Below, piece by piece: positions 1-64,000 of a stretch of 64,000 nucleotides of DNA. The stretch is from assembly GCA_964655655.1 (NCBI GenBank), contig CAZZPR010000002.1, positions 3,927-67,926 on the forward strand. The letters run 5' to 3'. Origin of the DNA: an uncultured Desulfobacteraceae bacterium (GTDB lineage Bacteria > Desulfobacterota > DSM-4660 > Desulfatiglandales > B25-G16). Numbering within the stretch: position 1 is the stretch's first letter; the number at the start of each line of letters is the position of its first letter. Under the pieces are notes generated by a model that was given only the letters and a program-made list of their open reading frames with translations, made no database searches and was not told where the DNA came from. The translations under genes were made by a program, and so were the position numbers.

Positions 1-216
1 TTGAACGGGGCGGTCAAGGGAAAGGCGGAATTGGAGGGGAAAACAAAGAAAGATACCGGCGGCCATGTAATTTATCTTTCGCCCGGTGTTCATTTCAAAT
101 TTCACAAGGGAATGCATTTTGACGTGTGCGTGCCCACCCCGATTTATCAAGACCTGAATGGCACCCAGCTGATCGAGGACTACCGTATTGTCACCAAATT
201 AGTGATGAAATTTTAA
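1..216 (+). CDS. C-terminal fragment of a putative outer-membrane beta-barrel/transporter (5' end outside window)
   Basis: TGGHVIYLSPGV...PIYQDLNGTQL pattern, amphipathic last strand ending in Phe. Confidence 0.55.
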   Translation: MNGAVKGKAELEGKTKKDTGGHVIYLSPGVHFKFHKGMHFDVCVPTPIYQDLNGTQLIEDYRIVTKLVMKF

Positions 217-260
217 CCCAGATTGTGCAGCAGCCAACTACTGCGGCCTGATGAATCCTT
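215..260. repeat. Truncated left end of MITE family A
   Basis: AACCCAGATTGTGCAGCAGCCAACTACTGCGGCCTGA matches 32934-32970 at 35/37 nt; overlaps the TAA stop of the upstream CDS. Confidence 0.8.
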
Positions 261-442
261 GGGGAATCTTATTTGTTGTTCGTGAAGATATTATTTTATT
301 TTGCCCTTTCCCATAATTTTCCAAGGTTTTACCTTGCAAGGCCTGAAACAATATAATAGGTTTTAATGAATAATAAATAAGACAAAGACGCAATTTTTGC
401 ACCCATATAATCATACGGCTTAGATAAAAGGACCCGGGGAAC

Positions 443-1855
443 ATGGCTAATTTAAACAATGGGGGTTTACATGCACTTTTTAACCCCACATCCATTGCAC
501 TTGCCGGGATTACAGTAGATAATCCTCAGCATTGGACCAGAACCTTTCTGGATTCTCTTCTGGAATTTCAATTTGAAGGCCCCCTGTATTTAGTGAATCC
601 AAAGGGAGGGGAGATCAAGGGCATAAAGGTCTATCGAAGTTTTGAAGATATACCGGGAGAGGTGGATTATGTAATCAGCACCGTGCCGGCCAGGGCAGCT
701 CCGGGGCTTATTGAGGAATGTGCCCGAAAAGGAGCCAAGGCGGTTCATTTTTGCACTGCCGGCTTTAGTGAGACGGGTGAAGAAGAGGGCTTTAGGCTGG
801 AGAGTCAATTAGTTGATCTTTCCCGGAGAACCGGAATCAGGGTTATAGGCCCAAACTGCATGGGCATTTACTCTCCGGGATCGCGCATGTCTTTCTGGGT
901 AGATTTTCCCAAGGAAAGGGGGCCGGTAGGATTTATCAGCCAGAGTGGAGGCAATGCTCACGGCCTGATAAAACGCGTAATGTCGCGGGGCATTAGATTC
1001 AGCAAAGTCATAAGCTACGGCAACGCGTGCGATCTAAACGAAAGCGACTTCTTGGAATATCTCGCATCTGACCCGGAAACCGAGATAATAGGTTTATATA
1101 TCGAGGGGGTAAAGGACGGGGGAAGGCTGCGCCGAGCCCTGGAAAAGGCGGCAAAGGAAAAGACCGTAATATTGCTCAAAGGAGGAACCACTGAAGGCGG
1201 AGCCAGAGCAGCCGCCAGCCACACGGGATCCATGGCCGGGAGTGAAGAGATTTGGAATTCACTATGCAAGCACCTTGGTATAATACAGGTATATTCCATG
1301 GAGGAACTCGCCGATACATTGGTCACAGCAAGGTTTATGCCTTTACCAAGGGGAAGAAGGGTGGCATTGATGGGCGCAGGCGGCGGATCCAGTGTTCTGA
1401 TAACGGATGAATTCGAAAAGAGGGGCATAAAGGTTCCACCGCTTCCCGGCAAAATAATGGAAAAGATACGCAAATTTACCCCACTTGCAGGAAATATTTT
1501 GCGTAACCCCATAGACTATTCACAAACCATGATGGAATCCGAGAAACTTCTTAAAACCGCTGACATTGTTTCCCGATGGGAAGGGATCGATTTTATGATC
1601 TGGTTTCTGGACCCCAGCTGGGTTCCATTAAGTGCAATGGATCTCATGTATGAAATAATTGACGGGCTGACGGAAGAAAACAGATCGGTTTTGAAGCCAG
1701 TGGCTGTTGTAATTGAAAAGTTTACCTTTTTGGAACAGGGAAAAAAGATTAATTTGTTTACCGAAAAATGCGTTTCCTCTGAGCTTCCTGTTTATTATTC
1801 TTTTGCCGGTGCCGCCAACGCCATCAATCTGGTATTAAGTCATCATAAGATATGA
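443..1855 (+). CDS. Acyl-CoA synthetase (NDP-forming) alpha-subunit-like CoA-binding protein
   Basis: VNPKG, IGPNCMG, SQSGG, SYGNACD, and phospho-His motif ASHTGSMAG; no ATP-grasp domain. Confidence 0.88.
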   Translation: MANLNNGGLHALFNPTSIALAGITVDNPQHWTRTFLDSLLEFQFEGPLYLVNPKGGEIKGIKVYRSFEDIPGEVDYVISTVPARAAPGLIEECARKGAKAVHFCTAGFSETGEEEGFRLESQLVDLSRRTGIRVIGPNCMGIYSPGSRMSFWVDFPKERGPVGFISQSGGNAHGLIKRVMSRGIRFSKVISYGNACDLNESDFLEYLASDPETEIIGLYIEGVKDGGRLRRALEKAAKEKTVILLKGGTTEGGARAAASHTGSMAGSEEIWNSLCKHLGIIQVYSMEELADTLVTARFMPLPRGRRVALMGAGGGSSVLITDEFEKRGIKVPPLPGKIMEKIRKFTPLAGNILRNPIDYSQTMMESEKLLKTADIVSRWEGIDFMIWFLDPSWVPLSAMDLMYEIIDGLTEENRSVLKPVAVVIEKFTFLEQGKKINLFTEKCVSSELPVYYSFAGAANAINLVLSHHKI

Positions 1856-1984
1856 TTTTCATAAGGAAAAGACCTGCCGTTTCGGTTCATACCCTGGAAT
1901 GCAGCCGGGCCTATGGGCCTAAAACATAGCCTTAACGGCCACCCGGCCGGGGCCTTTTGAGAAAAAAGGTTTTAGGGGTTTTTA

Positions 1985-2013
1985 TTGATAAAAACTAAGA
2001 TAGCGTATAAACT
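1985..2013 (+). promoter_or_regulatory. Putative sigma70 promoter upstream of the riboswitch
   Basis: TTGATA-N17-TAAACT. Confidence 0.5.
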
Positions 2014-2080
2014 GATAGGGTATGACAGTTTCAGCGAGATCATGAACAGGATCGATTTTTTTGCACTTTGCTGAAAAGAG

Positions 2081-2156
2081 AACGATAAAGGCAAACTATT
2101 CGAAAGAATAGGGCGCAAAGCCACCGGCCCGGAAAAAGGGCAGCGGGGCTGCCGAG
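2081..2156 (+). ncRNA. c-di-GMP-I (GEMM) riboswitch
   Basis: GGCAAACTATTC-GAAA-GAATAGGGCGCAAAGCCACCGG...GCAGCGGGGCTGCCGA follows the Vc2-type consensus, with GNRA loop and G20/A47/C92 equivalents. Confidence 0.92.
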
Positions 2157-2163
2157 GCTCAAA

Positions 2164-2559
2164 ATGGCCGAAAAGATAGCAGTTGAAGGGCTGATAAAGG
2201 AGATTGCGGAGCAGGTATGCGGGATGCTAAAAATCCTCGAATATGAGGTCTGTTACTGCCACGAAACCGCATACAAAAAGATGCCTGATTTTAGCCCCCG
2301 GCTATTGGAAGATCCAGCCAAGATCACGAAAAACATAATAGCATCCGGCCCTAATCTCACCATTCTATGCAATGCAAGGGGATACCTTGAGGTTATGAAA
2401 TGCTACACAGAAAGTACGGATATACCCTTGCTCGTATTAACAGGGGGCGGCCCAGACCTGGTTGAAGAAGTAAAAAGATTCACCCCCTATGTGCTGGCGG
2501 TTCCCTTTAGGATAGCGGACCTTGTTAAGAGGCTGGAAAATATCCTTGCGGAAGAGTAA
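2164..2559 (+). CDS. Stand-alone atypical receiver (CheY-like pseudo-receiver) protein
   Basis: REC-like pattern KIAVEG...PNLTILC...IPLLVLTG...VPFRIADL; phosphoacceptor Asp and conserved Lys replaced. Confidence 0.7.
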   Translation: MAEKIAVEGLIKEIAEQVCGMLKILEYEVCYCHETAYKKMPDFSPRLLEDPAKITKNIIASGPNLTILCNARGYLEVMKCYTESTDIPLLVLTGGGPDLVEEVKRFTPYVLAVPFRIADLVKRLENILAEE

Positions 2560-2658
2560 CAGTTTCGTCTTTTCCAGCTTGAGGATCCTTGCCCGAATTT
2601 TTTCATTTTACCGGGGTTTTCAAGTTTCTGAAAGGTACAACAGGACTGAAAGGAATCA

Positions 2659-4398
2659 ATGAAATCGAATTGTTCTGAAGCACTTCTGGATTATGTGCCC
2701 GCCTTCCAGAATACCTGGGAACCATTCATTTTTTATTATTACTTAAGAAATTCCAAGGTACACTCGAGTAAGCTTACCAGGGGCGAATTCTGGACCGGTG
2801 CAAAGAAGGCCGCCTGGGTTATAAGAAAATACGGTTGCCGCCGCGGAGACCGGATAATACATTGCTTCGGAGCCAATAATTTTTATGATCTCGCCTTTCG
2901 CCTGGGTGCTGCCATGACCGGTGCAATACCAGTTACCATAAATTGGCAGGCGGATAATATCCAAAGGATCCTCTACAAGATAGAGGTCACTGATTCCAGG
3001 CTGATTGTCACGGATTCCCATTTTAATCCTGATTATTTAAATTCAATAAAGATCCGGTTTCCACATCTGCCCCTATTTTTTTCGGATAATCTGGACACCG
3101 GGGAAGTCTTGCCCGAGGAAGACTTTGTCAGAGAACTGGAACCTGAATCTACAAGGATCATCGTATTTACTTCCGGTACAACCGGAAAGCCCAAGGGTGT
3201 TCAGTTGCCCTACAGGGCCTACCGCACAAACCGGTACACCTTCGAGGAATTTTTGCAGGTTGATCCGGAGGACCGGTTTGCGGTATTAGCAGTCAACCCT
3301 TTGCATCATACCAATTCCACGGCCATAACAGACTGGGCCATGCGCCGGCCCGGATCTCAAATCCATCTCATAGAAAGGTACAGCACGCAATTCTGGAAAA
3401 TTTTGAAAGAGGTTTCCAAGAGAAATTATGATCGTCTAATTATACCCACTGTATCACGGCATTTTGATTTCCTGGAATCACTTGAGCGGGAGAGGAGACT
3501 GCCCCTTGAATTTGAGGAATTAAAGCAGGCCATGAGCAATGCAGAGTTCCTTATCGGTTCCGCCCCGGTAGGCCCAACGACCATACGCAGGCTTCGGTAT
3601 TATACCGGGTGCCTGCCCCACGTAAGGTTTGGCTCAACAGAGACCTGCCTCCAGGTCATCGGAACCCCTGTGCACCTGTGTGAGGAGGCTAAGTTAAGTG
3701 CATTTAAAAGGGGGTGGGACCACCGGATAGACGGGGGGAAACTTGCAGGTTACTATATCGGCCGGCCTCACCCTCCCTTCACAGAGGCCCGCATTGTAAA
3801 AAGCCTGGTGCGGGGGAACAAGGATTTCATGAAAGACTGTGGTCCGGGCCGGGCAGGATACCTGGTTACCCGCGGAGAGAACCTGATGACCGGCTATGTC
3901 AAGGACCCGGAATCCACCAGGGATGCATTCCGGGATGGATGGTATACGGGGCTCAAGGATATTTGCTTTTATCTGCAAAACGAGGGGGACGGGGAATTGG
4001 ATTATTACTGGGTTAGCAGGGAATCTACACTATTAATCCGCGGAGGGGCCAATTATTCCTATGACCAGATAAACTCGGAGTTGATTGATTTTGTTCGCCG
4101 TTTTTACCGGTTAACCCTGGATTCCTTCGACCTTGCGGTGGTGGGCCTTAGACTGGAAAGCGAACACGAGGACTCATGCTGCGTTACAGTGGAAACCAAA
4201 GACCAAAAGGCCGAGTCAAAGAGGGGAGAAATGGAGACCACTTTCAGGAAAATGGCCCCCCAATATGTTTCAAAGGGGGCCAGGCCGGATCACGTGAGAT
4301 TTTCCGCTATACCCCGAAATTTCAAGGGAGCGGTTCAGGTTAAAAAACTGGCTGCGGATTTCGAAGACTGGCTGAAAAGTAAAGTACCGGTTGAATAA
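2659..4398 (+). CDS. AMP-forming acyl-CoA ligase (ANL adenylating family)
   Basis: FTSGTTGKPKG P-loop, FGSTE, RGENLMTGY. Confidence 0.88.
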   Translation: MKSNCSEALLDYVPAFQNTWEPFIFYYYLRNSKVHSSKLTRGEFWTGAKKAAWVIRKYGCRRGDRIIHCFGANNFYDLAFRLGAAMTGAIPVTINWQADNIQRILYKIEVTDSRLIVTDSHFNPDYLNSIKIRFPHLPLFFSDNLDTGEVLPEEDFVRELEPESTRIIVFTSGTTGKPKGVQLPYRAYRTNRYTFEEFLQVDPEDRFAVLAVNPLHHTNSTAITDWAMRRPGSQIHLIERYSTQFWKILKEVSKRNYDRLIIPTVSRHFDFLESLERERRLPLEFEELKQAMSNAEFLIGSAPVGPTTIRRLRYYTGCLPHVRFGSTETCLQVIGTPVHLCEEAKLSAFKRGWDHRIDGGKLAGYYIGRPHPPFTEARIVKSLVRGNKDFMKDCGPGRAGYLVTRGENLMTGYVKDPESTRDAFRDGWYTGLKDICFYLQNEGDGELDYYWVSRESTLLIRGGANYSYDQINSELIDFVRRFYRLTLDSFDLAVVGLRLESEHEDSCCVTVETKDQKAESKRGEMETTFRKMAPQYVSKGARPDHVRFSAIPRNFKGAVQVKKLAADFEDWLKSKVPVE

Positions 4399-4432
4399 GG
4401 GAAACGTAAAATTTGCTGCTGGTCACAATTTT

Positions 4433-5308
4433 TTAGTCGTTTTCTTCCAGATGCCTCTCACTAATATGCTGAAGCTCCCGGAGGGTAAAGTCTATATCCA
4501 TATCGCGGACTATAGGAAGGGAATCCCTTGCCTTTTCAATTTCTTCACGATTAATGGTAGCATGCAGAATCTCCTCTCCGGTTTCTGCCATTGCTGCGGA
4601 AAGACCAAATGGGGCCACCACCGTACTGCCCCCCCAGAAGCTCCAGCCGTGCTCATTGCCCACCCGATTGACAAACACAACGTACCCCCCGTAGATCAAT
4701 GCCGGGGTGCGTATGAGCATGTCCCACGCCCTTGGGTTCATTCCCTCTATATCAAGGGCGGAGTTTGCCAAAACCACGAAGATTTCTGCATCATCCAGGG
4801 CAGCCAGGCAATGCATGGATGGATACCAGAAATCATTGCACAGGAAAAGGCCAAACCTGAAGCCCTTATAAGGAAAAACATCGAGACGCCTGCCCCTGGC
4901 AAACCTCTTCTGTTCCTCCCAAAGGCTGTAATTTGGCAGGTATACCTTTCTATGGACATGGACCACTTCTCCCCCGTCCATAAGGGCGCCTGCGTTGAAG
5001 ATATGGCCTCGAGGGCTCCTTTCCACATACCCTATAATCAATGGCAAATCCCGGCTCAATTCGAGGAGCTCCTGAAAGACCAAATTATTGCGGGTGAGTG
5101 CGTACTTGGGTATTTGGTCTCCCAATGTGTACCCGCTCATGGTCAGCTCAGGGAAAATAGCTAAATCCGCACCCTCTTCAAGTGCTCTGCGATGAAATTG
5201 GCGAACCTTTTCCAGATTGGCCTCTATCTCACCCACATCCGGTGATATCTGGACAACGGCTACGTTCAATTTCGTGTTGTCCCCGGTTTTACCCATATTA
5301 TTTGACAA
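4433..5308 (-). CDS. Carbon-nitrogen hydrolase (nitrilase superfamily), NAD-synthetase glutaminase-like
   Basis: E-K-C triad: FPEL, HRKVYLP, LCNDFW; NRVG...FWGGS. Confidence 0.88.
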   Translation of the reverse strand: MSNNMGKTGDNTKLNVAVVQISPDVGEIEANLEKVRQFHRRALEEGADLAIFPELTMSGYTLGDQIPKYALTRNNLVFQELLELSRDLPLIIGYVERSPRGHIFNAGALMDGGEVVHVHRKVYLPNYSLWEEQKRFARGRRLDVFPYKGFRFGLFLCNDFWYPSMHCLAALDDAEIFVVLANSALDIEGMNPRAWDMLIRTPALIYGGYVVFVNRVGNEHGWSFWGGSTVVAPFGLSAAMAETGEEILHATINREEIEKARDSLPIVRDMDIDFTLRELQHISERHLEEND

Positions 5309-5363
5309 CGTTCAATTCCCTTCCTCAATAATTTACGAGATCTTATTGAAATATTTTAATAAT

Positions 5364-5954
5364 TTACATTTGTCCTGTTAATCCAGCTTCACTAACTATA
5401 TGCGTCCATAGTTCCTTTTTCCCCTGTCCGGTCATGGCGGAGAATGCCAGCGGTTTATCGAAACCCTTCCCGGAAAGAATGTCTGCAATCCGGTCCATCC
5501 GGCCCTTCAACTCGCCTTTTGATACCTTATCCGCCTTGGTAAGCACAATAATGCGTTTTATGTCTTTTTCCCTGAGCCAGTGTAAAAGCTCCAGGTCTCC
5601 TTGCCCCGGCCCCCGCCTTATGTCCATTATAACCACAACCGAGGTCAGGAGAGGCCTGCCGGTCAGGTAGATCTCAACAAGCCTTTTCCAGCCCTGCCTC
5701 GTTTCCCTGGAAACACTTGCATACCCGTAACCTGGAAGATCCGCAATGTATAAGGATTTATCCACTGAAAAAAAATTTATTAACCTTGTCTTTCCAGGCC
5801 TTGAACTGGTGTGTGCAAGCCCTCTGCGATTAAGCAATCTGTTTATAAGGGAGGATTTTCCAACATTGGACCTTCCGGCAAAGGCCACCTCCGGCCTGTC
5901 CGGCGGGGGAAATTGTTTAGAATCGTTGGCACTCTTTAAAAAAGCTGCTTCCAT
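5364..5954 (-). CDS. engB: Ribosome biogenesis GTPase EngB/YihA
   Basis: GRSNVGKSS, PGKT, DLPGYG, TKAD. Confidence 0.96.
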   Translation of the reverse strand: MEAAFLKSANDSKQFPPPDRPEVAFAGRSNVGKSSLINRLLNRRGLAHTSSRPGKTRLINFFSVDKSLYIADLPGYGYASVSRETRQGWKRLVEIYLTGRPLLTSVVVIMDIRRGPGQGDLELLHWLREKDIKRIIVLTKADKVSKGELKGRMDRIADILSGKGFDKPLAFSAMTGQGKKELWTHIVSEAGLTGQM

Positions 5955-7097
5955 CTACTTGGTTTTGAGGAATTCCCCTATTCTATGGAGTCCCTTGGTT
6001 ATGTTTTCTATTGAATTGGCATAGGAAAATCTGAGAAAGCCCTCGGCATTTTCTCCGAAATCGATTCCCGGGGCTACCCCTACCCCCGCCCTTTCAAGCA
6101 TTTCAAATGCAAGCTCGTAGGAGTTGGCAGATATATGCCCGGCGTTTGCCAATATATAGAAGGCTCCTACCGGATCCACATTTATTCCGAAGCCCAATTT
6201 CCTGAGACCTTTTAGCATATAAAGCCTTCTACGGTTGTACGTATTCTTCATCTTTTCGATGTCCGCCCGGGCGTCATTCAACGCCGTAATACCGGCCCAC
6301 TGGGATACACTGCTGGCAGAGATAAAAAAATTTTGCTGAAGCTTTTGCATGGGCCTTGTGAACTCAGGTGGAGAGATCACATATCCGAGCCTCCACCCGG
6401 TCATGGCATAGAGCTTGGAAAAACCGTTCATCACAAAGCACTTTTCCGTATATTCCAGAATAGTGTGCTCATCACCCTTATATACCAGGCCGTGATATAT
6501 TTCATCGGATACCACGTAAGGCCCGAGGCGGGCTATATCTCGCATCCTTTCCGCGGAAAGAATGTTCCCGGTGGGATTTGAGGGGGAATTTATGAGCACG
6601 GCCTTTGTGTTTGAGGATATTCGGCAGGCTACCTCTTTTGGAAGAAGCTGAAACCCTTCTCTTTCCCGGGTCTTAACCAAAACACATTTTCCGCCCATAT
6701 ATTTAATAATATTGGGATAGCAAGGATAGTAGGGGTCGGATAAAATTACCCCGTCCCCCCTTTTCAGCAGAACGGAGAATATCAGGAACATTGCCGGGGA
6801 TGTACCGGAGGTAACTATCACCCGGTCAGGCGTTATATGAACCCCGTATTTATTCAGGTAATAATCGCATATTGACTCTCTCAGTTCAGGCACTCCCAGG
6901 CTATGGGTATAATGGGTTTTCCCCTCCCTTGCCGCCATTACAGCTGCTTCTTTTATGCATTTAGGGGTATCAAAATCTGGTTCTCCTATCTCCAGGTGGA
7001 CTATATCACGCCCCCGCCTTTCAAGAACATTGGCCCTTTCCAGCACATCCATAACAATAAAGGAGCGAATATCTTTGGCCCTGTCGGCAACTTCCAT
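5955..7097 (-). CDS. PLP-dependent class I/II aminotransferase
   Basis: GEPDF, NSPSNPTG, SDEIY, GFSKLYAMTGWRLG. Confidence 0.93.
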   Translation of the reverse strand: MEVADRAKDIRSFIVMDVLERANVLERRGRDIVHLEIGEPDFDTPKCIKEAAVMAAREGKTHYTHSLGVPELRESICDYYLNKYGVHITPDRVIVTSGTSPAMFLIFSVLLKRGDGVILSDPYYPCYPNIIKYMGGKCVLVKTREREGFQLLPKEVACRISSNTKAVLINSPSNPTGNILSAERMRDIARLGPYVVSDEIYHGLVYKGDEHTILEYTEKCFVMNGFSKLYAMTGWRLGYVISPPEFTRPMQKLQQNFFISASSVSQWAGITALNDARADIEKMKNTYNRRRLYMLKGLRKLGFGINVDPVGAFYILANAGHISANSYELAFEMLERAGVGVAPGIDFGENAEGFLRFSYANSIENITKGLHRIGEFLKTK

Positions 7098-7128
7098 ACC
7101 TACCTCCCCTGAGATATATATTGCGCCT

Positions 7129-8001
7129 TTAGATGACCTTGTTAAGGGGATATTCGATAATTCCTTCAGCGCCCCTTTCTATTAGCCGGGGAATAACTTC
7201 CCTCACAGTGTCTTTGTCCACCATTACCTCAACCGATACCCAGTCCGACTGGAAGAGGTGTGCTATAGTCGGGGATGTAAGGCTGGGCAAGATTTCTATG
7301 ATCCCCTTTAGCTTTTTCTCCGGGGCGTTCATCTTCAGGCCCACAATATTCTCGGCCTTTAACGCCCCTTTTAACAGCAGGGAAATTTGCTCGATCTTGG
7401 CCCTTTTCCATGGGTCTGCCCATGCGGCTTTGTTCGCGATGAGTATGGTGTTTGATTTCATGAGCTCATGGATAATCCTCAACCCATGGGCCCTGATAGT
7501 GCTCCCTGTTTCAGTTACCTCGACAATTGCATCCGCCAGGCCAGATACAACCTTGGCCTCGGTGGTTCCCCATGAAAATTCCACCTTGACGTCTATCTTT
7601 CTCCGGGCAAAGTATTTTTTGGTAAAATTTACCAGTTCGGTTGCAATCTTTTTTCCCTGTAAGTCCGAAATGTCCCTTATATCGGAATCCGATGATACCG
7701 CCAGTACCCATTTCGCGGGATTCTGGCTGGCCTTGGAATATATTAGGTCATCCACTATTTCAACATCCGATTCATTTTCCTCGGTCCAATCCCTGCCGGT
7801 AAGGCCTGCGTCTATAGTCCCGTTTTCTACATGTATGGACATTTCCTGGGCCCTTATAAGGGAGCATGCCACTGTTTCATCATTTATATCCGGAAAGTAA
7901 TTACGGTCATTTGTAGATATGTTCCAGCCGGATTTCTCGAAAAGCCTTAATGTAGCTTTTTCCAGGCTTCCCTTGGGTATGCCCAGTTTAAGCTGATTCA
8001 T
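7129..8001 (-). CDS. hisG: ATP phosphoribosyltransferase (long form)
   Basis: [26 protein letters not shown]-terminal regulatory domain; start moved to ATG at 8001. Confidence 0.95.
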
Positions 8002-8377
8002 TTTTGTAAACCCTTTCCGGGTCAAAGACCCTTTCATCTATTATGGTTTTGTTTCCGTTTTTATCCACCCTGCCGTGAAAACAGCTTTCATACCCCAAGT
8101 GGCAAGCTGCCCCGCCTATTTGTTCGACCTTGAGCAGGACCGTATCATTGTCGCAGTCCACGAATATATCCTTTACCTTTTGTATATTGCCGGAGGTAGC
8201 GCCTTTGTGCCACAGCTCATTGCGGCTTCGGCTCCAGTAATGGGCCTCACCCGTCTTAAGAGTTATTCCCCACGCCTTTTTATTCATGTATGCCAGCATC
8301 AGCACCCTGCCGGATTTAAAATCCTGGGCAATAGCCGGAATTATCCCCCCGCCCTTTTTAAAATCCAGTTCAACCAT
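7988..8377 (-). CDS. hisI: Phosphoribosyl-AMP cyclohydrolase
   Basis: [32 protein letters not shown]. Confidence 0.96.
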
Positions 8378-8511
8378 GGTCTCCTTTCTCCAGTTTTATT
8401 TAAACTTGCAGAATGATTTATACAAAAGTTATTTTTTGTTGTCTACAGTACATTTTTTCGGTAGTCTGAATAGACATTTTTTAAGGATAATATTAAAGGA
8501 AATCTGCAAAA

Positions 8512-9399
8512 ATGCAAGGGATCAGGGAAACAGACTTTCAAGAACTCGATTTGGTTAACAGGGGCAAGGTCAGGGATATATACAAGGTGGACGATAAACT
8601 GCTTGTTGTGGCCACGGACCGGATATCCGCCTTTGATGTGGTGATGGACGATCCTATACCGGATAAGGGGAGGATATTGAACAGGATATCGGTCTTCTGG
8701 TTTAAGAAGACCTCCTCCATTATCCAGAACCATTTTATAACCTCCGATCCCGAACAATATCCGCAACCATGCCGGCCTTACAGAGACAATCTTTATGAAA
8801 GGAGCATGTTGGTAAACAGGGCAAAACCACTGCCGGTGGAATGCATTGCAAGGGGTTATCTTTCCGGGTCGGGATGGGTGGAGTACAATAACACGGGAAG
8901 CATTTCCGGCATATCCCTGCCACCAGGACTAAAAGAATCATCCGAATTGCCGGAGCCTATATTCACCCCTTCCACTAAGGCGGAATTGGGGCTCCATGAC
9001 GAAAACATCTCCTTTGAACAGACAGTTGATATGGTGGGAGAGGATATCGCAGAGGAAATAAGAAGGATCAGCCTGGAGTTATATAAATACGGAAGAGATC
9101 TGGCCTGCCGCAAAGGTATTATAATCGCTGACACCAAGTTCGAGTTCGGGCTTCTGGAAAACAGGCCTGTGCTTATAGACGAGGCCCTGACCCCGGATTC
9201 CTCCAGATTTTGGCCAATGGATAAATATGAACCGGGAAGGCCCCAGAAGAGCTTCGACAAACAATTTTTAAGGGATTACCTGAACGTCCTTGCCTGGCAA
9301 AAAAAGCCGCCCCCGCCAAAACTACCCCCGGATATAATCCGAATAACCAGAGAAAAATACATAGAAGCCCTTGAGCGATTAACGGGGGAAACCCTTTAA
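8512..9399 (+). CDS. purC: SAICAR synthetase
   Basis: [37 protein letters not shown]. Confidence 0.97.
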
Positions 9400-9430
9400 T
9401 TATTGGCCTGTCTGTTATTCCCCGCCTCCC

Positions 9431-9459
9431 TTGACAATGGTACTACCGATGTTTACCAT
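9431..9459 (+). promoter_or_regulatory. Putative sigma70 promoter of grpE-dnaK
   Basis: TTGACA-N17-TACCAT. Confidence 0.55.
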
Positions 9460-9533
9460 TTTTTAGTGATTTATAAAATCTTGGCCTGTACTTCTTGATA
9501 GCAGGCAAATCAGCGCAAAAAGGGGTTGAGGAT

Positions 9534-10181
9534 ATGAGGGATAACAAAACGAATCTAAACAAGGCAATGAACGGTTACAAGGAAATGGAAAAAGGCGCGG
9601 AAAATAATGAAGAAAACGAAGAAAAACCCATGGACCAAAAGGAAGGCCACAAGGGCAAACCCAAGAAATCCGGGGAAATGACCAAACAGGAACTCGTTGA
9701 AAAGTTGCACTCCGCGGAAAAGGAGGCCCAAAAACATTATGACATGTATACGCGGGCCTATGCCGAGATGGAAAATGTCAAAAAGAGAAGCAGAAAAGAA
9801 AAAGAGGAATTTGTTAAATACGCCAATGAAAGCCTGATAAAGGAAATACTCTCGGTAATCGACAATCTTGAAAATGCGATATCACACGCCAGGGACGGGG
9901 AAAATCAGGCAGGTATCGCAGAGGGCCTGGAAATGACCCTGAGCGGCTTAATGAATATCCTGCAAAAGGCAGGCCTTGAGGAAATTGAGGCGGATGGAAA
10001 ACCCTTTGACCCCAATTACCACGAGGCAATGTCTCAACTGCAAAGCGATGAAATGCCCCCTGGCTACGTGGCAAAGGAATTGCAGAAGGGCTACACCCTG
10101 AATGGCCGCCTGTTGAGGCCGTCTAAGGTATTGGTATCCAGTGGCGGCCAGGAAGATGATAGACAAGATACTGAAAAATAA
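9534..10181 (+). CDS. grpE: Nucleotide exchange factor GrpE
   Basis: FDPNYHEAM, QKGYTLNGRLLRPSKV; start uncertain (9495 or 9534). Confidence 0.95.
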   Translation: MRDNKTNLNKAMNGYKEMEKGAENNEENEEKPMDQKEGHKGKPKKSGEMTKQELVEKLHSAEKEAQKHYDMYTRAYAEMENVKKRSRKEKEEFVKYANESLIKEILSVIDNLENAISHARDGENQAGIAEGLEMTLSGLMNILQKAGLEEIEADGKPFDPNYHEAMSQLQSDEMPPGYVAKELQKGYTLNGRLLRPSKVLVSSGGQEDDRQDTEK

Positions 10182-10220
10182 AATTCAATACGCAATAAAA
10201 ATATTTTCAAGGAGGATGCA

Positions 10221-12155
10221 ATGGGTAAAATGATCGGAATCGATTTAGGCACAACAAATTCATGCGTGGCTGTTATGGAGGGAGGTGATGCCAAGGTAAT
10301 CACCAATATGGAAGGCAGCAGAACCACGCCCTCTGTGGTCGCGTTTACTGATAAGGACGAACGGATTGTCGGCCAGGCCGCAAAAAGACAGGCTATAACC
10401 AACCCTGAAAATACTATTCATAGTGTTAAGAGGTTGATTGGCCGCAAGTTCGATTCGGACGAGGCCCAAAAGGATTTAAAAACCGTTTCCTACAAGATAA
10501 CAAAGGCAAAAAACGGTGATGCCCAAGTGAATGTGCGTGGGAAGGATTACAGCTCGGCGGAAATATCGTCCATGGTGCTGCAGAAAATGAAACAGACCGC
10601 GGAGGAATACCTGGGCGACAAGGTAACGGATGCGGCAATAACGGTCCCCGCATATTTTAATGACAGCCAGAGACAGGCCACAAAGGATGCAGGAAAAATC
10701 GCAGGGTTGAATGTTCAGAGGATAATCAACGAACCAACGGCTGCCTCCCTTGCATATGGGCTGGACAAAAAAGGAGATCAGAAGATAGCGGTATTTGACC
10801 TGGGGGGTGGAACCTTTGACATCTCTATATTGGAGATAGGCGAGGGCGTCTTTGAGGTAAAGGCCACCCATGGGGATACCCATTTAGGCGGAGAGGACTT
10901 TGACCAGAGGATAATAGGCTACCTGGCCGATGAATTCCGAAAGGATCAAGGGATCGATCTCAGAAACGATAAAATGGCGTTGCAGCGTTTGAAGGAGGCC
11001 GCTGAAAAGGCTAAGATGGAGCTTTCCGGCTCAATGGAGACGGATGTAAACCTGCCTTTTGTTACTGCTGATGCAAGCGGGCCCAAACATCTGAATATTA
11101 AATTAACCAGGGCAAAATTGGAAAACCTTGTGGATGATTTAATTGAAAAAACCGCCGAGCCATGCAGGATTGCCCTTCGAGATGCCGGTATTAAGCCGGC
11201 GGACATAGAAGCGGTAATTCTGGTAGGTGGAATGACCAGGATGCCCAAGGTGCAGGAAAAGGTAAAGGAGATATTCGGCAAAGAGCCCCATAAGGGTGTT
11301 AATCCGGACGAGGTGGTTGCAATAGGGGCTGCCATACAGGCCGGTGTATTGCAGGGAGATGTAAAGGATGTGCTCTTGCTGGATGTTACCCCGCTTTCCC
11401 TGGGGATAGAGACGCTTGGAGGTGTTTTTACCAAGCTCATAGAAAAGAATACCACCATACCCACGAAAAAAAGCCAGATATTTTCAACCGCGGCGGATAA
11501 TCAGCCTGCGGTTTCCATTCATGTACTGCAGGGTGAAAGGGAAATGGCAGCGGACAATAAGACCCTGGGCAGATTTGAACTGGTGGGAATTCCTCCTGCA
11601 CCCAGGGGTGTTCCCCAGATAGAGGTGACCTTTGACATAGATGCAAACGGGATTGTCCATGTATCCGCCAAGGACCTCGGCACAGGAAAAGAGCAATCCA
11701 TCAAGATAACGGCCTCCAGCGGACTCACGGAGGATGAAATCGATAAATTGAAAAAAGACGCAGACCTGCATGCAGAGGAAGACAAGAAAAAGAGGGATCT
11801 TGTGGATTCGCGAAATGCAGCCGATTCTCAAATTTATGCAACGGAAAAATCACTCAAAGAGGCCGGGGATAAGGTGGACTCCAGCACCAAGCAGGAGATA
11901 GAAAGCGCTATAAGCAACCTTAGAAAGGCCATGGAAGGGGACGATGCAGCAGAGATAAAGCGGTTATCGGATGAATTGAACCAGGCCTCCCACAAGATAG
12001 CAGAGGTACTCTATCAGCAAGCAGCCCAGTCACAAGCGCAATCAGACCAGGGTCAGGGTACGGCAGGAACGGGGGGTGAATCCGGATCGGAAAAAAAGGA
12101 GGAAGAGGAGGTAGTTGACGCGGACTACGAGGAAGTAAAGGATGAAAATAAATAA
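10221..12155 (+). CDS. dnaK: Chaperone DnaK
   Basis: [26 protein letters not shown]-terminal DADYEEV. Confidence 0.99.
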
Positions 12156-14112
12156 AATATCCTATATCTACAGGGCCATTACTATATCTTTAGCAGTGAT
12201 GACCCTTTTTCTTTTTTCATGCGAGAGAAGGATACCATTAAAAAAGCCCCCGCCCATAAAAAAACCCGTTGAAAAAGAGGCTGAGGAGAGAGAGGTTGAA
12301 GATCACTTTTCCCGGGCGGAGAAATACTGGGCAAAAGGGCAATTCGATAAGGCCCTGGCGTCTTACGAAAGTTATCTCAAAAAATTCCCGGCCGGAGACA
12401 GGGCCAACGATGCATTGGCCAAAAAGGCGGAAATATTTTACAAAAAAGGTAAATATGAAGATGCCCTGCCCATCTTTTTACAGATTGTGAACGAATACCC
12501 CCTTAATGAAAAAAGGGCCGATATCCACTTGTTTATCACCAAGACCTATTTTCGTCTCAATGATTACTCCGAATCAAGGCTTTCCGCGTTGAGATGGCTG
12601 GAACTTTATAAAAATTACCCTGGAAAAGAGCCGGATATATATTCCGTTTTGGGCCATAGCTTAAAGGAACTGAATAATTATCCAAGGGCGTTTTTCTGGC
12701 TGGTTAAGGCGTTGGACCCCCCTTATACAGGAATGGAAGAAAGGAAGGGGATAGAAGAAGAAATATCCGGTCTTATATCCGAGGTGAAAGAGGAAGAGGA
12801 CCTAAAAAAGATGTTAGAATATGCAAGGGGTAGCAGATTCATTAAGCCCGTCTATTACAGGCTGGCCCTCTTTTTGGTTTCCTCGGGCCGGTTAGAGGAG
12901 GCCCGTGACGCAGCACTGAAAATAGTGAGCTTATCCCCTGAGGGTGAATGGGCACTTAAGGCCAAAGAACTGATTCGGGGGATACAAAGGAGATTAGAGG
13001 TAAGCCCATCGGTTATTGGTTGCCTTTTGCCTTTGACCGGGCCTTTTAAAATATATGGCGAGGGGGTGCTGAAAGGCATTGAGCTTGGTATGGGACTATT
13101 TCAGCAGGATCCAGGACAATCCCCTCTTTTAGAACTTGAAATAAGAGATACTCGGGGAGATCCCGAGACCGCAATAAAGGCCGTTACAGAACTTGCAAAG
13201 GAGGAAAAGGCCATAGCCCTTGTAGGCCCACTTATCAGCAAGGTATCGGAGGAGGCCACGGAAAGGGCCCAGGAGCTTGGGCTTCCAATCATAACTTTGA
13301 GTCAAAGCGAACACATAACCGGTAAAGGGAAAATGGTTTTCCAAAACTGTCTTACCCCGGAAGATCAGCTTAGAAGCCTGATAAAAAAGGTGATGGGGGA
13401 GATGGGGATGACCCGGTTCGCTATCCTGTACCCCGAAAACGCCTATGGAAAATTCTTTATGGAAAAATTTTGGGACAAGGTTGAAGCCAGGGGAGGCGAA
13501 ATAACAGCGGTGGAATCCTATAATCCTGAGGCAACGGATTTTGCCGAGGAGATAAAAAAGATAGCCGGTCTTTATTCCCTTGAAAAACAGTCCGGGGGTG
13601 GAGATAACCAAAAAGAAGAATCCGGGGAGGATTTGAAACCTATCATCGATTTTGATGCCATATTTATACCCGACGGATATAAAAGGGCCTCGCTCATAGC
13701 ATCCCAGCTGGCATTTTACGATGTAGTGGGGATACACCTTCTGGGGACAAATCTTTGGAATTCCCCCAAATTAATAGAGATAGCCGGAGATCATGTGGAA
13801 GGGGCGATCTTTCCTTCGGGTTTTTTCCCCGGAAGCGGATATAGAGATGTGGATTACTTCGTTGATCAATACAGGGCCAATTTCGGACATGATCCCGGGC
13901 TACTCGCAGCCATAGGATATGATACAATAAAAATAATAAGAAGGCAATTGGCCCCCGTTATACGCACCAGGGATGATTTTCAATCCGCATTGTCAAAGAT
14001 GGATGAGTTCCATGGGGTAACAGGACCCCTGTATTTTGATACCAGCAGACAGATAAAAAGAGAACCTCTTCTTTTAACGGTCAGGGGAGGGCACTTTCTC
14101 CCGGTCCCCTGA
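12142..14112 (+). CDS. Lipoprotein with TPR repeats and periplasmic-binding-fold domain (LpoA/LppC-like PBP activator)
   Basis: Lipobox LFSC, TPR helices, [33 protein letters not shown]. Confidence 0.8.
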
Positions 14113-14139
14113 AAATGATCCGGGATATAATTTCGATTT

Positions 14140-14379
14140 GAGACCTTTGTACCAAAAAGTAGGGCCTGCTTTCCTGCTTATCACTTTCCAGGTTCCAGGT
14201 TCACAGTTCAAGGTTAAAAAACATATTATCCCTTCCGACGAACTTAACTCGAAGTATTAATAAAGTTCGTTTTTCATAGGATGCCGCTTGCGGCATAAAA
14301 TAGCTTTTTAACAAATACCCAGGTTCCCTCCCCCCGGGGAGAGTGCAAAGAAAAAAAGGGGGAGTTGCGCAAAAGTCTC
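14140..14379. repeat. Possible decayed MITE containing four tandem heptamers
   Basis: Imperfect inverted ends GAGACCTTTGTAC / GCGCAAAAGTCTC; TTCCAGG TTCCAGG TTCACAG TTCAAGG at 14186-14213. Confidence 0.35.
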
Positions 14380-14384
14380 TGCCT

Positions 14385-16124
14385 CTATCCCCCTTTACAG
14401 GCCATTTCTATGTCTTTTATATATGCATCAATTCCCTTTACTATGCCGGTTGCCACTCTGTCTAAATAACCGGCACTTTTGAGCCTTCGGTTTTCAACCG
14501 AATTCGTAATGAACCCTATTTCCACCAGTATAGCGGGCATCTCCGCGCCTATCAGCACATAAAAGGGGGCCTGTCTTACCCCCCTGTTCTTTAATTTGTA
14601 TCTTTTTTGCAATTCATCCAACATTCCCTTTTGTACGAATTCAGCCAGCCTGCTCGATTCGTTGATCTTTGTGTTGAGCATCAGGCTGTTCAGAATCAAC
14701 TGAAGGTCGCTTATGTTCTTACGGGATGTCGCATTTTCTCTGGCGGCCACGTTCATGCTCTCCTCGTCCAGGGCTATATTCAGAAAGTATGTCTCTATTC
14801 CCTGTACCGAGTGATTTCTGTGGGCATTTGCATGGAGGGATATAAATAGATCGGCCTTTTTCATGTTGGCTATGGCCGTCCTTTTTTCAAGGGGCAGGAA
14901 TACATCCTTTTCCCTGGTAAGTATGGTCTGGCAGTTCAGTTTATTTCTGAGCTTTTCTGAAACTATTTTTGCCAACCTAAGAACAACATCTTTTTCTCTG
15001 AGCCCGTTTTTTCCTGCGGCCCCGCCATCCCTGCCCCCGTGGCCCGCATCTATAATTACACGCCTTACTCCCAGGCCTAACTGCCTGGCCAAGGAGACTT
15101 CTTGTTTCTTGGGGATATTTTTATTAGCCTCTTTTCTTTCAACCGGTTTTTTGGCCGCTACCACCTCCACCGGCTTTTGCCTTTTATTTTTTCCCTGCAC
15201 GTCTACTACAATCCTGAATGGGTCATGAAGGTGAAAAATTTTATAGTCCTTCATATCCTCTATATCCAAAACCACCCTTACGGTTTCCCTGTCATATTGA
15301 CCGGCCCTCGCCCTTCTGAGTAAACCATCTTTTATCGCTATTGGGCTTTCAATATTTTTGCTTATGCAGGCATCTCTTAGGTCGATAAAAAGCCGCCTCG
15401 GTTTTTCATGTTCAGGATCTTTTTTTAATAGGTGTTCCTGGTACTCCGCCTGTTTTTCCAGGTCGATCACCACCCTTGTATAAGTAGGAGTGGACCAGTG
15501 ACGGACATCGTTTACCATGGTCAACCGTTTCAATTCTTCTTGCTTCTCTTTAGACGCTGTTTTTGGTGGAGTTTTTTTTCCCAGCACTACTTCGAGTTTA
15601 TCCATCATGCCACAGGCCTCTTTCTTTGCATCTCCGTCGGGAAATTTTATTTCTACCTTGAGAAATTCAAGATAGGCCTGGGCAGGCTGCTTTTTATACT
15701 TGTAGAATATTTCACCTAATTGGTATTGGGCATCATCTGCCAGATGGTGGGAGCTATACCGGCTTACGAGTTCCCTGTATAACGATATGGCATTTTCTAT
15801 ATCTGACCCCCTTCCGGAATAACCATACAGGCCTGCCCACAAGTGTCCTGCACTGTACATAGCATACACCGCTTCACTGGATTCGGGAAAGTCATGGTAA
15901 ACACTTTCATATTTATCCAGACACCTTTCCCAGTTGTGCCTGTATTTCTTTTTGGAACTGGATTTGTACAGTTTTTCCTTGCAAACTTTTGCGTCTTCTA
16001 AAAGCGCTTTGGCAGACTTTTGGGAGGCAAGGGCAATTGAGGAACAAAAGAAAACAAGAATCAAGGATAGATTAAATACTCGGAAGGATAACTGGTATCT
16101 TTTAAATAGTTTTCTAAAAATCAT
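14385..16124 (-). CDS. amiC: N-acetylmuramoyl-L-alanine amidase (TPR + AMIN + Amidase_3)
   Basis: IDAGHGG, EKDVVL, FISLHANA, ILVEIGF; signal peptide; VRVVLD AMIN-like segments. Confidence 0.9.
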   Translation of the reverse strand: MIFRKLFKRYQLSFRVFNLSLILVFFCSSIALASQKSAKALLEDAKVCKEKLYKSSSKKKYRHNWERCLDKYESVYHDFPESSEAVYAMYSAGHLWAGLYGYSGRGSDIENAISLYRELVSRYSSHHLADDAQYQLGEIFYKYKKQPAQAYLEFLKVEIKFPDGDAKKEACGMMDKLEVVLGKKTPPKTASKEKQEELKRLTMVNDVRHWSTPTYTRVVIDLEKQAEYQEHLLKKDPEHEKPRRLFIDLRDACISKNIESPIAIKDGLLRRARAGQYDRETVRVVLDIEDMKDYKIFHLHDPFRIVVDVQGKNKRQKPVEVVAAKKPVERKEANKNIPKKQEVSLARQLGLGVRRVIIDAGHGGRDGGAAGKNGLREKDVVLRLAKIVSEKLRNKLNCQTILTREKDVFLPLEKRTAIANMKKADLFISLHANAHRNHSVQGIETYFLNIALDEESMNVAARENATSRKNISDLQLILNSLMLNTKINESSRLAEFVQKGMLDELQKRYKLKNRGVRQAPFYVLIGAEMPAILVEIGFITNSVENRRLKSAGYLDRVATGIVKGIDAYIKDIEMACKGG

Positions 16125-16177
16125 TTATCACCTTGAACCCAAAGTACGGGTTTAGTCTCACTAAGGGATAAAAGTGT

Positions 16178-17395
16178 CTAAGACGGCAATTTGTCATCCG
16201 GATATATCTCTATAATATTTATCGAATCCCACCTAAGGCATTGGGGGCACTTCCAGACAAGCTTTCGGGGTTTAAAACCGCAATTGCTGCATTGAAAATT
16301 CAAAAAAGGAAAATCCAGTCTCGAAAGCAACTGGTTGTAGGCTGCAAGTGCCTCTTCTTTTCTGTTATTCTCCAAAAGAATTTCCCCCATTAATTTCCTG
16401 GCCCCCAGAAAAGTGGGTGAGATGACGATAGCTTGCTCAAGCTGTTGTAATGCGGAATCAACATCTCCCTTATTGTAAAAACATCTGGCCAGGGCCAGGT
16501 GGGCGAAACCATCAGAATCCTTTCCGGAGGCCTGCCTCAAAAAATCTTCTACGGGCTTTAAATTCTTTATCTTGGGGTAAGCCTTATCCAATCTCTGATA
16601 GGCAAGAAAAACGAATTTGGGAGAAATAGCCGCTACTTTGCTCCACATGGAAAAGGCCCTTCTGTGATCGCTATGATCGAAATACAAATCCCCCAGATGA
16701 AGATAGGCATCAACGCAGCCCGAGGAAATAGAGATTGCCTTTTTATAGGCTCTTTCCGCGGATAAAAAATCTCCGTTTACTTCGTGAACCTTGCCCATCT
16801 CAGTTTGTTGATGAGCCAAAATATGCCGGTGTTCGCCCTTGACCAGCCTTGAGATGGATTGCCTGGTCTTAAATGCATTAGCCCAGTCCCCGAGGTCTTC
16901 ATAGATTCTCTCCATCTGCTCCAGGGCACCAATGTTTTTGGGGTCTGCACCAGAGACCTCCTGAAAGGCTGAAAGCGCACGGCTTAAGAATCCCCCTTTT
17001 TTGTAATCCAAACCCAAATCAAATATGGCCCTTAATCTTATTTCATTATCCAGATTAGGCCTTAGAATTATTCCCTGCCTGATCCTTATCGCCCTTTCTA
17101 TGTCCCCCCTGGATCTGTAGAGGTTTCCCAGGGCGATATAGGTCTCTACTGTATCGGAATTGATTTGCACGGATTTTGTAAACTGTTCAATAGCCTGATC
17201 CGGCTCATTGGAAAGTATATGATGGATACCCTTGAAAAAGGCCCTGTCGCCCTTGTCCAATTTGTCCTTGAGGCCCTTGGCGTGCTTGGTCCTGAACAGT
17301 GTGGCTGTCAAAACACCCCCTGTAAAAGCGATGGCCAGCCATATAAAAAACTCTAAGGTATGAAGATTAAGCCAGTATCCTATATCTGTCCACAT
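16178..17395 (-). CDS. lapB: LPS assembly protein B (TPR + rubredoxin)
   Basis: N-terminal TM, ALGNLYRSRGDIERAIRIRQ, CSNCG...WKCPQC. Confidence 0.9.
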   Translation of the reverse strand: MWTDIGYWLNLHTLEFFIWLAIAFTGGVLTATLFRTKHAKGLKDKLDKGDRAFFKGIHHILSNEPDQAIEQFTKSVQINSDTVETYIALGNLYRSRGDIERAIRIRQGIILRPNLDNEIRLRAIFDLGLDYKKGGFLSRALSAFQEVSGADPKNIGALEQMERIYEDLGDWANAFKTRQSISRLVKGEHRHILAHQQTEMGKVHEVNGDFLSAERAYKKAISISSGCVDAYLHLGDLYFDHSDHRRAFSMWSKVAAISPKFVFLAYQRLDKAYPKIKNLKPVEDFLRQASGKDSDGFAHLALARCFYNKGDVDSALQQLEQAIVISPTFLGARKLMGEILLENNRKEEALAAYNQLLSRLDFPFLNFQCSNCGFKPRKLVWKCPQCLRWDSINIIEIYPDDKLPS

Positions 17396-17424
17396 ATAAA
17401 AGTAAAAGGGCCTCCATTAGGTAA

Positions 17425-17784
17425 TCAGACATCATTTCGCCCCTCGTCATTCTGTGTACCATTCCCCACCTCTTTTTCCACAATAGGCAAATTCCTCAGG
17501 GAATTCAACTCCTTCTCCATCTCCCTGCTTTCCTTGGCAAGTTTCTTGGTTTTCTTTTTCAGCTTAAACCGTTCTAACATGCCAAAAAGGCTCGCAATAA
17601 GAATGCCCAGCAGAAACACAATTATCATAACAAAATAGAAAGACATCTGAGGCGATTCGTAAGACCAGAACATTAGATTAATCTTAAAGGTCAATGTCTT
17701 GGATAACTCCCCCAGATTTTCCACCACGAGGATCACCACTAGCAGCATTACTAAAATGCTTATTATAGCCCTTATATGTTTCAT
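17425..17784 (-). CDS. lapA: LPS assembly protein A family
   Basis: Two TM helices plus coiled coil ending ELNSLRNLP; upstream of lapB. Confidence 0.85.
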   Translation of the reverse strand: MKHIRAIISILVMLLVVILVVENLGELSKTLTFKINLMFWSYESPQMSFYFVMIIVFLLGILIASLFGMLERFKLKKKTKKLAKESREMEKELNSLRNLPIVEKEVGNGTQNDEGRNDV

Positions 17785-17820
17785 AATCCCTCCCAGTAAT
17801 AATAGCTGATTTGTCGAAAT

Positions 17821-18318
17821 CTATTCTGATTGCAGTTCCCTGAAAAGCGGTAATAATCTTTCATAGGTGGCCTCCAGGTGTTCGGGTATCACCCTGGTCT
17901 CGCCCAGTACGGTCATGAAATTGTTATCCCCGCTCCACCTGGGCACCACGTGAAAATGAATATGATCCTCTACCCCTGCCCCTGCTACATTTCCCAGGTT
18001 TAAACCTATGTTAAATCCCTGTGGATTCATGACCTTTTCTAAAATGTTGATACATTTATCTACCAGGTTCACGAGGTCGAGTTTTTCCTCTGCCGGCAGG
18101 GAATGGAGGTCGGAAACATGGCGTACTGGTGCTACAAGGAGATGACCGTTGATGTATGGATACCTGTTCATGAGTGCAAGGCTGCAAGCTCCAACATGCA
18201 ATATAAGTCTTTCCCTGTCCCTGCTTCTGTCCTTCCCCGGGCAAAATATACATCCCTCATCTTTGGAGGCTGATTCAATGTACTCCATTCTCCAAGGCGC
18301 CCAAAGAACCTTCATCAT
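17821..18318 (-). CDS. HIT family hydrolase (Ap4A phosphorylase-like)
   Basis: LWAPWRMEYI, CIFC, NRYPY, HIHFHVVPRW. Confidence 0.93.
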   Translation of the reverse strand: MMKVLWAPWRMEYIESASKDEGCIFCPGKDRSRDRERLILHVGACSLALMNRYPYINGHLLVAPVRHVSDLHSLPAEEKLDLVNLVDKCINILEKVMNPQGFNIGLNLGNVAGAGVEDHIHFHVVPRWSGDNNFMTVLGETRVIPEHLEATYERLLPLFRELQSE

Positions 18319-18324
18319 TACTCC

Positions 18325-18804
18325 CTAAACCGGAAATATGCTTCCTTCTATTTTATCATTTATCTCCAGGATCCCGACGGTATTTTTGCCCGAAATCCTA
18401 AATCCGCAAGCAGTGCCTGGATTAAAAAAAATAATTCCGCCTCTGGTATGGTTTACTGGGGTATGAGTATGCCCATAGACGATGCAATCCACGTCATCAA
18501 ATTCCGGCCTTATCTTTTTTTCCATGCCGAAGGGTGCTCCCCATCCATGTATCAAGCCCAGGCGTATCCCTTCCAATTCTATTACCTGCTTGGAAGGGAG
18601 GTTTTTCTTGACCTCAGGATTGTCCATATTCCCCTGGACCGCATACAAGGTTTTTTGCCGGCTCAAAAAATCAGCTATGTCCATACTTGTCAAGTCTCCG
18701 GCATGAAATATCATATCCACGTCCGAAAAGTACTTCTTGCACATGTCTTTTAAATGATTATTTACCTGTTTCAGATGTGTATCAGATATAACCCCAACTT
18801 TCAT
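18325..18804 (-). CDS. YfcE/MJ0936-family metallophosphoesterase
   Basis: ISDTH, HAGD, GNMD, GHTH, NPG; start ATG 18804 with GAGGA RBS. Confidence 0.92.
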   Translation of the reverse strand: MKVGVISDTHLKQVNNHLKDMCKKYFSDVDMIFHAGDLTSMDIADFLSRQKTLYAVQGNMDNPEVKKNLPSKQVIELEGIRLGLIHGWGAPFGMEKKIRPEFDDVDCIVYGHTHTPVNHTRGGIIFFNPGTACGFRISGKNTVGILEINDKIEGSIFPV

Positions 18805-19001
18805 TCTACTGTCCTCTATGCATGAACTCCATGAGTATAGCAAAATATGATAAAAATACAAGATCAAATGGTTTTTGTATTAGAGCATGGATTGTACATT
18901 TCTTTGTATAGTTAATCTCTTTGTCCAAAAATTGTAATTTTAGCTTAATCGCCATATTTACAAGGTCTTATATGATCAAGGCTTGTTTTCTCAGAAAATA
19001 C

Positions 19002-19020
19002 TGTTACAATTTTGTTACAA
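19002..19020. promoter_or_regulatory. Putative enhancer (bEBP) site
   Basis: TGTTACAA direct repeat, also readable as TGT-N12-ACA, about 100 bp upstream of a sigma54 motif. Confidence 0.4.
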
Positions 19021-19116
19021 AGTAAAACCATCGGCACATTAAAACGAGTGGGCATTTATAAGATTATACATGTTATTTCGAGATGTTAGAGCATGCAATA
19101 GATAATATTTATATTA

Positions 19117-19132
19117 TGGCAAGTAAATTGCA
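19117..19132 (+). promoter_or_regulatory. Sigma54 (-24/-12) promoter
   Basis: TGGCAAGTAAATTGCA versus consensus TGGCACG-N4-TTGCW, correct spacing. Confidence 0.78.
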
Positions 19133-19142
19133 TATTTATTAA

Positions 19143-19210
19143 ATGAAATAAGAAAAGAAATATCTCTTTTCTCCTAACAAAAAACCAGCCTGAAACGGCT
19201 GGTTTTTTGT
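19143..19210 (+). ncRNA. Candidate small regulatory RNA (~68 nt)
   Basis: Lies between the sigma54 promoter and an intrinsic terminator; no real ORF; CU-rich CTCTTTTCTCCT element. Confidence 0.55.
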
Positions 19211-19211
19211 T
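19176..19211. terminator. Bidirectional intrinsic terminator
   Basis: AACAAAAAACCAGCC-TGAAAC-GGCTGGTTTTTTGTT, perfect 15-bp inverted repeat with T tracts on both strands. Confidence 0.9.
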
Positions 19212-20104
19212 TAGTAACCGAATTTTTTCAAGGCCCTGGTATTCTTGCTCCAATTTTTTTCCACCTTAACAAAGAGGTCAAGGTATACCCTGTGTGAAAA
19301 GAGCCCCTCTATTTCCACCCTCGAATCTTTACCTATCTTCTTAATGGTTTTCCCGTTTTTCCCTATAATTATTTTCTTTTGAGATTCTCTTTCCACGTAT
19401 ATAACACCCGTTACTACGAGCAGGTTCCTCCGCCTGTCTTCCTCCATCCTTTCAATCAAGACCGATGAGGAATAGGGCAATTCCTGCCTTGTCTCAAGAA
19501 ATATCTTTTCCCTGATGGTCTCGGCTACCAGGAATTCCTCGGATTTATCCGTCTTTATATCCGGCGGAAACAGCCGCGGTCCCTGAGGCAAATACCTTTT
19601 TATCTCCTTCTTTAAGATGTCAAGTCCGTCCCTGCGAAGAGCGGATACAGGTATCACTGCGGCAAAGGGGTAAAGACTGTCATATGCCTGAATTAGGGGC
19701 AACAGGTTCTGCTTTTTTATGAGGTCTATCTTGTTTAAGGCGAGCATTGTGGGCTTATCTGTTTTTTTCAACTGCCTTAAGATGATCCCTGTCTCATCAT
19801 TGCTATAAGGGGATTCAGGCCCTACCATAAGAAGGATAATATCTACCTCACTGATGGAAATCTTGGCGGATTCCACCATGCTTTTATGCAGCACGGACTT
19901 GGTAGGATGAATGCCAGGGGTATCCATAAACACCATCTGACAGTCCCCTTCATTATAAACCCCCAAAATCCTGTTTCTGGTGGTCTGGGGCCTTGGTGAG
20001 ATTATGGACAGTTTTTCCCCCAGAATCCGGTTTAACAATGTGGACTTCCCAACATTTGGAGGTCCGATAATGGCTATAAAGCCTGACTTGAATTCCTTTC
20101 CCAT
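19211..20104 (-). CDS. era: GTPase Era
   Basis: GPPNVGKST, PQTTR, DTPG, NKID, KH domain IIIGKNG; start 20104 or 20125. Confidence 0.97.
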   Translation of the reverse strand: MGKEFKSGFIAIIGPPNVGKSTLLNRILGEKLSIISPRPQTTRNRILGVYNEGDCQMVFMDTPGIHPTKSVLHKSMVESAKISISEVDIILLMVGPESPYSNDETGIILRQLKKTDKPTMLALNKIDLIKKQNLLPLIQAYDSLYPFAAVIPVSALRRDGLDILKKEIKRYLPQGPRLFPPDIKTDKSEEFLVAETIREKIFLETRQELPYSSSVLIERMEEDRRRNLLVVTGVIYVERESQKKIIIGKNGKTIKKIGKDSRVEIEGLFSHRVYLDLFVKVEKNWSKNTRALKKFGY

Positions 20105-20111
20105 CACATCC

Positions 20112-20795
20112 CTAATTTTTATCACTCGAAGATCTGGATGAGCTCGCGAGAAGATGCGCCATCCTAATGGGTTCCGGTATTCTGAAAGCGAGTGAAGTGT
20201 TCAGCACAAACCGTATACTTTCCATGAGGGTTATCCCATGGCCCGGGGATACAAAAACCGGTTTTACTCCTTCCTTTGTTCTGAGTGCGGCCCCGACCAC
20301 CTTTTCCTTGTGCCTTATATATTCATGGGCCCCCCTGTGTTCCTCCACGGGAAAAAATCCGCCCACTAGGGGATCCTTTGCACACCCAATGGTAGGCTTG
20401 TTTAGAATGACCCCAAGGTGTGAGGCGAGACCAATGCCCCTGGGGTGTGCTATTCCATGCCCGTCACAGAGTATCAAATCCGGATCACATTCTATCTTTT
20501 TAAGCACGGCAATAAGGGCCGGTATTTCCCTGAAGCCCAAAAATCCAGGAACATAGGGAAAGCCGGCTTCACCTTCAGAACACTTCTCCTCTATCCTTGC
20601 CAGTGATGGAAATTCAAGTACCACCGCCCCGGCCCATACCGCATTGCTTTTTCTGGAATAGGCCAAGTCCAGGCCTGCAATATACCCGACCCGGTTATAC
20701 ATAACGGTCAGGGAAACTTTATTTTTTAAATGCTCTTGTATGCGAACCGCTTGTTTGTAAGAAACATTCCAGGAATACAATTCTGGAATCTCCAT
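20112..20795 (-). CDS. nfi: Endonuclease V
   Basis: FPYVPGFLGFRE, DGHGIAHPR, TIGCAK, VSPGH, RIPEP. Confidence 0.96.
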   Translation of the reverse strand: MEIPELYSWNVSYKQAVRIQEHLKNKVSLTVMYNRVGYIAGLDLAYSRKSNAVWAGAVVLEFPSLARIEEKCSEGEAGFPYVPGFLGFREIPALIAVLKKIECDPDLILCDGHGIAHPRGIGLASHLGVILNKPTIGCAKDPLVGGFFPVEEHRGAHEYIRHKEKVVGAALRTKEGVKPVFVSPGHGITLMESIRFVLNTSLAFRIPEPIRMAHLLASSSRSSSDKN

Positions 20796-20801
20796 TACAG
20801 T

Positions 20802-22958
20802 TTATATCCTCTCCAGGGTGGTATATCCCAGATGAAGCAGTTTGGTGCCCCTGTCTTGAAAAAATACCTCCACCTTTTCAGTTCCCAGGAACTTGGAAAT
20901 CACCCCTTTCCCAAAGGCAGGATGAACGACCCTGTCGCCCGGTCTCAGTTCAGATAGATTACCCGCAACTTTTTCCATGCCTGCTGCACTGTATGAGAAA
21001 CCAGGTCCATCAGGAGATACACCGTTTAAAACATAGGAATGGTGATTGATCACCTCCTGGGGAAGCGCCCTGATAAAAGAGCTGGCCCTTCCTTTGAACT
21101 GTCCTCTTATGGCTCCCGGAAAACCGCCTACAATTTCCTCGCCGGGATAAGCCATTATTACTTTATCTTTCGCCCTGGTGGCGGCAACATAAAGCAGCCT
21201 CAACTCTTCCTCCAGCTTTTCTGTCTTAATTAAGGATCTGCCTGGCGGAAAACGTCCGTCCAGAAGCCATATTATGAACACAACCCCCCACTCGAGGCCC
21301 TTGGCGGAATGAATAGTGGACAGCGTAAGGCAATCCTCCCTGTCCGCAGGCCTAACATCCGCGGAGCTGGTGGGAGGCTCAAGGGATATATCGTCCAGAA
21401 AATGTTTTACAGTTTTGTATCTGCTCGCCATGAATACCAGTTGTTCCAGTTCCTGCTGCCTTCTGGGAAAGTCATCGAATTTTTCCTTTAAAAAGGACTC
21501 GTAGTATTGGACTGCGAGTTCCACCGCCCTGCCTGGACTTAAATCAGGTTTGGAAAGTTTGCCCATAAGGCCGGCCAACCTTGCAAGACCCTCCTTTTCC
21601 TTGTTGGCCTTGGGCCACTCGTATAGTCTGCTCAAGGGTATATTCCCGGCCCTAATCCATTCTATAATGGCCTGGCTTTTTTCCTGCCCTATGTTTTTCA
21701 GCAGTCTCAGCAGCCGGCCCCAGCTGAGTATGTCCCCCTTGTTGATTATAACCCTGAGATGGATCAGAACATCCTTTATGTGAGCGGATTCCATGAATTT
21801 GAATCCCCCGTATTTGGCAAAGGGTATATTGCGGCGTACAAGTTCAAGCTCCAATTCAAAGGAGTGGTAGCCCGCCCTGAATAGGACTGCTATATCATTC
21901 AATTCTCTGCCCTCATCCATAAGTCTCTCTATGGTCCTGCAAACATAGAGCGCCTGATTACGTTCCGTGCCTGTATCCACGGACAAAGGCAATTCATCGC
22001 CCTTTCTTCTGGTATACAAGCACTTGGTATATTTCTGACTCGCCTGCGCCATGAGGGCATTGGTCATGTTTAGTATGGGTTGTGTGGAACGGTAGTTTTC
22101 CTCCAGCCTTATAACCCTGGTTTCAGGAAATAGGTCCGGAAAGTTGAACATATTTTTAAAATCCGCCCCCCTGAAGGCATAAATTGATTGTGAATCGTCT
22201 CCCACGGCCATTACGTTTCTATGAAAGGAACCGAGATAATAAATGATGCCCGCTTGAATGGTATTTGTATCCTGGTATTCATCCACCATTATATATTTAT
22301 ATTTGCGTGACAGTTTCAGGCAAACATCCCGGTGTTCCTTCAAAAGGGTTCGCAGGAAGAGCAGGAGGTCGTCAAAATCCATCAGGTTATTTCTGGCCTT
22401 ATATTCCCGATAAGCTCCATGTAAATGCTCTATTTGGGAAAGGAGGGGTAAAAAATGAGGGTATTCCTCATCCATGACTGCTGAAACCGGTCTTTCCAGA
22501 TTGGCTGCCTTGCTTAAGATATTGGTAACGGTAGAAGCCTTGGGAAATCTTACAGGATTCTTTTCTGTGTTCAATTGTGATACCAATGAGCGGACGGCCT
22601 CCTCCATGTCAGACCTGTCCATGATAATAAAGGAAGGACTGAACCCCAATTTTCTCGTATTTTTCCTCAAAACTTCTCTTGCAAGTGAATGGAAGGTGCC
22701 GCCGGAAACCATCCTGCACCTGTCGTCGGAGATTGCAGCCGCCCTTTCCAGCATTTCTCTAGCCGCTTTTCTGGTGAAGGTAAGAAGAAGGATCTTTTCG
22801 GGCTCAACCCCTCTTTCTACCAGCCACGCAACCCTGTATACCAGAGTTCTCGTCTTTCCGCTTCCTGCTCCGGCGATTACCAGAAGAGGCCCATCGGGTG
22901 CGGTTACCGCCTCCAACTGGGACTTATTAAGTATTTTTTCGTATTCGATATTTGTCAT
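20802..22958 (-). CDS. UvrD/PcrA-family ATP-dependent helicase
   Basis: AGAGSGKT, VDEYQD, LEENYRST, TIHSAKGLEW, YVAATRAK, C-terminal HPAFGKG; start moved to 22958. Confidence 0.94.
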   Translation of the reverse strand: MTNIEYEKILNKSQLEAVTAPDGPLLVIAGAGSGKTRTLVYRVAWLVERGVEPEKILLLTFTRKAAREMLERAAAISDDRCRMVSGGTFHSLAREVLRKNTRKLGFSPSFIIMDRSDMEEAVRSLVSQLNTEKNPVRFPKASTVTNILSKAANLERPVSAVMDEEYPHFLPLLSQIEHLHGAYREYKARNNLMDFDDLLLFLRTLLKEHRDVCLKLSRKYKYIMVDEYQDTNTIQAGIIYYLGSFHRNVMAVGDDSQSIYAFRGADFKNMFNFPDLFPETRVIRLEENYRSTQPILNMTNALMAQASQKYTKCLYTRRKGDELPLSVDTGTERNQALYVCRTIERLMDEGRELNDIAVLFRAGYHSFELELELVRRNIPFAKYGGFKFMESAHIKDVLIHLRVIINKGDILSWGRLLRLLKNIGQEKSQAIIEWIRAGNIPLSRLYEWPKANKEKEGLARLAGLMGKLSKPDLSPGRAVELAVQYYESFLKEKFDDFPRRQQELEQLVFMASRYKTVKHFLDDISLEPPTSSADVRPADREDCLTLSTIHSAKGLEWGVVFIIWLLDGRFPPGRSLIKTEKLEEELRLLYVAATRAKDKVIMAYPGEEIVGGFPGAIRGQFKGRASSFIRALPQEVINHHSYVLNGVSPDGPGFSYSAAGMEKVAGNLSELRPGDRVVHPAFGKGVISKFLGTEKVEVFFQDRGTKLLHLGYTTLERI

Positions 22959-22981
22959 GTTCCTTTCTATTTTAAGGCCAC

Positions 22982-23950
22982 CTAATAAAACAGCGTCAGG
23001 GTCATATAGACATAAATAACATACAGGCCCAGAAGAATAAAACCTTTTGGTCTTCCCACTCTGTATTTTATTCTCATACAAATAAGCATGGTGGAAACGA
23101 TGATTATCATCCAGGGAAAGGCAAAATGGATAATCTTTTTTTCAACAATTATAGGATTAACTATTGCTGATACTCCTATAATCCAGAGCACATTCAGAAT
23201 ATCCGCTCCGATGATGTTTCCCACTATAATACCTCCTTCTTTTTTGGCCGCGGCGGAGATGCATGTGCTTATTTCGGGCAAAGAAGTGCCCACCGCTATT
23301 GCAGAAAGCCCTATAATGGTCTCCGGAACCCCGAATATGCCGGCAATATTTACAGAGGACCATATGACCAGCCTGCTGGATACTATGACTACCGCCAACG
23401 CCAAAAGGAAGACAACAACCTGTTTGCCCACAGACTGATTCCCGGCTTCAAGGGGAGGATCTGCGTCGTTCCCGGCAGCCGATCTCCTGCGTTTAATTTC
23501 TGCCTTGAGGATGTAAAGGATATAAAGGAAAAGTATGATAACCAAGATCAAGCCCTCGGCACGTGAAAACTTACCGTCCAGTGAGAAGACGTAAGACAAA
23601 AGATCAATAGATATGAGAAAGGGACCCGCAATTAACAGATATTTTTTATCCACCGCTATAGGAGTTACGGAGATTATGGCTGCCAAGGCCATGGCCAGTG
23701 CATCGTCACAGATGACAGATCCAAGCGCATTTCCGAGTGCTATTTCCGGATGGCCCAGGTATGCAGACTGCACTGATACCGCGAACTCCGGTGCGGTGGT
23801 GGCAAAGGCCACCAGCACTATACCTATAAAAATCTTGGGGAGCCTGAGTATCTCCGCAAGATTGACCGCACTGTCCACGAAGTAATCCGCACTCCTGGCA
23901 AGGATAAAGAATGAAAACGCCAAAACAAGGATATTCAGGTACAGATTCAT
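22982..23950 (-). CDS. Ca2+/Na+ antiporter (YrbG/CaCA family)
   Basis: Alpha repeats ATTAPE...GNALGS and GTSLPE...GNIIGA; about 10 TM helices. Confidence 0.92.
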   Translation of the reverse strand: MNLYLNILVLAFSFFILARSADYFVDSAVNLAEILRLPKIFIGIVLVAFATTAPEFAVSVQSAYLGHPEIALGNALGSVICDDALAMALAAIISVTPIAVDKKYLLIAGPFLISIDLLSYVFSLDGKFSRAEGLILVIILFLYILYILKAEIKRRRSAAGNDADPPLEAGNQSVGKQVVVFLLALAVVIVSSRLVIWSSVNIAGIFGVPETIIGLSAIAVGTSLPEISTCISAAAKKEGGIIVGNIIGADILNVLWIIGVSAIVNPIIVEKKIIHFAFPWMIIIVSTMLICMRIKYRVGRPKGFILLGLYVIYVYMTLTLFY

Positions 23951-23958
23951 GCTTCCAA

Positions 23959-24720
23959 TTAAATCCCTATAGCCCTTATGATAAAAAAGAAGAGCCCCAG
24001 GATAATAAGCAAGAACAATACAAAGGGAATGGTAAAGGCGATCAGAACCCTTACATAAGAAGTATTATGGACATATTTGAGCCCTATAAACTGAACCAAG
24101 GCTCTCCAGACCCAGGCTATTGGGCCCCCTATGAAGGGAATCAGATTCCAAACACTGGTTGCCTGTGAATATGAAACAACCCTGAAAGTGGCTTCAAATC
24201 CATTTCCAACCCCTTTAACCAGAAACAGCAAAAAATGAATTACCAGGCTGGATAAGATAATATTGATCAATACCAGCAGAGGACACAAAAAGATAAGCGC
24301 CAGAAACACAGTGGGAAATTTCAATGTTCCGATAATGTGGGAGGTATGGCCAATCGGTCCAATGGCCACAAAGAGGAATTCACAGAAAAGTGAAAACATT
24401 CCAGCGATTGAACCTACCAGCAGGCCAAATGCCAGAGGCTCTTTAAATCCAGCCCCTACCGGCATGGGGCAAAAGAATTCCTTTGGTGCGAATAAGACTT
24501 CCTTTAGAGTTTGCTTTATGCCTTGCCATAAACCAAGCTTTTCTCTCCTTTCCCAGGGCGTACCGTTAGTACTGCCGTTGTTTTCCTCATTTGTCTGTTC
24601 CCTTTTGAACTCAAACTGGTGCCCGCATCTTGGGCATCTTACCCTCTTAGCGCCTGTAGGTATCCTCTGTTCAGGGATATCTTTTGTAAAATTACACCGG
24701 GGACAGCTTATCTTCACCAT
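23959..24720 (-). CDS. Zinc-ribbon + YIP1-family membrane protein
   Basis: CPRC...CPRC, PWE motif, FEATFRVVSYS, several TM helices. Confidence 0.82.
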   Translation of the reverse strand: MVKISCPRCNFTKDIPEQRIPTGAKRVRCPRCGHQFEFKREQTNEENNGSTNGTPWERREKLGLWQGIKQTLKEVLFAPKEFFCPMPVGAGFKEPLAFGLLVGSIAGMFSLFCEFLFVAIGPIGHTSHIIGTLKFPTVFLALIFLCPLLVLINIILSSLVIHFLLFLVKGVGNGFEATFRVVSYSQATSVWNLIPFIGGPIAWVWRALVQFIGLKYVHNTSYVRVLIAFTIPFVLFLLIILGLFFFIIRAIGI

Positions 24721-24833
24721 AAATCACTTCCGTTTTTATGATAGTAGAGTACCTCCCGGTTTATACCCATTGGAAATATTTTTCAATATTATAAACAAAA
24801 AACCTCTGTGATTTTTTACGAAGCCATCAATAA

Positions 24834-25019
24834 TTAATCCATCTCAACCATGTGTTCATCCATAAAATCCACGCGCCTTATGCTGCCCTTTACGAATCTC
24901 TTTTCTCCGAGAAGATTGAAAAGAAAATAGCCGTCTCCTTCTGCTTCCATTCCTGCTACATCCCGCATAACCTCTTTTTTTCCTGCATCGGATTCGATAT
25001 AGACAGTGCTTAAACACAT
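24834..25019 (-). CDS. cooT: CooT-family nickel-binding protein
   Basis: MCLSTVY start with Cys2, LLGE, VDFMDEH; GGAGG RBS. Confidence 0.8.
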   Translation of the reverse strand: MCLSTVYIESDAGKKEVMRDVAGMEAEGDGYFLFNLLGEKRFVKGSIRRVDFMDEHMVEMD

Positions 25020-25231
25020 AATCACCTCCGGATTCATGAAAAGGAGCACGCTTTGCAAAAACTGTCAAACAATACCAAGGTCCCGGAAGGAGATATCTCT
25101 ATGTTTCTCTAAAAATTGTCAAACCACCAAAGACAGATTTAGGCGCACCTTGAATTACCGATTTTTTCTGGCAAAATCGCTTCCTTTTCCGAGGCCTTAT
25201 TTCCTGCCGCCTGATTTACTTGAGGGTGGCC

Positions 25232-27142
25232 TTAACAGGATTGGGCTAATTTATAACCTGATACTACCGCTGTAAAGATATCAAGGGGCTCCCTTGCATC
25301 TCCGATTATTTCGATTGCGGGAACGATTTCTCGGATTTCCTCATTCGGACCGGGTGCGGATAAGGTACCCGAGGACAAAATAACCGTGTTGAAAGGATCC
25401 AGCGACTTCTTTTCCCCATCCTGCTCTATTTCAACCTCTTGGGGCAGGAAACTTTTCACCGTAGCATGAGGCATAAGCGTGACCTTTTCAATTTGTCCAA
25501 TCCTTGCCAGTGCGAGATTCTTAGTAATCATTTCCATCATGCCCCCGATAGGGTCGGTCCGCTTTGTGGCGACCACCTCATATCCCTGTTTGCCCAGTTT
25601 TTCTACGATCTCAAGGCCGGTTCTCCCGGCCCCGATTACCAAGACCCTCGGTCCGTACACCTGCTTTTCACCCCTAAAAAACTCCAGGGATGTCATAGTA
25701 TACTGATCATCAAGACCTTTTATTTCGGGTATATTCTGCAAGGCGCCGGTTGCCCATACAAGAAGATCCGGCATGTATTCCCTCACAAGTTCAGGATCTA
25801 CTGTCCTGCCCATAATTATCGAGGTACCGCTATTCTTCAGGGTTCGCTCCAGCCCGTCCAATCCATCTTTCATGGGTTCCTTGCCCGGTGCCTGCCATGC
25901 AAGGGCGAATTGGCCTCCTAGGATGTTTTCCTTCTCAACAAGGGTAACTTGATGGCCCCGTTTTGACAGAAAGATGGCCGCGCTCATACCTGCAGGGCCT
26001 CCTCCGGCTATCAGCGCCTTCAGGGGATTATCGGTGCTTTCCAGGGCTGGTAACCCAACCTCCGGATTCACGTTGCACCCAAGGGGGTTTCCGTTTTTTA
26101 AACGATGGAGGCAGCCCTGGAGGCAATACCCGCAATATATGATATCCTCGTCTTCCTTTTGCCTCCACTTTTCTAACAATTGAGAATCTGCGATCAGAGG
26201 TCTTCCAACTGCTGCCAGATCCGCAATATTATTTTCTACTATTTCTTCAATCCTTTTCTTTCTGCCCATCCTTCCTGCTGCTATGAGTGGCAATGAAGTT
26301 TGTTTGCGGACCCATTTCAATGCATCAATCTGGGGTTTTTCCGGAAGACTGCCGTGATGGAAATACCAGGGCGGGCTGAAGCAGGAATTGCCCATGCTAA
26401 CATGAAAGGCGCTAACGCCGGACTTTTCCGCCAAGTTCATGCATGACAACAGATCCTCCTGACTTATGCCGAATTCGGGTGACATCTCATTTCCGGATAC
26501 CCGTACCATAAAGGGGGTATCCGGGGCACCTTTCTTCACAGCAGAGAGAACCTCTTTTGCAAAAAGCACTCGGTCCTGGCCGTACCGATCTTCTCTTTTG
26601 TTTATCTTGGCGTTTAAAAACTGGGATATTAGGTATCCGTGTCCTGCCTGAATCTCCAGCAGGTCGAAGCCAGCCTCTGCTGCCTTTTGCGCAGCCGACC
26701 TGTAACCGGCAATGATATTTTTTATCTCTTCCTCGCTCAGGATTTCTGATTCCTGGCCTGTAGCGGCACAGGTAATATCAGAACAAGACTTTGGTTTTGT
26801 TTTTGTGGCCATAGGGTTTGCAGCAGCACCGGCATGGTTCAAATGAAGACAGGCAAGGCGGCCTTCATCGTGGATTACCTTTACGATCTTTTCGAACTCT
26901 CCGCTGCTTGCAGGCATATGAATACAAAGCTGTTTCGGATGCTCCCTTCCCTCTGGCGTTACCGATACAGGTTCCAATATGACCACCGCAGGCCCATTTT
27001 CTGCTATTTGTCGGTAGAAAACCAGCTGCCGGTCACTTACAGTGCCGTCAGGGTTTCCATAGGCTAGCTTGATAGGAGGAAATACAAATCTGTTGACCAG
27101 CTCCAGGCTTCCAAGCGTAAATCCATCAAACATATTTTTCAT
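25232..27142 (-). CDS. NADH:flavin oxidoreductase (OYE TIM barrel + 4Fe-4S + FAD domain; enoate/2,4-dienoyl-CoA reductase-like)
   Basis: HAG, AGHGYLISQF, NKREDRYG, CxxCxxxC-x11-C, GGGPAG. Confidence 0.92.
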   Translation of the reverse strand: MKNMFDGFTLGSLELVNRFVFPPIKLAYGNPDGTVSDRQLVFYRQIAENGPAVVILEPVSVTPEGREHPKQLCIHMPASSGEFEKIVKVIHDEGRLACLHLNHAGAAANPMATKTKPKSCSDITCAATGQESEILSEEEIKNIIAGYRSAAQKAAEAGFDLLEIQAGHGYLISQFLNAKINKREDRYGQDRVLFAKEVLSAVKKGAPDTPFMVRVSGNEMSPEFGISQEDLLSCMNLAEKSGVSAFHVSMGNSCFSPPWYFHHGSLPEKPQIDALKWVRKQTSLPLIAAGRMGRKKRIEEIVENNIADLAAVGRPLIADSQLLEKWRQKEDEDIIYCGYCLQGCLHRLKNGNPLGCNVNPEVGLPALESTDNPLKALIAGGGPAGMSAAIFLSKRGHQVTLVEKENILGGQFALAWQAPGKEPMKDGLDGLERTLKNSGTSIIMGRTVDPELVREYMPDLLVWATGALQNIPEIKGLDDQYTMTSLEFFRGEKQVYGPRVLVIGAGRTGLEIVEKLGKQGYEVVATKRTDPIGGMMEMITKNLALARIGQIEKVTLMPHATVKSFLPQEVEIEQDGEKKSLDPFNTVILSSGTLSAPGPNEEIREIVPAIEIIGDAREPLDIFTAVVSGYKLAQSC

Positions 27143-27214
27143 AATAAACTCCTTTCAGGTATATTGCTTTTCCTCTTATATTACCTCGTCTTCCTTAAGT
27201 TTCTCCTTAGGTTA

Positions 27215-27571
27215 TCATTCGCGCAGCAGTTCAAGCTCTTTTATTGTTTTTTCAGCCACTATCTTTTCCTTGTTAAAATGCCTTATCATTCGTTCAAGAC
27301 ATTTTTGTTGTTCCTCCGAATTTCCGAAATATTTTTCACATGCTTCCATGAAGTCTTTTGTCTCTTCTATGTTCGTCTTTACTTCATTAGGAATCTTTTC
27401 GCTGTCATGTCTTACTGCTTGCTGATCACAAGCATCATGGCACCTGCCACAATGAATGCAGTCATCCATATATATTTCCGCCACCTCATCTTCCATCACT
27501 ATGGCATCTACAGGGCATTCCTCTACACATACCCCGCACCCTATACACATATCCTTGTCCACCCATGGCAT
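27215..27571 (-). CDS. 2x[4Fe-4S] ferredoxin with C-terminal helical extension
   Basis: CIGCGVCVEECP and CIHCGRCHDAC; AGGAGG RBS before ATG 27571. Confidence 0.88.
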   Translation of the reverse strand: MPWVDKDMCIGCGVCVEECPVDAIVMEDEVAEIYMDDCIHCGRCHDACDQQAVRHDSEKIPNEVKTNIEETKDFMEACEKYFGNSEEQQKCLERMIRHFNKEKIVAEKTIKELELLRE

Positions 27572-27616
27572 TGTTAAACCTCCTTTGCAAAAAAAGTTAA
27601 TGATAATCACGGCGGG

Positions 27617-28648
27617 TTAAATGCCTATTGTATAACAGGCCAGTCCTACCAAGAGCCCCACAGTGAAATTAATAATTTTAACAAAAATAAAACTTCTTTT
27701 TGACTCCGCCAGCAGCGGGAGCATTCCATGGCCATCCTGCACCACGGAGCTCGAAAGAAGAATACCAAAAGGTATTGTTCCCGCGTTGAAGAGGGTTACA
27801 AACATCAAATGGGGCCCTGACTCTGGAATAATCCCAACAAGGCAGGCAATCACCATAACCGTAAGGTAATTTGCCTCTATCCAGGCCCCAAGCTCTAAAT
27901 AATCGAGCAAGATATGCATGATTAACAGGGCCCCGAATGCCCAAAAAAATACCCTTGGTACATGAACCTTAACTATATGTTCCCAGAGATGCTCTTCAAA
28001 AAAATGTTCGGGAACAGTGGAAACAATAAAAAGGGAGAATAATGAACCGATAAGGAATGTTATCTTTATCCAGTTCCATTCCGGGGGACCCAATTGATTG
28101 GTCAATAATCCTGCAATAAATAATATCAAGACAATGATCAATAATCCACGCTGAGGGGAAAAATTTTTTAATTGACTTAAAATTTTACCCTTTGGAAAAC
28201 AAACACACCTTTCCTCCTCATGCACTTCCAGGTTCTTTTTTACCTTTTCTATGATAAATGAGCTTTTTTTAAATAAGATGTCACTTAGAAATCCCGCAAT
28301 AATCCCCACTGCAAAAAGGATAAGCATCATAAGGAGTGCCTTCTCCGGAAACATTGACAGCATCACGTAGGCTTCATCACCGCTTGTTGCGATCATAACA
28401 GTTACCAAGGCACCAAAACTGACTACGTTATGGGTATAAAGGGCCACAACAGAGAATGCACCGAGACACCCGGGAGTAGCACCGAGCAAGGCGGCTAAGA
28501 TGTATTGAAGCCATCTGGATTTCTGCAATGAATTTTGCCAGCTTCCCTGGGTCTGGATATTAAGATACTCAATGGCGAGCATCATCACGAATACGAAGCT
28601 GGTAATCATTAAGGCATGTTTCAAAGATTCAATGATTATCGAGACCAT
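27617..28648 (-). CDS. Putative metal (Mn-type) transporter membrane protein
   Basis: About 10 TM helices; LGATPGCLG, IATSGDEA, GIIPESGPH, QDGHG motifs. Confidence 0.7.
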   Translation of the reverse strand: MVSIIIESLKHALMITSFVFVMMLAIEYLNIQTQGSWQNSLQKSRWLQYILAALLGATPGCLGAFSVVALYTHNVVSFGALVTVMIATSGDEAYVMLSMFPEKALLMMLILFAVGIIAGFLSDILFKKSSFIIEKVKKNLEVHEEERCVCFPKGKILSQLKNFSPQRGLLIIVLILFIAGLLTNQLGPPEWNWIKITFLIGSLFSLFIVSTVPEHFFEEHLWEHIVKVHVPRVFFWAFGALLIMHILLDYLELGAWIEANYLTVMVIACLVGIIPESGPHLMFVTLFNAGTIPFGILLSSSVVQDGHGMLPLLAESKRSFIFVKIINFTVGLLVGLACYTIGI

Positions 28649-28846
28649 CTAATCAACCGGGGCGTTCGGTTTCTTTTTTCTCAGCTCATCCAGTTCACTC
28701 TTTTTCTCCATGATAGCTATCTCCAATTCCTCAATAGCCAACATCTGTTCCGGCCGCACAGAATGAGCGGGAAGCGAGGCCTCCCGATCTTTTCGCTGTT
28801 CCTCAAGCTCCCCTATTTCCCCTTCTAACTTCTTTATTTTGTCCAT
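28649..28846 (-). CDS. Small coiled-coil hypothetical protein
   Basis: SLPAHSVRP between two helices; stop abuts the next start codon. Confidence 0.6.
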   Translation of the reverse strand: MDKIKKLEGEIGELEEQRKDREASLPAHSVRPEQMLAIEELEIAIMEKKSELDELRKKKPNAPVD

Positions 28847-28976
28847 AAGAAAATGGCTCCTCCCTCTCGAAACCCCTCCACTTCGTAGGATTTCCGGATA
28901 TCCCACTCTCTTCTAGTGTTTTGAAGGCCCTTTTGCTTATCTTTTATCTTTCCTTTGGGGCCGCGTGAAATATTGA

Positions 28977-29627
28977 TCAGGACAGGGCTGCCGCCTGGTC
29001 TAAAAGCAGGGATTTGAGCCGATCCAATGTGACAGGGTACGGCTGAATAGGAATTCCCATCCAGTCGGAATACTCCAAAAGCTCTTCGGGCTTTTCCGCT
29101 ATGTATTGATCCATGTAACCTATGCCGTCGAGCACAATTGCCCCGCCGGTGTGCCTGGGAAAATTTTCGTTTGCCAGCCCCTTGTCCCAGCCCCAAAATA
29201 CATCATGCCGGAATTTGATCCAGCCCGGTGTCATCCACCACACCTTTTTGCCTTCGGCCATTTCCTGGCCGATCCTTTCCCTTTCCTCCTGGCTTGCCAG
29301 CATGTCCATACAATGTGTAGCCTGAATTCTCACCACTTCAGGTCCCAGTTCCCCGATTATGGTTTTCATGGTCCGTGTCGGCTCATCGCCGTTGACGTAA
29401 CAGAATTTGCCTCCGTATACTACAATGATCTTGGATGCCTTTTCCTTGGCTTTTTCTACCCGCTTGATGAGCTGACGTTCCAACTCTTTTGGTCTCTCGT
29501 GCAGCCCCGGATTGGTAAAAAGGACCTGCTGGGCGTCCAGGAACCCGGTTTCCCTCAAATGGTTCAGCTCCAAGGCCAAGGTTCCGCAAGAAACAATGAT
29601 GATATCCGAAAAAGATGTCTGTGCCAT
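28977..29627 (-). CDS. DUF1638-family protein
   Basis: CGTL..E, PGLH..P, VYG..C, HCMDML, MTPGW; GAGGAGG RBS before ATG 29627. Confidence 0.8.
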   Translation of the reverse strand: MAQTSFSDIIIVSCGTLALELNHLRETGFLDAQQVLFTNPGLHERPKELERQLIKRVEKAKEKASKIIVVYGGKFCYVNGDEPTRTMKTIIGELGPEVVRIQATHCMDMLASQEERERIGQEMAEGKKVWWMTPGWIKFRHDVFWGWDKGLANENFPRHTGGAIVLDGIGYMDQYIAEKPEELLEYSDWMGIPIQPYPVTLDRLKSLLLDQAAALS

Positions 29628-29706
29628 TATAAACCTCCTCAGAAAAGTTTTCCTACAACTTGTGAAATAGACCTTTAGCAAGCATATCAATAATTCTCTG
29701 TGCCCT

Positions 29707-31629
29707 TCAGTAACCCACCGAGGGAAAAAGTTTTTTGTCAGTGTGCGGCAGAAACATGGCAGCCACGTATTCATCCATAAAGGGTTGATAGACAGAAAGC
29801 TCAATATTGGTCATATTCTTTGCGATCTGCATAGCACGTTCTAAACCATGGGTGGATAAAAGGCACATTCGGGCCCCCATAAGGGAACTGTTTCCGATGA
29901 AGCAAACCTTCTCGGGGTCAATATCCGGAAGAAGCCCGATCCCGATTGCCTTAGGGATATCCAAATAACTGCCAAAACCCCCTGCTACATAAAGGGTATC
30001 TATATTCTCAAAACCCAAACCCACATAGTCTATAAGTGATTTGAATGCTGCGAACACCGCCCCCTTGGAGCGAATAAGGTTGTTGATGTCTGATTGGGTA
30101 ATGGTAATATCTCGACCTGTCTCGGTCTTTTCAGCAGGAACAAGTATAAACTGAAGCTCATCGTTCCTTTCTACCACTCGTCCTTTGTCAGCAGAGGCAA
30201 GCAAATTCCCCTGTGCGTCAATAATATGGTTTCTTGCAAGCTCATAGATACAGTCAATGAGCCCGGAGCCGCAAATACCTCTGGGTTTTCCATGACCGAT
30301 GGTTTTATAGTCGAGTCTGCCATCATCACTTATAATAATCTTTTCGATTGCACCACTGGTAGCCCGCATCCCATCCCTCATACCTCCTCCCTCAAAGGCC
30401 GGTCCGGCGGAGGCCGAACAGCAAACAAGCCATTCATTGTTGCCGATTGCAATCTCTCCATTAGTACCTACATCTATAAGCGCAGAAGTCTCAGGCTTGT
30501 CAGCAATACCACAGGCTAGAACCCCTGAGACGATATCCCCGCCCACATAACTCGCTACCCCGGGCACCACCTCGAGAATTGCCTCCTTATTTACTTCTAT
30601 ACCAAGTTGTCTAGCGGGTACCTGTGGATAAGTGCTCACTGTGGGCACATAAGGATCAAGCCGAATGGAGCAGGGAATTAGCGACAAAAGCAGATGGCTC
30701 ATAGTAGTGTTGCCAGCAGCAACCAGGGCAGTAATATCCTGGTTATCAATTCCCGCATCCTTTGTAAGACTGCTTATCAGGCGGTTGATGTTTTTTACTA
30801 CTGCTTCGTGAAGTGGATTAAGCCCCTTTTGCCGGCCGCATGCAAAGACCATCCGCGAAATGACATCTTCACCGTATCTGGATTGCAGATTGTTGCTGCC
30901 TGTAACTCCCATGACCCTGGCGGATTTTAAGTGCACCAACTGTGCTACAACTGTAGTAGTCCCTATATCAATGGCTAAGCCATGATTTCGATCCGTGGTA
31001 TTCCCGGGTTCAATTTGGAGAATCCGCTGAATATCGCCGTGTTTGGCGATGGCCACCGTAACTTCCCAATTATTTTCTCTAAGCTTTAAGGCCAATCCCT
31101 GGAGACAATTGAGGGCAGTCTCGAAACTTCGGTAATCAGTTTTCTTTTGAAGTTCTCTGATGACCCTGTCCATATCGCTTATATTGTCATCAGGGGAAGG
31201 CTCCTTTAATTTCAAAAAGACCTTTTGAACAAGCGGTTCAAATAAACTTAAGGGATCGGTAGAAACTTTGTGAAGACGTATCCTCTCGGGTTCACTGTAG
31301 TCAACCGGGGCCCCTTCGAGCAGGACCTGAGCTTCTTCCACCCGGGATTCGGGCGGAATAAAAACGTCCATGTCGTTGTCCACCTTTGTCTGGCAGGCCA
31401 GTACATAGCCCTCTGTAATTTCTTCTTTGGATAAAAGGCTAATGGAGTGTTTGTCTGCCCTTATCCTTCCATTGGAAACCTTTACCTTGCATCTCCCGCA
31501 GACTCCTTCTCCTCCGCAGAGGCTGTTAATGTGAATGCCGGCCTTCTCCGCTGCCTCCATAATAGTGGAACCGGCCTTTACTTCGACCGATTTCTCTTCA
31601 GGCCCGAATGTAACTTTACAGGATTCCAT
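29707..31629 (-). CDS. Corrinoid reductive activator (RACo/AcsV-type, 2Fe-2S + ASKHA ATPase)
   Basis: CGGEGVCGRC...LACQ, DIGTTT, GEDVISR, DVGTNGE, AGPAFEG, GICGSG, AGGFG. Confidence 0.92.
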   Translation of the reverse strand: MESCKVTFGPEEKSVEVKAGSTIMEAAEKAGIHINSLCGGEGVCGRCKVKVSNGRIRADKHSISLLSKEEITEGYVLACQTKVDNDMDVFIPPESRVEEAQVLLEGAPVDYSEPERIRLHKVSTDPLSLFEPLVQKVFLKLKEPSPDDNISDMDRVIRELQKKTDYRSFETALNCLQGLALKLRENNWEVTVAIAKHGDIQRILQIEPGNTTDRNHGLAIDIGTTTVVAQLVHLKSARVMGVTGSNNLQSRYGEDVISRMVFACGRQKGLNPLHEAVVKNINRLISSLTKDAGIDNQDITALVAAGNTTMSHLLLSLIPCSIRLDPYVPTVSTYPQVPARQLGIEVNKEAILEVVPGVASYVGGDIVSGVLACGIADKPETSALIDVGTNGEIAIGNNEWLVCCSASAGPAFEGGGMRDGMRATSGAIEKIIISDDGRLDYKTIGHGKPRGICGSGLIDCIYELARNHIIDAQGNLLASADKGRVVERNDELQFILVPAEKTETGRDITITQSDINNLIRSKGAVFAAFKSLIDYVGLGFENIDTLYVAGGFGSYLDIPKAIGIGLLPDIDPEKVCFIGNSSLMGARMCLLSTHGLERAMQIAKNMTNIELSVYQPFMDEYVAAMFLPHTDKKLFPSVGY

Positions 31630-31684
31630 AATAAAAATTACCTCCCGCTTGAAATATTGTAAATTCCCTGCATCATAACACCAT

Positions 31685-32254
31685 TTATCTTGTCATCATT
31701 GCCCCGCAGTTTGGACATCGGATCTGGGAGCAGGGAGTACCTCTCTGGTGGGTAATCCTGTGACCGCAATTTGGGCATACACATTCTCCTCCCAAACCGG
31801 CACTTCTGCCACCCATCCTTCCACGACCAGCGCCTTGTCCAAGACCTCTACCGGTTCCCGGGCCCCTGCCGGCCGGTCCTGTGCCGTCTCCTCTTGGCAT
31901 TATAATCGCCTCCTTTCTCTCAATTCTATTAATTCGCTCGAGTATACCCTCGATTCCTTTCGATAAGGCATCCACTTCCGCGCGCAACCCCCCTAATGAG
32001 GCGGGCACTGCCTGGCTAGAACCGGCCAAACCCTGATTGGATTTTGGGATTGATCCCAAACCTGCCTCTCCCGAGCCAATTATTTGGTTAATCCTGTACC
32101 CTGCCCAAGGGTCTTGTCTGCAGCCGAAAGGTGATGCTTTTCCTTCAACCACTCCCCTGGCAAATTTTCCACAGCTTTCAAACCCACATAAACCACAATT
32201 CAGCTGCGGCAATGCCTCGTAGATACGCCTTATCTTTTCCTTGTTATCCGGCAT
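31685..32254 (-). CDS. RnfB-type FeS domain fused to a DUF5320-like Gly/Arg-rich zinc-ribbon protein
   Basis: LPQLNCGLCGFESC...C; MPRGDGTGPAG...CVCPNCG...CPNCG; internal RBS and ATG at 31900. Confidence 0.75.
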   Translation of the reverse strand: MPDNKEKIRRIYEALPQLNCGLCGFESCGKFARGVVEGKASPFGCRQDPWAGYRINQIIGSGEAGLGSIPKSNQGLAGSSQAVPASLGGLRAEVDALSKGIEGILERINRIERKEAIIMPRGDGTGPAGRGPGTGRGLGQGAGRGRMGGRSAGLGGECVCPNCGHRITHQRGTPCSQIRCPNCGAMMTR

Positions 32255-32296
32255 TATTTATACCATTAAAAATTATCCGGAAGCCAAGTCCGGCTT

Positions 32297-32833
32297 TTAT
32301 TTATTACCTAATTTCGGAAGGATTTTTAAAAACTTCCTGTTTACCTCTTCCATCTGCTCCATTGCATCGAATACCGGGCTATACAATCCGGCTTCATCTA
32401 ATTCGTTGTTATTTTTTCTCCATTTTTCTAATTTTTCCCTGTGAGTTGTGTTTTGCTTTATCCAAGAGCCTAAAATCTCTTTCAGCTTCCTTAAATCGTC
32501 GGTGGAAAATTTCTCAATAACCTCCTCGACCTTTGATCGAATTATGTGTTCGGGAACTGCGCCCAGTATCTCATCCACCTTCTCCCCGTCACTAAAAAAC
32601 ATCTGCATGGGGATGCTGACAATATGGTACTTCATAGCTGTTTGGGGATTTTGGTCCACATCGATTTTGCAAAACTTAAAATCCCTGTATTCCTCTGAGA
32701 GTTTATCGTATATAGGTGAAACCAAACGGCAAGGGCCACACCAGGGCGCCCAAAAATCCACCTCAACCGGAGCATCCGACTTTAAAACCTCTTCCTCGAA
32801 ATTACTATCTGTAAGCTCTATCACCTTGGCCAT
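32297..32833 (-). CDS. trxA: Thioredoxin with C-terminal helical extension
   Basis: DFWAPWCGPC, SIP cis-Pro; about 70 extra residues. Confidence 0.88.
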   Translation of the reverse strand: MAKVIELTDSNFEEEVLKSDAPVEVDFWAPWCGPCRLVSPIYDKLSEEYRDFKFCKIDVDQNPQTAMKYHIVSIPMQMFFSDGEKVDEILGAVPEHIIRSKVEEVIEKFSTDDLRKLKEILGSWIKQNTTHREKLEKWRKNNNELDEAGLYSPVFDAMEQMEEVNRKFLKILPKLGNK

Positions 32834-32933
32834 TTCTACTCCTTAATTAAATAAAGATTGATTTGTTAAAAAATATACAAAAGCCTGTTTTTTATATTGA
32901 CTTGTCCCATGGGAGATATCCGGTATTGCCTTG

Positions 32934-33111
32934 AACCCGGATTGTGCAGCAGCCAACTGCTGCGGCCTGAAAAACCTTGCTGCCACGATCTTTTCGCAAT
33001 CTTGATCCTCAATATATTTATGGATATTCCTGGGGTTTAAAATTGCTCCAGATTCGCGTTTCGCTGGGGTTTTTCAGCCCTCGCTACGATGTCTACTACA
33101 CAATCCGGGTT
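32934..33111. mobile_element. MITE family A, full-length copy (178 bp)
   Basis: Terminal inverted repeats AACCCGGATTGTGCAGCAG / CTACTACACAATCCGGGTT (17/19 match); no ORF. Confidence 0.8.
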
Positions 33112-33201
33112 GAAGTGTAAACCTCCAAAAAATTCAATATATTCCTACCCATGCCCTGTCTGGTTATAGTGGTAAAGGTAACAGGGCTTATTTCAATTTT
33201 T

Positions 33202-33224
33202 TTGAGAATGTTTCTCATTCTCAA
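33202..33224. promoter_or_regulatory. Fur-family operator
   Basis: Perfect palindrome TTGAGAATG-N5-CATTCTCAA; 14/19 match to GATAATGATAATCATTATC; minus-strand TTGACA at 33252-33257. Confidence 0.75.
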
Positions 33225-33480
33225 CCATAAATTAATTATTCGATCCCCCAATGTCAATTATTTTCTATTAATTTCTTTTTGGACAAAATATGTTTAGTAA
33301 AAGTCCGGAGCCATGGAAAAGGCTTTTAGGTTTTGGTTTTTTAATATAATGATTTAAAATAAGTATTAAGATGAGACAAGATTTTCGGTCGGTTATGTTT
33401 ACTATATATCTTGGGAAAAACCTTATTCAGGAAAAACAAGCGTAAAAGGACATAAAATATAAGGATTAAGGAGCACTGCC

Positions 33481-35185
<1,705 letters not shown>

Positions 35186-35217
35186 CTACCTTGCAATGTT
35201 TTAAAACTATGCTTTAA

Positions 35218-36069
35218 TCAAAATTCCCTGTGTCTCATGAAATCTGAGATGTCAATAATTTTCTCCTTATTCCTTTTCTTTATTCCCTTTTTTCTTGCCC
35301 GTTTTATGCTGTCTATATGTTCCTGCAAATCCTTGTTTTTTTCCAGGATGCCTTCTATCTGTTGCTCGAATTCCTTTAAGGCGTTTTCCAGTTCAAGTGT
35401 ATCCAGGGATACTTCGAATAAATCAGAGACCAGTTTTATTATCCTTATGGTCACGCTGAAATTAGTGCCTCTTAGATACAGCGGAGAATGGCCCCAAAGG
35501 CCTAAAAAAGGAAGGCCTTCCTTTTCCGCCCTGCCCATAATAAGGGAATGAATACCGGAAGGACCTTCATAATCAATCATCTGAATATTGTTCTTATCAA
35601 GTAAATCTTTCCACTCTTCGGAGGAATAAATTCCCGAAACAACGGATTCTGTATGAAGGACTTCATCATTCATACCCCCGATACTGAGTATAAGTGATAT
35701 CCCAAATTTTTTGCATATGTTAAAAAGGAGCTGGACAAAAGTAAACCACCTGCAATCCGGCTCTTGTGCCTTCAGGACAATAAAATCATTCCTGCCTTTC
35801 CTGTTAGACAAAAAATAAAAGGAGGCCTTTTTTGTATTTACCCCCTGGTAACGCCCCTCCTTGATCTCAACTATAGGCCTATTCCGGGTGAACTGATAGA
35901 AAGGATCAGGGTCGATCTCCGCCATTAATGTGGCCCCCTTGCCCTGAATTATGTGTTCAACTGTTTTAACGGCAATATTTCCGGCATTTGACCATCCCTC
36001 AAAACCGCAAATCAGTATTGGATTTTTTACCTTGGGCATTTGATAAAAGTTGACGTAATCATCCAACAT
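35218..36069 (-). CDS. PAC2 (proteasome assembly chaperone)-family protein
   Basis: GFEGWSNAG, DPFYQFTRNRP, EPD..W, YEGPSGI, GLWGHSPLY; start moved to ATG 36069. Confidence 0.85.
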   Translation of the reverse strand: MLDDYVNFYQMPKVKNPILICGFEGWSNAGNIAVKTVEHIIQGKGATLMAEIDPDPFYQFTRNRPIVEIKEGRYQGVNTKKASFYFLSNRKGRNDFIVLKAQEPDCRWFTFVQLLFNICKKFGISLILSIGGMNDEVLHTESVVSGIYSSEEWKDLLDKNNIQMIDYEGPSGIHSLIMGRAEKEGLPFLGLWGHSPLYLRGTNFSVTIRIIKLVSDLFEVSLDTLELENALKEFEQQIEGILEKNKDLQEHIDSIKRARKKGIKKRNKEKIIDISDFMRHREF

Positions 36070-36123
36070 AAGGCTTGCACCTTTCGCAGCATTTTTTTCA
36101 ACCGAGCTCTGCCGCCTTTTCCG

Positions 36124-36224
36124 TTCAATCCGCCAGAGGCGGACGAGTGTTTGATTCCCCGGCTCTTGGGGCAGTTGCGGATACTTCGGTTGATACCCCG
36201 CTGCCCTGCGGCAGGGGTAGTTCA
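36124..36224 (-). mobile_element. Non-autonomous IS200/IS605-like palindromic element (PATE-like)
   Basis: Minus strand begins TGAACTACCCC-hairpin-GGGGTATC, followed by CCCCAAGAGCCGGGG and TCCGCCTCTGGCGGA hairpins. Confidence 0.55.
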
Positions 36225-37382
36225 ACTTGAGGACTTACCCCGGTAAAAGGCCTCAATTGTTTCCACCACGTGCCCTATCTGTTTGTTGCTCAATTCCGGG
36301 TACACGGGCAGGGCAAGTGTTCTCCTGGAGGAATCTAAAGAAACAGGGAAATCTTCCGGTCGATAATTGAGGTATTTAAAGCACTCCTGACCATGAAGAG
36401 GAAGGGGATAATAGACCTCGCACCCTATTCCCTGGCTGTCCAAGCAGCTCTTTAGCTCATCCCTGCAATCCTTTACCTTTATGACAAACTGATTAAAAAC
36501 ATGTCTGCCATTGTTCTCGATTGGAAGCCCTACCTCCTCAGCACCCCTGCTCGTAAATAATTTCTTGTATAAATGGGCGTTACCCCTTCTTTTTTCAGTC
36601 CATTTTTCAAGATAACCCAATTTTACCAACAGTATAGCAGCCTGCAGGGCATCCAATCTAAAATTGCCCCCTATACTCTTATGATAATATTTGGGTTGCG
36701 CCCCGTGTACTCTTATTGCCTTCAGCTTATGAAAAGCATATTCGTTACCTGTAACTACCATACCCCCGTCTCCATAAGAACCGAGATTCTTGGAGGGGAA
36801 AAATGAAAAGCATCCATAATCACCCATCACACCAGCCTTTTTCAAAGATCCATCGGAAAATCTGTATTCCGCTCCAATAGCCTGTGCTGCGTCTTCAATG
36901 ACTACCACCCCGAATTCACTTGCTATCTTTAGTATGTCTTCCATTTCAGCACACTGACCGAAAAGGTGTACGGGAATTATCGCCTTTAATCTGGCCCGGT
37001 CTTGATCCCCCATTTCTGAAATTAGCCTTCTCAACTTTTCGGGGTCCATATTGTAGGTGTTGGGATCGATATCTACAAACACCGGTATGGCACCCAGCCT
37101 GGCCATGGAGCCAGCGGTTGAGAAAAATGTGTAGGGAGTCGTGATAGCCAGGTCACCCGGACCGACCTCTGCACACATAAGGGAAACAAGCAATGCATCG
37201 GTACCGGAGGAAACCCCAACAGCATACCTGCAATTTATATATTCCGCGATCCTTGCCTCCAGCTCCTCTACTTTGGGACCAAGAATAAACCTCTGCGATT
37301 GATAAACCTCCATGGTAGCAGCTATTATATCTTCCTTTATAGACTCATACTGGTCCTTCAGGTTTAAGAGGGGTATGTCCAA
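36222..37382 (-). CDS. DegT/DnrJ/EryC1/StrS aminotransferase
   Basis: SSGTDAL, PVHLFGQ, IEDAAQA, SFFPSKNLG, RLDALQA. Confidence 0.95.
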   Translation of the reverse strand: MDIPLLNLKDQYESIKEDIIAATMEVYQSQRFILGPKVEELEARIAEYINCRYAVGVSSGTDALLVSLMCAEVGPGDLAITTPYTFFSTAGSMARLGAIPVFVDIDPNTYNMDPEKLRRLISEMGDQDRARLKAIIPVHLFGQCAEMEDILKIASEFGVVVIEDAAQAIGAEYRFSDGSLKKAGVMGDYGCFSFFPSKNLGSYGDGGMVVTGNEYAFHKLKAIRVHGAQPKYYHKSIGGNFRLDALQAAILLVKLGYLEKWTEKRRGNAHLYKKLFTSRGAEEVGLPIENNGRHVFNQFVIKVKDCRDELKSCLDSQGIGCEVYYPLPLHGQECFKYLNYRPEDFPVSLDSSRRTLALPVYPELSNKQIGHVVETIEAFYRGKSSS

Positions 37383-37403
37383 TTTTTTCAGGCCTCCTTT
37401 CGG

Positions 37404-38567
37404 CTAATTCAATAGTTTGGAAACAGATACGATCCTTATATCATTTTGAAAATCCATCAGATGTCTTTTTAATAACTCCAGTGTTTCTTTGTGGGGGTGG
37501 GCAATCCCTATGGCCCTTCCATCATGTTTTGCCAGATTAATGAGCCTTTCCATCTGGGTCTCCAGCCCGTCCCTGGATAGTTCATTATCTAAAAATACAT
37601 CTCTGCGGCCAGCCCTGACAGACATCTCCAGGGCCAATTTATATGCTACTGTGTTTGCACTTGTCCTGCTGTCGATAAAATATAACCCCCGCCTTTTTAA
37701 CTCCCCGAGCACTATTCTCATTTTTTCCCTGTTTTCCGTAAACCTCGATCCCATATGATTGTTTACTCCTGAAACAGAAGGGACCCGATCCAGATCGTTT
37801 ACCAGGACCTCCATGATGGCCTTTCGGTCCATCGACAAAAGCAATACACCATCACCCGGATTGGTGGCGGGATAACTGATAGGTTCCATGGGTAAGTGAA
37901 GCATTGTTTCCCTTCCTTTGTTTCTGGCCCGGCCGGCAATTGATCTTGCCTGAGGCGCAAAAGGCAACAAAGAAAAGGTTAGGGGCAGATCCAAAGAAAT
38001 AAAGGCATTTGCGAGAGCGCTGTCATAGCCCAGGTCATCGATAATTATGGCAACCTCGGGCCTGGCTGCATCACGGACATACTCGGCTTCTTTTGAAACG
38101 AGCCTGATGGTGTATATATAAAAATCATTGTAATAAATATTATATATGACCTCTTCGGCCGATCTTTTTTCAGCTTCTATATCCAGGGCCTTGTTTACTG
38201 CGGATACGGCCTTTTCAAACTCCCGGGCTATACCAGAAATAGAAAAATCAGCGGGAATCTTTACCTTTATGTTGTTAAATTCCCAGATATATCCGCCTTT
38301 ATGCATAGGCACCACCGATACAAATATGATATTTTTTTGTGCAATTCCCAGGTTATAAAAGAATTTGGATATGCATCTGTCTATCAGGTTTACAACATTG
38401 CCCACTTCCCCTGAAGTTTGCAATCCCTCCTCAAAAGGAGGCAAGGAGCCATTGGTGCTTGACACAACCAAATAGTTTACAGAAAAAACAAGGGCACCGA
38501 TAAAGACTATGGCTACTGACAGTAAAAACAAATTTCTCTTTTTTTTCTTTTTTTTTGCACTTGCCAT
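37404..38567 (-). CDS. Divergent polysaccharide deacetylase (YibQ family)
   Basis: IIIDDLG, LHLPMEP, NNHMGS, FIDSRT, RDVFLD, IAHP. Confidence 0.92.
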   Translation of the reverse strand: MASAKKKKKKRNLFLLSVAIVFIGALVFSVNYLVVSSTNGSLPPFEEGLQTSGEVGNVVNLIDRCISKFFYNLGIAQKNIIFVSVVPMHKGGYIWEFNNIKVKIPADFSISGIAREFEKAVSAVNKALDIEAEKRSAEEVIYNIYYNDFYIYTIRLVSKEAEYVRDAARPEVAIIIDDLGYDSALANAFISLDLPLTFSLLPFAPQARSIAGRARNKGRETMLHLPMEPISYPATNPGDGVLLLSMDRKAIMEVLVNDLDRVPSVSGVNNHMGSRFTENREKMRIVLGELKRRGLYFIDSRTSANTVAYKLALEMSVRAGRRDVFLDNELSRDGLETQMERLINLAKHDGRAIGIAHPHKETLELLKRHLMDFQNDIRIVSVSKLLN

Positions 38568-38583
38568 TACAGGATAATCACCA

Positions 38584-39921
38584 TTACCGGACCTTACCGC
38601 CCCCTATTTTGGAGAATATTTGTCTGGATCGAAGTATTTGTACCGCCCTGTTTAACTGAGAATCATTCTTTATCATTTCCTTAATCCGGGAAATTTCGTC
38701 CGACGACTCCTTGCCCTGCTTTTTATCGCCCTCCTTGCCTTCCGTTTCTTCCAGATGTCCCTCCAGGTCCTTTTCCCTTATAATGGCATGAGTGCTTATT
38801 AAGGAGGTTTTTTTGTCAGGTTGAATAAAAGGCACCGCTATATCGGGCTCAATGCCGCTTGCCTGTATTGATCGTCCGCTGGGAGTATGATAAAGGGCGG
38901 TTGTAAGCTTCAGACCCGACCCGTCTGAAAGTGGGAAAAGTGTCTGTACCGAACCCTTGCCGAATGTAGGTGTTCCCAAAATCAGGGCCCTTTTGTTGTC
39001 CTGAAGCGCCCCTGCTACTATCTCGGAGGCACTTGCACTACCCTCATTAACCAGCACTATTATAGGACAATCCCGGGTATCCGAATTCTCATGAGCAAAG
39101 GATTTCTCTTCCTTATTATCTCGTCCCTTGATTGAAACGATAACCCCTGAATCAAGAAATTTATCAGCCACCTTAACAGCCTGGGACAGCAGCCCCCCCG
39201 GATTGTTTCTGATATCTATTATCAGTCCTTTTAGCTCCGCGTTTTCTTTTAAATTCTCCAAGCCATCTGAAAGTTCCTTACCAGTATTCCCCCGGAAATT
39301 GGATATCCTTATATAACCGATGTCAAAGGGCATAATATGGTATCGTACGCTTGTCAGGGGGATAATATCCCTGGTTATAACAAAAGCAATGGGCTCTTCC
39401 TCCCCGCTCCTTTTTATGGTAAGCTTTATATCTGTCCCTTTGGGGCCCCGAATAAGCTTTACTGCCTTATGGATTGTAAAGTCCTTGGTGGACTTTCCCT
39501 CTATTTTTATTATCTGATCGCCTGCCTTTATTCCTGCTTCAAAGGCAGGTGTGCCTTCAATAGGGGAGACCACGGTAAGGAGGTCATCTTTTATTGTTAT
39601 TTCGATTCCCACGCCTGAAAATTCTCCCTTGGTCTCTATCATTAATTCCTTGTATTCGTCCGGGGTCATAAAAAAAGAATGGGGATCCAGGGTTTTTACC
39701 ATTCCCTTTATAGCACCGTAAATAAGGTCCTTTGCCTGCGTTTCATCGACATAGTTCTCCTCTATCTTGCTTAAAACCTCAGTGAAGGACTCTATATTCT
39801 TGTAGTCCTCCTTGGTGCCGGCGGAAATATATTTATATCCACCGCAAATAAAAACCAAAAACACCAGAGAGAAAATCACCAGCAACTCACGAAAGAAATA
39901 CTTTTTTTTCAACCTAAACAT
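38584..39921 (-). CDS. ctpA: S41 carboxy-terminal processing protease
   Basis: LDPHS, PDZ domain, DIRNNPGG, SASASE, TFGKGSVQ; start moved to ATG 39921. Confidence 0.94.
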   Translation of the reverse strand: MFRLKKKYFFRELLVIFSLVFLVFICGGYKYISAGTKEDYKNIESFTEVLSKIEENYVDETQAKDLIYGAIKGMVKTLDPHSFFMTPDEYKELMIETKGEFSGVGIEITIKDDLLTVVSPIEGTPAFEAGIKAGDQIIKIEGKSTKDFTIHKAVKLIRGPKGTDIKLTIKRSGEEEPIAFVITRDIIPLTSVRYHIMPFDIGYIRISNFRGNTGKELSDGLENLKENAELKGLIIDIRNNPGGLLSQAVKVADKFLDSGVIVSIKGRDNKEEKSFAHENSDTRDCPIIVLVNEGSASASEIVAGALQDNKRALILGTPTFGKGSVQTLFPLSDGSGLKLTTALYHTPSGRSIQASGIEPDIAVPFIQPDKKTSLISTHAIIREKDLEGHLEETEGKEGDKKQGKESSDEISRIKEMIKNDSQLNRAVQILRSRQIFSKIGGGKVR

Positions 39922-39971
39922 ATTTTTATCTCCTTTTTTTGGGAAAAAAATTTGCCAAGAAATCAAAGATA

Positions 39972-41141
39972 TTATTTCCCTTTCCCATGATCAATTTTAA
40001 ACCATTTTTTGGGATCGAGCTGATTGCCTCCCTTCCGTATCTCCAGATATACCCACGGTTCTTCGTTCAAGCCGGTGTTTCCGACAGTGCCCACTCTCTC
40101 TCCCTGATAAACCGCGTCTCCCTTTTCCTTGAATCTTTCATCCAGATGGGCGAACACTGTAAAATAATGAGATCCATGGTTTATGATCATCAGCTGTCCG
40201 TATCCCTTGAACCAACCGGAATAGTCCACCCTGCCGGAATAAACGGACCTAACCTCATCCCCCGGAGAGCCCTTCAGGAACAGTCCCTTTCTATGAATGA
40301 ACAGGCTGGAACCGGATTTTTCAAGGTCGGTTACCGGTTCCCCATTCAGGGGTAAGGGCAATTCCCCCTTCATGCGATCGAATCCACCAGGCAAAACCCC
40401 GCCTTTTCCAGCCTCCTTCAAGCCCATCATGGTATTATTGAGATCCCTGGCAGCATCCTTTAACTCTTCGATAGCCTTTTCGTGGAAGACCTTTTCCCGG
40501 TGCACCTTCATAAGAAGGACTATTTTCCTTTCCAGGGACTTCTCCAAAAGGTTTACCTTATTGTCTTTTTCCCTTTTTAAGGATTCCAGTTTTTCCATAT
40601 TTTTTTCAAGATCAATTAATCCATTCTTAACATTTTGCCTTTGCATGGACAGGGTGTTCATAATATCTTTGTCCTGATCCATAATGGATTTCATGTATTT
40701 TAACATCTTCTGAAAGTCCTGAATTGTTTTAGAGCCGGCAATCAGCATAAAATATCCGGCCTTCCCGAACTTATAAAATGAGGTTAGCCTTTTCTCCAAA
40801 CGTTTTTGGGTATCTTGATAGGAGTTCTTCAGCAGTTGAACCTCTCGATGGCTTTTTCGAATCCCGGAGGAAAGCTCCTTTATCCTTTCGGATAAACCGC
40901 CCAACTCCCGTTTGTCTTCCGATATTCTCTTTTCCAGTCGCTCTATCTCTGCCAGAATATCCTGTTGCTTAATATTTACGTTTAGCAATTCCTTTTGCTT
41001 CTCCAAAAGGCGCTTTTCAATCTGCTTTATACGGGATTCCGTAATCTGGAATGGAGATTTCTCTGCCGCGTCCAGGGAGTTAACCGGGTAAACAGCGAAA
41101 CAAACCAAGAATATTTTAACGATACTTGCTGCTGACTTCAT
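39972..41141 (-). CDS. envC: Murein hydrolase activator EnvC (coiled coil + M23)
   Basis: Long coiled coil, degenerate LytM domain, downstream of ftsEX. Confidence 0.88.
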   Translation of the reverse strand: MKSAASIVKIFLVCFAVYPVNSLDAAEKSPFQITESRIKQIEKRLLEKQKELLNVNIKQQDILAEIERLEKRISEDKRELGGLSERIKELSSGIRKSHREVQLLKNSYQDTQKRLEKRLTSFYKFGKAGYFMLIAGSKTIQDFQKMLKYMKSIMDQDKDIMNTLSMQRQNVKNGLIDLEKNMEKLESLKREKDNKVNLLEKSLERKIVLLMKVHREKVFHEKAIEELKDAARDLNNTMMGLKEAGKGGVLPGGFDRMKGELPLPLNGEPVTDLEKSGSSLFIHRKGLFLKGSPGDEVRSVYSGRVDYSGWFKGYGQLMIINHGSHYFTVFAHLDERFKEKGDAVYQGERVGTVGNTGLNEEPWVYLEIRKGGNQLDPKKWFKIDHGKGK

Positions 41142-41144
41142 TGA

Positions 41145-42026
41145 TTAAGACAACCTGCGCAAAGAAACAGAACTCCCCACTACTCCCACTATGATGCTAA
41201 CAGCCAATAAATACAAGGCGAATCGAGGGGGAATAAAAATAATATCAAGCGAAACAAAGCCTATGCTGATGTCTATCATCTTTGCAAATATAAAATAAAT
41301 ACAGAATAATATTATAAGGGCAAAAGCGCCTCCCAGGAATCCTTGAATACACCCTTCTAACAGAAAAGGAATTCGTATAAAGCGATTGGTAGCCCCTACC
41401 AGTTTAAGTATGGCTATCTCATCCCTTCTGGAATAGATCGTCAATTTAATTGTATTTGCAATAATAAAAAGGGCTGCCAGTAAAATAAGGCCCCCGAAAA
41501 CTATGCCTGTAATCTTAATTGCCTCTAACAGGGAAAAAAACCTGTCAATCCATTCCTGGCTGTATTGCACCTCTTCTATGATTTCAAGTTTCTCGAGACC
41601 GGTCTTCAGCTTAAGGGGTGTCGATTCCCTCGGCTTTTTTTCAGAAAAGGTTATCTCCAGGGAAGCGGGCAAAGGATTATTTTCTATGCCCTCAAGCAAT
41701 TCAGCCTTGCTCCCCAGCCTGCCTTTCAGGTCTTTAAGGGCCTGGGACTTGGATACATATCTTTCAACCGCCACCCCTGGAAAATCCCTGATTTCTCTCT
41801 TTACCTTACCCAACTCCGACTGATCGGGTTCTCGTACAAAATATACGGACATATTCAGGGAGCTGCCCCACTGCTCCGCCCAATGATTGAGATTAAAAAA
41901 CACAAGAACAAATGCAAAAAAGATAAGGAAAGCAATGACCATTGTGGCCACTCCGATGAAGTGGGCCAGCCGGTTTCCCCGAATATTCGCCATGGATTGT
42001 TTAATGAAATAACGAAAAAATGCCAT
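41145..42026 (-). CDS. ftsX: Cell division permease FtsX
   Basis: NPLPAS, NTIKLTIYSRRDEI, LVGAT, PFLLEG. Confidence 0.95.
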   Translation of the reverse strand: MAFFRYFIKQSMANIRGNRLAHFIGVATMVIAFLIFFAFVLVFFNLNHWAEQWGSSLNMSVYFVREPDQSELGKVKREIRDFPGVAVERYVSKSQALKDLKGRLGSKAELLEGIENNPLPASLEITFSEKKPRESTPLKLKTGLEKLEIIEEVQYSQEWIDRFFSLLEAIKITGIVFGGLILLAALFIIANTIKLTIYSRRDEIAILKLVGATNRFIRIPFLLEGCIQGFLGGAFALIILFCIYFIFAKMIDISIGFVSLDIIFIPPRFALYLLAVSIIVGVVGSSVSLRRLS

Positions 42027-42031
42027 AGCCC

Positions 42032-42682
42032 CTAAACAATCCTTCCACTTTTCAGGGTTATTATTCTTCTCTTTGTATTCCTTAATAATTCTTGGCTGTG
42101 GGTAGCGACAATTACTGTTGCTCCCCTGGAATGCACCTCTCTTAAAAGTGCCATTATTTCCATAGTCATCTCCGGGTCCAAGTTCCCGGTGGGTTCATCC
42201 GCCAAGAGAATCAAGGGGCTGTTTATTATCGCCCTGGCAATGGCCACTCTCTGTTGTTCCCCTCCGGAAAGTTGGGGGGGGTAGTAGGCCTCTTTTTTCT
42301 CCAGGCCGAGATACCTTAGCGTTTGATGAACCTTTTTTCGAATCTTGTGGGGTGAAACCCCCATTATCTCCAGTGACAGGGCTACGTTGTCAAAAACAGT
42401 ACGTGTAAGGATAAGCCTGAAATCTTGAAAAACTACCCCTATTCTGCGCCTCAACATGGAAAGCTCTTTATCCTTTATCCTGTTGAGGTTTCTGCCGTTT
42501 ACCAGGCAATTTCCGCTGGTGGGCCTTTCCTCGCAAAATATTATCTTTAACAGGGTAGTCTTACCTGCCCCGCTGGGCCCTGTGATGAATATGAATTCTC
42601 CTTTTTCTACCATGAGATTGATATCTGCAAGGGCCGGGTTTTCGGAGCCAAAACTTTTATAAACATGAAAAAGTCTTATCAT
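42032..42682 (-). CDS. ftsE: Cell division ATPase FtsE
   Basis: GPSGAGKT, VFQDFRL, LSGGEQQR, ADEPTGNLD. Confidence 0.96.
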   Translation of the reverse strand: MIRLFHVYKSFGSENPALADINLMVEKGEFIFITGPSGAGKTTLLKIIFCEERPTSGNCLVNGRNLNRIKDKELSMLRRRIGVVFQDFRLILTRTVFDNVALSLEIMGVSPHKIRKKVHQTLRYLGLEKKEAYYPPQLSGGEQQRVAIARAIINSPLILLADEPTGNLDPEMTMEIMALLREVHSRGATVIVATHSQELLRNTKRRIITLKSGRIV

Positions 42683-42888
42683 TGGCCAGCCTTTTTACGC
42701 TGTGACCTCCATGGCCGGGAGAAGGTTGTATAGCATAAAGAGGTTAACATATATAAGATGAATATAAAGTAAGATTTTCGACCTGCAGGAACGTTGGAAG
42801 GTTTGATTATTGGGTTAGGCTTATTAATCATGCTAAGAAAATATAATTTTCACAGGAAAGACAGTTAATACATTTAACAGTTCAATGG

Positions 42889-44451
42889 TTATTTGGCATA
42901 TTCGATCGCCCTTTTTTCCCTTATAACAGTAACTTTTATATTACCGGGATAAGTGATATTCTTTTCTATCTCTTTTGCCACCTCCTTACATATCATGGCC
43001 GCCTCGGAATCATCAACACGGTCGCTCTCAACAACTATTCTAAGCTCCCTTCCGGCTTGTATTGCATAGGATTTGCTGACACCGTTAAAGGACATGGCAA
43101 TTTTTTCCATATCCTCCAATCGTTTTACATAAGATTCAAACATTTCTCTCCTTGCTCCAGGCCTTGCGCCGGATAAAGCATCAGCGGCCTGAAGGAGTAT
43201 ATCCATCACAGAGTCGGCCTTTACCTCCTCATGGTGAGCGGCTATGGCGTTTACTACACATTCCGACTCTCCATATTTTTTGGCCAGGTCGGCACCGATG
43301 AGTGCATGAGACCCTTCGACTTCATGATCCACGGCCTTTCCTATATCGTGGAGAAGTCCGATCCTTTTGGCCAAGGAACCGTCCAGAACCAGTTCGGATG
43401 CCATTATGCTGCACAGAAATGCAACCTCAATGGAATGCTGAAGAACATTTTGTGCATAACTGGACCTATATTTCAACCGACCGATCAATTTGATAAGTTC
43501 AGGGTGTATACCATGTACACCTACATCAAATGTAGCCTGCTCCCCTGCCTCCTTTATCTCAGTCTCAACTTCTTTTTGGACTCTTTCCACCACCTCTTCG
43601 ATTCTGGCAGGATGTATTCTTCCATCTTCTATCAGCCTCTCAAGCGATATCCTGGCAATTTGCCTTTTTACCGGGTTGAAACCGGATAATACCACAGCTC
43701 CCGGGGTATCATCAATTATCAAATCTATCCCTGTTGCAGCCTCCAGGGCCCTGATATTTCTGCCCTCTCTTCCAATAATCCGTCCCTTCATCTCGTCGCC
43801 GGGCAGATTAACCACAGAGACACCTTCTTCCGCCACAAAATCCCCGGCATATCTTTTAATGGCCAGAGCCAAAATTCCTTGTGCCTTCCTGTTGGATATT
43901 TCCCTTGTTTCCGCCTCTATCTTTTTGATAAGTTTTGATGCATCATGCCTGGCTTCAGCCTCCATTGAGGAAATAAGCATTTCCTTTGCCTCGGCTGCGG
44001 ATACCCCGGCAATTCTTTCTAATTTTTGCCTTTCCTTATTTATAATATCATTTATTTCCTCTTCTTTTTTCTTTAATTCCGCATCCCTGTTTGTCAGTCG
44101 GTTTTCCCTTTTTGCGGCAACAGCATCCCTTTGCTCAAGTTGTTCAGTTTTTTTGTCCAGGATTTCCTCTTTATGGATTAATCTTTTCTCCTGGGCCTGG
44201 AGCTCACTTTTTCTTGACTTGGTCTCCTCCTCAAAATCAAGCTTCATCTGATAAAGCCTGTCTTTTGCCTGTAATTGGGCCTCTTTTCTTATTGTTTCCG
44301 CCTGTTTACTGGCTTCAAGCATCACCTTCCTGGAGTATTCTTCCGCGGAAGCAATCTTGTTCCTGGTAATCCTTCTGTAGACCAGGATTCCTATTGCAAG
44401 CCCTGCCCCAAGGGCCAGTAAAAGACCAATTGCAAATTTAGCTAATAACAT
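42889..44451 (-). CDS. rny: Ribonuclease Y
   Basis: N-terminal TM, coiled coil, [19 protein letters not shown]; start 44451 or 44463. Confidence 0.97.
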
Positions 44452-44710
44452 ATTCGAATTCACCGCCTTTTATAATTATAAAGGAAGAAGGAGGGTTTAA
44501 AAAGGATTTTGACGGAATTGTAGGGCCAAAGGACAAAAACATCGTCAGGAAAACTATACTACAGGGCTGTGCTCTCGAGACATTTACAATGGGTGTGTGA
44601 TTTAAACCTATTAAAACGCATATTAAGGTTTGCAATATATTCATTCTGGACGATTTTGAAACAACATAGCAACTTTTCCCTAATTTTTGCCTTATCCATT
44701 ATCCCAATCT

Positions 44711-44856
44711 TTCCCTATTCATGCCGCATACCGGTAAATGAAAATCAACCCTCTATGTTGTTCAACCCAGATCCAGAAAGATGTAAAATTTTAATGGCTA
44801 AAAATTTCTCTTTTTTCAAGACCAAGCATAACATCTCAATTAAGCATGACAGGGAA
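44711..44856 (-). ncRNA. ssrS: Candidate 6S RNA (short/divergent)
   Basis: Sits between zapA and rny; ends pair (TTCCCTGTCATGC with GCATGAATAGGGAA); A-rich interior. Confidence 0.55.
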
Positions 44857-44861
44857 TTGAT

Positions 44862-45143
44862 TCAAATTATTACTGAGTCCAGCTCGTTTATTAAGACGCT
44901 AGACCTCTTATTTATTTTACTTACCAATTCCTCCTTTTCCTTTTTTAACTGAAAATAATCTCCCGCTATATCCAGGGCGGCCAAGATTGCCACCCTTTCA
45001 TCTGATAAAGAACTTTTAAGGTCATTTATCTCTTGTAGTTTTTTGTCCACATATTTAGCCACCCTGAGAGCTTGCTCGCTTTCATCATGGCTCTTTATGA
45101 GGTATTCTTTTTCCCTTATTTTGATTTTAATGGTCTCAGCTAT
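44862..45143 (-). CDS. zapA: Cell division protein ZapA (probable ATA start)
   Basis: Frame extends upstream of GTG 45062 as AETIKIKIREKEYLIKS; VAKYVD, AILAALDIA; GGAG 7 nt before ATA. Confidence 0.85.
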   Translation of the reverse strand: MAETIKIKIREKEYLIKSHDESEQALRVAKYVDKKLQEINDLKSSLSDERVAILAALDIAGDYFQLKKEKEELVSKINKRSSVLINELDSVII

Positions 45144-45161
45144 TCTCTTGCTCCTATATCT

Positions 45162-45389
45162 TTATACCTCTACGCTTTCCAGTTTTTCCAAAATGGCCTT
45201 AACCCTTTGACTGGCCTTTTCTTTGTCGTGACTGAGATTTTCCGCCTCTCTTTGAAGTTCCTGGATTCTTTTTTCCTGATCCCTGAGCCTTTCAGCCAGA
45301 TTGTCCCTTTCCTCTTTTAAAGAGGTTAGGGCAGATATAAACGATTCAATTTTTTGCTCCAAGAGATCGAACTGATCGGTGTCATTCAT
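45162..45389 (-). CDS. zapB: ZapB-like coiled-coil protein
   Basis: FDLLEQKI...LEKLE coiled coil directly upstream of zapA. Confidence 0.75.
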   Translation of the reverse strand: MNDTDQFDLLEQKIESFISALTSLKEERDNLAERLRDQEKRIQELQREAENLSHDKEKASQRVKAILEKLESVEV

Positions 45390-45412
45390 TTTCACCACCC
45401 TTTATTTAACTT

Positions 45413-45440
45413 ATTATATCCTTTGCCCCTTGCGAGTCAA
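45413..45440 (-). promoter_or_regulatory. Sigma70 promoter of zapB-zapA
   Basis: TTGACT-N16-TATAAT on the minus strand. Confidence 0.65.
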
Positions 45441-45500
45441 GGAACCTGCTGAGCAGAGACAAATCCCGTTTGTTTTGGGGAGCAGCATGGACATGGCTTC

Positions 45501-46088
45501 CTATACCTTTTGGTGAATCTGTGATACGAAATTATTCAGCAACACCTGATTTTCTTCCGGGGTCATCCTTTCTTTAATTCTTTCTTCCGCCAGTGAAACT
45601 GCAAAATCCACCATCTCTGCATGAAGGTACTGTCTAGCGTTTACTCTTTCCTGTTCAGACATGAGTTTGGCTTCCTCTATCATTTGGTCAGCCCTTTGTT
45701 TGGCCTGGCTGATATACCTGTCTTTTTCTTTTTCGCCAATCTCCAGGAGCCTTTCCCTTATTTCTTGAAGATGGGGACCTATAGAATCAAGTTTCTGTTT
45801 TGCATCCTCCATTTTTGACTTTGCATCTTTATGCTTGGTTTCCACCGCCTGGAGCTCATCCTGTATGGAGTTGCTGTAACTATGCAAGAAATTCATCAGT
45901 GGTTTTCTGCCGTACTTTACAGCCACAAAGGCAATAACCCCAAAGTTGAACAGGCGCATTATCAAATCCCAGATATCCCGCGCGTCTACAGACTCCTCAA
46001 CTGCCATTACATCTGGACACAGGATCAGCAGATAGGATCCCGCCAAAATCACCGGCATCAAAAGGTATTTACCTCTGCCTGATATCAA
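45501..46088 (-). CDS. atpF: ATP synthase subunit b
   Basis: N-terminal leader, RLFNF TM segment, coiled coil, AVSLAEE. Confidence 0.88.
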   Translation of the reverse strand: MISGRGKYLLMPVILAGSYLLILCPDVMAVEESVDARDIWDLIMRLFNFGVIAFVAVKYGRKPLMNFLHSYSNSIQDELQAVETKHKDAKSKMEDAKQKLDSIGPHLQEIRERLLEIGEKEKDRYISQAKQRADQMIEEAKLMSEQERVNARQYLHAEMVDFAVSLAEERIKERMTPEENQVLLNNFVSQIHQKV

Positions 46089-46522
46089 CCCTGCTTTCCC
46101 CCTCGTATAAATTTGTTGGTTATCTCCTGGGCCAACGACTCGGCATCTCTGTTAATACTAAAATAATTCCGGGCCTCCTCCATTTCTTTTTCTATATCGG
46201 CCCTGCCTTTTTTCTTAAGCCCTGTTATTTCCTCCTTGGCAGAACCGAATATTTCCCTGGCCCTTTGGTTACCCGCTTGATTCATTACTGCTCTCTTCCC
46301 ATGGGCCTCTCTTTTTGCCCGGTCTTCCCGCTCCTCGTAGTCCCTTAAATAGTCTTCTGTCTTTTGTTCCATCTCCTCGATCTTTTTTTTGGTGCCCTCG
46401 ATCTTGTCCGACCTTTCCCTTATTGTTTTTAAGACAGGACGGAAAAGAATTCGATTCAGGATAAAAAGCAGCACCAAAAAATTTATGACCTGCAAGACCA
46501 ATGTAGCGTTTATGCTTATCAT
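46085..46522 (-). CDS. atpF: ATP synthase subunit b'
   Basis: INATLVLQVINFLVLLFILNRILFRP. Confidence 0.9.
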   Translation of the reverse strand: MISINATLVLQVINFLVLLFILNRILFRPVLKTIRERSDKIEGTKKKIEEMEQKTEDYLRDYEEREDRAKREAHGKRAVMNQAGNQRAREIFGSAKEEITGLKKKGRADIEKEMEEARNYFSINRDAESLAQEITNKFIRGGKQG

Positions 46523-46540
46523 CTTTTCATCCTGACTGAG

Positions 46541-46789
46541 TTAAACCACAAATATAAGCAAAAGCGCTATTACCAGTGAATATATCCCTGTGGACTCAGA
46601 TACCGCTTGGCCTATAAGCATGGTCCTTGTCAGAAGATTTGCCTCCTCGGGCTTATTCCCAATGGCCTCACATGCCTTTCCGCCGACAAAGCCTTCGCCT
46701 ACTCCGGGACCGATTGCCCCCAGACCCATCGCCAGCCCAGCACCCAGAAGAGATGCCGCCCTTATTATTTCTGCTCCTTCTATTGCCAT
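46541..46789 (-). CDS. atpE: ATP synthase subunit c (single hairpin, Na+-binding signature)
   Basis: P28, E32, E65-S66-T67, Y70; AGGAGG RBS before ATG 46789. Confidence 0.96.
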   Translation of the reverse strand: MAIEGAEIIRAASLLGAGLAMGLGAIGPGVGEGFVGGKACEAIGNKPEEANLLTRTMLIGQAVSESTGIYSLVIALLLIFVV

Positions 46790-46814
46790 TCTAACCTCCT
46801 GATTGTCTAGATTG

Positions 46815-47789
46815 TTAAACAACGAATATTAAAACCAGGGCCACCACAAGTGAGTATATGGCCGTAGATTGTGCTACTGCCTGTGCAATAAGCATAGTCC
46901 TGGTGATTACCCCTACCTCATCTATATTACGGGCAACCCAGGAAACAGCATCCTTGGCGGTCAATCCATTTCCTATTCCCGGGCCTATTCCTCCCAGACC
47001 CATGCATATACCGGCACTTAAAAGGGAAATAGGTATAATAATGCCTTCCGCCTCCGGAAAAGCCCCAAAAAGCAACACAAAGCTCACCAAAAGTCCGAAA
47101 ATAGCAGGAGTTTGTGCCACCGCCTGCCCCAACAACATGGTAATGGTAGCGGATCTGCCTGCCTCGGGCTGCCTGGCTATTCCCTCGCAGGAAGCTCCAC
47201 CTGCCATTCCTCCTCCTATACCCGACCCAATAGCAGAAAGGCCGGTAGACAGGCCCGCTCCCAATAGAGCCGCCCAATAGGGAGAAAAAGGCAAACCCTT
47301 CGGACTCATAAATATCAGTATAAAGGACACCACGAGCGCAAAGATCGCCGGTGTCTGACAAACCGCGGCACCTATGAGCATATCCGTAGTAAGCCGGGAA
47401 GTTACCATCGGCTGGCGGGCCATACCATCACATGCATGTCCAGAGGGAAAACCCGAACCCAATCCGGATCCCAGGGCACCAAATCCCATACAAGCCCCCG
47501 CTCCTATTAATGCATAGGGCACCAGCCTGACTTCCGTTTCAAAGCCCAAGAAGAGCAGCAATATGGCAACTACCAGGGCAAATATAGCGGAGGTCTCTGT
47601 CATGGCCTGACCTATCAGCATATTTTTGAATATGTCCCCTGATCTATCAGGGCGCTTGCTAAGTGCCCGATCCGCCAAGCCTCCAGTATAACCCATACCA
47701 AGGGCGGCTCCGATTGCCCCGAAACCTATGGAGATACCTGCTCCAAAATATGAAGCCGCATTTACAAATGCGTTCAACTCAAAATCCAT
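46815..47789 (-). CDS. atpE: Four-hairpin fused ATP synthase c subunit (8 TM helices)
   Basis: Four ~81-aa c repeats; carboxylate position is E65, Q145, Q226, Q307. Confidence 0.92.
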   Translation of the reverse strand: MDFELNAFVNAASYFGAGISIGFGAIGAALGMGYTGGLADRALSKRPDRSGDIFKNMLIGQAMTETSAIFALVVAILLLFLGFETEVRLVPYALIGAGACMGFGALGSGLGSGFPSGHACDGMARQPMVTSRLTTDMLIGAAVCQTPAIFALVVSFILIFMSPKGLPFSPYWAALLGAGLSTGLSAIGSGIGGGMAGGASCEGIARQPEAGRSATITMLLGQAVAQTPAIFGLLVSFVLLFGAFPEAEGIIIPISLLSAGICMGLGGIGPGIGNGLTAKDAVSWVARNIDEVGVITRTMLIAQAVAQSTAIYSLVVALVLIFVV

Positions 47790-47791
47790 AT

Positions 47792-48466
47792 CTACTTTAC
47801 CTGCACAGATATATAAACAAGGGTCAACATGGTAAACACGAATGCCTGTATTAAACCAATAAACATTCCGAAAAATACATATAAAAAGGGTGGTATAATG
47901 AGGCTATACAAAAGCCTGGAAACCACAAGTATAATAATGGCCCCGCCCATAATATTTCCATACAGACGAAAGGATATGGATATCACTTTTGCAAGCTCTC
48001 CTATTACGTTTAAAGGGGCCATGAAGAATATGGGCTCAAAGTAGCCCTTAATGTAATTTTTGAGTCCTTTTGCCTTGATCCCTGCATAATGGGCGATAAA
48101 AAACCCCATGATCCCCAAACCCAGGGGAGTGTTTAAATCCTTGGTGGGCTCCGAAAGCCAGGGAATTACACCCAGCATATTGCACAGCACAAGAAACATA
48201 AAAAGTGTACATATGAGAGGGTAATACCTGGGGGCCATATCCTCGTCCAGGGCATCCCTGGTCAGATTGTAGAATGCATTGACAAATAACTCCGCAAATA
48301 CCTGAAGGGGGTTGGGAACAAGGGAGATATTTTTAGTGGCGCCCAAGGCAAAGACAATAAGCACAGCCATAACTATCCAGGCCATAATAAGGGTTTCCGA
48401 ATTGAACACAAGGGTGGTTCCGAAAACCTCCAAAGTCCAGTGTGGAATATAACTCAATTCTTCCAT
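47792..48466 (-). CDS. atpB: ATP synthase subunit a
   Basis: PTKDLN, SISFRLYGN with essential Arg, IQAFVFTML. Confidence 0.97.
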   Translation of the reverse strand: MEELSYIPHWTLEVFGTTLVFNSETLIMAWIVMAVLIVFALGATKNISLVPNPLQVFAELFVNAFYNLTRDALDEDMAPRYYPLICTLFMFLVLCNMLGVIPWLSEPTKDLNTPLGLGIMGFFIAHYAGIKAKGLKNYIKGYFEPIFFMAPLNVIGELAKVISISFRLYGNIMGGAIIILVVSRLLYSLIIPPFLYVFFGMFIGLIQAFVFTMLTLVYISVQVK

Positions 48467-48482
48467 GGATTTTCTTCTTTTT

Positions 48483-48866
48483 TCAGCCTCTTTGAGGTAA
48501 TCTAATCTTACTCACTACCAGGTTGTCCAGCAGGATGGAAATCTGGATCGCAAAAATACCCACCATGACAGCCGCAAAATTTATATTTCCTGATTTCAGA
48601 GAAATCACCAGGGGAATGGCCAGAATAAAATACCTGCCGATCAAGGTTCCCATATTCAATATAATCCTTGCCCTTTTTCCCTTTCCAATCTGAAGGGGCA
48701 ATAATTCTGCCATAATGAAAAAATTAAGGACACTGAACAAGGCCCCTAACGCAAGACCTTTTGCTGCTTCCTCCAACCCCAGGCCAAGGCATACGGAAGA
48801 GACGGCAAAAAACAACAATAATGCAAACAGAGAATACCTTTTACGAATTTCAGGGATTCGTCTCAT
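48483..48866 (-). CDS. atpI: ATP synthase protein I
   Basis: Four TM helices, GALFSVLNF, upstream of atpB. Confidence 0.8.
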   Translation of the reverse strand: MRRIPEIRKRYSLFALLLFFAVSSVCLGLGLEEAAKGLALGALFSVLNFFIMAELLPLQIGKGKRARIILNMGTLIGRYFILAIPLVISLKSGNINFAAVMVGIFAIQISILLDNLVVSKIRLPQRG

Positions 48867-49099
48867 TTCCCCTTGTCCTCTGACTTAATAGTCTCCATTA
48901 CCTGGCGATATACCGTAACTGCCCCTCCTGCCACACCCAGTATAATAAATATCGTTAAAAAGAGGCCCTTTGTATGGAGCCATTTATCCAAAAAATAGCC
49001 GATGGCAAGGCATAACAAAATGGCGCCCACCATAGTCAACCCCAGCTGGGTAACCAGGACCAAATACCTTGACCATCCATAATCTTTTTTTAAACCCAA
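48863..49099 (-). CDS. atpZ: AtpZ/gene-1 family protein
   Basis: IGYFLDKWLHT between two TM helices. Confidence 0.85.
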   Translation of the reverse strand: MGLKKDYGWSRYLVLVTQLGLTMVGAILLCLAIGYFLDKWLHTKGLFLTIFIILGVAGGAVTVYRQVMETIKSEDKGK

Positions 49100-49120
49100 A
49101 GCCCAAATTATCCGAGAAAC

Positions 49121-49534
49121 TTATTTTTTCTCAGCCACTTTTAAACGGGCCATGGCCTTTTTCAAGGCCGCCTCCGCCCTAGCAAAATCTATGTCTTCAG
49201 CCTTGGTATCTTCAAGTCTATTCCTGGCCCTTTCCATGGCGGATCTGGCACGCTCGATTTGAATTTCTTCCTTCTTTTCCGCTGCCTCTACCAATACAGA
49301 GACACGATCCTCTAACACCTCAGCGAACCCGAAAGTAACGGCCACCCTCTTTATATGGGAGTTATCCTTGTATCTGAGTTCCCCCGGGTGCAAGGAAGAC
49401 AATAGTGGCATATGCCCGGGAAGCACCCCGAATTCGCCCAGTTTACCCGGCAAAATAACGGTTTCAACCTCCTCCTCTTTAACTAACACCTTGGAGGGCG
49501 TTATAATATCCAACAGGATTTTCTGGTCCATCAA
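49121..49534 (-). CDS. atpC: ATP synthase epsilon
   Basis: IITP, GEFGVLPGH, GFAEV, C-terminal helix hairpin. Confidence 0.96.
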   Translation of the reverse strand: MMDQKILLDIITPSKVLVKEEEVETVILPGKLGEFGVLPGHMPLLSSLHPGELRYKDNSHIKRVAVTFGFAEVLEDRVSVLVEAAEKKEEIQIERARSAMERARNRLEDTKAEDIDFARAEAALKKAMARLKVAEKK

Positions 49535-49545
49535 GACTCCAAAAA

Positions 49546-50970
<1,425 letters not shown>

Positions 50971-51846
50971 TTATTTTCTCGCTGCCTCGGCTCCGCCTAT
51001 GATATCCATCAATTCTTCGGTAATTGCAGATTGCCTGAGTTTATTATAGGTTAAGGTTAGAGAATCAATCATATCATCGCAATTCCGGGTTGCGTTATCC
51101 ATGGCCACCATACGGGCAGCATGTTCGCTGGCCTGGTTTTGTAAAAATGCATCATATATGGCCAATTTTACATATTGAGGGATAAATTCCCCAATCAATC
51201 CTTCGGAGGAAGGCTCGTAGAGGTACTCCCCTCCTTTTTCCGGCTTATCCCCTTTATCTCCCGGCAGGTCAAGGGGTATCAGCTTGGCCATAAGGGGGGT
51301 TTGCCTGGCAACACTCTCGAAATGGGCGTAGAGAATATACACCTCATCCGTCCACCCGTTGATACAATTATTCAAAAATCTCCTTCCCATCTGTACGGCC
51401 AGGGCTATATCTGCATCGCCGTATACTTCACTATGTGCGTGGGTAATATTATAATTCTTTCTGGTAAAGTAATCCTTTCCCTTTTTTCCTATCAGCGTAA
51501 GGCCGTATTCTATGCCCTCTTTTTTCTTTTTCTCGATCCAATTTTGGGCGGTGCTAATCAGGCTGGTGTTAAACCCCCCGCAAAGGCCTCGATCTGCCGT
51601 AAAGACAGCCAATTCCACCTTTTTTGGTTCGCCGGTTCCACCAAGCAGAGGATGGACACACGGTTCTATATTTCCATATAGCCTACCAAAAACTTCCTGG
51701 AACCTGGAGGAATAAGGCTCAAGCTCACTCAGCTTACCCCTGGTCTTCCTTAATCTAGATGCCGCCACCATATTCATGGCCCGGGTAATCTGCTTTATCT
51801 TTTTTACCGCACCGATTTTTCTGCGTATATCTCTGATTGACTCCAT
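50971..51846 (-). CDS. atpG: ATP synthase gamma
   Basis: ITRAMNMVAA, DRGLCG, SEHAARMVAM, RQSAITEE. Confidence 0.98.
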   Translation of the reverse strand: MESIRDIRRKIGAVKKIKQITRAMNMVAASRLRKTRGKLSELEPYSSRFQEVFGRLYGNIEPCVHPLLGGTGEPKKVELAVFTADRGLCGGFNTSLISTAQNWIEKKKKEGIEYGLTLIGKKGKDYFTRKNYNITHAHSEVYGDADIALAVQMGRRFLNNCINGWTDEVYILYAHFESVARQTPLMAKLIPLDLPGDKGDKPEKGGEYLYEPSSEGLIGEFIPQYVKLAIYDAFLQNQASEHAARMVAMDNATRNCDDMIDSLTLTYNKLRQSAITEELMDIIGGAEAARK

Positions 51847-51851
51847 ATATA

Positions 51852-53360
51852 TTAGGTCTGTACCTTCTCTTTAAATTTCTCAAGGGCATAAAAAAGTTTT
51901 TTATCAAGTTCTTCGCTTATCTCTTTCTTTTCCCGGATTTCATCCAGTATTTCCCGGTGCTCCTTTTCCATGAATTCCAGCATCTGGGTTTCATATTCAC
52001 TTATTGATTCTACCGGGTGCTCATCCAGGAAGCCCTTTGAGCCTGCATATAAGATCATTATTTGCCTTTCCGCGGGCATGGGCTGGTATTGGGGTTGCTT
52101 CAAAACCTCTACCAGACGTTTTCCCCTCTCCAGCTGTCTCTGGGTGGCCTTGTCCAGGTCGCTTCCAAATCGAGTAAATGTCTCCAGCTCACGAAATTGT
52201 GCCAGGTCCAGCCTCAGGCTTCCGGCCACACTCTTCATTGCCTTTATCTGCGCGGAACCCCCCACTCTGGATACCGACAGGCCCACATTTATGGCGGGCC
52301 TTACCCCGCTGAAGAATAAATCCGGCTCCAGGTATACCTGACCGTCTGTAATGGATATGACATTGGTGGGGATATAGGCGGAAACATCCCCTGCCTGGGT
52401 TTCTATTACAGGTAGGGCGGTCAAAGATCCCCCCCCTAATTCATCGTTCAGCTTGGCGGCCCTCTCCAGTAATCTGGAGTGGTTGTAAAAAATATCCCCG
52501 GGATAGGCCTCCCTTCCGGGCGGTCTTCTTAGAAGAAGAGATATCTGGCGATATGCAACAGCCTGTTTGGAAAGATCATCATAAATTATAAGGGCATGCT
52601 GACCATTATCCCTGTAATATTCGCCTATAGCGCAACCCGCGTAAGGGGCTATAAACTGCATGGTGGCGGGATCACTGGCACAAGCGGAGACAACTACTGT
52701 ATAATCCATAGCATTATTTCGCCTCAGGGCATCCACCACTTGGGCCACGGTAGACTGCTTTTGTCCTATAGCCACATATATGCAAACCACATCGCTGTCC
52801 CTTTGGTTTATGATGGAATCAACGCAAATAGCCGTCTTTCCGATCTGCCTGTCTCCTATTATCAGCTCCCGCTGACCTCTGCCTATGGGTGTCATTGCGT
52901 CAATTGCCTTTATCCCGGTATGCATAGGTTCCTTTACCGGCTGGCGTTCTATAACTCCGGGAGCGACCCTTTCAATGTGTCTAAATTCCTTGGCGTTTAT
53001 AGCACCCTTGCCGTCCAAAGGCTGTCCAACAGCATTAATTACCCTACCCAGGACTTCATCCCCGACCGGTATTTGGGCAATCCTGTTGGTACGCGTAACC
53101 ACATCTCCCTCCCTGATATTGCTGTCGCTCCCCATAAGGGCAACGCCAACGCTGTCTTCCTCTAAATTTAAACAAAGGCCGTAAATACCGCCCGGAAACT
53201 CCAGCATTTCCATTGCCATGGCGTTTTCAACCCCGTAAACCTTGGCAATTCCATCACCAACCGACAAGACAATGCCTGCTTCCTTGATATCTATCTTGGA
53301 CTCATAATCCTTTATTTGATCCCTTATTACTCTACTTATCTCTTCTGCTTGAATCTCCAT
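51852..53360 (-). CDS. atpA: ATP synthase alpha
   Basis: [31 protein letters not shown]. Confidence 0.99.
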
Positions 53361-53366
53361 CTTCCC

Positions 53367-53903
53367 TTATGCCCCCTTTAAGGTATCTCTTAGTTTTTCG
53401 AGCTGGCCTTTTATGCTTCCGTCTAAAATTGTATTCCCAACCTTGATTATGATTCCTCCAATTATACTGCTGTCTTCCTCTACATGTATCTTTATTTTCT
53501 TTGATGTCCGATCTTCTAATGTTCTCTTTATCCTGCTCATGCTCTCCTCCTTCAACTTGCCGGAAGTTACTACAGTGGCCCGGGCTATATTGGATGCCTC
53601 ATCAGCCAAATTCCTGTATTGTTCCGCAATGCGATCCACGTATTCAATCCGTTTTTTTTGGAGCAGGACAGTCAGGAAATTTCGGATAATATCAGAGGAT
53701 CCTGCCTGGTCCAACACCTTGTCCAGCACACCTTTCCTTTCTTCCATTGCATAAACAGGATTGATAACCACCTTTCTAAGTTCCTCATTTTTAAAGTAAA
53801 ATTGGGAGAACTCCTGCAACTCAGTCGCATACTTTTCATAGTTACCGTCCTCCTGGCCCACGCTCAATAGGGCCTTTGCGTACTTTTTCGAAACGGCGGT
53901 CAT
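53367..53903 (-). CDS. atpH: ATP synthase delta
   Basis: KYAKAL, NFL.VL..K.R, IIGGIIIKVG..ILDGSI. Confidence 0.96.
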   Translation of the reverse strand: MTAVSKKYAKALLSVGQEDGNYEKYATELQEFSQFYFKNEELRKVVINPVYAMEERKGVLDKVLDQAGSSDIIRNFLTVLLQKKRIEYVDRIAEQYRNLADEASNIARATVVTSGKLKEESMSRIKRTLEDRTSKKIKIHVEEDSSIIGGIIIKVGNTILDGSIKGQLEKLRDTLKGA

Positions 53904-54033
53904 TTAATAACCTCTGGTATCTTTAAAACTAATATTAAAAATAAATTTAGTTACCTCGCCCGAATGGGGTGTCCACGACCTTTCCCTTGCATGTTCTGGG
54001 AAAGATCCGGTTAATAGGGCTAAGGTTTTACGA

Positions 54034-54435
54034 TTATTTTAAAACCGAAAGGCCTTCAGTTTTTTTGGAGGAAGAGGCTGTGTCCTTGGCTGGATCTTTT
54101 TCCAATTCTCTCATTTTGCAATTTCCTTCAAAAATAACCCCCTCTTCTACAACCAATTTAGGACACTGGATATTTCCGTATAGCTTTCCCGGGACATTGA
54201 TTTCTATCTTGTTTTCCGCGAATATATCTCCGTGCACCTCGCCACTAATAATCATATCAGCAACATGTATCTCAGATTTAATAACAGCACTTTCCCCCAC
54301 TATCAAGGTGCCGCTGGAGAATATTTTGCCGGAAAATTGTCCGTCTATCCTTACAGCTCCGGTAAAAGAAAATTTACCCTCGAACTCTGTATCTTTGCCT
54401 AAAAAGGCATTAATTTCGTCTTTCGGCTTTTTCAT
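54034..54435 (-). CDS. Bactofilin
   Basis: FEGKFSF.GAVRIDG, G.V.GDI, G.IFEGNC beta-helix repeats. Confidence 0.92.
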   Translation of the reverse strand: MKKPKDEINAFLGKDTEFEGKFSFTGAVRIDGQFSGKIFSSGTLIVGESAVIKSEIHVADMIISGEVHGDIFAENKIEINVPGKLYGNIQCPKLVVEEGVIFEGNCKMRELEKDPAKDTASSSKKTEGLSVLK

Positions 54436-54531
54436 TTAATCTCTTTTTTTAAATTTCCCATGGCTTCATACCATTATATTATTATATTTTGCAAGAAAAA
54501 TTGTCTTAATTGTCTTAAAACTGCATATTTT

Positions 54532-55632
54532 TTATTGCTCCTGAAAGATAAATCTCCTCATGCTCACGTTCATGACCAGACCCATGGCAGCCAGATTGGA
54601 TATCACAGAGGAGCCTCCGTAACTAAACAATGCCAGTGGTGTGCCTACTACCGGCAGCAATCCGGTGGTCATGCTTACGTTTATGACCAGATGCCAAAAT
54701 ATGCACGCTGCAACCCCTATAACAATAAGAGCACCAAACCTGTCCTTGGCATTTTTTGCTATATTAATGGACCAAAGTATCAAAAATAGATATAGAAGCA
54801 AAAGAACAGCCGATCCTAAAAAACCCCACTCCTCGGCCAAAACTGAAAACAAAAAATCGGTGTGCTGCTGAGGGAGAAAATTCAACCTTGTCTGGGTTCC
54901 CTTAAGGAAGCCCTTTCCCCAAAAAAGCCCGGAGCCAATGGCGATCTTCGACTGGGTAACATGATAACCCGCACCCAGCGGGTCCAGTTCCGGCCTTAAA
55001 AATGTCATAATCCTTCGTTTCTGGTAATCCTCTAAGACAAGCCACAAAAAAGGGGCGGAAAGAAGGGAAAAGCACACAAATATCAGGATAGACCTCCAGC
55101 TGACATTAACAAAAACGATTATTGAAAAAGAGACTATGAGCAACACCAGCGCTGTTCCTAAATCAGGCTGAAAAACTATCAATACAAACGGAATAGCTAC
55201 CAAAATTAGCGGCTTAAAGAGGTCCCTTAATCGGTAGTTTAATATTCGTTCAGACTTGGAAAAAAATTTTGCCATTACCAGAATGATTGAGATCTTTGCC
55301 AGCTCCGAAGGTTGAACGGAAAAATATCCCAACTCAAACCATCGCTGTGAACCGTGGGTAACTCTGCCTGCATGCAAAACTAAGATCAGGAGGATAACAG
55401 ATATAAAATACACGGGATATGCAAACCTGGCCAAAAGATGGTAATCAAAGGTTATCATCAAGAAGAAAACAAAGAAGCCCAAACCGTACCAGCAAATCTG
55501 CTTAAAATAAATTTGACCCCCGTTAATGGAATAGGTAGCGCTATAAAGATTGATAATGCTAAGTAATCCGATGCATATCAGAAGACATAGCAGTATCCAG
55601 TCAAAATTCCCTATCAATCTGCGGTCGAACAT
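54532..55632 (-). CDS. rodA: Rod shape-determining protein RodA
   Basis: GSQRW, QPSELAK, QPDLGT, HTDF, SYGGSS. Confidence 0.96.
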   Translation of the reverse strand: MFDRRLIGNFDWILLCLLICIGLLSIINLYSATYSINGGQIYFKQICWYGLGFFVFFLMITFDYHLLARFAYPVYFISVILLILVLHAGRVTHGSQRWFELGYFSVQPSELAKISIILVMAKFFSKSERILNYRLRDLFKPLILVAIPFVLIVFQPDLGTALVLLIVSFSIIVFVNVSWRSILIFVCFSLLSAPFLWLVLEDYQKRRIMTFLRPELDPLGAGYHVTQSKIAIGSGLFWGKGFLKGTQTRLNFLPQQHTDFLFSVLAEEWGFLGSAVLLLLYLFLILWSINIAKNAKDRFGALIVIGVAACIFWHLVINVSMTTGLLPVVGTPLALFSYGGSSVISNLAAMGLVMNVSMRRFIFQEQ

Positions 55633-55637
55633 CTCGT

Positions 55638-57473
55638 TTAATCCCCTTTTTTCCGGCTGAAATAGGTTTCAAGTATCTTTTTTGCGATAGGTGCAGCCAC
55701 AAGGCCCCCCTGTCCGCTGTGTTCGACCAGTACCGCCAATGCTATCTCGGGATCTTTTACAGGGGCCACGGCCACGAACCATGCGTGGTCCCTGAATTTA
55801 TATGGAAGCTCTATCTCTTGTCCGTTTTCAGTATTTTCCGGCATGGATATTACCTGGGCGGTCCCCGTCTTGCCGGCAACGTCTATTCCCTCAAGCCTGG
55901 CCCTTCCTCCTGTTCCGTAAGGCTCATTTACAACCCCGAACATTGCATTTTTTAACATTTTCGCATGGCCTTCCTTTAGCTTCCACCGGTCATCCTGGAC
56001 AGGCCTAAGTTCGAAAATATCACCTTTACCCGGATTGCCTACCAGCTTTGTAACTTGGGGTTTGTATATGGTTCCGCCATTAAAAAGGGCGGAGACAAAC
56101 CTTGCCATTTGAATAGGGGTTACAAGGGTGAAGCTCTGCCCTATCGCCACGGAAAGGGTTTCTCCTTCTTGCCAGGGTATATGCCACTTTTTGAGTTTCC
56201 AGGACCTGTCAGGTACAAGTCCTGGTTTTTCATTTCCCAATCCCAGGCCTGTTTCGCTACCGAAACCAACCTTTTTAGCGTATTTGGAAATTATGTCTAT
56301 CCCTATCCTTTGACCCATTTTATAAAAATACACGTCGCACGATTCAACCAATGCCTTATGCAGACTTACATAACCGTGTCCCTGTTTTTTCCAGTCCCTG
56401 TATTCCCTTCCCTTGAAATTATAACTGCCCTTGCAAAATATCTCTTCATCCGGGTCAATAAACCCCTCTTCAAGCCCTGCCAGGGCCACCACTATTTTGA
56501 AGACAGAGCCCGGAGGATATTGCCCTGATACTGCACGGTTTTGCAAGGGAAAACGGAGATTGGAGAGCATCTCTTTCCAGCCTTTCTTATCCATTCCCCT
56601 TGCAAACCTATTGGGATCAAAGGCCGGGCTGCTGACCATGGCCAATATTTCTCCTGTGTCCGGTACCATTGCCACAACCGCACCGGCTTTCCCTTTGAAG
56701 GCCCTTTCCGCCGCCATCTGAATATCTTTATCTATGGTCAGGTAAACATTTTCACCCGGCTGGGCGTCCTTTTGAGACAGCATCCTCAACTTCCTCCCAA
56801 ACGCATCTACCTCAACCTGCTGTCCTCCCCTGATGCCATTCAGGTGCCGGTGCCATTTTTTTTCTATTCCGTATTTGCCCACAAAATCTCCGAGCCTGTT
56901 TTCTTTGTATTTTTTTTCATTCAACTGCCTTTTGTTAATCTCTCCGAGGTATCCTATGAGATGAGCGGCCAAAGGACCATATATATAATGCCTTCTTGGA
57001 TTCACATCTATTATTACGCCGGGCATGTTAAACATGTTGGTCTCTATCCTGGCCAGCTCATCCCTGGATATGTCTTTTTTAACAGAAACGGGATCAAAGG
57101 GATTTTTCAATCTGGCGTTTTCTATATCATTCCTTACAGCACTTTTGTCAATTTCCACCAGTCTTCCGATATTGCTCACCAAGCAGTCCACACATCTTAT
57201 ATCCTCCGGAACAACGCATAAGTTAAAACAGGGCCTGTTATCAACCAAAAGTTCGCCGTTCCTGTCAAAAACCAATCCCCTGAAAGGGGATATACTTCTC
57301 AGGTCGATCCTATTGTTTTCCGATTTCAGTCTATACTTGGAACCGTTGACCACCTGGAGAAACCAAAGTCTTGCGAATAAGAGCCCGAATACTATAAAAA
57401 TAAGATATATCAGTATCTTAATGCGCTTCTTATATATTTCAGTTTCTGTCTGATCGAATTCCGAATTCCACAT
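55638..57473 (-). CDS. mrdA: Penicillin-binding protein 2
   Basis: PGSVFK, SCD, KTG motifs. Confidence 0.96.
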   Translation of the reverse strand: MWNSEFDQTETEIYKKRIKILIYLIFIVFGLLFARLWFLQVVNGSKYRLKSENNRIDLRSISPFRGLVFDRNGELLVDNRPCFNLCVVPEDIRCVDCLVSNIGRLVEIDKSAVRNDIENARLKNPFDPVSVKKDISRDELARIETNMFNMPGVIIDVNPRRHYIYGPLAAHLIGYLGEINKRQLNEKKYKENRLGDFVGKYGIEKKWHRHLNGIRGGQQVEVDAFGRKLRMLSQKDAQPGENVYLTIDKDIQMAAERAFKGKAGAVVAMVPDTGEILAMVSSPAFDPNRFARGMDKKGWKEMLSNLRFPLQNRAVSGQYPPGSVFKIVVALAGLEEGFIDPDEEIFCKGSYNFKGREYRDWKKQGHGYVSLHKALVESCDVYFYKMGQRIGIDIISKYAKKVGFGSETGLGLGNEKPGLVPDRSWKLKKWHIPWQEGETLSVAIGQSFTLVTPIQMARFVSALFNGGTIYKPQVTKLVGNPGKGDIFELRPVQDDRWKLKEGHAKMLKNAMFGVVNEPYGTGGRARLEGIDVAGKTGTAQVISMPENTENGQEIELPYKFRDHAWFVAVAPVKDPEIALAVLVEHSGQGGLVAAPIAKKILETYFSRKKGD

Positions 57474-57530
57474 AATGATCCCTAGTCCAAAATATTTTCA
57501 ATCACTGCAAAAAAACCATCAATAGTTTTG

Positions 57531-58028
57531 TCATTCATAGTTCTGGTTTTCCCTTTCCCTTAGCAGGTTGAGCAAAAAGAAAACAGGGGGCACTAAAAAA
57601 CTTGATATCAAGGCGGACGCTAATATTGAAATAAACGGAACAGAGACAATTATTTGCCTAAGAGGGAAAAGCCCTATTACGATCAAAACCAAGGCCCAGT
57701 TTACCAAAATGAAAAGGAAACAGAAAAGGATAGAGGTCTTAATATTGTTGAAATTCAGAAATTGTTGGCATCCGTTCATTACCAGGAAGGCAGCTGTGTA
57801 GGAAAGAGTGAATACGCCAAACTCACAGGGGGCGAATATATCGGTAAAAATTCCCATAAAAAAGGCCAAAAATATCCCCCTGAAACTCTGTCCCATGGCG
57901 ATAAGATACAGTAAAAATGCGGGTATCAGATTAAAATCAAGCCATTCCGGTGTTAAAAAATGGTTAAGCCCTCCCTTAAGGATTACAAAAAGGCTGCAAG
58001 TTATCCATATTAATATATAAGATGTCAT
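57531..58028 (-). CDS. mreD: Rod shape-determining protein MreD
   Basis: Hydrophobic, G.FTD....FG; between mreC and mrdA. Confidence 0.8.
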   Translation of the reverse strand: MTSYILIWITCSLFVILKGGLNHFLTPEWLDFNLIPAFLLYLIAMGQSFRGIFLAFFMGIFTDIFAPCEFGVFTLSYTAAFLVMNGCQQFLNFNNIKTSILFCFLFILVNWALVLIVIGLFPLRQIIVSVPFISILASALISSFLVPPVFFLLNLLRERENQNYE

Positions 58029-58205
58029 TTCTCTCCAAAGTTACACCCAGAGATATGAACCTCTACGATCTTCCGACAAAAGATTATGCCAGTTCTTTTG
58101 AGATCTGTGAGCTTTAAGGAAAAAGAAATACCTGGAAGAATTTAGGCCTTGAAATGACCTCGTTCATTTACAGAAAAATTAACCTTATTAAGCCTTTCGG
58201 GCCTT

Positions 58206-59051
58206 TTATTGCGCAGTTTCACTGCAAAGGGGTCCGTGGTTTGATTTAATTACTACGAACACTTCTTCCAACCTTGAAAAATCCACACTCGGATTTACTT
58301 TTATAGCCTTGAACAGCTTGTTGGGGTAGCCCTCTATTTTTTCTACATAGCCCAAGTTAATGCCCTTTGGAAAAACGCCCCCCACTCCAGAGGTAACAAC
58401 AAGGTCATCCTTTTCTATATCGCATGTCCTTATTGCATAATCAAAAAAGCATTGGTTTGTGCCCCTTCCCCTGATCATTCCCCTTCCCCTGGTCCTTTGA
58501 ACCAACCCGTCGACGGCGCTGTTTGGGTCCGTAATAAGCAATACTCGGGCATAACTGGGAGACACGGAAATAACCCGTCCGACAACCCCTTCGGCATTGA
58601 TTATCGGCATGTCTATTTCTATGCCGTCGCTTTCACCCTTATCTATGATAATAGAATTGAATAGTCCGCTGGAGTCCCAACCTATTACTCTGGAAGGCAA
58701 AAGGGGCCAATCCGTGTTTTCCTTAAGCCCTAAAAGTTTACTCAATCGCCTGTTTGCGAGCAACACCTCTTGGTATTTGCTGTTTTCTATCTCGAGAAAT
58801 TTTATCTTTTTTTTCAGCATCTGGTTTTCCCGGTGAGTCTTAACCAGATAAAAATAATTGCTCCAGATGTCTTCTGAAAATGATATGGTCCATGTAAACA
58901 GCCGTTGAATGGGCGCGGTAATCTCAGTTGCTATTTTCTCCGCCGGGTTCCATTCCTTTCCCTTTCCCAGGCTCAAGGAGAGCAACACAAGGGCTAATAC
59001 AACAAATATATAATAAATCCATCTCGATTTTTGCTTGAACAACACAGACAA
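58206..59051 (-). CDS. mreC: Rod shape-determining protein MreC
   Basis: IDKG..DG, GVVGRV, VVTSG.GGVFPKG. Confidence 0.95.
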   Translation of the reverse strand: MSVLFKQKSRWIYYIFVVLALVLLSLSLGKGKEWNPAEKIATEITAPIQRLFTWTISFSEDIWSNYFYLVKTHRENQMLKKKIKFLEIENSKYQEVLLANRRLSKLLGLKENTDWPLLPSRVIGWDSSGLFNSIIIDKGESDGIEIDMPIINAEGVVGRVISVSPSYARVLLITDPNSAVDGLVQRTRGRGMIRGRGTNQCFFDYAIRTCDIEKDDLVVTSGVGGVFPKGINLGYVEKIEGYPNKLFKAIKVNPSVDFSRLEEVFVVIKSNHGPLCSETAQ

Positions 59052-59069
59052 TTATTTTATAAGCCCCTT

Positions 59070-60143
<1,074 letters not shown>

Positions 60144-60224
60144 TTAATTAATTTTAAATCTTTTATCAAATATAAAATCCGTGTCAGCATTTTATGTTTA
60201 TCTGCCCGGACCTTCAAGTGAGAT

Positions 60225-60270
60225 TTAGCGTGGGTTGTGCAGTAGAAAACTGCTGCACGATCTGGGTTAA
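60225..60270. repeat. Degenerate short palindromic copy of MITE family A
   Basis: TTGTGCAGTAG-AAAA-CTGCTGCACGATCTGGGTTAA. Confidence 0.7.
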
Positions 60271-60357
60271 ATGCCGGAAAATTATACATTTGGCTTGACA
60301 ACTCTATGCAGCTTAATTACAGAAAGAATAAATTTTATTCAAAACGTAGGCTGAACT

Positions 60358-60492
60358 ATGAAAAGGACATTCCAGCCAAGCAATATTAAAAGATCCAGAA
60401 CCCATGGCTTTCGAGCACGGATGGGCACCAAAGAGGGAAGAAAGATAATTAACCGGAGAAGATCCAGGGGCAGGAAAAGGATTTGTGTCTGA
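60358..60492 (+). CDS. rpmH: 50S ribosomal protein L34 (absent from ORF track)
   Basis: Translated by hand: [44 protein letters not shown]. Confidence 0.98.
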
Positions 60493-60778
60493 TCATAAAA
60501 GCCCGGTTTTATCGACAAAGGTGCGGAATTCGTTTCGAAGGCCCTTTTCGTAAATACATATGAAAGCCGGAGAGGTCATGGCAACAACAAGGATAAGATT
60601 GATAAATTCGGTGCGTGCCCTTTCTCTGCAGGTATCCGGAGTGGGATCAATTTAAATCACCCAGGTTGTTTTTTCAGCCGCTCTGGCGCTTTTTGAAATT
60701 CCATGATCAAAACATTCCCCCTTCCGGGTTTTGGGCTGGACGCTTAATAATGATTTCTTTATGAAGCCGATTTAAAAA

Positions 60779-61132
60779 ATGGGGTTGAGCTGCTTCGAAA
60801 AAAGGGAAAGGTTGCTAAAAAGGAAAGAGTTCAGGGATATTAACCTGGGAGCAAAAAGGTACCGCACCAATAACTTCCTTGTTCTGCTTAAGCCAAACAA
60901 AAGAATTAGCAGTAGACTGGGCATAACGGTCGGGAAAAAAGCCGGCAATGCTGTAAAGAGGAACAGGACAAAGCGGTTAATCAGGGAGTTTTTCCGGCAA
61001 AACAAGTTTGCTATTCCCCAGGGAAATGATATTCATATTATAGCCCTAAATTGCGACCAACCCGGTGATTATCATAAGGTACGAGAGGAATTAGGAAGGT
61101 TGTTATTTAAAAATGCGCAAGATGCATCTTAG
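60779..61132 (+). CDS. rnpA: RNase P protein component
   Basis: [25 protein letters not shown]. Confidence 0.96.
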
Positions 61133-61343
61133 GCCTAGAGACTGGTTTATAGCCCTGATTAAGATATACCAAATGTTGATCTCTCCCCTTTTTCCCCCTT
61201 CATGCCGTTTTACACCTACATGTTCTGCATATGCCTCCCTGGCTATCAGAAAATATGGCATAGTTAGGGGCGGCCTTTTAGGCTTGATCCGGATATCTAA
61301 ATGCCACCCATTTCATCCAGGCGGCTATGACCCCCTCATTTAG
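61113..61343 (+). CDS. yidD: Membrane protein insertion efficiency factor
   Basis: [10 protein letters not shown]...[12 protein letters not shown]. Confidence 0.96.
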
Positions 61344-61438
61344 ACATCTCTGTTTTTATGTAGATATGTACATTGCACATAAGTTGATAAATTTTGCTTT
61401 AGTTAATATAATCGCGGTTAATCTGTTACGGGTATTTT

Positions 61439-63100
61439 ATGAACGGCATGGATAAGAAAACCTTGTTGGCCTTTGCGCTTTCTTTTATCGTATTTTTGCT
61501 ATGGGCCGTTTTCTTTAGCCCGAAAGCCCCTGAGGAAAGGGCAGAAAAGCCACAGGCCGAGCAAAAAGAAGCGCTGTCACCCCGGGAGGGGGAAGTTGAA
61601 CGGAGAACTCCAACAAGCCCGGTTACCGAGGATGAATTTGCCCCGATCATAAAAAAGTCGACCAAAGACATCCGGGATATCGAGGTGGAAACACAGTTCT
61701 ACAGGGCGGTATTCTCCGGTGCAGGTCCGTCTATCAAGAGCTTTAAATTAAAAAAATACCTTTCCAAAAATGAACAAGGGGCTCCTCCGAAAGAGTTGAT
61801 CAGGACTAAAAATGAAGGAGCATGCGGCTTTACTGTAAGTCTTTTAGGGGAACATACCCAAAACCTGAATAAGGCAGAATGCAGGGTAAACAAAAAAGCC
61901 ATTCATCTCGGCAAGGGAGACCCCCCTGGGGAGCTGGTCTACGTATGCCAGTCACCTAACGGTGAAGAGATTCAAACGAGATTTGTCTTTTATTCAGACA
62001 GGTACGACATAGATTTTTCGGCTGATAAAAAAGGTCTCTCTTATTCGCAAGGAAAAGGAAACAACCTTGTATTGAACATTGTGTATTCGCCCAAAGAAGC
62101 TAAAAAGAGATTTGGTGCATTTGAGGGAATGGGCCTTCTTTTCGATGGGGAATTAAAAGAAGTTGATACAGAAGATTTTGAGGATGAATCCTTTTCCGGC
62201 CAGATACCATGGATTTCCTTCGAGGAACCTTATTTTATGACCGCCATAATCAATCGAACAAGTCAAAATGCAACTGCAAAGGGCGCCATTCTGCCGAACG
62301 GAGAGGCGAAGATTTCCTATATTATCCCCATGGAAAGGCTTAAAGTGCAGGACAAAGGGGACTTTACCATCTATATGGGGCCAAGAGATATTCAAATACT
62401 GAAAACTCTTGGAAAAGGGCTTGAGAAGGCCATAAACTTTGGCTGGTTCGATATTATCGCCAAGCCCCTTTTGTATGCCCTTCGGTTTCTGAATAAATAT
62501 TTATCCAATTACGGGCTTTCCATTATACTGCTCACTATTGTAATAAAGATCCTTTTCTGGCCCCTTACCTACAAGAGCTATAAGTCCATGAAAGAGATGA
62601 AGAAGTTACAGCCCATGATGGCCAAGATAAGGGAGAAATATAAAAACAACAAGGAAGAGATGAACAGGCAGCTAATGGGACTCTACAAAACCTACAAAAT
62701 AAATCCCATGGGCGGTTGTTTGCCTATGCTGGTTCAAATCCCCGTGTTTTTTGCCCTGTATAGGATATTATCCAATTCCATCGAACTCAGGCACGCACCT
62801 TTTATATTGTGGATTAACGACTTGTCCGCCCCTGACAGGCTCTTTTCCTTTCCCTTCGAAATACCCTTTATGTCTCCGCCTTATGGAATCCCCGTGCTCA
62901 CCCTGATGATGGGTGCATCCATGTTTATTCAGCAGAAGCTGACGCCCACCGCAGGAGACCCGGCCCAGGCAAAGGTTATGATGTTCCTCCCCCTTGTTTT
63001 CACCTTTTTGTTTATCAATTTTCCTTCCGGCCTGGTCCTTTACTGGCTTGTGAATAATATTTTGTCCATAGCGCAACAATATAGAATCAATAAGAAATAG
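61439..63100 (+). CDS. yidC: Membrane protein insertase YidC
   Basis: NYGLSII, GGCLPMLVQIP, WINDLSAPD, GLVLYW. Confidence 0.97.
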   Translation: MNGMDKKTLLAFALSFIVFLLWAVFFSPKAPEERAEKPQAEQKEALSPREGEVERRTPTSPVTEDEFAPIIKKSTKDIRDIEVETQFYRAVFSGAGPSIKSFKLKKYLSKNEQGAPPKELIRTKNEGACGFTVSLLGEHTQNLNKAECRVNKKAIHLGKGDPPGELVYVCQSPNGEEIQTRFVFYSDRYDIDFSADKKGLSYSQGKGNNLVLNIVYSPKEAKKRFGAFEGMGLLFDGELKEVDTEDFEDESFSGQIPWISFEEPYFMTAIINRTSQNATAKGAILPNGEAKISYIIPMERLKVQDKGDFTIYMGPRDIQILKTLGKGLEKAINFGWFDIIAKPLLYALRFLNKYLSNYGLSIILLTIVIKILFWPLTYKSYKSMKEMKKLQPMMAKIREKYKNNKEEMNRQLMGLYKTYKINPMGGCLPMLVQIPVFFALYRILSNSIELRHAPFILWINDLSAPDRLFSFPFEIPFMSPPYGIPVLTLMMGASMFIQQKLTPTAGDPAQAKVMMFLPLVFTFLFINFPSGLVLYWLVNNILSIAQQYRINKK

Positions 63101-63119
63101 GTTTACCCGAGGAGGATTA

Positions 63120-63770
63120 ATGTCATCCATTGAGATAGAAGCAAAAACAAAAAAAGAGGCCGTTATAAAGGCCTGTAACCATTTTCAACTGAGCGAAGAG
63201 GATTTGAATATTGAGGTCCTGGAAGACAGGTCTACAGGTATATTTGGTATAGTGGGAAACAGAAGGGTAAAGATAAAGGCGAGCCCAGTAGATGATGGTC
63301 CAGTAGCTATTGCCAGGCAAACACTGGAAAAAATAACATCCTTGATATCCGGGGATACCAAAGTAAGCGCAAAAAAGAAGGGAGACAACATTTGGCTGAA
63401 TATCCAGGGAAACAACCCCAGAATACTTATTGGCCATAAAGGGAAAATGCTGGAAGCCCTTCAAATCATTGTAAACAAGGCTGTGAACAAGTCATCGGAT
63501 AAAAGCATAAGGGTGGTAGTTGACGCGGAAAATTACAGGCAAAAGAGAGAAGAATCATTAAAAAGACTTGCTTTAAGGTTGAGTGAAAAGGCAAAAAAAA
63601 CCAAAAGAAAGGTATCCACAAATCCTATAAATCCCCATGAAAGAAGGGTGATCCATCTTGCACTCAGGGACGATCGCCAAATACAGACAAAAAGCCAAGG
63701 TAGCGGAATTTACAAAAAGGTGCTTGTCATGCCCAGCCAAAATTCGGAAAAAGAGCCCGTGGATGAGTGA
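63120..63770 (+). CDS. jag: Jag/EloR RNA-binding protein (Jag_N, KH, R3H)
   Basis: GIFG, LIGHKG, ERRVIH. Confidence 0.94.
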   Translation: MSSIEIEAKTKKEAVIKACNHFQLSEEDLNIEVLEDRSTGIFGIVGNRRVKIKASPVDDGPVAIARQTLEKITSLISGDTKVSAKKKGDNIWLNIQGNNPRILIGHKGKMLEALQIIVNKAVNKSSDKSIRVVVDAENYRQKREESLKRLALRLSEKAKKTKRKVSTNPINPHERRVIHLALRDDRQIQTKSQGSGIYKKVLVMPSQNSEKEPVDE

Positions 63771-63819
63771 TCTCACATTGCGGCATTCCCCTAAAACCTT
63801 ATTTGCCGGGATTAATTTA

Positions 63820-63861
63820 AACCCAGATTGTGCAGTAGTTGGCTACTGCACAATCTGGGTT
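63820..63861. repeat. Perfect palindromic mini-copy of MITE family A
   Basis: AACCCAGATTGTGCAGTAG-TTGG-CTACTGCACAATCTGGGTT, 19-bp perfect stem. Confidence 0.88.
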
Positions 63862-63904
63862 AAAGGGTGAAGGGGTGCATCTCCCCTTTTTCTGATCGTT
63901 TACT

Positions 63905-64000
63905 ATGGAATACAAAACAGAAACCATTGCAGCTATTTCAACCCCCATAGGTACGGGCGGAATAGGGATAATAAGGATAAGCGGGGAAAGTGCCGGATAT
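63905..64000 (+). CDS. mnmE: tRNA modification GTPase MnmE (5' fragment)
   Basis: [27 protein letters not shown]; follows yidC-jag. Confidence 0.95.

Follow-up and report, generated by a model that had tools for sequence, protein, structure and literature searches.

A four-hairpin F-type c subunit with carboxylates E-Q-Q-Q in an uncultured Desulfobacteraceae bacterium, and its family of fused relatives as candidate components of mixed Na+ rotor rings

What place could the rotor of an F-type ATP synthase have for a c subunit in which three of four hairpins lack the essential carboxylate? The question is raised by a gene in the 64,000-nucleotide stretch of DNA that was analysed here (the window), which encodes a 324-residue protein (c4) and stands directly before an ordinary one-hairpin c gene. 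As the preliminary description had claimed, four mutually diverged c repeats are joined in one open reading frame upstream of atpE; the ORF list, the alignment and Pfam (PF00137, four ATP-synt_C stretches, E = 3.5e-62, 207 bits) all agree on this. The alignment likewise upholds its reading of the ion sites, with the carboxylate column being E (ETSAIF) in repeat 1 and Q in repeats 2 (QTPAIF), 3 (QTPAIF) and 4 (QSTAIY), compared with E (ESTGIY) in the downstream c, with Met, Ser, Gly and Asn in repeats 1 to 4 at the position matching Gln32 of Ilyobacter, and with a helix-1 Pro (GPGIGNG), Ser-Thr and Tyr kept as ligands in repeat 4. Repeats 2 to 4 are 35 to 41% identical to repeat 1 in the alignment and all compared pairs fall between 36 and 54%, the upper value being that of hairpin 4 with the one-hairpin c, to which it is the nearest of the c4 hairpins; because the c4 hairpins are just 36 to 48% identical to one another, the repeats are evidently old. 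A confident AlphaFold2 model made with an alignment of 15 orthologues (pLDDT 84.9, pTM 0.84) consists of four helical hairpins with eight long helices (ten segments per DSSP); each hairpin of the model resembles solved c subunits with a target TM-score of 0.8-0.9, and for the whole-chain fold there was no match in the PDB, where single hairpins and 4bem_J alone were matched, the latter at an rmsd of 10.

The surrounding genes form a complete F-type set on the reverse strand of the window, in the order H-A-G-D-C-Z-I-B-c4-c1-b'-b (Table 1), with c4 starting 2 nt after the stop of atpB and stopping 25 nt before the one-hairpin c. By its hairpin profile and by its position between the a and b genes of a delta-containing atp operon, c4 is an F-type c subunit; it departs from that class in that Glu is found in hairpin 1 only, and not in each hairpin. 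The product of atpB contains an Arg in the motif FRLYGN that we take to be the stator Arg. The "normal atpE" reported earlier is indeed next to c4, though its description can be refined: its most likely start is the ATG at 46789, which is preferred over a TTG at 46822 because AGGAGG (46800-46795) precedes the ATG, and its product, aligned to 1yce, 3zk1 and 4bem, has E32, V63, E65, S66, T67 and Y70, a two-carboxylate Na+ motif with Glu (GVGEGF) and not Gln at position 32. The same six residues are found in the c11 ring of F. nucleatum (3zk1, PMC3692424), which differs in being homomeric and without a fused subunit.

Table 1. Positions in the window of the atp genes, the ribosome-binding site of the one-hairpin c gene and the four hairpins of c4.
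Feature	Positions	Strand	Basis
F1 genes atpH-atpA-atpG-atpD-atpC, immediately before the Fo genes	49121..53903	-	ORFs; OSCP and epsilon domains; alpha/beta by PF00006
atpH	53367..53903	-	
atpC	49121..49534	-	
atpZ-like (ATPase_gene1)	48863..49099	-	PF09527, 7.6e-18
atpI	48483..48866	-	PF03899, 1.8e-05, 25.6 bits (cut-off 25.1)
atpB (a subunit)	47792..48466	-	PF00119, 8.8e-50
c4, fused F-type c subunit, 324 aa, carboxylates E-Q-Q-Q	46815..47789	-	ORF list, PF00137
c4 hairpin 1: M32, E65 (ETS..F), sole carboxylate, without Tyr70	47544..47789	-	alignment
c4 hairpin 2: silent, S32, QTP..F, canonical RQP loop	47301..47543	-	alignment
c4 hairpin 3: silent, G32, QTP..F, RQP loop	47061..47300	-	alignment
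c4 hairpin 4: N32, QST..Y, without carboxylate; Pro28, Ser66, Thr67, Tyr70 kept	46818..47060	-	alignment
AGGAGG ribosome-binding site of one-hairpin c gene	46795..46800	-	
atpE (c1), one-hairpin c, 82 aa from ATG at 46789	46541..46789	-	PF00137, 8.7e-19
atpF' (b')	46085..46522	-	PF00430, 1.2e-17
atpF (b)	45501..46088	-	PF00430, 7.4e-16

That c4 is an assembly artefact is unlikely, since contigs assembled from the reads agree with it without differences and some orthologues lie in complete genomes. Two DNA sequencing runs, both from one study of a microbial mat, were found to contain the stretch, and the window may derive from one of them. Among the low-depth contigs of the first run (X1), one spans 46539-47730 with zero differences to the window, and pieces from the second (X2) match without differences, with one 120-base bin (47301-47420) uncovered; there were no RNA runs among those found.

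Nor is c4 the singular find as which it was first described; it belongs to a family with 2 to 6 hairpins, represented in 409 species genomes. When 8000 candidates from a large protein collection were scored, 2455 reached E <= 1e-3, and the best 120 of the 2455, when parsed with a hairpin HMM, fell into three length classes with four (15), five (78) and six (27) hairpins, so that the proposed search for proteins of about 320 residues with four ATP-synt_C domains did recover relatives of that architecture. The carboxylate patterns of these 120 were EQQQ (15), EQQQQ (66), EQQQE (12), EQQQQQ (23) and EQQQQE (3), together with one odd 434-residue protein that is probably miscalled. With one genome taken per species, relatives of c4 are encoded in 409 of 425 candidate stretches, and the best 80 of the 409 include Desulfosarcina widdelii, D. 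variabilis, D. cetonica and Candidatus Desulfacyla, as well as metagenome-assembled genomes of Desulfatitalea, Desulfatirhabdium and Desulfatiglandales, the carriers thus including cultured Desulfosarcina. In an even sample of the phylum, 42 of 401 genomes and 34 of 255 genera had a multi-hairpin c when the threshold was E <= 1e-25, and at the same threshold 8 of 13 other genomes from the window's own order carry one; 20 further loci of the phylum sample included c2 (EQ), c3 (EQQ), c5 and c6. Fused forms of 568-2000 residues were absent at E <= 1e-20, which is weak evidence that the fused protein never makes a whole ring. Multi-hairpin F-type c subunits of sulfate-reducer relatives are therefore apparently a large, conserved and unstudied family.

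The gene neighbourhood is as regular as the protein. Multi-hairpin c genes lie nearly always within Z-I-a-cN-c1-b'-b, with an a gene directly upstream in 78 and a one-hairpin c (E with EST..Y) directly downstream in 77 of the best 80 of the 409 loci, the exceptions among these 80 being one contig end and two orphan genes, and a one-hairpin c also follows in 19 of the 20 further c2-c6 loci. Two assemblies (L060 and L066) have orphan c4 genes outside atp operons.

The residues that persist through the family point to how the fused hairpins may be used. In F. nucleatum the Na+ site lies between adjacent c subunits, with Glu32 and Glu65 from one and the Val63 carbonyl oxygen and Ser66 from its neighbour, while Ser66 and Tyr70 give hydrogen bonds to Glu65 and Thr67 binds a water (PMC3692424). 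In 221 distinct multi-hairpin relatives, Glu is found in the first hairpin of 220, and the patterns are EQQQ (66), EQQE (29), EQEE (1), EQQQQ (67), EQQQE (19), EQQQQQ (25), EQQQQE (3), EQQ (7), EQ (1) and EE (1), plus one odd case. The first hairpin has E with ES(A/S)..F or ET(S/A)..F, the middle hairpins have Q-T-P..F or L, and the last has Q-S-T..Y, with [ST][ST]..Y in the last hairpin of nearly all 221; the E/Q/Q/Q pattern, whose conservation had been proposed as a check, is accordingly kept in homologues down to the Gln-Thr-Pro of the middle hairpins. A hairpin with [ST][ST]..Y precedes 48 of the 55 internal Glu hairpins vs 1 of the 738 internal Gln hairpins in these proteins, counts which come from kin proteins that are not independent and do not amount to a statistical test. 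Because this motif precedes internal Glu hairpins and almost never internal Gln hairpins, the preceding hairpin appears to be the donor of each ion site, which fits the two-subunit Na+ site of F. nucleatum (PMC3692424). By the same rule the first fused hairpin is without a donor set because a Gln hairpin comes next, and the last fused hairpin retains its donor set for its next neighbour in the ring; the natural variants EQQE (e.g. D. variabilis) and EQEE (D. cetonica) have matching donor changes. Position 32 of hairpin 1 is Met in the window and M or L in its closest relatives, and the family norm is Glu, so that Met32 is an oddity of the window lineage and not of the family, and, being neither Glu nor Gln, it may make the single site of c4 poor for Na+.

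Selection acts on the silent hairpins as on the active one. In 152 pairs of c4 genes with 0.15 < dS < 1.2, the median NG86 dN/dS was 0.068 for the whole gene and 0.056, 0.097, 0.054 and 0.082 for hairpins 1 to 4, the check on homologues that had been suggested thus giving 0.05-0.10 throughout; all four hairpins are under purifying selection, and we reject the reading of c4 as a pseudogene or decaying repeat. Each hairpin also bears a conserved signature of its own, for example WVARN in the fourth and an RQP loop in the second and third. A role outside the working rotor altogether, whether as a scaffold for assembly, as a brake or plug, or as a duplicate in decay, is suggested by the loss of the essential carboxylate from three of the four hairpins and by the orphan genes in L060 and L066, but we regard it as very improbable given the constraint on every hairpin, the retention of the pattern across 34 of 255 sampled genera, and the preservation across 221 proteins of the hairpin 1 Glu and the last-hairpin donor triad, which would be sensible only at ring interfaces.

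The closest comparator is the hybrid rotor of Acetobacterium woodii, whose c1 (4bem_J) gives the best sequence match in the PDB for c4 and for the downstream one-hairpin c alike. Its first hairpin reads AETS..F and its second AQTT..Y, a first/last logic that c4 shares, and in A. woodii (c1) and Clostridium aceticum (c1/c2) a fused c gene is likewise placed before one or more one-hairpin c genes (PMC7911925). With a one-hairpin c gene directly after it and with Glu-first/Gln-last donors, c4 resembles a hybrid-rotor c1; it does not have the two hairpins with one silent that define the latter, but four with three silent, and its relatives have from 2 to 6. The one-hairpin c of A. woodii carries Na+ ligands as that of the window does, with Gln at position 32 there and Glu here. 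The 9:1 ring of A. woodii is proven (PMC9171764); a mixed ring with c4 is a proposal.

Other proteolipids are more distant. V-type proteolipids such as Enterococcus hirae NtpK (2bl2) match weakly, at E = 1e-6 to 1e-8, and, like c4, have one carboxylate for more than one hairpin. In V-type c subunits a helix of the preceding hairpin completes the site and the carboxylate is in the last hairpin. Silent and active positions alternate there, whereas the c4 family has an unbroken run of three to five silent positions and its Glu in the first hairpin, and c4 has neither a V/A operon nor a carboxylate in its last hairpin. Archaeal A-type c subunits (1, 2, 3 or 13 hairpins) are also fused and also have fewer ion sites (PMC9171764; 10.64898/2026.10.01.756066), but they belong to A1Ao enzymes encoded in other operons, and the c4 operon is F-type (a, b, b', delta, alpha, gamma, beta, epsilon). 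That c4 is an N-ATPase subunit was considered and rejected: the window operon does not follow the order beta-epsilon-Q-R-a-c-b-alpha-gamma without a separate delta, it has delta, b' and b, and the N-ATPase operon of this genome (beta, epsilon, two small membrane proteins, a, c, a 272-residue b-like protein, alpha and gamma) is located on another contig (C51). The existence of c/K variants with two or more hairpins is stated in general terms by ProAD (PMC11738941), and the accessible passages of a Desulfobacteraceae proteogenomics study name ATP synthase only as part of the core genome (PMC11887813). In the literature searched we found no description of an F-type c with more than two hairpins, in line with the earlier statement that no characterised F-type example was known, though earlier mention in hybrid-rotor surveys or supplements is possible.

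On balance, we think it probable that c4 and many copies of the downstream one-hairpin c form one heteromeric Na+ ring of the organism's only F-type ATP synthase, which would then use fewer ions per ATP. Such a ring would extend the c1/c2/c3 rotor of A. woodii from a two-hairpin to a four-hairpin fused subunit. Each site would take Glu65 (and Glu32) from one hairpin and the Val63 carbonyl, Ser66, Thr67 (via water) and Tyr70 from the preceding one; hairpin 1 of c4 would form one site with the preceding ring subunit, hairpins 2, 3 and 4, with Gln, would form none, and hairpin 4 would serve the Glu of the following subunit with its own Ser, Thr and Tyr as donors. One c4 would thus fill four ring positions but carry one ion, leaving three consecutive silent teeth, and a ring of about 11 hairpins with one c4 would transport 8 Na+ in each turn, which comes to 2.7 per ATP. 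We infer the co-assembly, the single c4 per ring, the ring size, the Na+ coupling and the direction of work, with ring size and copy number taken by analogy with the 11-hairpin Na+ rings, which are the c11 of I. tartaricus and F. nucleatum and, in A. woodii, nine plus one double (PMC9171764, PMC3692424). By our arithmetic, 2.7 Na+ per ATP at -180 mV would sustain about 46 kJ/mol, and the A. woodii value is 57 kJ/mol at a ratio of 3.3 (PMC5662883). So low a gear could be profitable under a large sodium-motive force, e.g. in saline mats or seawater; the Na+-pumping Rnf is constitutive in Desulfobacteraceae (PMC11887813). One RnfD/NqrB homologue is present in the window genome.

The residue pattern would suit equally well a ring made from c4 alone, for example three copies with 12 hairpins and 3 sites, existing beside ordinary one-hairpin rings and so providing two gearings: the donors of hairpin 4 could as readily complete Glu65 in hairpin 1 of another c4, and 2, 3, 4 and 6 hairpins all divide 12. 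We nevertheless consider this improbable, because one ion per ATP would require more than 450 mV for synthesis (our arithmetic), because the five-hairpin forms that are commonest (78 of the best 120 of 2455) divide neither 11 nor 12, because A. woodii builds a mixed ring (PMC9171764), and because the one-hairpin c that adjoins the fused gene in 77 of the best 80 and 19 of the 20 further loci also appears to have been captured by fusion. The last point comes from a FastTree analysis of 97 hairpins over 82 columns, the resolution of which is limited, where the first hairpins of c2 to c6 fall in one split (19 of 19, support 0.92), the one-hairpin c's form one clade (0.975) that encloses two last hairpins, one from a c5 and the other from a c6, and the last hairpins of c3 cluster with hairpin 3 of c4. 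The simplest reading is that the fused c grew as the downstream c was repeatedly captured to become its last hairpin and then silenced. If the downstream c is captured as the last hairpin, then the one-hairpin c must be a neighbour of the fused protein in the ring, and this putative history is the best indirect evidence for the mixed ring. Mean identity is 82% among the one-hairpin c's vs 54-57% for the fused hairpins.

The start sites of the two c genes bear on how many fused subunits a mixed ring would hold. The fused c starts 2-3 nt past the stop of the a gene in 63 of 77 loci and has a Shine-Dalgarno match of 4 nt in 48 of 80, whereas the match before c1 is at least 5 nt in 76 of 77 and the gap that precedes c1 has a median of 66 nt, an arrangement that fits low synthesis of c4 and high synthesis of c1. 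The start of c4 abutting the single-copy a gene, together with the strong ribosome-binding site of c1, suggests a fixed low copy number for c4, and the earlier proposal that gearing could be adjusted by the subunit ratio finds no support here. Any adjustment looks evolutionary, by change between 2 and 6 hairpins, and perhaps also proceeds by the swapping of whole a/c modules.

The weak point of the mixed-ring mechanism is mechanical, in that Gln hairpins facing the a subunit would have no ion step with which to make or hold torque. An engineered fused c10 of Bacillus PS3, with hairpins joined head to tail via their periplasmic ends, works with all sites intact (PMC8809890), yet a single E56Q in it abolished ATP synthesis (PMC8809890, citing Mitome 2004), which implies that three to five consecutive silent positions are mechanically hard for a synthase; the PS3 protein is artificial, whereas in the natural c4 family selection maintains three to five Gln hairpins. 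Adaptations to the silent stretch may lie in the invariant Thr-Pro that follows Gln or in the module's a subunit. The main rival to our preferred reading starts from this difficulty and assigns the same hybrid ring to ATP-driven Na+ export, following the logic of a V-ATPase: with fewer sites per turn, ATP hydrolysis would build a larger Na+ gradient, and F1 could presumably push the ring through silent positions at which ion-driven torque is absent; the loss of synthesis in PS3 E56Q (PMC8809890) favours this reading. ATP would then be made through an orphan H+-like a-c module in the relatives, and by substrate-level phosphorylation or the N-ATPase in the window organism, in whose 95.8% complete genome dsrA was not found.

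Second a/c modules are a regular companion of the fused subunit. At least two a genes (two or three) are present in 41 of 41 other phylum-sample carriers vs, by hand count, about 49 of 359 non-carriers, and the eight second a loci that were examined comprised six orphan Z-a-c modules, one N-ATPase and the window genome's own N-ATPase. The orphan modules have an H+-like c (Q or M at position 32, with ESL or ESI..Y) and no adjoining b or F1 genes, and the three genomes with such a module whose F1 genes were counted (G021, G354 and D. widdelii) each have a single F-type alpha/beta pair for two a/c modules. Judged by gene content, one F1 seems to face two alternative a/c modules, and a second module beside a single F1 means that the hybrid module may be conditional or specialised and not the main synthase, as would suit a Na+ pump. 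Weighing against the pump is the window assembly itself (2.93 Mb), whose two a/c sets are the window operon and the N-ATPase operon, with no other F-type Fo found, so that a candidate exporter is already present. N-ATPases are usually regarded as ion exporters. In liposomes, ATP is made by the enzyme of A. woodii, which has one silent hairpin, and an enzyme with V-type c likewise synthesised ATP (PMC9171764); we therefore judge export to be a credible but clearly less probable job for the ring than synthesis.

Should the mixed ring prove to be a synthase, its significance would lie in the ion/ATP ratio, which decides the ATP yield obtained from a membrane potential and has until now been thought to vary mainly by ring size. 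The 8-subunit bovine ring has a ratio of 2.7. The range given for this ratio is 3 to 5 (PMC5662883), and a natural F-type rotor with three to five consecutive silent positions would have ratios near 2 to 2.7 and would challenge torque models that require a carboxylate at the a/c interface at each step. More tentatively, and with rather more doubt than confidence, we suggest that the family works as a gearbox with silent teeth, in which 1 to 5 Gln hairpins would set Na+/ATP from about 3.3 to about 2.0, combined with two exchangeable a/c modules on one F1. If so, the lowest ratio, near 2.0, would be below that of any known natural ATP synthase, the fused protein would be growing by capturing and then silencing its one-hairpin neighbour, and the same F1, served by an H+-like module with a plain c and a Na+-type module with the geared ring, could use two ions or two gear ratios. 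Supplements aside, the extension to 3-6 hairpins with 2-5 consecutive silent positions, the accretion history, the spread over a tenth of the sampled phylum and the pairing with a second a/c module were undescribed in the literature searched. The Desulfobacteraceae, which are among the carriers, have a key part in the marine cycles of carbon and sulfur (PMC11887813), and the natural EQQQ, EQQE and EQEE variants of cultured Desulfosarcina make the question directly testable. At one variant locus among the 20 further ones, c1 precedes a c2 that retains both of its sites.

The order of the atp operon in the window is rearranged compared with that in relatives, in which the Fo cluster is either isolated or has delta-alpha after it, whereas the window has the F1 genes immediately before it. 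In the case of the locus L098 of genome G147, the order of the c genes is reversed, with a one-hairpin c preceding a two-hairpin c. The latter keeps the full E|EST..Y site (residue 32, then the motif from residue 65) in both of its hairpins, and therefore fusion without silencing exists as well.

Coordinates and gene content of the atp loci
Feature	Locus	Position	Order or setting
F-type atp operon	window	45501-53903	F1 genes H-A-G-D-C directly upstream of Z-I-B-c4-c1-b'-b
N-ATPase operon	contig C51 of own genome, L016	about 2690-9620	beta, epsilon, two small membrane proteins, a, c, 272-aa b-like protein, alpha, gamma
Orphan four-hairpin c gene, EQQE type	L060	6998-7975	outside any atp operon
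Orphan four-hairpin c gene, EQQE type	L066	6998-7975	outside any atp operon

The L060 orphan is flanked by genes for an ERCC4-HhH nuclease and an alpha/beta hydrolase, with an SNF2 helicase adjoining. The MAG to which it belongs also has a normal operon copy (L051), and the stated coverage of the contig with the orphan is much higher than that of the L051 contig.

In the silent hairpins 2 and 3 of the fused subunit c4 (residues about 124-127 and 205-208), the cytoplasmic loop still has the canonical sequence Arg-Gln-Pro, while the loop of hairpin 4 is R-N and that of one-hairpin c subunits is [KR]-N-P, being N-K-P in the c1 of the window. It may be speculated that the fused subunit presents a distinct docking surface to the central stalk.

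Genomes with a fused c also contain orphan Z-a-c modules, found in D. widdelii (L117), in G021 (L119), in G354 (L120) and at L121-L123, which are loci from the window organism's own order. The c subunit of these modules is H+-like, with Q or M at position 32 and then ESL or ESI..Y, and no b or F1 genes lie beside the modules at these loci (L117, L119-L123). Only one F-type alpha/beta pair each is present in G021, G354 and D. widdelii, and all 41 sampled carriers have at least two a genes. Two exchangeable a/c modules may be served by one F1. The source organism, whose own genome is G000, carries a complete N-ATPase operon outside the window, the 92-aa c subunit of which has E32/E65 and ST..Y; its rotary ATPases are therefore one F-type and one N-type. 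No match to dsrA was found in the whole genome (assembly 95.8% complete), and the organism may not be a sulfate reducer. It originates from a microbial-mat metagenome, and its genome encodes one RnfD/NqrB homologue.
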